A DNA stretch of 64,000 nt from contig NW_026889778.1 of assembly GCF_033153115.1 (NCBI RefSeq), positions 5,580,001 through 5,644,000 on the forward strand. Reading direction: 5' to 3'. The position numbers and the translations under genes were made by a program. The notes beneath the pieces are model-generated. The model saw only the letters and a list, made by a program, of their open reading frames with translations. It was not told where the DNA came from and did not search any database. Position 1 is the first letter of the stretch. Every line of letters starts with the position of its first letter. This DNA comes from Saccostrea echinata. Taxonomy: Eukaryota. This document shows, piece by piece, positions 1 to 64,000 of the stretch.

Positions 1-2
1 GA

Positions 3-287
3 AAACAAAAATTAGGCTTAGGATGGACGGGTCCTTACGAAATTGTAAGGAAACTATCTGATATTACAGTTGAAATAAGAGACTGTAAAAGTTCTAAACT
101 CAAAATTGTTCATATTGATCATCTTAAATTGTTCAAAATAAATGAAACAGAATCTCAGAGTGAATATTCTCAGTTGTATTCGGACAAAAACTCTGTATCT
201 GATGACAGTGTTGAAGACATGATAGAAACGCAGTGTTTCACAAGAGCAGGAAGACTTGTAAAACCCCCGTCCAGATTTTCCCCATAA
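3..287 (+). CDS. C-terminus of Gypsy Pol (integrase GPY/F region), 5'-partial
   Basis: Frame 3 reads KQKLGLGWTGPYEIVRKLSDITVEIRDCKSSKLKIVHIDHLKLF...TRAGRLVKPPSRFSP*; WxGPY, VHxDxLK and TRxGRxVKxPxR are typical Gypsy integrase tail motifs; stop TAA 285-287. Confidence 0.88.
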   Translation, partial: KQKLGLGWTGPYEIVRKLSDITVEIRDCKSSKLKIVHIDHLKLFKINETESQSEYSQLYSDKNSVSDDSVEDMIETQCFTRAGRLVKPPSRFSP

Positions 288-374
288 ATAAGCATTTTTT
301 TAAGAAGGGAGGGGGGGGGGGTATGTCTGTGTTATAAATAGTTTATAGTATTTCTTTTTATTTTATTTTAAAGG

Positions 375-1278
375 ATGGACTTTGAAGATTTTACTTTAGA
401 TCTCCTGGTGGATGATAAAGAAATGGACTTCTTAGAAGACGCCCCTGTCTTTGCACCTCTAAGTTCTGAGACATCAAAGAACATTGAGTTCTTTTTCTCA
501 TCTGACATGACTTGTCCTGTGGATGGATGTCCTCCAGCAGACTTTCAATACAAAGGCCAAATTTCAACGACACTGGATGGAGAAGCATCTCCCAGAGGTC
601 ATATCCTATTCATGCCCAGTAGTCAACTGCAAGGTCGCCTGCCGTAGACGGTATGATATGAAAGTTCATCTACTTCGCGTCCATGGGACCAGCAAAGGAT
701 TTGTGGAAAGTATTCTTTCCAAGAGTCAGAAAACATCAAGACCCAATGCATCTTTCATTCATCCTGGAAGTTACACATTCTACGGCAGGACCAGACCACC
801 TGTGGCTAAGGATGCTCTTCCTCCAGTGCCGTTGACTTCTACATCTGTGCCTGTGGCCTTATCCTCCTCTCCTGTGGTGCCTGATGAGGTTCCCCTTTCC
901 GTTTCTGATGTGTTGGAACCACCTACCAAGAAGACCCTCACAGTTCAGGAGTACCTCTCTCGACCAGTGTCCTCGATTCTGCGACCTCTCCATGTTTCTA
1001 CCCAGACCAGGTGCCAGGATTTCCCTCCTTTTTCTCTTCCTGACGTCCCTGAGACGCAAGAAGAAATCCTAGCTTACATTCATTGGTTAGACAGCCTTTT
1101 CAACTCTATCAATCTCAAGAGGAAAACGGCCGAGGAAAAACTTGCGTGTTTGAAGACTACTTCCTCTGAACTTCTCGTGGAAAGGGAGAAAAGACGCAAA
1201 CTGGAGGCCGAGAACCTGCGCCTGCGGAAGGAACTGGCGGACCTCAAAGCTGTTAATCTTTTGTTTCCTGAACTGTGA
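375..1278 (+). CDS. Extra retrotransposon ORF: 2x C2H2 zinc finger, Pro/Ser-rich linker, basic coiled coil (about 300 aa when the +1 frameshift at about 534 is removed)
   Basis: ORF 375..647 gives ...MTCPVDGCP and ORF 523..1278 continues QQTFNTKAKFQRHWMEKH, completing finger 1; finger 2 is CPVVNCKVACRRRYDMKVHLLRVH; C-terminus EREKRRKLEAENLRLRKELADLK has heptad leucines. Confidence 0.75.
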
Positions 1279-1613
1279 GGTATTGTTTCTTTCCATCATC
1301 CTTTCATCTGTGCTTGTGATTTAGAGACTGTATCTGGTGATCTGTAACTTGCAGATTTGTTTTGTAAACTGTAATTGTAATGAAATAATTTCAAATCCTT
1401 TGTATTATAATGATACATGTACATGTTTTATATTATGTATAATATGGACTGTTAATTGAATATCGAATATTCTTTGTTGCCAAATATGATGTTGTTACAT
1501 ATTGTTATGTATTGCAATGAATGCTTATAGCTGTTATAAAAAATTACTATCTTTATACTTATGTACTTGACTAATGTATGTGTCGCATACATTAGGTCTT
1601 AAGAAGGGGAGAG

Positions 1614-2062
1614 TGTAATGGTGGATGATTTAATTATAGTATCTATATATGTTATTAAATCTTTGTTATTTATTACAATGTATCTAGTCACGTATTAAAA
1701 TGAATAATTATTGTAATATTGTGTTGTGTAACATTATACTATTATTATATTATTATTATACTACATTTAATGTCGGGTTCGTTGCCGACTTTGCGCGTGT
1801 GTCAGGCCGTTCGGGACAACGTCTGGACGTCTGTTAACGGCCTGACCACCGTGACGTTCGCAACGGCCAGATTAGATCAGTGCTAGACTGAGACAAGCTG
1901 CGAGTAGGTATCCACCATCCCCTAGACTTGTAATATTGTTAATTGTAACTTATTTATTTATTTATTTCATTTAATAAACCTTTGTTAACCTTTAAAAATG
2001 CGTTTCTCTCTGTAAATCACTGAATCTGGATTAACATGGAAACGTACAGGTTTCCCGTTACA
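1614..2062 (+). repeat. 3' LTR (449 bp)
   Basis: TGTAA...TTACA inverted termini, preceded by PPT, AATAAA at 1973-1978, internal 11-bp inverted repeat GTCAGGCCGTT 1801-1811 / AACGGCCTGAC 1836-1846. Confidence 0.85.
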
Positions 2063-2227
2063 TATGTATATATATATAAAGAGATAAAGAAGATATGTTC
2101 CGTGGATCAATCAATACAGTGATATCATGCATATCTTTTGTATCTGAATTCGAATAATTATTATTCTGACTTGAGAACACATTTGTCGGTCTATTCAGTT
2201 GAATCAATCAGTTTTCTGTGGTTCATT

Positions 2228-3578
2228 ATGGCGTGTAAAACGTTGCATTATTATACTTTTTTTTGTTATTATTCAAAGAATTTATTATTGTTATTCTAAA
2301 ACATATCAAAAACATATCATTCCTATTCGAAAAAATGAGATTCCTAGTCCATGATTTGTCATTTCTATTCGATGAATTGTTATTCCTACTGGAAGAAATT
2401 TGATTCCTAATGTGAATTCACCATGCATCGGACACCCTCGCACTTCAACAAGTTCTAGCGATATTGCTACCGACTGAATATTATCAAAATGTAACTTAAC
2501 ATGTAGTATGTGGTTAAAATATAAATTTTTGACACAATCGTATGCTCTTTATTGAGAAAATATCATTAAAACCCGATTTTTTTCGTATTTTCACTTAAAA
2601 TTTAGAGTTTTTATTTTGTATTTCCGTAAAAAACAGCTATCACTTGGGTTTTATATTAAAATGGAAGTGATTACCCATGCATCGGAAAGTGTCCGATGCA
2701 TGGTTAATTTGTGTCCGATGTACGGAGAAATAAACATACTAGTAAAAAACAACTCTAAAAACTATTATACAAACATTGAAGTAAAATTTTCGAAAATTTT
2801 CTGTAAAATTATCAATCATTGACAAATTTTACCTAGGTTCGACTCGTTCCGTTGAAGTCTATTTATAAGAGCGACAACTCTAAAAATTGCAAAATCGTAA
2901 AATTTTGGTTACTCCCTTTTGATGATGCAAAATATGACGTAATTTCAAGGCCATTCTTGTGGTATTTTTTATCACAACATGGAAATAAAAATCGGCATCA
3001 TTAAAAAGTTTAAATCTTCACCTTTTAGACAGAAACAAGTAAAAACACGGGGAGACTCAGGTTCAATGAAAGTTTATTGCTTAAAGTTGTCCGAAGCAAG
3101 GTATGTGTCCGATGCATGGTTAACTCACCCTATTCAAAAACATATCATTCATATTGGAAAACATGTGTTTCCTATTCGATAACATGTCATTCATATTCGA
3201 ATTACAAGAATATCGCATAGAAATTGTATGTTTTCGAATAGGAATAATATGTTTTTTCAATAGGAATAATATGTTTATCGAATATAAATCTTTTAATTAT
3301 CGAATAAGAATGACAAAATTGTCGAATAGGAATCACATGATTTCAAAGAGGAATAACAAATTATCGAATAGGATTTACATGTTTTCGAATTAGAATAACA
3401 ACTTATCGAATAAGAATGATAATTTATCGAATAGAAGTCACATTTTTTCGCATAAGAATAACAACTTTTTGAATAGGAATCACATTTTATCGAAAAGGAA
3501 TGATACGGTTTAGAATAACAAAATTTTTGAATAGGAATAACAAAAAAAGTATAATAATACAACGTTTAACACGTTCAT
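2228..3578. mobile_element. Non-autonomous TIR/foldback element with subterminal short repeats
   Basis: Left ATGGCGTGTAAAACGTTGCATTATTATACTTTTTTT is the near reverse complement of right AAAAAAAGTATAATAATACAACGTTTAACACGTTCAT; internal TTCCTATTCGA / TCGAATAGGAA repeats in mirrored orientation. Confidence 0.75.
2410..3130. mobile_element. MITE nested in the foldback element, TA target duplication (Tc1/mariner-type)
   Basis: TIR core ACCATGCATCGGACAC / GTGTCCGATGCATGGT; TA at 2408-2409 and 3131-3132; removing it restores the host repeat TTCCTATTC. Confidence 0.75.
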
Positions 3579-4649
3579 GTACATAATGCTAGAGTAATTT
3601 TACATCTTGAACGATTATTGTTTGAAAGCACTACCCAATTCAGTGCAATACCGACGGTAGAAATTGTTTTCACTTTTCACTAAGGACATACCAGTATATG
3701 AAATCAATGATTTTTTTTAATCACGTTTACCCCTTTATCCGGTGGATATCCCTCTTTAGATATTTTTTTTCTTTATATCCATCACCTTGTATTCGACAAC
3801 GCCTCTTGACATGGGTGTGCATTTGTAAACATGGAAGATCTAGTTAGAATAAAAAATAACAGATTCTACTTTCAAAAGACAATTTTGTCTTTATTTCAGT
3901 ACACACAAATTATATATTATAAAGATGAAAATACTTAGTTCGACATTTTCATCTTCAACAAGTTGTATCTGTTATTCTTCCCCAGGATAAATTTTCGGAG
4001 ACAACAAAGTATTGATGACCGGAAATCATTGCTGCTAATTTAAATGGAGCAAATAATGTATTTAGTTGCATCATCTTGATCTAATATGATGTTAAGAATA
4101 CATGAATTGATTCCATACTGAGTTTAAAGCGTAGATTTCAGTTTATTTTAAATTAAAGGAGCCCCTTTACAATTATGAATTTTTCTGGGACATTGAGGAA
4201 TGTATTGACTGATGAGAAATGCGACTTATGGAGTTCCGGTAAGGACGGGTGTACAGCAGAGGTTGGTATAGACAACTCAGTAAAAATGTGGCAGTGTGGT
4301 ATAGTGCCAACTTTCAATTCTAAAAAGGATGTTACAACTTTAGAACTATGCTAAAGCTATATTGCAGTATGTTATTATTGTTGTTTACTGTTTGTTGGAC
4401 ATATGGATATGTTCGTGTAGTGTTGTGACGATTACAGAGTTCATCATCGTGTATAGAACAGTACATAGAGATATCTTGCTAGTATTTTAAACTTTTTATA
4501 ATTAAACTTTTTATTCAAAGTGGTCAGGAATCAAAATAAATAGGTATAATGCCAAAGTGCATCTGCTTTTGTTGGTGTTAGTGATAAAAGATTGGTATAA
4601 AACAATCTGAGACGAGGTCTTGAAAAACATAATTGCGGATCTAAAGTTC

Positions 4650-5016
4650 ATTAAGAAAAGAGTGAAATGAAATATAGAGATAACGAACAGTATCCAAGCT
4701 CAAAAGTCCATTGAAACAATACAAATCGGGAACAGAGCAAACACGGACCTCTAAAACATCAGAGGTGGGATCAGGTGCCATGGAGGAGTAAACAGTCATA
4801 ATCGGGCAAACGTTTAGGAATCCAGTATAGGTATAGTAATTCAAATTCATGTTGATTGTTGGGAATATTAAAAATATATAAAACTGACATAATTTTGAAG
4901 AATTTCCTCATTAGAAATTGAGATGTGGTTAAAGTTGGATTACCACTTGTAGAATTAAAATCCTGTTCCCCTAATATACAATAAAAATAATAAGTCTTAC
5001 AAACGAAAATGATGAA
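4650..5016 (-). mobile_element. Internally deleted Penelope-like element relic (RT N-region fused to 3' UTR)
   Basis: Minus strand IIFVCKTYY...NSTSGNPT...YLYWIPK matches 10015-10215; adjacent 4660-4815 matches the 3' UTRs at 33200-33400 and 62820-63000. Confidence 0.75.
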
Positions 5017-6001
5017 TTGAAAACAATTGCCAATGCCATTGTAAGAGAATCTCAGAACACAAAAAGAAATGGAGGACATTTATGAAGAAGAATTGAGAAT
5101 ACTACACGAAACTATTGAGAGACAGAAATCCGAAATAGAAAAATACTCTACGAAGAAATAATGAAATCAGCATTAGCTTAACCAAAAAGAAAAAGAACTC
5201 TTTGATTCGCCTCAGTGACGATGTCACCTACTTAAATAGCAAACTCTTAAAGGATGTCGACCTGCTCGAAAACTCTCGGTTCAAGACTGTATTTTACTTA
5301 AATGGTGAAGTGGGGAGCAAAAATGTTATGTTTTTTAACATTTGTGATGACGTTGAAGAAAAAAATGATCTTAGATACGAGTAGGAGTGAGACCACTCTC
5401 TTTTCGGAAATTCTAGGTGTTCGACGCACAGGTTTTGTATATAATTACCTTAAAGCTGAACACGATTAATAGAAGGAAGAGAGTAATCTTTGTCCGCCAT
5501 ATTTTTCTTCTCTATACTGTCCCTCAGCTTTGTTTAAGGTTCAATGTATTTCGCTTTACAGATTTTACCTGAACTGACGTCTCCTTCATTTTTATTATGA
5601 TATACTTGGGTGCGACAAAAAATTCAGCACGCACTAAATTTTAAAGAATCTGGTAAATACAGGAAGTTCCTTATAATTATTCAGCCATCCCAGTCTAGTG
5701 CAGAAATGCCCGTTTCGGGAGCGGAGATTCAGGAATTATCTTGTGTCAGCCATGTTTTGACATGAACATCAGAATACAGATACGACACCCACAACATGAT
5801 TTGGTGATTGGTTTGTTTAAATTGCCAGTGCAAGCAACTAATTAGATAATTGTTATATGTTCTCTTCATGTTATCTTTTTCTTTTGTTCCTTAATTTTCT
5901 TCCTTCTCTTAACATTTTTTTTCAGAATAAGAGTCATATACCCAAATCTTACAGCATGGAGTCTAGTGGGAGTCAATATTCTACACGGATATTTTGTTTT
6001 A

Positions 6002-8590
6002 ATGGACGTTAAAATATTATCAATTCATTGTCAAGGCTTTGGTGATCTTGCGAAACGTAGAGATGAGATTTTTTATGACTTATTTTATTACTTCAAAACG
6101 CTTAAATATTTATACAGTTTAAAACACTTAATTTTTCATTAGAAGATGAGAATGAGGTGAGACTTTTGTGCGGTGATCATTTTTTTTAACCCATTATTTG
6201 TTACCGAGTTAGATTATTATAGCAAGCATGTAAACAATCCAAAGATTAGATTTAAATGACTGAAAAGCATGGAGGGAAATGACTACATATAGATCCCTTT
6301 AGACGACTACATAAAAAAGCTAGAAGATACTCATGGCATACGGAAAAAAATCTTTAAACAGAATTGATTTTTTTAATCTCAAAATCAATATTGTCGTGCT
6401 TAAATAAATGTAACATTGAATTTCGCTAAAGATCAGTTCACTCCATGATTTCTTTGGTGTTTACATTTTATTAATTTTAAAATGGCGAGATTTCTATAAT
6501 TTATTCATAGATACAGAGCACGTTGAGTGTATTAAAGAGGTTAACCATAAGGTTAAAATGCAAAATGGAGTACCAGTTTATGATAAAAAGTGTATAGACT
6601 CTATTAATGGAAATTAGGGGGGGGGGTACATATTCATTTTTAAAAAAGGAAAACGACAACACAGAAAAGAAATTTATAGAGCAAATAAAGGATTTGGAAG
6701 GAAATATTACAGAGTTTAGTCTTTTGGAATTAGAAAACAACACTTTGGAAACATAAGAAAAAAAAATCAAGGTATATGTACACTGTATAAGAAGCGGGAC
6801 ATGGTGGGTAGAAGAAGGAGGAAAAAACCATAAATTATTTCTGTTCTCTAGAATCTAGGAAATATACTAGTAAAGTAAAACCTATTTTAGAATTAGACAC
6901 AGGAGAGATAATCCATGATCAAGCAGAAGTTTTAGAGGGAACAGAGAATTTTATGAGAAATTGTATATCAAATCTGCTCTAAGTCAAAACTTGAAAAAAA
7001 TTTGATTCTGATCTTGATTTTGATGATATTAAAAATTAAATTTAACACATGCAGAAGCTGAAAAATTGGAAGTTTTTTGACCTTACAAGAGATTTCAATC
7101 ACTCTTAGCAAATTGAAGTCAGATTAATCACCGGATGGTTTTTTAAAGTCTTTTGGAAAAACCTTGAACATGTTGTTATCAGATCACCTAACTATGCATA
7201 CAAGAATAAACTTCTCTCTATCACTCAATGACATGATTTGATGCCCAATTACGGTTTTAAATACTTTTTTTACAAAATTGCATCAGATACTTTTGCTAAG
7301 AGAATAAAAATATATCTAGATAAACATCATTAGTGATCAATCAGACTTTATTTCGAATAGGTATATAGGAAAAAATATATATTTGATTTATATTATGCAT
7401 TACACAGAGGAGGAAAATGTAGGCTTACTGTTATTTATTGACTTTGAGAAAGCCTTTCAAACCATTTCAGAGATTTTCATTCAGAACTACCTGCAATTTT
7501 TCAAATTTTGGCCCTCAATACAAAAATTAGATTGCAGAGAAGGAGATCATCTATCACCATTGTCGCAATTCATGTCCATAATTGTTTCCATATACATTGT
7601 ATTTTTATTAGTATACTATATATCTAATATTTATTGCCCAATATGTTCTCCATACTTTTAAGCTTGTTTAGCAGGTTTTACCAGGCGATTCAAAATCTCA
7701 TGCTTTGAGAAATCAAATTGAGCGTAGCAATTGACCAGAGCATTCGTGGTTAAGACAGCTCAAGATTTTCCCTATATGTATATATCATCTTAATTGACCA
7801 GAGGTATACCTTTTCTGAGTAAGTTTAGTTTATTTACTATTATTGGTTATTTGGTTTATGGCCGGTTCTATTCCTGAAATGGCCACAGAACTTTGTTTTC
7901 ATTCGTAAGTCAGATTTAAAGTAGCATTCGCTCATGTAATGTATATATATTATAAGTAAAATTATAAGTGTATGAGCATATGTATAATATAGACATAGTG
8001 TTGTATGTACAAAGTGTGGCGTATAGTATTCGTTTCAAAGTTAAGTTATTCTCTACAAGTACTATACCAAGTCCACATGTGAACGTACATGTACTGTAAA
8101 GTCTTGAAATGTAGTCAAGTGTATATAGTGAGTAGGAAAAATTTAGAAAATTACAACTAAGTAAATGTACGGGAAAATGTGAAAGTATGAGCAAAGTATA
8201 TTATGTATATATCTAACTTTGATTCATATTACAGGTCCCATTAAGCTGTTTAGGTCAATGTTGAGTGCCATCAAAGAGAACGCGTGTGTTTGTATGAAAT
8301 ATAAATAAAGAACTCTATTTAACAACACTGACTTGTAATTATTAGAAGCCGCCAGCCACCCTGTGACAACCATTTATCTTTCTAAATTGTGAGAAATTTT
8401 AGCAATTTTGATCAGAAAAAATAAAATGCAAGGGTATCCCTCTAAAGAATATGGAAACGTAATTATCACAATTAGCAGATAATACTTCAAATCTGTAAGA
8501 TGGTAGAAAAAAATCATAAACAGAAGTAGTGAAAACATTTAAAAACCTCTTAGAAATGACTGAGTTTCATATCCTTTGTTCAAAATTCCA
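6002..8590 (+). mobile_element. Heavily decayed L1/Tx1-clade LINE ORF2 (APE endonuclease + RT)
   Basis: Fragments MDVKILSIHCQGFGDLAKRR (APE start), RSGTWWVEEGGK..LESRKY, FYEKLY, SPDGF, LLFIDFEKAF, CREGDHLSP (GCRQGDPLSP), LSQLADNT (QYADDT); many stops and frameshifts. Confidence 0.8.
7561..8368 (+). mobile_element. Solo LTR (808 bp) with 5-bp TSD, BEL/Pao-like, inserted in the LINE RT
   Basis: TGTCGCA...TGTGACA termini; perfect ACCAT duplication at 7556-7560 and 8369-8373; AATAAA 8304-8309; LINE motif LSP|xL resumes after it. Confidence 0.82.
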
Positions 8591-8599
8591 GGCAAAACT

Positions 8600-9175
8600 A
8601 AACCGCTTTAGTTCCAAGTCAAGTAATTGTTTGCTTAGGAACCGACTGGATTATTCAAGATACAAAAAATCCAGTACAAGATATCCACAGTTTGAACTTT
8701 GAAAGAAAAGTAAATAAGTTAAATATATTTGGGGTTTTTTTTATCATTTGGATGCATTAAATTATGCTAGCTAGATGATACAAATTTCGTGCTTTATTAA
8801 GAAATGCAATTAGTGCGTCCTAANNNNNNNNNNNNNNNNNNNNNNNNNNNNNNNNNNNNNNNNNNNNNNNNNNNNNNNNNNNNNNNNNNNNNNNNNNNNN
8901 NNNNNNNNNNNNNNNNNNNNNNNNNNNNNNNNNNNNNNNNNNNNNNNNNNNNNNNNNNNNNNNNNNNNNNNNNNNNNNNNNNNNNNNNNNNNNNNNNNNA
9001 TTTCATTTATTTAATTCATCGGCTTAATTATGAGTGTACACATATCATTTTAGTTTTCTGGACATAGAAAACTATCATTTCTTATATTCAAGGTTTTAAC
9101 ATTAATGATTATAAGAAAACTTTCATCAACTGATTTACAATATCAACAATTTACAGATTTATACCTTTAAGTGCT
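8600..9175 (+). repeat. Duplicated segment homologous to the upstream region of the B-box/NHL copies (16820-17240), spanning an assembly gap
   Basis: AACCGCTTTA..CAAGTCAAGTAATTGTTT..AGGAAC.GACTGGATTATTCAAG and TCATCGGCTT..TATCATTTT..ACAGATTTAT shared with 16820-17230. Confidence 0.7.
8824..8999. other. Assembly gap (176 N)
   Basis: Run of N. Confidence 1.
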
Positions 9176-9964
9176 CTAATTTCTCATTAAGAAAAACTTG
9201 AACTTTGTATAGGACACATAGATTGCATTTATATTTCAAATAAAGTATACTGAGCATGCTCTATGAAAGCAATATTCAGGTTATGTTAGGAAAGACAAGT
9301 CCCTTTTCTAGCTAAGGAAGCTTTTGTATGAATTCTATATAGGTCTGTTTGAGGTGAGTATTGCATTAGAATCCAAATATTATCTGAATGATGTTTTTCA
9401 TTATTATTTTTTCTTCTGCATTTTACAAATAAACTTGGTATCTTGATAAGGCAACCATTGTTTTAAAAAATAAGATCATTATCGCCATCCGATAAAATTA
9501 ATCAGATATGACCTCAGTAAAATATCTTTTAACTAGGTAATAACAGTTTATATTAATAGTTCGACCTAGATCTAACAGAGAAGTATCAGAGTCATGACCT
9601 TTATTGTGTTGCTTATAATTGTCTACGGGTCATTACCCTTACTTGATGAGACACCCTTATGAATACAATTAGTCTAATTTTCATCATGTTCAGGGAAGGG
9701 TCACACACTTTCTTTAATGTGATACCTTAATGTCTATAAATGTCTTACTTTATGATTCCTATACATGTAAAAGCAACAGAACTTAATATGATGTGCCACC
9801 CTAATCTCTACTCACTCTTTTGTTATTCTTTCTTTTATTCAAAGACTATGTTTTAAATCACATATTTAATGACACCTGTCTGATTGATTGAGTATTAAAT
9901 TGGTATCATATATAATCCATATTTATTCAGTTCTAGATTAGTGCTGCTTTGAACTGAAAAAAGA

Positions 9965-21998: not shown

Positions 21999-23619
21999 AT
22001 GGCTACTCCAATCTCCTGGGCTCATGAAGTCATCAAATGTAATCTCTGTGATAAGGCTACCCAGCAATTCTGTAACAACTGTCAAGTAAGTTTATGCGTG
22101 AACTGCATCAATAAACATGTGGACAATTTCAACTCGCTTACTCATGAAATCGTTCCTTTCAAGAACAGAAAGAACCAGATAGTGTTTCCTGAGTGTGACT
22201 TTCAATCCGAACAGAGATGCGAAGCCCATTGCCAAAAGTGTGATGTGTCTGAGTGTATGGAGGGTGTCATCGATTCCCATAATGGACCCAAGTTGAAATA
22301 CATTCCCAAGATCTTCCTAGAAAAACGAAAGGAAATAGAGAAGGAAATCCATGAATTTGAATCCTACATTTTTCCTATGATCAAGAAGATAAAACTTTTC
22401 AAACCAACAGCCATATTTGAGGAAATGGAGCAACAGATAAAGGAGCACAGAAAATCCTGGCATGTTGAAGTAGACACCATCTTTGACAGACTTGGCACTT
22501 TGATCAAGTCCATGAAAGAAAATCATATGTCTGTCTTAAAATTACACCAGTCCAAGCTTATTAATCTGCCTCCAGATCTGATGCAAACAATCCAGCGAAA
22601 CAAAGAAATCTTAAAGTCCAACAAAGTGTCTGATATAACTAACTACAAATCCAAACTCACCGAATACAGAAACATTCATACAGACATAGATCAGGCAATT
22701 CCCTCTTTGAAAACTAACACAACCCAAGGGAGAGAACTTATTATAAAACTAGGAGAATACAAGGTTACATTGACACAGACGAAACTCTCACATCTGATAG
22801 AAGTATGCTTAGACAAATCCAGAGTTATTGCTACCATTCCTGCTGGATTTCAACCTTTATGGAGAGTTGCTTGTTTGGCAGAAGATAAAGGTTGGGTTAG
22901 CGGAGAAGACACAATCAGAAGATGTGTCGACATATACGGGTCTATTTATGATACAGTTACAATGTACTACCAAATGTCGATGTTGGTCAGATGATAGCAG
23001 AGGGACCGGACATGGAGAACTAATATATAGTGATGGTTACAATAGAACTGTGAATATCGTCAGACACGAAAGGACAGAAATAATGATCACCACACAAAAG
23101 GGCTGGCAAACAGAAGGGTTGTGTGGTACAAGATCAGGAGATGTATTGGTCAATCTGTATAATAAAGGTCGAAATAAAATCGTCCGCTATCAAGGGCAAA
23201 CAGTGAAGCTAGAAATGCATAAAGATAACAATAAAAAAGAAATCTTTAAAAATGGAAAATACATGCTGTATTTAGCCGAAAACAACAATGAAGACATTTG
23301 TGCCTCTGATCGTAATGCTGGCCTAGTGGTTGTTTTGAAAATGACGGGAAGAGTTCGATTCCGATACGACGGTACACCAGGCAGGGGAAAGAAGGCATTT
23401 GATCCTAGATATATAGTGATAGACTCCATGAGTCATATCATTGTGTCAGATTACAGCAATGACTGTCTACATATACTTGATCAAGACGGACATTTCCTGA
23501 GATGTGTGGATAATCTGGGACTAGAGAACCCCTGTGGACTGAGTATGGACAGTAAGGGGAGGCTGTGGGTAGGGGAAATAGATTCAGGAGATATTAAAGT
23601 CATACAGTACATGAAATAA
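21999..23619 (+). pseudogene. B-box/coiled-coil/NHL (RING-less TRIM-like) copy B, broken by one 7-bp insertion; 537 aa if restored
   Basis: ORF 21999..22994 has B-boxes (CNLC..FCNNCQVSLCVNCINKH..HEIV) and coiled coil; ORF 22828..23619 has NHL repeats (ENNNEDICASD, FDPRYIVIDSMSHIIVSDYSNDCLHILDQDGHFLR, PCGLSMDSKGRLWVGE); AATGTAC at 22961-22967 is absent in copies A and C. Confidence 0.85.
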
Positions 23620-23934
23620 ATGTAAAATGTTTTGTGGCCGCACCCTACAAATAATAATAAAACAAAAGCAGTGTTATTTGTTATACACCACTAATACAAG
23701 AAAAAAACAGCGGCGTAATCATTGACGGTGCATTGGCATTTTTGAAAGAAATCAATTAATCATGCATGCTGAGCATACCAAATGTATATCATGTGTTCTA
23801 GGGATTATACATGAACATACTTTCATGGTTTAAATTGATTATTGAAAGTTTTTATTTAGCTATTTCAGTTCAACTGGTCGCAAAAATGTGATTTAGTCTA
23901 CTATTGTACGTGCATGATAACTTGACTCTTTGAA

Positions 23935-24510
23935 TGTTTGTATGTGTCCAATTGAACTCGAAATAAGACACCTCATAGTTTAATACATCTCTTTTATATA
24001 TGGATATTTCGCTCGAAAAAGACATTGACGACAAAATTAGGACAAAACTTTATGATAAACGTTATTAGTTTACCTTTCCTTGTCAAAGTCCCTTTTTGTG
24101 TAACAATATACCATCTCACCTGCATATGGGGTTTACGTCTGTTCTATGTACTAACAATTCATAAACTGAGGTAGGCTACTGACTTTTGAGTTGAAGATAC
24201 AAAGATATGAACATATGGTCGTTACAATGACAATTGTGTATTCTGTATTGTGTAAAGTAAGGTCGTGACGTCTTTTAAATAAGTTGTTAGGCTATTATTT
24301 TCACAGTGAATTGTCTAAGGAATTTTCTTTTAATACGATCAAGACGAAGAACACGCGGCTGGTGTGACCGGTCGACGGGGGATGCTCACTCTTTCATGAA
24401 ATCTGCAGCTGATCCAACCTCTGTCTTTATAGGTCTGTCAACTCTGCTAACAATCTGTATTGTTTGATTGGGCCTTTGAGTATGTTTACTATTCGCTATC
24501 TTCAAATTTA
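23935..24510 (+). mobile_element. Penelope-like element 3' fragment (RT thumb + 3' UTR)
   Basis: ELEI, TKLYDKR, SPAYGVY remnants; 3' UTR GGTGTGACCGGTCGAC.GGGGATGCT.ACTC. Confidence 0.7.
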
Positions 24511-25624
24511 ATTACATTACTTTAACTGGTTAAAATTATTCTGCTCCACCATTAACGTAATTTTATTTAGATTATGATGATAAATATACGTTTATATCCT
24601 CAATGGAGATACAGAGACGCAATCTTTTCACAATGTGCAACGGTCACTCAGCAAGCACTTATTGTTATTACGTCCTAATTTTCAGAGATATATTTTGCTT
24701 CAGAAACATTGTGTTATACGATTTTTTCGAAATATCATTGGTATGGCTTTTTCAAAACTCGAAACTTTTCAAACATCAATAGCATAAAAATGTATATGAC
24801 TTTTTTTACGCTTTATATTTCTCATGATAAATTAAAGAGCATACTTTTTTCATAGACAACTACTTCCTCAATAAAAAAAAATGCAACTCATAAATGTTCA
24901 TTTCTTGTGAGTAGTCATCGACAAAATTACTTATCATTCTTGTTCAACATAAATGTACTCTGAAGTTGATATTAAAAAGATGCTGGAGTTCCTCATTGAC
25001 AATATATATGTAGTCTTTGGAGACCAAGTCTTCCAACACAATCTGTTGAAATTCCAATGGGCACTAATCGTGCTCTTTTATTAGCTTACCTGTTTTTTTT
25101 TTATATTCCTATGAAATGAATTTATTCAGAACCTTCTTCATGAGAAGAAGAAAACTCTTGTTATGACCTTCAACTCAACATTTACATATACCTACGGCGT
25201 TTTATCAATTTACATAAGTTACTTTATTCATATGTCGATCGACATATTCCAGTGAACTCAAAATAAAAGACACATCATATCCGGATGTTTTACTGACTAT
25301 AGATAATGACCTATTAATAACTAAACTGTATGAAAAGGGGATAAATTGAGTTTTTCAATCATCAACTTTCCCTATTTATATCGTAATATTTCAACATCAC
25401 CAACATATGGTGTTTATGTCTCCCAGCTGATTCGATACGCAAGATCATACTAGGAGTACAATCAATTTTTAAACCGGGGCGAGCTACTGACAAATAAGTC
25501 GATGTTACAAGGATTTCAACAAACCATTTAATGTAAGCTTGTTGCACATTCTACGGTAGTTATTTTGATTTTGTTTATAAATACAACCCATTGTTGTGTT
25601 GCAATTTGTTTGACATGTTATATA

Positions 25625-26694
25625 CGGGGGCTGTTCGGAAATTATTGAGATATTGTGTATATTCTTCTTTCTAATGAACGTTTTTCGGTGAAAATTTGCA
25701 TATACGTTTGACAAACTCTAAGAAGTAATAAAAACAAGAAATATTTTAAAAATATTTTATTTCATCTTTTCAATGGTATATTAATGTGTCAATGGTAGGG
25801 GTACCCGGCGCAGTCACGAAATCGGATATTGAAAATATGTAACACCAACGTAAAAACTCCCAATGGACTCATAGTAAGACCGAAAATAATTCAATTTATG
25901 TATATAATTTTTCAATTTAACTTTGACTTCATTTTGTGCAAGTTTGTTAGAATTTCGATCAGAAATACGGAGATCATTAAAAAATTTACGCGCGGTATAG
26001 CAATCTGATAACGACGACAAAACGGATTTTGACGTCAAGGCGGAGCAGCGATCATACCTAAAATTTTGTGTAGCGGTATTGAGAACTCTTGTCCAGACTA
26101 AACGACCTGCTAAAACAATACCAATGCAATAAAACATGTCTACGGGTTTATTTTCTCATTCGTATATATTATTTTCTTACAAATAATTCAACCAGAGTAA
26201 AAACAAAAGCTCCGGATGACCATCAATTATTACGGACTAAATAACGTTGACCCGCGTTGCATAACTCGAAACTGCATAATGCTAAGTCAACCTGTATTTG
26301 ACATTTTGTGTATATTTTACACTGGGGTAGCAACAGCACACGTTTTATTTTTTTAATTTTTTTTAAAAAATCGATTAAGAATTATAAGAAACAGTTTGAT
26401 TTTTGAAATGTTATATGTAATGACAGAGAAAGTAGATTGAACGCTTCCTGATCATTTCAGAATGAGAATATATCAGCTGACCTGACGTTAAAATGACGTA
26501 GCGATGCTGCTCCAGGTCAATAGACATATGCTTGTTTATGATTTCACCGGAACTTATTTAATTATCCAATAAATTAGAAATTTTGTACATTTGTTTTATT
26601 TGTTCTTTAAAAAACGTTGACTAATTTTTATGAATTTATCTCAGTCCTTTGTGGAGTAAAAGTATTTGTCTCAATAATTTTCGAACAGCCCTCG
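25625..26694. mobile_element. Non-autonomous mariner-type element
   Basis: 26-bp TIR CG(G/A)GGGCTGTTCG(G/A)AAATTATTGAGA flanked by TA at both ends. Confidence 0.88.
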
Positions 26695-26758
26695 TACAAT
26701 TTGTAGGGTCTCTGTTTTTGTATTAAAATTGACAAAGGAGTACTCTGTCCACCTGATT

Positions 26759-27195
26759 ATTACATAGGAGTCACGGCATTACATAGGAGTCAAGGCATTA
26801 CATAGGAGTCACGGCATTACATAGGAGTCACAGCATAAAATAGGAGTCACAGCATTACATAGGAGTCACGGCATAAAATAGGAGTCACGGCATTACATAG
26901 GAGTCACAGCATTACATAGGAGTCACGGCATTACATAGGAGTCACGGCATTACATAGGAGTCACAGCATTACATAGGAGTCACGGCATTAAATAGGAGAC
27001 ACAGCATTACATAGGAGTCACGGCATTACATAGGAGTCACAGCATTACATAGGAGTCACGGCATTACATAGGAGTCACGGCATTACATAGGAGACACAGC
27101 ATTACATAGGAGTCACGGCATTACATAGGAGTCACGGCATTACATAGGAGTCACGGCATTACATAGGAGTCACGGCATTACATAGGAGTCACGGC
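26759..27195 (+). repeat. 19-bp minisatellite, 23 copies (ATTACATAGGAGTCACGGC)
   Basis: 437 bp = 23 x 19, head to tail, few substitutions. Confidence 0.95.
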
Positions 27196-27240
27196 AGATG
27201 TCACCGGTCAAAAAGGATGCTTACTCCTTCTGGTCATCTT

Positions 27241-27462
27241 GCCCCTGGATTGATCAGGAAATAGACTTACACGTTAAGTCACAATTTCAATCACCTGAAA
27301 GATGTTTAATACTGTGAATTAAAAGTACACATCTGCACACATCAGCACTTTGAAAATACAATATTGAATAGCATTTTTATTTCGGATTGTTTGACTTTTA
27401 AATCATTTCAGCGCTATGTACAGATTTTGATTTAAGCTTAAGATGTTTCGTGACGCTGGGGC
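27241..27462. mobile_element. Short degenerate TIR insertion inside the PLE 3' UTR
   Basis: GCCCC...GGGGC ends; splits the motif GGCACCT|GATCCCACC seen intact in other copies. Confidence 0.5.
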
Positions 27463-28556
27463 TAATCTCACCACTGATGTTTCCAGGGGTCCGTGTTTTG
27501 CCCTGTTCACCATTCGTTTCGTCTACTGTATTCTATACATCAATGCTTGTAAAGTCAATTTCCTTTTGAAAAAATGTTCAATTTCTTGCAATTAAAGTGG
27601 CATTAAATCAATCAGTTAAAAATGTTCAGATGTATATGTTTAAGGAATTACATATACATATAACCCATCCTTTTGCGTAGATGATGTTTAGTGACTTCTT
27701 ACATAATTGTGATTTTGTTAAGTGAGACTGCAGTTTTAAAAAAAAGTTTGAGATCTCATGAACCCAAAATAATATGATTACCTCATTAAAAGTTTCTCAA
27801 CATAATATTTTAAGCTAAAAATCTCAACGATATTTATAAACTCTAAAAAAAAAAAATGTGTTTGACACATTCCATTTTGCAAGGTTGAAATTATAGGCAA
27901 AATAAGGGATTTTGTGATTAGAACAAATTTAGATCTAAAATGTGTCAGGCAGTTTTCGTGTTTTCCTGTCCAGTTCTTGAGATGATGTTTTAGACACTCG
28001 CTTTATTTTTGCCTTTTTCCTTATATCCCCTTTTAACAAGACCTGGCCATTAATTTGAACAATCTTGAATCCCCTTCAGCCAAAGATGCTTTGTAAGAAA
28101 TTCTGTTGCAGTTGGTTCAAAGTTGAGAATGTGAAAATTTAACAGATGGGAGGACAAGTGACGGACGATTGATGATCAAAAGAGCTCATTTGAACTTTTC
28201 AAGTGACTTTTTCATTTAAAATTACGCATTTGAAAAATGTAACCCTAGTGTTGTTCACATGGAAAATTTAATAATATTTAATTTTACCCAAAGAGAACTT
28301 TAAAATCAAAATTTTGTCGTCGACTAGAACAAAAGAAGCAAGTGCAAAGTTTATCGTTTTATATATACTCAAAGCAGACTGAAGTATTTAAAAAGCATTT
28401 GAATTAGCATCATATCAATACTGTAAATTTGTTGGACAGTATCTTTTGTGTGAAGACTTTTACAAGAAGAGAAAATTTTAGAAGACAAATTAATTAAAGA
28501 ATTTAAATGGACTTTTTTTAACCTAAATATTCCTTTGATTTGATCGCAGACTGTCT

Positions 28557-28854
28557 TTTGTTTGTATGTATGTTGTTTAACGTCCCTCTCGAGAATTTTT
28601 CACTCATATGCAGACTCCACCACTTACCGTTGGAGAGCTGCAAATTTTGTCCTATACTCGGCACTTACGGCCACTGAGCAGTGAGGGATCTTTTTCGTGC
28701 CAGCACCTACTGCGACACGGGACCTCGGTTTATACGGTCTCATCCGAAGGACCGGTCTCCACGTCCCACAGTGGGATTCGAACCCATGACGTAAGGATCA
28801 ACTCCTTACTTCGCGACTCTAGCGCAGACGCTCTAACCACTGCGCCACGCGGGC
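28557..28854 (-). mobile_element. Full-length tRNA(Ser)-like SINE
   Basis: Minus strand GCCCGCGTGGCGCAGTGGTTAGAGCG...GGTTCGAATCCC, long variable-arm hairpin GTAAGGA/TCCTTAC, same core and tail as the 14243 SINE; 14-bp TSD ATCGCAGAC(TG/AA)TCT at 28543-28556 and 28855-28868. Confidence 0.9.
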
Positions 28855-29844
28855 ATCGCAGACAATCTAACAAACGTTTTAAGTATGTAATCTTTCAAAT
28901 GAAAATGAAATACTTCTCTTCAAAATCTTTGAATTACAATATCTACTATGATTAAAATTTGGACTAAATTACCACTTTTATAAGATTACACTCTTAGATA
29001 CACCAATAAGGCGAAGAATTTGTTGAAGATTATTTGTTTATAACTTTAACACATTTAAAAGATTTAAAAGATGTGTTTTAAAGGTGGGTTATAATTCAAT
29101 TCTTCATTTGGTGTCATTTAAATTTCGTTTTTTAACTTAAGTACAATGTCTGCTCACGAGGGATGCCTATATAAAATTTATATCTTAATTCATTACATTT
29201 TGCATACCGGAAACGCTGATAAGAGACTATGAAGAATATAGACCAAGTTATTAAAAGTAGTAACTGACAGATTAATCTATAAGTGCGCCTTACTAGTATA
29301 AAAGCAAAATGCAGATCAATAATCGATATGATCTAGTTCATCTACTAAAGTCATAAATGCTAGTCTTCTCATCGAGAGTCTTTAAAAAATTTATTTAAAA
29401 GATTTATGACAGGTACTCACTACTCTAAGTGACATATGACTTGCTGACAACCAGGAAAAATCAAACTTAACCCAAGTAGTTTCTTGAGAAGTGATTATTG
29501 GGGTAGGACCAGGATTGAATATTCTGATACAAGCTGCCAACACAAGATGTCCGCGCTTTCGTTCTTGCATCTGGAAGTTTTAAATTATGCTTAATGAAAT
29601 ATATTTTCTGTTTTATAAAAAAAACTTTGGCCATAGCTAGCGCAATCACAAATTAAATAATCTTTTCTTAATATTTACTAGTATATTGACTTCATTTGTT
29701 ACAAGAATTATGTATGAAAATCGTCACCTTCATGATTATTCTTTATATATCATTTTAGCTGTATACTTTCAAAAAACAATTAAAACTACCATTTCTTATA
29801 TTGTCGAAAGTAAAACTGATGAAACAAGAAACCCAATCTCCTGA

Positions 29845-31411
29845 GCTACTCCCATCTCCTGGCCTCAGGAGGTCATCATGTGTATCTTTTGTGACAAACC
29901 CACCCAGCAATTCTGTAACAACTGTCAAGTCAGTTCATGCGTGAAAGGCATCAATCAACATGTGGGTCTACTCTCTTACTCATGAAATTGTTCCTTTCAA
30001 GAACAAAAAGAAACAGTTGGTGTTTCCTGAACGTGAATTTCGCTCCGATCAAAGAAGTGAGGCCCATTGCCAAGAGTGTGAAGTCCCTGTGTGTATGGAG
30101 TGTGTCATCGATTCCCATAATGGACACAAGTTGAAATACATACCCAACCCAAGAAAGGACATAGAAAAGGAAATCCATGAATTTGAATCCTTCATTACTC
30201 TTATGTTTAAGATAAAGCTTTCCAAACCAACAGCCATATTTGAGGAGATAGCAAACGAGATACAGGACCACATAAAATCCTGGCACGTTGAAGTAGACAC
30301 CATCTTTGACAGAAGAGAATCATCTGTCTGTCTCAAATTACACCAGACCAAGCTAATTAAACTGACTCCAGATCTGATCGAAAAAATTCAGCGAAACAAA
30401 GAAATCTTAAAGTCCAACAAAGTGTCTGATATAACTAACTACAAATCCAAACTCACTGAATACAGAAACATTCATGCAGACATAGATCAGACAATACCCT
30501 CTTTAAAAATTAACTCAACCCATGGAAAAGAACTTATTATAAAACTAGGAGAATACAAGGTTACATTGACACAAACGACGCTTTCACGTCTGATAGAACT
30601 GTCATTGGACAAACCCAGAGTTATTGCCACCATTCCGACTGGATTTCAAACTTTGTGGAAAGTTCCTTGTATGGTACCGGGTAAAGCTTGGGTTAGCGGA
30701 GAAGACACAATCAGAAGATATGTCGACATACACGGATCTTTTTATGATACAGTTTCTACCAAATGTCGATGTTGGCCAGATGATATCAGAGTGCTCGAAC
30801 ATGGAGAACCAATATATAGTGATGATAACAATTAATGGAACTGTGAATATCGTCAGACACGGGAGGACAGAAATAATGATCAACACACAAAAGGGCTAGC
30901 AATCAGAAGGGCTGTGTGGTACAAGATCAGGAGATGTATTCGTCAGTCTGTATAATGAAGGCCGAAATAAAATCGTCCGCTATCAAGGGCAAACAGTGAG
31001 GCTAGAAATATATAAAGATAACAATAAAAAAGAAATCTTTAAAAATGGTAAATATATGCTATATTTGGCCGAAAACAACAATGAAGACATTTGTGTATCT
31101 GATCGAAATGCTGGCCTAGTGGTTGTTTTGGATATGAGGGAAAGGGTTCGATTCCGATACGACGGTTCACCAGGCGCAGAGGGAAGAAGATATTTGATCC
31201 TAGATATATACTGACAGATCCCATAACTCATCATTGTGTCAGATACAGCAATGACTGTCTACATATATTTGATCAAGACGGACATTTCCTGAGATGTGTG
31301 GATGATCTGGGACTAGAGAACCCCTGTGGACTGAGAATGGACAGTGAGGACAGGCTGTGTGTAGGGGAAATAGATTCAGGAGATATTAAAGTCATACAGT
31401 ACATGAAGTGA
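29845..31411 (+). pseudogene. B-box/coiled-coil/NHL copy C (pseudogene)
   Basis: Colinear with copy B; start codon lost, deletions, frameshift near 30830, TGG changed to TAG at 30897-30899, further indels in the NHL region. Confidence 0.85.
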
Positions 31412-31495
31412 ATGTAAAATGTTTTGTGGACGCGTTCTAGAAAATAAATATAAATACACGATAATAAAACAAAAGCAATGGTATTTGTTGTACAC

Positions 31496-33065
31496 CACTG
31501 TTGCAACCACTATTGAAATAATGTTCACTATTGAAATAATTATTTCAGTAGTGGTTGAGAGTGCATTTCAAAACCATATACAGGTTGTAACCACTATTGA
31601 AATAACGTTCATTAGTGAAATAATTATTTCAATAGTGGGTGAACGTGCATTTCAAAACCAAACACAGGTTGCAACCACTATTGAAATAACGTTCACTATT
31701 GAAGCAATGATTTCAATAGAGGTTTTGAAACAGGCTGCAACCACTATTGAAATAATGTTCACTATTGAAAAAAAAGATTTCAATAGTGATTGAAATAAAG
31801 ATTTCAGTAGTGATTGAAATAATTATTTTAATAGTTGCTTGCAATGATTTCAATACCAAAACCACATTGCAAGCCTTACTGAAATAACCCCACTATTGAA
31901 AAAAATATAAGGATTAATTGTTCATTACGTTGTCCAACATAATATATAATATTTAATGAGTTTGATATATGACATGTAAAATTATGTATTTCTTTCTTTT
32001 CTATAAATTACCACTAATACACGGACATTTTTGATTTAACTGACGTACCTTAAATTCAAACAAAGCATGCAAATGTTACATGCAAGCTTCCGCTGAATCT
32101 GGCGAAAACTAATAGACAATCAATCAATATATGCATGTTTTAAGTAATTTTGGTAAATATTGTTCATCTTTGCCACTGATTTTAAATGAAAGGATCATAA
32201 ATGCACATAATTGTAGAAATTAGAATATCTACATTAAAAAGAAGAAGACTGACATCTATGTGCACAAACTTTCCGATGAAAATATGGTTATTTTAATAAA
32301 AAGAATATACAATAGAGGGAAATTCTCGAATATATTCATGGGCTTGCCTACACTACAAATATGGATAGTAAATCTAACGCCTACTCCTTAAGACATTAAA
32401 AAACAAAACTTAAAGGAAATTAGTATAAGCATTACATGTATTATAATAGTGGGTGTTATTTCAATAGGGGTCACACATATAAAACCGCTATTAAAATAAT
32501 GACTACTATTGAAATTATTTCATAAGTGATCGTTATTTCAATAGTGGTTGCATTAATACATGTACTGCCGAATTGAAATATCTAATATTGAAATTATTTT
32601 TTCAATAGTCACTATTTCAATAATGGTTGCAACAATGTACCCACTATTGAAAAAATGATCATTACTGAAATAATTATTTAATAGTTGATATTATTTCAAC
32701 AGCGGTTTTTAGTGTAACCATTATTGAAATAACAACCTATTGATTAAAAATAACCATATTTTCATCAGAAAGTTTGTATACATAGATGTAACATATATTT
32801 CTTCTTTCTTTTTTTAAATGTAGATATTCTAATTTCTAAAACTATCTGTTTTTATAAACTTTTACATTCCGCAATTAATAGCAATGATGAACCTTATATA
32901 ATAAAATTACTTAAAAATTACTAGATCACTTAAATCACAGATATAAGTATATTAATAGTATTTCTAGATAGAAATTAAAACATAAAATTACATATCATAT
33001 TTCAGACTCAATAAATTAATTCATTATGTTGGGAAACATAATGAAGAATTTATCTTTATATATTT
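31496..33065. mobile_element. Foldback-type element with (CACTATTGAAATAA) repeats, right end truncated
   Basis: Starts CACTGTTGCAACC in the 3' flank of copy C; repeat clusters at 31500-31900 and 32450-32740; 31905-32300 is a diverged inverted copy of 32745-33065. Confidence 0.65.
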
Positions 33066-33199
33066 TTATATTACTCTACATAGAAAATATGAAACTTGTT
33101 ATGAACAAAAAGTCCTCAACCAATTGTAAAATTCACGCATGTCACATGCATAGAGTCCAAGATTCTAACTCAAGGTTGGGTTAAACCATGAAGTAGGAA

Positions 33200-33695
33200 G
33201 AGAACGAACAGTAATCAAGGTAAAAAGTCAATCGAGACAATGCAGATTTGGAGCAGAGCAAACACGGGCCTCTAAAAACATCAGAGGTTGGATCAGGTGC
33301 CATGGAGGAGTAATCATCCCCTGTCACCTGGTCTCAGCCGCCGTGTGCTCCTTGTCATGATCAGGCAAACTGAAAAATCTGTAGACAATTCAGTGTGAGG
33401 ATAATAGCCTAACAATTTGTATGAAAAACGTCAGTCAACAAATTCGACTTTACGATAGATTGTATTTGCTGACAAGGTCTTTGTATCGACCATAGAATTT
33501 GCGAATTGATGACTTTAAACGAGACTGTTGATATTCTTGTTTCATCAACTTATTAGTCAAGAGATTGCCTCGTATTAGAAATTGTTCTTACGCAGAGCAT
33601 ACTCTTGTGTATCGAATCTATTGGGAGACGTAAACTCCATGTGCAGGTGATAATGGTAGAGTGCTAAATAAATAAGGGAAGTTGACGATAGAAAT
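33200..33695 (-). mobile_element. Penelope-like element 3' end
   Basis: Reverse complement gives IVNFPYL, SPAHGVY, RLKS..RKFYGRY and the shared 3' UTR. Confidence 0.8.
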
Positions 33696-33892
33696 ATCAG
33701 TCTAAAAACTAGAGAAGCTCAAATTCCACAGAAGGTCTTGATTCCTATATTCCTGTAATCCCAAGTGAAACTTTTACTCCTAAAGTGACCTCACCCTATA
33801 ACCCTACAGCTAAAATTCATCGTTTGAACGAATTTTAATTTATACGATATCAGACAGTTAAAAAATATTAAAATGACATAACCCTATTTTAA

Positions 33893-35652
33893 ACTCTACT
33901 GGTCAGACATCAGCTATTGCAATAGTAAGGTGCCAGTCGTCCGTCTGTTCATCTGTCCTTCTGTAAACAATTTTCAAAATATTCCTTCTTCTAGAGTTCT
34001 GATCTGATTTCAATATAATCTGGCACACAAGTAGACTACAATAAGATGCATAATTCTGTGTATCTTTTTTTTTTATTTCTGTGAACGGTGGTCCCATGGT
34101 TACTTAGAATAGCAATTTCTGTAAAATTCTTTATAAACACTACTTCTCATAGTTTTGGTCTGATTTCAATATATTGGCACACAAGTAGATTACATTAAGA
34201 TACATCATTCTGTTCATGGGTTTTTGATATTGGTGAGCAGTGTTATCATGGTTACTAAAAATATTAATTTCTATGATTTCTTTCAAAACCCTACTGCTCT
34301 ACATTTTTGGTCTTATTTTCATATATCTTGGCACACAAGTAAACTACACTGATATATGTAATTCTGTATATCGGTTTTTGAATTTGGTGAATGATGTTGC
34401 CATGGTTACTAAAAACAGAAATTTCTATGAAATTCGTTCAAAACGCTTCTCTTCCGATAGATTTGGTCTGATTTCAATATAACGTGGCACCCAAGGAGAT
34501 TTCAAACTCAGATATATAATTCTGTGTTTATGTTTTTGATTTCGAATAGTGGTGTTGCAATGGTTACTAAAAATGGAAATTTTTACCGAAATAATTTTAA
34601 AACGCTATATTCCCTACAATTTTCGTTTGATTTCAAAGTATCTTCGCACACAAGACTACATTGATATACATAAATCTCTTCATCATTTTTTTAATTATTA
34701 TTTCGATGAATGGTAGTTGCCATGGTTACTTAAAATAGAAATGACCGTAAAATTCTTTCAAAAGGCTCCTACTCCTTGAGTTTTGGTCCGATTTCAATTT
34801 AACTTGGCACAGAAGTATACTACATTAAGATAAATAATTCTTTTCATCGGTTTTGATTTTGATGAATGGTATTACCGTGGTTACTAAACATAGACTTTTT
34901 TGTGAAATTCCTTTACAACTCCCCTTACAGTTTTGAATATAACTTTGCACGATACAATAGACTACAATAAGAGACATAGTTTTGTTCATCAGTTTTTTAT
35001 TCTGGTGAGCAGTGTTACCATAATTACTAAAATCAGAAATTTCTATGAAATACTTTCAAAACACTACTCTTCCTACCGTTCTGATCTGATTTCAATATAA
35101 TTTGAAACACAAGAAGATTTCAAACTCAGAAAAATAACTTTTGGTATAAGTTTGTGATTTCAATAGTGGTTTTGCTATGGTTACTAAAAAAAGAGATTTG
35201 TGAAATATTCAAAATGCTACTCCTTCTACAGTTTTGGTCTGATTTCAATATAACTTTGCACACAAGTAGACTATACTAAGACACATAATTCTATATATCA
35301 TTTTTTTTATTTTGATGAGCACTCTTGCCATGGTTATCAAAAAATAGAAATTTCTGTGAAATCAAATTCTTTCATCAGAAGGCTATTCCTTCAACAGTTT
35401 TAATCTGATTGCAATAAAACTTGCCATAAAAAGAGACTAAACTAAGGACCGTTATTTTATTTCATGCTGTTGAATTGTTTGTTTATAGTGCAAGTGCTAC
35501 CTTACTCTTCATTTGTTCTTCCTTTGTTGCCCGCCGAAATATGGCTGACATACTGCCAACTCGGCGTTAAACAATAAACAATCCAACAATCAATCTTCCT
35601 TTGTTGCAAGTACAAACCATCAGAGCTACAGTCTCGTCAGAGACTTCTAGTT
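33893..35652 (+). mobile_element. Helentron-associated element with ~10 x ~155-160-bp satellite units, nested in another repeat (33710-35885)
   Basis: GTCCGTCTGT microsatellite near the 5' end; units TGATTTCAATATAA.TGGCACACAAGTAGA...CCATGGTTACTAAAA; 3' hairpin AGTCTC GTCA GAGACT then TCTAGTT. Confidence 0.75.
35531..35593 (+). mobile_element. 5'-truncated SINE/LINE tail (63 bp) with 14-bp TSD
   Basis: GGCGTTAAACAAT..CAATCAA tail; TCTTCCTTTGTTGC at 35517-35530 and 35594-35607. Confidence 0.8.
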
Positions 35653-36160
35653 GTCTTTCTGTGATTATCTCATCTTGAAAGGAGCCAGGTCCTTCCTTTA
35701 AACAGATTAAAATTCCATTCAGGTATTTAACCAAAAAATACACTGTGCCAAGTATGGATGAAATTAGCCAAGTTGTTCAAAAGAAAATGATGAGAAAGTG
35801 AAAAGTTCATAAAGACAATGCAAACAACAGACAAATTTCAATTAAAAAAAAATTTACAAGCTTTTGGCTCAGATGAGTTTTAAAAAGCGGTCACAATGCT
35901 CATCTGCATTAGCTCTTTTAAATAAACTTTTATTTCAGTCATAGCAGAAGGTTAAGACAGCTCCTCAAACAAATAATCCAGTTAAATACATGAAAATGTA
36001 TGTACAAAAAATAACTCAGGATTTCCAGCCTTATACCTCAAAACGGGAATGCAATTATCTAGCCCAATCTGTCATTAAAATCGTTGTTAAATCATTGAAT
36101 GATAATAAAAAATATTTTCATGAATTTTATACTTTGGAAAAGACAGGGTATTTAGTTTCT

Positions 36161-36775
36161 TAATTAATTCATTTGCAAGATTTCATCAGGTTCGCAGCAC
36201 TTTTCAAATATCTTCATACCTCTTGGGTTTATGTGTAAAAGCTTTTCGTAATTCATTGAGGGTATGCCCTTGCAATACATCGATTGATTACGACCCTTCT
36301 ATTGCCCTTCAATGAATCTGCATACAAATGTACGGCAGTTTCACTTGTCTAGGGAATGTACGGGAAGTATATGAATAAAATCATAAAATAGACATCATAT
36401 CCAAGTTAATGGCCTCTTATATATCTGCAAATAATATTTTAATTAATTACAAAACACATTTTTCATTGTATAAAATATAACTTGATCCGCCTCTCACTGC
36501 ATACAAACTGCGTCAAATTTTACGATATGACGTCACATTGACCAGTGCATTGCGATCAGTGATTTGTTTTATATTGCTGTGTGGGATTTGACCAACGACA
36601 AAAATACATGCAATAGTAAGTATTGATGTAGTTTAAAGCTATCCAACAGTTTAAAATAGCATATCATTTCATTTTGTGGTAATTTGAAGAACATGTATTT
36701 TTGTGTGACGTCATAGTAAGCATTTCCCGTAAAAATTAGGCCCCGCCTCCTTATTGCAGCCTTAACTGTGCTGCG
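36161..36775. mobile_element. Right half of the same DNA transposon family as 17533-18736
   Basis: Near-identical to 17957-18736 including right TIR CCTTAACTGTGCTGCG, but without the 143-bp duplication. Confidence 0.88.
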
Positions 36776-37167
36776 AACACATCTATGTACATCATTAACG
36801 AAATTTTATTATGTTTTCAATTACAAGCAAAAATATAAAGATTAAGTATAAGTATCTAGTTTGTTGGGGGTCTAAAGTGAAGATTAGACTATTGTAATAC
36901 AAGCAAAAGGTAATTCTCGTTTAAAACTCATTTGTCATTCATATGAGTTTCCATGTGATTCAATCAACTTATCAACCAAAAGAACCCAAACACATATAAA
37001 ACAATGGGACTATGACCAACGCTCATAATGTAAATTCTTTTTTAAAAAAGAAAAAGAAAACATTTATATTCTATTGTCAGAAAAAAAAAATTAAAAATAA
37101 TCCAAAGGTTTCAGAAGACAGACTAGAGTAGTTCTGTATTACACTAAACATACACAGAACTTTAATA

Positions 37168-37343
37168 CAGTCAAATGTTGCTATCTCAAACCGATAGAAC
37201 CGAGAGAAAACTGAGATTTACAATGACTTGAGATATTGAGGTTAATAAAAATACATAAAGAAGAAGTGGTTGGGACTTTTAACTCATTTTGAAATATCCA
37301 TGGTATTCGAGATATCAAAGTTCGAGATATCAAAGTTCAACTG
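37168..37343. mobile_element. Tc1/pogo-type MITE
   Basis: TA|CAGTCAAA..TATCTCAAAC ... GTTCGAGATATCAAAGTTCAACTG|TA. Confidence 0.7.
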
Positions 37344-39225
37344 TATCATCCCTAAAATGATTTTTTTTTCTTTCTTACAAATCAAACTTTTACTGAGGTA
37401 AAGAAGTTCAACAATAATTGCAGGAAAGACAATGTCCTTTGACAAAAATATTCAATTTCTTGTCAATTAAATCATATTTAATCAATAACTTGGGAACAAC
37501 TTTACCCAGTCCCCAGAAAAAGTGTTAAAATATTATTTTTATACATTGTAACAAGCTTATTTTATACAATGTAACAAGCTTTCTCATTGTTCATTCAATA
37601 TCATGTGTCAAGATATAGAAATTTGAATAGACTGCGACTTTCTAATTACGAACATTAAAAAACTTCAATAAACTGAGACTTTCTAAAAACAGATCCATCA
37701 ACTTCTATTTCTAATTGTGACTTCATAATGGGTACAACTTAACAATGCCTCCAATGTGTGTTCACTCTACAGTGTTAACATAGATGTTTCATGTATCAAA
37801 CATTAATCGATACAAAAATCATAAAACAAATTTAGCAATTTTGATTTGATACATTCCCTAAATTATTCCTTTAGAATAAAGGCAACACAATGACATCAAA
37901 ACAGTTTACTTTATTCTGATGTCTTTAGTCTCTTTGTGTTAAAAAAGGAGAAAACTTTGTTCCATTTTTTTTTCTATCAATCTCTTTAATAATATATAAT
38001 GAAGCCCTTTCATATGGTCAATCCATCGATATATCGACTTCCCAGAAAACTGTATCAACCTCACATGAATAGATATATCTATGGATCCACCTCTTAAGAA
38101 GGCTATATTTTGTATAGTGTCATTATAGGCAACTCCAATATATAAAAGATCGTGCAAGCAAGCACTAAAAATGAAAAATATGAGGTTTTTGATCCTTCTG
38201 ACCCCAAATCAAAATCTGCAATGAAAAGTTTAGTTTAAAACTTCATTTTCAAATGAAGTTTTCAAATTTTCAAATTTTTAACCTACTTCTCTAAAAACTT
38301 TCAATATATATTGTTGTTTATTCAGTGAAAATTGACAAAAATAAATTTTTAACGAAGTGCATGTGGTGCCGTTTCTTTCATACTTAGCCTGACATAAACA
38401 AATGTTTTCCACTGAAAGTTCTTGCAAAAGTACATGAATCTGTAAGGCTTTCAATTGAATGATTTATTCAACTAAATTTAATAATTAATTTCAAGATTGT
38501 CCCTCTAATAAAAATACACTAACCCTAATCTCTCTGGTAATATGCATGGACTAACCCAAATCTCCTAGGTAGGTGCGAGACTAACCTTAACCAGTCAAAT
38601 AGTGTGCTAGGACTAACCCTAATCTCTCAGATTGATGTGAGATCAACCCCAATTATCTACTACTTTTGTGAGAACTTTTCCTTACTTCAGTAATCAGTTT
38701 AGTGGTGTATGAGACTTAGCCTTAATAGTCGAGTGATGTAAATCTTACATCATAATGCAATGGGCACATGGATATTGTGGATCTGGGGACTGGTAAAGTT
38801 AAGTTTACCCATGAATTGAAAAAATTCCAGAATACATAATTAAAGGATCGCATGTATGACCCGAGCTTCTGATGTACATGTAGTTAAGGTATTTTAGCAT
38901 ATTAACATGTTGATTTACCTAAAGTGATACTATTAAAGTGATTGGTGAAAAAAGTCAAGACCAGTTCAAATCTTCTTCGGTATATAGTTAACGATAAAAT
39001 TTTAGGAAAAGTTTTAAATTGACTTTCAATAAAGTAAACTGTAACTGTTCGTGATACCCACGTAAAAAGATATAAAAATAAAAACAAATGGACAAAATCA
39101 AAAAAGCCATTTCTAAATACATGTACATTAATTAATGTATACTTAATGATACTCCATTTAAAAGAAATAATAAAAACAAATAGACATAATCAAACAAGCT
39201 TTCCATTTTTAAATACATTCATTAA

Positions 39226-40237
39226 AGGACTTTTAAAGTATTGCATGATCTTTCAAAAATCGTAATTTTATGAAAAATATTATCTACAACCTTGTTTATT
39301 AAAATACTGAATACAATAAACGTTGTTGAAAGCATATCTTAATAGATATTGGGAGTTGAAATTCAAATACGGCAATATGCATATTTCAGCCCGATTTCAG
39401 CAAAATACTGCTCTGACGTCATAGGCGACAATTCAGTGATAGAGAGATGAGAATATGCACACTATTTACGGAGTTATCAACGACAAATGCAGCTTAATTA
39501 CGAAAAATGCTGAAAAAATTAATTCCTAACGTGCTTTTCATTTACTATATAAACATTAACTAGTTCTAAGGTATAAGGCTTTTGAGATATTTTCGTTTTT
39601 TATTCCAAACATTTAGAATCTATAGCTCTGATTACGGCAATGTTTCGTGATCGGGAAATTATTTTTCAAGATCGCCATCCTTTAAAAAACGTATGAAGAC
39701 TTGCATATATTAATATTATGTTAAAAACGAAGAACAACAAAGTTATATAATGTTAAATTTGTGAATCAAATAAGTAAATACATGTGATAAGATGACAAAT
39801 CAAATCGTATTCTGATGGCGAGTTTCTTCGTCTTCGCCGCGTCTCCTTCGCTCTCATCGCTGCTATTTTTACAATGTTAACAGATTTTTCAGATTTTTTC
39901 TTGCTGACAGTTCTAACATATATGGTTGAATATTCAATTTCATATGGATAAAATAAGCGATTTGGTCGTCCACAACGCAGAAAATTCAGGTTGTATCGCA
40001 TATATTTTCGTAAGATTAACGTGGAGCTGATCAGCCATTGTCGCCTTTGACATCACAGGGTCACGTGATCGCTATCTAATTAACTTTGATTTTTAAATCA
40101 GGGGTTTTTATTTGAGTCAATAATTGATTAATTACCGCGGTTTATCCGCAATAAAAACACAAAATTTATAAACTGTGGTCATAAGTAACGTTTTACGCTT
40201 TTAATTTCAAATAATTTAGAAACATGCAATAAGTCCT
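39226..40237. mobile_element. Non-autonomous Kolobok-like element
   Basis: TTAA|AGGACTT(7-bp insert)ATTGCATG ... CATGCAATAAGTCCT|TTAA. Confidence 0.72.
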
Positions 40238-40378
40238 TTAATGCATACCATAAATGATAACCCCAATTTAAAAACTCAAAACAACTACACAAAATTTAAC
40301 AAGTTTTCCATTCATAAATACATTCAATGACACATTCACCTAAAACTGATTGTAACACTTATTTAATACTTCCTTCAG

Positions 40379-43300
40379 TTATTCAGTTTTCTTTTTAGGC
40401 ATAAGCCCTGGTATATGGACAATTTCCGTAAACAGCATGACCCCAATAAAGGTGAAAATAGTTCCAATCCAGTGAAGCGAGGTAAAAGGATTGTTGAAGT
40501 AAAATATGGATAGAATCAAACTGACGAACTTCCTTAAAGTGACTATTAATGTGACCGTTAAAGCTGTACACTCCGTTGTCAAGATAAACACACTCCGTAT
40601 ACAGATGTATCTGATTGGTCGTCAAGGAATTAATAAACATGACTAACTTAAATCAATAATACAGTGAAACACCCTTATAACGAAGTGCCAGGGACAGACA
40701 ATTTTGCTTATTTATAAGAGTAATTCGTTATATTCATTAAGTTTACAATGAATTTTAAATTCATGTGGAATGAAAATCACTTCGCTAAAGCATCAATTTA
40801 TTATAAACATGTTTGATATAAGCATGTTTTTCTGTATATACATATTGTGAACATTTTTTTATTTTCAGTACAATTTATCAAGGTTGACATTAATTGTACA
40901 TGTGATTTTCAGATAAATGTAAGACAATAGAACATCTTTACTTCCGAGACAGGCTGCTTTGGAGTTTGGATTTATTAAGACAGTTTGCAGATTTAATTGC
41001 AAAGTCACAATTTTTTGTTTTTAACACTTACCTGACAATAAACACTGAAGTTTCTACATTTCAATATGGTACAATATGAACAGAAATCTTATAATATATG
41101 TACCATTAGTGATGTCTTTGAAATCAAGCATTTTTCAGTGCTATTAACTGGATTTTCTCCAGAGTGAAATCTTTACAAAGGATACTGGGTAAGTATATTG
41201 CCAGCAAGAAAGAGCCACATCTGTGGGACAGAAAAACCCAGGCCTAAACTCACTGGGGCTGGAAAAACAGAACCAGAATCATTTAAAATATTAGTCAACA
41301 CACTGAATACACTTTATTTCATGATAGAAGTCTCATTCTATAAATTGAATTTTAAGACAAGAGCAAAGCTGAAACATTTGGGGCAGTCAGATGGATTTGA
41401 TTGCCTGTGGCCAGATAGCCCAGTAGAGCACATGACCAATGGTTCAGGGGGCCCAGGTTCAAATCCTGGTCTAGTCCATTGTATCTTTCTCCTAATTACA
41501 GATTAACAAATAAAATGGTTTACTTTTCTTTTACTAAAGATGTTAGATAAATAAAATAACAGTGAAACTTGTCTAATCCGGACATTGTGTATTGTCTAAT
41601 ATGATCTAAACTTGAAGTCCCTATCAGTAAATTTCATTGTTTAAAATGTTGCCTAATCCTGAATGTTGTCTAATCTGACCAATTTTTCTGGAACCAGTGG
41701 TGTTCCGTTTAGACAAGCTTTACTGTAAATCAAAAATCTTCATTTAGATTGAATGAAACAAAAGAGCCTTTATTATTTTGCTTACTGTTGGGCAACATTT
41801 TTATTATTTGTCAACTTTCTTGACTTACTTGTTTGATTAAAAAGTGTCACATGATGAGCAATGTCAGAAGCTAAAAATACAAATCCTGGTAGAGGAAGGA
41901 AGTGCTGAAAAAAAAGGGTTTTTTAATCAACAGAGCAAAGGGAGACAACTGGTTCTAGTCTATACACAAACTGAACATGTATTATATAAAATAAGTACTG
42001 GCAAATTCCATATAAATCAAACATCCTCACTGCTCTCTCTCTATTTATAATTCAAATTTTATGAGTCATAAAAATATTGATATAAATTAAAAGAAATCAT
42101 GGAAGGCGATAACTTTCCAAAATTGACCTGTAGGTAGACGGAGAAACAATACACTGTTCTAATATTTGCTGTCCTTTGTGGGGCTTATTACAGTTTCATT
42201 CCTTTTCTATTATAAAACATAGTATACTGACCACTATAAGAAATGCACCACAAAATAAGTTATTTTCTAAAAATACAATTTTTTATCAAAAATTTAAATT
42301 CACTTGAAATATCTTTGGTATTCACAAAGCTGGAAGAAAAACAGGTAAGACACTGACAATCAAATCGAAAGAAATGGGGTTTTTTTTGTTTTCAAAAACA
42401 GACTTCTTGTTCTTGCTATCCGATATCAAGTTCAGTCACTTTCTTCTGAAAACTTGTTCATTTTGCTATGTAATCTGAGTCACTCAGTGAAAATGCATAG
42501 ATTCTTTACAAAGCTTCTTCTCTACCCATGTATATTTAGCAGACAAACTAAGTGCATGATAATAATGAGCTAGGGTGCATCTTCCAAAAATGTGAAATTC
42601 AAGGCCCCAAGTCTGGGTTCTGGTGTTAGGGTGGGGCCTGATCATAAAGTGAAAATGCATTATTTCTTTTAAAATCCTCTCTTCTGCTCCTGGGTATTAA
42701 GCAGACACACTAAGTGCATGGTTCTTATCAACAAGAGTGCCTCTTCCAAAATTGCTAATTTCACCACCCTGGATCAGGGGAAGAGATGTTAGGGTGGTTC
42801 TTATGGTTCTTATAAGCAAGGGTGCCTCTTCGAAAATTGTTAATTTCACTGCCCTGGATCAGGGTTAGAGATGTTAGGGTGGGGCTCTATTGACAATATC
42901 ATGAAAATGCATTATTTATTTGAAAATATTTTTCGTTTCCTGGGTATATAGCAAATTAAGTGCATGGTTTTTATGAACTGGATCGCCTTTTCCAAAATTG
43001 TGAGTTTCATGGCCCCTGTCTCAGGGGTCCTGGTGTTAGAGTGAGGCTCTATTGATAAAATAGTGAAAAATCATTCTTCTTCTCTGCCCTTTGGCATTTA
43101 GCAAACAATCTAAGTGCATGGTAATGACGAGCTAGGGTGCCTCATCCAAAATTGTTAAATTCATGGCCCCAGAGTCAGGGGTTCTGATATTAGGGTGGGG
43201 CTCTATTGATTATTATATGGCAGGGCCCTGTTGATTATTTACTGAAAATGCGTTAATTCATTGTAAATTTCATCTCTACTCCTGGGTTATTAGCAGATAA

Positions 43301-46300
43301 ACTAAGTGCATAGTTATGATGAGCATGGATGCTTTATCCAAAATGGCTCCTAGGTTATGATGGGACTCTATTGATAATAAAGTGAAAATGCATTACTTTT
43401 TTTGTAAATCTTCTCTGCTTCTGGGCATCTAGGAGGCAAACAGAGTACAAAATTGTAATGAGTAAGGGTGTTTTACCAGATTTGTAAAATTCTTGACCAA
43501 TGTTTTGGTGCAGGGCAATGCTGTATTGATCTTGTAGGGAAATATGAACTCCACTGAGAGAAATAAATCCCCTTTACTATTGACCTTTGATAATTAATCA
43601 CCATAACTACTGAATTTGATAGATCAATTGGATTAAAGATTTATACAGGGGCTTTTAATATGTAACACATACCACAATCATAGTTTTCAATGGCTTAGTA
43701 GACTAGATAAATAAAAATGAGACAAAAATTATTATATTTTTAAAAAATACCTTATCTTAGTACTACACTAAATATTTTTCAAAGACCAAGTGAGGCCAAT
43801 ATGAGAGAAAGTGATAAATATACTACATGATCTCAAGCACTGTTGCAATGCCTAGTTTGCATGGTGATTGTGACAAATGGGAGTGTATTAGTACTGGCAA
43901 GTACAGGCAAATAAATTGATCTACTTTATGATTTGTTACAGAGTAGTACATTAAGTATTTTGTGCATCCCTGACCATCCTATTCTCTTGCATTTGGGCAG
44001 CATATCTTCACTTATACAGTTACTTTGTTTTATTTTATACTTCTATGGATCCTTTGTTGTTTTATACTCAAGTGACTGTTAAGGCCCTTTGATTCCAATT
44101 CCTGCAGTCAAAAACAGGGCCACTGTCAACATCACAAAACCTTGCACTGAAGCAGAGGACATTTATTGGTCTTTACCCTTTACATTTTTAAGTCCCTCCA
44201 CAACTATGACATGGGATAAAGAATCACAGGGCAGAAATTTTGACAAATATCTATTTTCAGTTTCTATTAAATGTGCTACTCTTTTAGAATTTTAAAGTTG
44301 ATGCTGCAAGATGCCTAAAGATTTTGAGTGTCAGTTTTTTTAAGAAGGCTCTGACTTACATTATAGAAGAGAGACTCTTTGGGGTGTTTTCCGTACTGGC
44401 CATATATCTTCTCCTGAAGGATTCCCATTCCTGCAGTCAAGAACAGGGCCACTGTCAACATCACAAGACCTGTCAACGATAAAAAAACAGGGCCACTGTC
44501 AACATCACAAAACCTGTCAACAATAAATAAACAGGACCACTGTCAATATCACAAGACGTCAATGAAAAATATACAGGACCACTGTCAATGTCAAAAGACC
44601 TATCAACAATAAATAAACAGGGCTACTGTCAACATCACAAGACATGTCAATGAAAAATATACAGGACCACTGTCAACATCAAAACACCTGTCAACAATAT
44701 ATAAACAGGATCACTGTCAACATCACAAGACTTGTCAACAAAAAATAAACAGGGTCACTGTCAACATCACAAGACCTGTCAATGATAAATAAACAAGGCC
44801 ACTGTCAACATCAAATGATCTGTCAACGATAAATAAACAGGTACACTGTCAACATCACAAGAACTGTCAATGAAAAATAAACAGGGCCACAGTCAACATC
44901 ACAAAACCTAGACTGTCAACAATAAATAAACAGGGCCACTGTCAACATTACAAGACCTGTCAACGATAAATAAACAGGACCACTGTCAACATTACAAGAC
45001 CTGTCAATGATAAATGAACAGGGCCACTGTCAACATTACAAGACCTGTCAATGATAAATGAACAGGGCCACTGTCAACATTACAAGACCTGTCAGAGATA
45101 AATGAACAGGACTACTGTCAACATCAAATGATCTGTCAAAGATAAATAAACAAGGCCACTGACAACATCACAAGACATGTCTATGATCAAGTTAAAAGTC
45201 ACCAAGTAACAAGTACCGGTACCTAGACTTAAGATTAATGTCTGAAAGGTAAATATATGTACAATACACATGCAAGAATGCAGAATTCTTAGAAAGCTAT
45301 GTTGACATTCAAACTACAGTCAAGCCTTGTTAATCTGGATGCTGTGCAAATTGTCTGGATTAATGAAGTGTGTGGAACTGTGGATTATTGGGGGAAAAAA
45401 ATTAGTTTTGTGGAATCATCAATGCTCATGGTGGACCAATGTTCATGGATTTTGTGGGTCACCCTTATCCACAAATTTACATCCCCATGAACCATTATTT
45501 TGTTAACACATTTATTCATTGAATCTTCTGTATATACAAGTTACCCATGAACTTGCGTCCCCACAAGCCAATAAAATGTTGCTTGCCCACGAATATTGAC
45601 ACCCACAAATTAAAATGATTCCATAGTATCTAAATATAAATTGTTCCCCCCAAATACCGTCTGGAGTATAAAGCATCAAGATTACTGGAATCCAGATTAA
45701 CAAAGCTCCACTGTACTACTTTGAAAGAATCTTATTTCATAATTCACCTTGAAGAAGATTTGCATTTTTATTTAAATTTTGAATTGCATGCCTGAATAAA
45801 AGCAGAATTTTTAGAGTGGTCTTAAAAGGCCATAACTTGAAACCGTGCCTTTCTTTGACAAATGATTTTTGAGAGAGATTTGAAACATCACTAATACTTT
45901 TACAATTTCTCTCTCTCCATAGAAGACAGTTAACACAAAAAAGTTCATAAACATTTATTTCATAATGAAGTAAACAACTAAAAATGATAAATAAAGTATT
46001 TCAGCTTCTAGTTCAGAGAAGACTAATCTGCACCTTACTTATAGTCCATAACATCAGATCCTTACCTAGAGTCCACAACACCAGATCATTTACCTAGAGT
46101 CCATAACATCAGATCCTTTACCTAGAGTCCACAACACCAGATCATTTCCTAAAGTCCACAATATCAAATCCCTACATAGAGTCCACAGAGCCATATACTA
46201 ACATAAAGACCATAACACCAGATCCTTAGCTACAGTCTTTCCCCAGAGTCCACAATATCAGATCCTTACCTAGAGTCCACAACATCAGATCCTTACCTAG

Positions 46301-57286: not shown

Positions 57287-58273
57287 AGGATGACTGCACT
57301 TAACGCCGGTTTTTGGGTCTTTTTCGGTTGCTTCTGTTGCTTTTATATCTAAACCTTAATTCACTTTTGTATATTTATGAAAGAATCCTGTCAATTTGGA
57401 ACCAAATTTAAATCTTAAAATGATTTTAGACTGTGAAACAATAAAATGATTCAATGTTTTTTGTCCTTACTGCTTTCCAAATATAGAGAATTTACACTTA
57501 CCTGCCCTTGATTGAACATTAGATATGCATGAGAGGTGGAGCTAACATTGTAAGAATGGGTCTAAAATTAGACTAGATAAATAACAATGACATGTTTGAA
57601 ATAAGGAATGTGATCACTCTTTCCCATCTCCATCTCCATTCTATATGGCACAAATACACTACTGTCAAAGGTTTCAAAGCGAAATTAACAATATGATCAC
57701 GTCCATGTAATTAAAGCAGATTTTTTATCAATGCCAGATGACTTAACGTGTTCGAACACAATGTCCTAGTTAGCACAAAACATGCTACCTTACAAGTCAC
57801 GTGACGGAATTTAGTATTCACAGAGTTACCTGAGGTAGGAAATCACGTGGTGAATTATAATATTCAACATGTCACAACCCTTGGTTACAACACAGAGAGC
57901 GAATGTAAGAAGAAGCAGTTTTTTCTCTTTTTAACCATGAGCGCATGTTTGTCTATTAATCTCCTTTTGACACATTATTATTTATGCAAATATACAACTA
58001 CTGTTAAACGTAGAACAATAGACAAACATGCGCTGACTATGTATGAAGTCAGTAAAAAAGTGGGCGTCCTCATTATCGAACGGAGATTCAAGAAATTGTG
58101 ATGACCCCTGCCTTTGAAAACAGATTCGAACTTCGTAAATACACACTTTTATTAAACGTAATTACATAAAGTTGTAGATTGGATGTTGACCATTCTTGCA
58201 ATGAAAAGAAAAATGCTTGTTTTGAAAGTTTATTTTGTCGCAAATTTCGCATATCCTTAAGTGCAGTCATCCT
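57287..58273. mobile_element. Non-autonomous Kolobok-like element
   Basis: Perfect 17-bp TIR AGGATGACTGCACTTAA; flanks TTAA / TTAT. Confidence 0.8.
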
Positions 58274-58443
58274 TTATTCATTTTACTTATATAAACATGG
58301 CTTTAGTTGTTATTTTCAAGATATTCAATAAAAGTTTGTTTGTATCATCTGTCCTTAAGCAAAAGAATATTCAACATCTATCCTTCACTTTGATAATTTT
58401 TGAACTATGTTATAGTTACATTATAGATATTAATTGGTTATTC

Positions 58444-58560
58444 GTAAATACACTCACAATTTTTAATTCACGAGGGGCGGAAATCAAACATCAGATATTA
58501 ACTGGTTATTGGTAAATACACTCACAATTTTTAATTCACGAGGGGCGGAAATCAAACATC
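58444..58560 (+). repeat. 49-bp direct duplication
   Basis: GTAAATACACTCACAATTTTTAATTCACGAGGGGCGGAAATCAAACATC at 58444-58492 and 58512-58560. Confidence 0.9.
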
Positions 58561-61500
58561 TGCAAATTATGAATATGTGTAGATTTATAAAAATTCTAAA
58601 GGTAGAGAGTCTTTGTATGTATTGAAAATAAACATCCATTAGTTAATCTGATAAAGATAATCGACAAGTGTTGACCTGATTAGCTTCATTCCTGCTGTTT
58701 TGCTGGACATAAATGATATGCATTCGAGAATGGCCAAATGTTATGTAACCTGTAATGTATAATGTGATAATAAATAGGTCCAGTACTCTGGCTTGTTTGG
58801 ATGTTTAGCATGATTGTTTTCTGTACTCCCCATGCTCTCCAACTGAGTATGAAGTTTCCAAGATCAAGTTATCACAAGAATTCTATTGAACGACTTGACC
58901 AACAAGCCTTGGCTAAATCTAATACTGTCTGACGCCATGACGTCAGACAATGAAAAGGAAATCCTTAGTGAATGTGAAACTCACATGATACGAGTTAGCC
59001 AAGGAATCAGTTAATTGAATTCTCAACCCAGCCTATCATCAAGAAAATAAAAAAAAACTTGAATTAGACCTATTTTCAAGAATATTTGAAAATGTTATGT
59101 AAATTTCAACTAGTATTATTTAATTCACTAGAATGATTCTGAAGAAATTTATAATTATCTGAGTAAACGAGTATTCTTATTTTTTCATATGTTGAGGTAA
59201 GCGGCCAACTCTAGAACACAATGGAAGATGACCAAAATTGTCAATACCTGTGGTAAGGATTTATTTCATACTTAGAGTGTAAATAGTTTTGTGGGAGACA
59301 AGCAGAATTTGTTTGCTTCTGTGAGTTGATTTATGTATATTGTGCAAAAACACTGTGTCAGATTTCTTGAAGTAATCTCTAAATTTCTGCAAAGTTGTCA
59401 AGGTCTGTGCTAGAAACCTCGATAAATATTTACTTTTTGGATACACTAAAGGCAGAATTTGTAATTTCTTTTCATGGTGATGAAGGATTATATATTTATA
59501 TACAAGGAAGAAAAGTTTTGTAAGGAATGAATTTTAAGTTTTTAACTTATAAAATTTAGTATGTTTTACGGTGTGACCGTTGGGGCGAGTGCAGTTGTAC
59601 CATCAAAAATACACTTGTAACGTTGATCCGCCACTTCAAACTTCAAGTTGCACGAGACGTCTAGATTGTGACGTCACAGGACATAACGGAGCTTGTCAGA
59701 GTTTACGGAGACAGTCGAGCGTCTGGTTGAGACTATAGGCCTAGTGCAATTTTTAACGAAAGACATTGTAGAATATTTTTTTGTTTCTTTTAAGCTTTCT
59801 ACAGACTGCAAGCCTTTTTATATTTTATGTTATTTATTTATTCGCCATTATCGCATGGAATCCTGGTAGCAAAGGAATTCTGGGAAGGTTTCACACAAAA
59901 ATTTGCGTGACGTATATGTCATTCCGAATTTTCTCTGTTCTTAAACATAGTCTATTGAGCTCGCTTCGCGCTGCTCGCTGTGCTCGCTATTAACAAATTA
60001 TATGCTATGTTTCTTATTGTTCAAGTTTGCAATATGAATGAAGTTAGCCCAGTTTGTAGCCTGGTTCCCTGTCCTTGTCATGTTTCGTGTACTTCTTGGC
60101 ACTAGGGCCATGTGGACTACTATCAATTCTGTCCTGAATTCTCCCCCTCATGAAGTTGTATTTAGCTGCATGGTCAATGTAGAAAAGCATTGTGGCATCA
60201 TATTTTCTATGCTGTCAATGTAATTGTATTTGTTATGTTGTGGTGACCAATGCTGGTTTTTAAAAGACAGGAGAGAGGCACTCTCGATGTTATTGACAAA
60301 TCTTGTCGAGGGCGGCCTTGAAGGCCTTGACAGATTTTGCACACACTGTGTCTTCGTCAAGGTGGTTCCCCTTAATCACAGTGTCTATGAAACATGAGTG
60401 CTGATATTGCTTTGTTTTAGTTTGTGTTACTTCAAAGCTTCTGGAGTTGTTTTTCACATAATTGTTTTGTTATGATGTTGTCCAAGATTCCTTGGTTTAT
60501 ATTGGACATATATTTCAGTAGCAGTGATATTTTCAACCCACTGGGAAAGGGTCCAGTACTGCTTCAATTGGGAAAAATAGCATCGAAGTAGAACAAGGAG
60601 AATTTTCTGTCATTTAAACAAATGAAACATATTCTGTGTTTATTCCAACGTCATTACCTATTACTCTGTGTTTTAAAGAATAAACAACAAGTATTTATAT
60701 TGTTTTTCATATTAATGTCCCCTGTTTTCGCATTTTCATGCTTTCAATTTGTCAAAGTGTATGACACTACGCTGTCTACACCACAGGCCCCGCCCTATTA
60801 CGACGAATCTCTACTTACGATTTAAGCGGAAGTGAAAGAATTAGTTAACTTGTACAATGTTTCATATAAAAAGAAATACGATGTCATCATAGTCTTTTGC
60901 TTGGCAGTGGAATGGGGAATTTTTAGTCTCAAAATTGGGAAAAATTAACTTTTTTTGGCATTGGGAATGGTACCGTTTATCGGTACCAGTTATATAAGGA
61001 AAAAAACGCTGAGTAGTTAATGGAAAAGGCTAAAAAAAAATTACAGTTTCACATGAATAGGGCAGACCAATCATATGAGGGGATAGGACTGAATTCTACC
61101 TTGCTCTCCTGCCTGGATGAGCCAGGGAACCAGGCTACCATGTACATGCTTTAAATGTATAATCAAGAGCATGTATAGAGTGAACTTTTCAGAGGTGCCA
61201 GGCATTTGCATTAGTGTTGTTCCATGCAATCACTTATTTTAATTGAAAATCAGTCAATTCTAATCCTAGCACATGATTATAAAAAAAATATTTCACTGAA
61301 TCTATTATTCTACCATTTTTTTTATGCAACATTCCAGCCACAACTTACCTAATACCCGAATGATGCTTTCTTTGTAACCAATACTGGAAGTGCCTCAGTT
61401 AATTCCCACAATATAAAAGTCTTCTTGCATGTATTTAGTATTTTTCTATGTTACACAAATTTCTTATTTGAATACTATTGAATGATGAAAGTTTTCACGA

Positions 61501-62809
61501 ACATCTTATGAAAGCAGCAATTAAAGAGCAAAAAAATCTTTCTAAACTGAGAAAATTTTATGTTTCTGTTTGATTTATATGTACCCACTTTCAGTTGTTT
61601 CCTATAGAATTTCTTGTTTTTTGAATATGATTAATTATAAGTATGTTACAGATAATCAGTCATTGATTATAAAATCCTTAATACTTTGCATATATGTCAA
61701 GAACTGAATCAAGCTGTGCTCAGTTAAACTTACCAGCTTTCAAATAGTATGCATTTCTAGCTTTGTAAACATTGTTTCTCTAAAGATATTTTTAAGACAG
61801 TTTGAGGAATAGATATCAATATTTGTATGTTTGGTGCAATGTACATGAGGTCCAGCGCCATCACTCCCCTCAAATATAGACTGAATATCGGACCCATTCC
61901 CAGTAACAAAAAGTAACGCCAAAATTGGGTCCATGTTTCCTAAAGAGGGATGGGGGTTCAAGGCCTTTTTGGTAACTTTATATTTGAATTTGATTTCAGA
62001 ATTTTTTTTTTGGGGGGGGGGGGGAGACCCCTTCCTAGATAGAACTGCATATGTACCCACATGGGACTTGTACCCTTTAAGAAGTGAAATTTAAAAGGTC
62101 TCCCGAGCATATCAGTAAAGGTGGAAATCTTCCTGGTTTTACAATTCTGCAGTGAACTGGCCATGACTTTACTTTTCATTGACCAAAAACAGCATGTCAA
62201 TGAGTGCAACTAAGTACTAGTAATCTAAGATTTCCATTTATTTTGAACACCTGACTGTTAGGTTACATAGTCTGCAAATAAAAAGGAACTTTCAATGTGG
62301 AATTGCTCAAAATGACTTCAGATTTTATCATGATAGTATCTATATATATCCAAATAGGTGATCATATGCAACCTTGATATATTAGAACTACTAGTCAAAT
62401 TTATTGGAAAAATGTTGTGTTGCTATTGCGCAATTAATTTTTGGATGCTGCAGGCGACATAAGTCTTCTAGTTCCGTTATCAGATTGAATATTTAGGGCA
62501 GTTCTTGCTCCCAAATGATCTTAAGTCCTAGATTTATCAAAGTAATTAGTTGCACAGATGCAAACTTCAATCAAGTGTGAAGCTTCGATGGAGCTTAGTT
62601 TGCTACTGGTAACCAAGATTTTTATGTAATTGAGGATTATTGAACAAAACCAAAATAGTGTAAAATATACATGAACCAAAAAGATATTAAGATTCTTTAT
62701 AGCTTAATTTAATTAGAAAAACAATCTCTCATTAGTTGATGAATGCATCGATACAGATTACAGTACAAGTAGTGTGACTTCCATTGTAAATACATATATA
62801 TAAAATATG

Positions 62810-63050
62810 AAGATAACTAACAGTGATCTAACTCAAATGTCCTTTGACGCAATACAGAGCAGAGCAAACACAAACCTCTAAAAACATCAGAGGTGGGATC
62901 AGGTGCCATGGAGGAATAAGCATCCCTTGTTGACTGGCCACACCAGCTGTGGTGCTCTTTGTCCTGATCGGGTAAATGGAAAAATCCATAGACAATTCAA
63001 TGTGAAAATAATGGTCTAACAATTCGTATGAAAAACATCAGTCAACATTC
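62810..63050 (-). mobile_element. Penelope-like element 3' UTR fragment
   Basis: CCTCTAAAAACATCAGAGGTGGGATCAGGTGCCATGGAGGA..AGCATCCC shared with 4750 and 33270. Confidence 0.8.
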
Positions 63051-64000
63051 AACGTATTTAATTCTGAAGAACATTACATGATTTACTTATTGTAATAGGA
63101 TGACATAATTGTTATCTAGAATTTCTTTTTCTAAATAAAGAAATTATTTTTTTTATTAGGTTCTTGTATAAATAAAAAAAGAGAGCAGTACCCTTAATTA
63201 AAAGTGATCTATAATTAACATTCAGAAATATATCAGGAAACAAACCAAGAGAAAGTATTACTGTGCACGACAAAACAAATGTAAGGCATAAGCTATAATC
63301 TGTGGAAACTGTACATGACTGTAATTACTAGTGTACCACTGACTTCATGAAGATCCCCCCTCATCTGACAATGCTCTACCGAAGTGAAAAGTGCAAGGTC
63401 AAAAAATCTCCTAGCTTCTGTAAACATTTAGGAAGTGCAAGCTTATTAGGTCTGAAATTGTTTGGATTATTTTTAGGGTCGTTCAAAACCAGAAATGCAA
63501 ATTAATATCGCACATCTCCTGAATATAAATTCAGCATTGCATAAAATGTTCAAAAAAGAAAGAGGGCTTGTTTTGACATTTTAAGGTGTCGGTGCATGAC
63601 TTTTTAATGGGATGAGGTGACAATTAGCTTTGACAGGAAATGATCCGCGTGTTTGGTTAACAGACAAATGATGTCATGGTGGAGGTCTTCACAAGAATTG
63701 ATCAGTTGCACAAGTAACCTATTTTCAGTTTTTTGTCTGTCAGACAGTGAGCACACACAGGCTGAAGAAAGAAGAAGAATACGGTGTGCATATTTTAGTT
63801 GGTGGAGGGATTTGAAAATCAATATTGCACAAGCATCCATGTCAGTGAAGTTTGAAAAGAACGGTGTCATTTCATTATATATGATAGCATGTCTTGGAGA
63901 CAATTTGTACATGAATTTGGAAATAAAATATTTTAATTTAAATTAACATCTCTTTTATCATAAAGAAACTTCCCAATTCCTAATTTGTTTGAAATTTTTA

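Follow-up and report, generated by a model that had tools for sequence, protein, structure and literature searches.

The element and its third gene

The DNA analysed here (the window) is a stretch of 64,000 nt from Saccostrea echinata (contig NW_026889778.1, positions 5,580,001 to 5,644,000, forward strand). Its positions 1-2062 belong to a full-length Gypsy element (L012:1546-9762, about 8.2 kb) and form the 3' end of it, the 5' part lying upstream of the window. The element codes for gag and then for pol (a frame of 1285 aa in L012), in which Pfam places protease, RT, RNase H and integrase in the order typical of Ty3/Gypsy. The structural features of that group are also present: paired TG..CA LTRs, a primer-binding site (presumably for tRNA-Pro), a polypurine tract (PPT) and a target duplication. 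The 5' and 3' LTRs, of 449 nt each, are one substitution apart and the target duplication is 4 nt long; the element is young. A weak dUTPase-like match lies between protease and RT (pol residues 167-245, L012:4130-7987, E 0.027). Between pol and the 3' LTR is a third gene, ORF3. The features of the region are:

3-287, + strand: 3' end of pol, C-terminal domain of integrase p58 (PF22938, E 1.6e-12); stop codon at 285-287
302-321, + strand: PPT-like purine tract right behind the pol stop; among 13 spacers scanned, found in the A/B spacer only
333-340, + strand: TATA-like word, 43 nt ahead of the ATG; its distance is not fixed in other families
350-373, + strand: splice acceptor, a T-rich tract with AG at 372-373, one base ahead of the ATG at 375; used in RNA-like contigs of two of four runs
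375-1278, + strand: ORF3, 301 aa in open sister copies; the window copy is frameshifted near 540
375-506, + strand: acidic N-terminus rich in aromatic residues and leucine (residues 1-44), predicted to be an activation domain; a recombination tract makes it identical in families A and B
507-792, + strand: two C2H2 fingers, a helix and an N-x-x-F/Y-x-D-P-G strand, predicted to form one compact domain (pLDDT 94.9); reading residues of finger 2 are R92/D95/V98
793-1056, + strand: Pro/Ser/Thr linker of low model confidence; its basic K/R-K-x-L-T/S-x-Q-E-Y word is a predicted nuclear localisation signal
1057-1263, + strand: 69-residue helix (residues 229-297) with heptad leucines 277/284/291, predicted coiled coil
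1601-1613, + strand: PPT
1614-2062, + strand: 3' LTR, 449 nt; CpG observed/expected 1.44 against 0.62 in the rest of the window
1801-1846, + strand: GC-rich inverted repeat of 11 bp within the LTR (family B: 9 bp); no equally good repeat in 30 shuffles, and a fold z of -3.4 over 1790-1860
1905-1913, + strand: predicted LTR splice donor (GT at 1908-1909), expected to work from the 5' LTR; its position matches that of the family-B donor with RNA support
1973-1998, + strand: AATAAA at 1973-1978 and poly(A) site at 1998
2063-2066, + strand: 4-nt target-site duplication

The tract at 302-321 may be either a central PPT or a remnant left by the capture of a cassette, and the LTR inverted repeat may be an RNA hairpin or dimer site. 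The original prediction had placed the integrase stop, the T-rich tract with its AG, the PPT and the 3' LTR where we find them. It had also read 375-1278 as a single ORF, which is wrong for the window: the frame is split over 372-647 and 511-1278, and this copy is 2 nt shorter near 540 than its sisters L013 and L014. Both of these have a natural open frame of 301 aa; the third young sister, L015, is open but reads through the usual stop. All three runs that cover the spot show the sister length, so the break is either private to the window copy or an assembly error. The frameshift is one of several things that the original prediction missed, the others being the LTR-borne donor, the clade-wide spread of ORF3, cassette swapping and the spreading finger-less copies described below.

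A DNA search of the same genome gave 11 matches, four of them at ≥99%. Each of these four young copies is broken somewhere, in gag, pol, ORF3 or an LTR. There are also about nine apparent solo LTRs at other sites, and L140, L155 and L158 (C20) are a rearranged piece of family A with LTR segments in both orientations. Elsewhere in the window are three open frames with a B-box (TRIM-like; 11573-12505 on the minus strand, 21984-23616 and 29945-30832 on the plus strand), two of which are part of a duplication spaced 7.8 kb, as well as tandem arrays at 26683-27290 (19 nt), 44468-45274 (44 nt) and 46026-47201 (27 nt) and a stretch of Ns at 8824-8999.

Make-up of the ORF3 protein

When the open L013 protein is used, most of the domain plan first proposed stands: an acidic start (13 D/E and 2 K/R in residues 1-44), two C2H2 fingers, a Pro/Ser/Thr-rich linker and a long C-terminal helix. 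The helix had been called basic, but it is of mixed charge (13 D/E, 14 K/R). The labels of activation domain and nuclear localisation signal follow commonly known patterns and are not computed predictions. AlphaFold2, run on the L013 protein with a 100-row alignment, agrees with this plan (mean pLDDT 80), giving a confident domain at about residues 37-140 and the helix at 229-297; modelled alone, the two-finger domain reaches a pLDDT of 94.9. As expected of C2H2 fingers, the model has the beta-beta-alpha fold and all eight Cys/His ligands are retained in 86-92 of 92 rows; in the helix and strand that follow them the N is found in 69 and the P in 74 of 83 rows. Pfam PF00096 matches ORF3 at E 0.0013 only, below the family cut-off.

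As the original prediction held, ORF3 is not an Env. The L013 protein has no hydrophobic segment (the top 19-residue Kyte-Doolittle mean is 0.98), Pfam finds no env family in it, and the signal peptide, fusion domain and TM anchor of an Errantivirus-type env are absent. The accompanying statement that it has no furin-type word does not hold, since R-x-K-R occurs at residues 271-274, inside the helix; this word is irrelevant because signal peptide and TM segment are absent.

Among solved structures the top sequence match is to CTCF fingers 6-7 (E 3e-10), with TFIIIA among the other matches, and the top folds for the two-finger domain are DNA-bound Tramtrack and CTCF (rmsd 1.7-2.7 Å over about 60 residues). 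These fold matches are weak, with none at E ≤ 0.001 in Foldseek and a best Z of 5.2. No chain among those listed spans the whole 109-residue domain, which is not evidence of a new fold. Searches with the full model gave generic coiled coils only (Z up to 6.6), the viral library gave nothing at E ≤ 0.001, and the ESM Atlas gave only generic zinc-finger clusters. In finger 2, R92/D95/V98 align with the helix of CTCF ZF7 (Asp451, Val454). According to a CTCF study, Asp451 reads an unmodified cytosine and Val454 contacts the opposite strand (PMC10484683).

Distribution and selection

A protein search of the same genome with ORF3 gave 53 matches. At 14 of 20 more distant loci a same-strand pol lies upstream of the ORF3 homologue; two others are a duplicated decayed fragment by a LINE and the rest are partial or rearranged. 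The idea of a LINE-borne ORF3 (L066, L070) was dropped, the two loci being one duplicated stretch that contains the degraded remnant of a family-G element, its PPT and the start of its LTR included.

An integrase tree was built from 60 of 136 integrase matches, picked across the identity range, and has 69 rows after removal of 10 near-duplicates. All ORF3s of the D-P-G type fall in one clade of 39 rows (SH-aLRT 100). As the original prediction required, other members have the gene and it is no separate insertion: 32 of the 39 have a homologue, always in the same slot between pol and the 3' LTR, and the pols of lineages sharing this slot are only 47-77% alike. Among the other seven copies, five carry a shared finger-less replacement (about 200 nt), another carries a different cassette in decayed form, and in the last one homology ends with the integrase. 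The long forms with a coiled coil (families A/B, C/E and D) make up a clade in both the integrase tree (97) and the ORF3 tree (100/99). Short forms, 150-200 aa in length, still have the finger domain behind an acidic start.

Among 1.84 billion representatives searched with a profile, 839 were hit at E ≤ 0.001. The named relatives come from Ostrea, Crassostrea/Magallana, Mytilus (five proteins on five scaffolds), Argopecten and Pecten, the nearest being oyster proteins. In Pecten, one gene model fuses RT, RNase H and integrase to the ORF3 homologue. Bivalve gene sets list these ORF3s as host 'C2H2-type' or uncharacterised proteins.

It is of note that 30 of the top 147 new matches are large proteins with 3-21 tandem copies of the two-finger D-P-G domain (P0017-P0020, P0022, P0023, P0025 and P0041 among them); two are adjacent Sinanodonta genes. 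They share no common set of reading residues, and two end in a P-loop-like word that we take to resemble that of N4BP2-type kinases. It is possible that such proteins are a source or a domesticated product of the ORF3 domain. With P0046 as query, no host multi-repeat gene was found in the S. echinata genome, all 17 matches (at least 17 exist) being element ORF3s.

Many Gypsy lineages outside the clade also have a third ORF. Of 13 that were scanned, ten match C2H2 models (mostly below Pfam cut-offs), two have a KCTD-type BTB domain above the cut-off and one matches nothing. The BTB-type third ORFs (L120; L123:2874-3950, minus strand; L126:1446-2027; Pfam BTB_2, E about 1e-15) occur with or without an N-terminal finger. 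A second large clade (L107-L111, L116-L119, L121, L122, L124, L125 and L136) has ORF3s of 160-280 aa that start with M-P/V/A-x-T-K and contain C2HC and C2H2 fingers and acidic tracts. L114 and L129 group separately, in a further clade with finger ORFs of 560-625 aa.

Selection was estimated from natural copies by pairwise Nei-Gojobori dN/dS. Outside the tract common to families A and B, dN/dS of A against B is 0.19 (pol control, 0.11); by parts it is 0.11 for the C-terminus and 0.70 for the linker, and the fingers are saturated at synonymous sites, with a pN of 0.27. The H88/H103 pair gives 0.07 and copies within family D 0.17. Very young pairs, which have few changes, range from 0 to 0.64, with within-family values of 0.4-0.64. 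Between diverged pairs, then, ORF3 is under purifying selection (dN/dS 0.07-0.19) and does not evolve neutrally. This, with the fixed slot and the co-adapted splice signals, makes it extremely improbable that ORF3 is a passive fragment of a captured host gene or a nested insertion, although the large, non-element-like proteins with 3-21 domain copies (30 of 147 top new matches) and the broken window copy fit that origin; dN/dS already largely refutes it.

Splicing and expression

The expression data are assembled contigs from four runs of one study, representing at most two samples, and the nature of the molecules as RNA is assumed, not on record; contig depth cannot rank genes. Contigs of two runs, X1 and X3, begin exactly at the predicted acceptor, which supports the expected splicing at 373/374. 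The sequence joined upstream in the X3 contig corresponds to the family-B LTR as far as an AG|GTAATA donor, which provides the junction from the 5' LTR to 374 that had been called for, in family B and as one contig plus a motif match. Past the tract common to A and B, the X3 exon is A-type for about 50 nt, and the contig is likely to come from a recombinant copy. A third run, X2, shows poly(A) at window position 1998, 20 nt past the AATAAA, and also an unspliced piece across the acceptor.

The X1 contig is the deepest but was rejected as evidence that the LTR drives expression. What lies upstream in it is a host coding exon, out of frame with ORF3, that ends in AG|GTAAAT on another contig (L072:1501-1530, C9, minus strand), and no element lies within 40 kb of this exon in the assembly. 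The fusion is likely to reflect an intronic insertion missing from the assembly, which truncates the host transcript.

The donor of family A itself was not seen in any junction among the contigs of the four runs. A donor-like GT lies 155 (A), 158 (B), 162 (C) and 180 nt (D) from the LTR end, and despite this similar position the A and B LTRs align in short stretches only. In both D copies the ORF3 exon starts at an in-frame TAG acceptor and the conserved acidic motif precedes any ATG; the start codon of this family is within the LTR, at a site ATG|GTAATT that is in phase with the ORF3 exon. Nine of 21 families have an acceptor no more than 25 nt ahead of the ATG, against 10.7% of control positions (binomial P 1.7e-4, with families that are not independent). 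An internal TATA promoter at 333-340 was considered and set aside, for the word has no fixed position over 13 spacers and the RNA contigs join upstream exons at the acceptor; a minor start there is possible.

Cassette swapping and finger-less copies

Members of family G are 96-99.5% identical in integrase and 93-97% in LTR DNA, yet they carry four types of ORF3 that are only 43-55% identical as proteins and saturated at synonymous sites. Identity stops about 30 codons into ORF3 and returns past its stop. Of 30 loci, 27 matched one or other of the four cassettes, and three types are multi-copy. Family I shows the same pattern for I91 and I92. Families A and B share a tract of 95-100% identity from mid-integrase to codon 53, just inside finger 1, as against 60-80% in the flanking sequence; unlike in family G, their LTRs differ as well. 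Template switching between co-packaged RNAs could yield such chimeras neutrally. That said, in several families the breakpoints sit tightly around the finger module, which suggests that the module is under selection. The swapping of such divergent finger cassettes on a single backbone hints at conflict, with a host factor or among the elements themselves, without proving it. Four diverged putative regulators on one LTR make family G a natural experiment.

The five finger-less copies belong to family I and have one common replacement over two LTR types; two of them have pol frames of more than 1300 aa. Because finger-less copies with long open pols spread, the finger domain is dispensable in cis.

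What does ORF3 do?

The original prediction was of a transcription-factor-like regulator. The conserved, non-Env third gene is there, and in sequence and predicted fold it is compatible with a zinc-finger factor that binds DNA; a shared site in the LTRs was not found. We give about even chances to ORF3 being a DNA-binding activator of the element's own LTR. Transcription would start in the 5' LTR, and the transcript would be spliced over gag-pol from the donor 155-180 nt before the LTR end and finish at the poly(A) site of the 3' LTR. The protein would enter the nucleus via the basic linker and dimerise via the long helix. Finger 2 would recognise a site that contains unmethylated CpG, for which the CpG-rich core of the LTR is the most plausible place. 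The acidic N-terminus would recruit coactivators, so raising or protecting transcription of the element. Because such a protein would act in trans, the broken window copy and the finger-less copies could be served by others.

The reading residues and the LTRs bear on this proposal. Finger 2 has R/K-x-x-D in 24 of 24 long-type rows. CpG observed/expected is 0.99-1.44 in the LTRs of the long-type (R-x-x-D) group and 0.37-0.81 in those of the short type, with 0.62 in flanking DNA; this link sets one clade against the rest, a single independent contrast in which four short-type LTR ends are approximate. The short-type family I92 combines K-x-x-D with a CpG-poor LTR. A binding word common to the LTRs of A, C and D was sought and rejected, no CpG-containing or other word of 5, 6 or 7 nt exceeding shuffles. 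Very different cassettes on one G LTR are also not what a tight pairing of activator and site predicts. In three parsed family-G cassettes on one LTR the finger-2 residues stay R/K-Q-R.

Another reading, which we consider rather unlikely, is that ORF3 is a post-transcriptional regulator like CERV, Rev or Tat that binds element RNA, for instance the LTR hairpin, and favours the export of unspliced genomic RNA or its synthesis at full length. Where splicing from the LTR to ORF3 is strong, unspliced RNA must still be exported, and CERV of Cer1, a spliced nuclear accessory protein with a zipper and cysteines, does this (PMC10309623). Furthermore, the A and B LTRs retain a hairpin upstream of the donor, TFIIIA, which binds RNA as well as DNA, is among the sequence matches, and two of the host multi-domain proteins end in the P-loop-like word. 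Against this, the base-reading residues of finger 2 are invariant, and CERV, which uses exons of gag, is organised into different domains. No CERV- or Rev-type match came from the Pfam, PDB sequence or fold searches (CERV itself was not compared directly). A universal TAR-like hairpin was also rejected: the inverted-repeat test is significant in A and B, borderline in D (1 of 30 shuffles) and not significant in C, G and H, in whose LTRs no comparable repeat stands out, and the family-B fold itself is not significant (z -1.36).

We give still less credence to a self-limiting repressor or inter-element weapon that restrains the copy number of related LTRs and whose cassettes are kept by frequency-dependent escape. 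The four cassettes on one G backbone, three of them multi-copy, the spread of finger-less copies and the BTB domains in the same slot of related lineages would all fit. The conserved acidic and aromatic N-terminus, however, fits activation better, and the finger-2 residues are unchanged among G cassettes. An integration tether or chromatin-targeting factor, steering integrase to CpG sites or shielding new insertions, is improbable. It would account for a DNA-binding domain joined to a long helix and for the concordance of ORF3 and integrase trees at clade level, but cassettes swap freely on integrases that are 96-100% identical and the insertion flanks are AT-rich, with no common word.

The activator reading can be extended, more tentatively. 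Marine-invertebrate Gypsy lineages may be 'complex' retrotransposons that supply their own C2H2 transcription factor, translated from an RNA spliced from the LTR. In the present subgroup this factor would recognise unmethylated CpG, the LTR having co-evolved as a CpG island, and conflict with the host would keep the finger module a hypervariable and exchangeable locus, the mirror image of host zinc-finger repressors of transposons. LTR retrotransposons without env are usually viewed as gag-pol elements under host transcription factors. A lineage with a zinc-finger regulator of its own would allow a direct test of how elements stay expressed under DNA methylation and piRNA control in bivalves.

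Comparison with known systems

The ORF3s of bdelloid rotifer LTR retrotransposons (PMC5408684) are likewise sense third ORFs in the env slot of Gypsy-type elements, usually spliced, with modular exchange of types; they differ in being GDSL esterases, DEDDy exonucleases and TM or fusion proteins, and the word 'finger' is absent from the main text. CERV of Caenorhabditis elegans Cer1 (PMC10309623) is also a spliced nuclear Ty3/Gypsy accessory protein with a leucine zipper, a nuclear localisation signal and a cysteine motif. It has exons in common with gag, H, M and G domains, a C4-type motif and a role in RNA export, whereas ORF3 follows pol and has tandem C2H2 fingers. As a functional model, foamy virus Tas/Bel1 (PMC517496) is the product of a small 3' accessory gene and a nuclear DNA-binding promoter activator of the acidic class; it belongs to env-bearing retroviruses, acts with an internal promoter and has its activation domain at the C-terminus, and we claim no homology.

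Additional ORFs of plant and fungal elements (Grande gene23, RIRE2, Retand, PvRetro13, Boty; PMC7264820) are conserved extra genes between pol and the 3' LTR, some of them nuclear and with a proposed regulatory role, but they are mostly antisense and 'zinc' is absent from the main text of the review. CTCF fingers 6-7 and Tramtrack (PDB 8sss, 5t00, 2drp; PMC10484683) share the two-finger geometry, the long linker and R/D/V in finger 2; the likeness is confined to about 60 residues, and ORF3 adds the helix and D-P-G strand and is no CTCF orthologue. The element is a mollusc Gypsy of the kind covered by a survey of mollusc Gypsy clades (C-clade, MolGy1-16; PMC6238403), where classification was by RT/RNase H and the term ORF is absent from the main text.

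In the literature searched, covered in part (PMC12440569, PMC13524379, PMC8220671, PMC6238403, PMC5408684, PMC7264820 and PMC10886601 included), animal Gypsy elements are not described as having a sense C2H2 ORF3 spliced from the LTR; this search did not extend to most subscription papers, to supplements or to Repbase and Dfam, and the supplements of PMC6238403 and PMC13524379 may contain such elements. Non-env third ORFs were already known. What our analysis establishes for the bivalve gene is its position, its conservation across the clade, purifying selection, use of its acceptor in RNA-like contigs and one LTR-donor junction, and what is new here is that family G carries four versions of ORF3 on one near-identical pol/LTR backbone. 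If the regulator reading is right, these elements are a widespread animal lineage that makes a zinc-finger regulator for itself, in parallel to the complex retroviruses.
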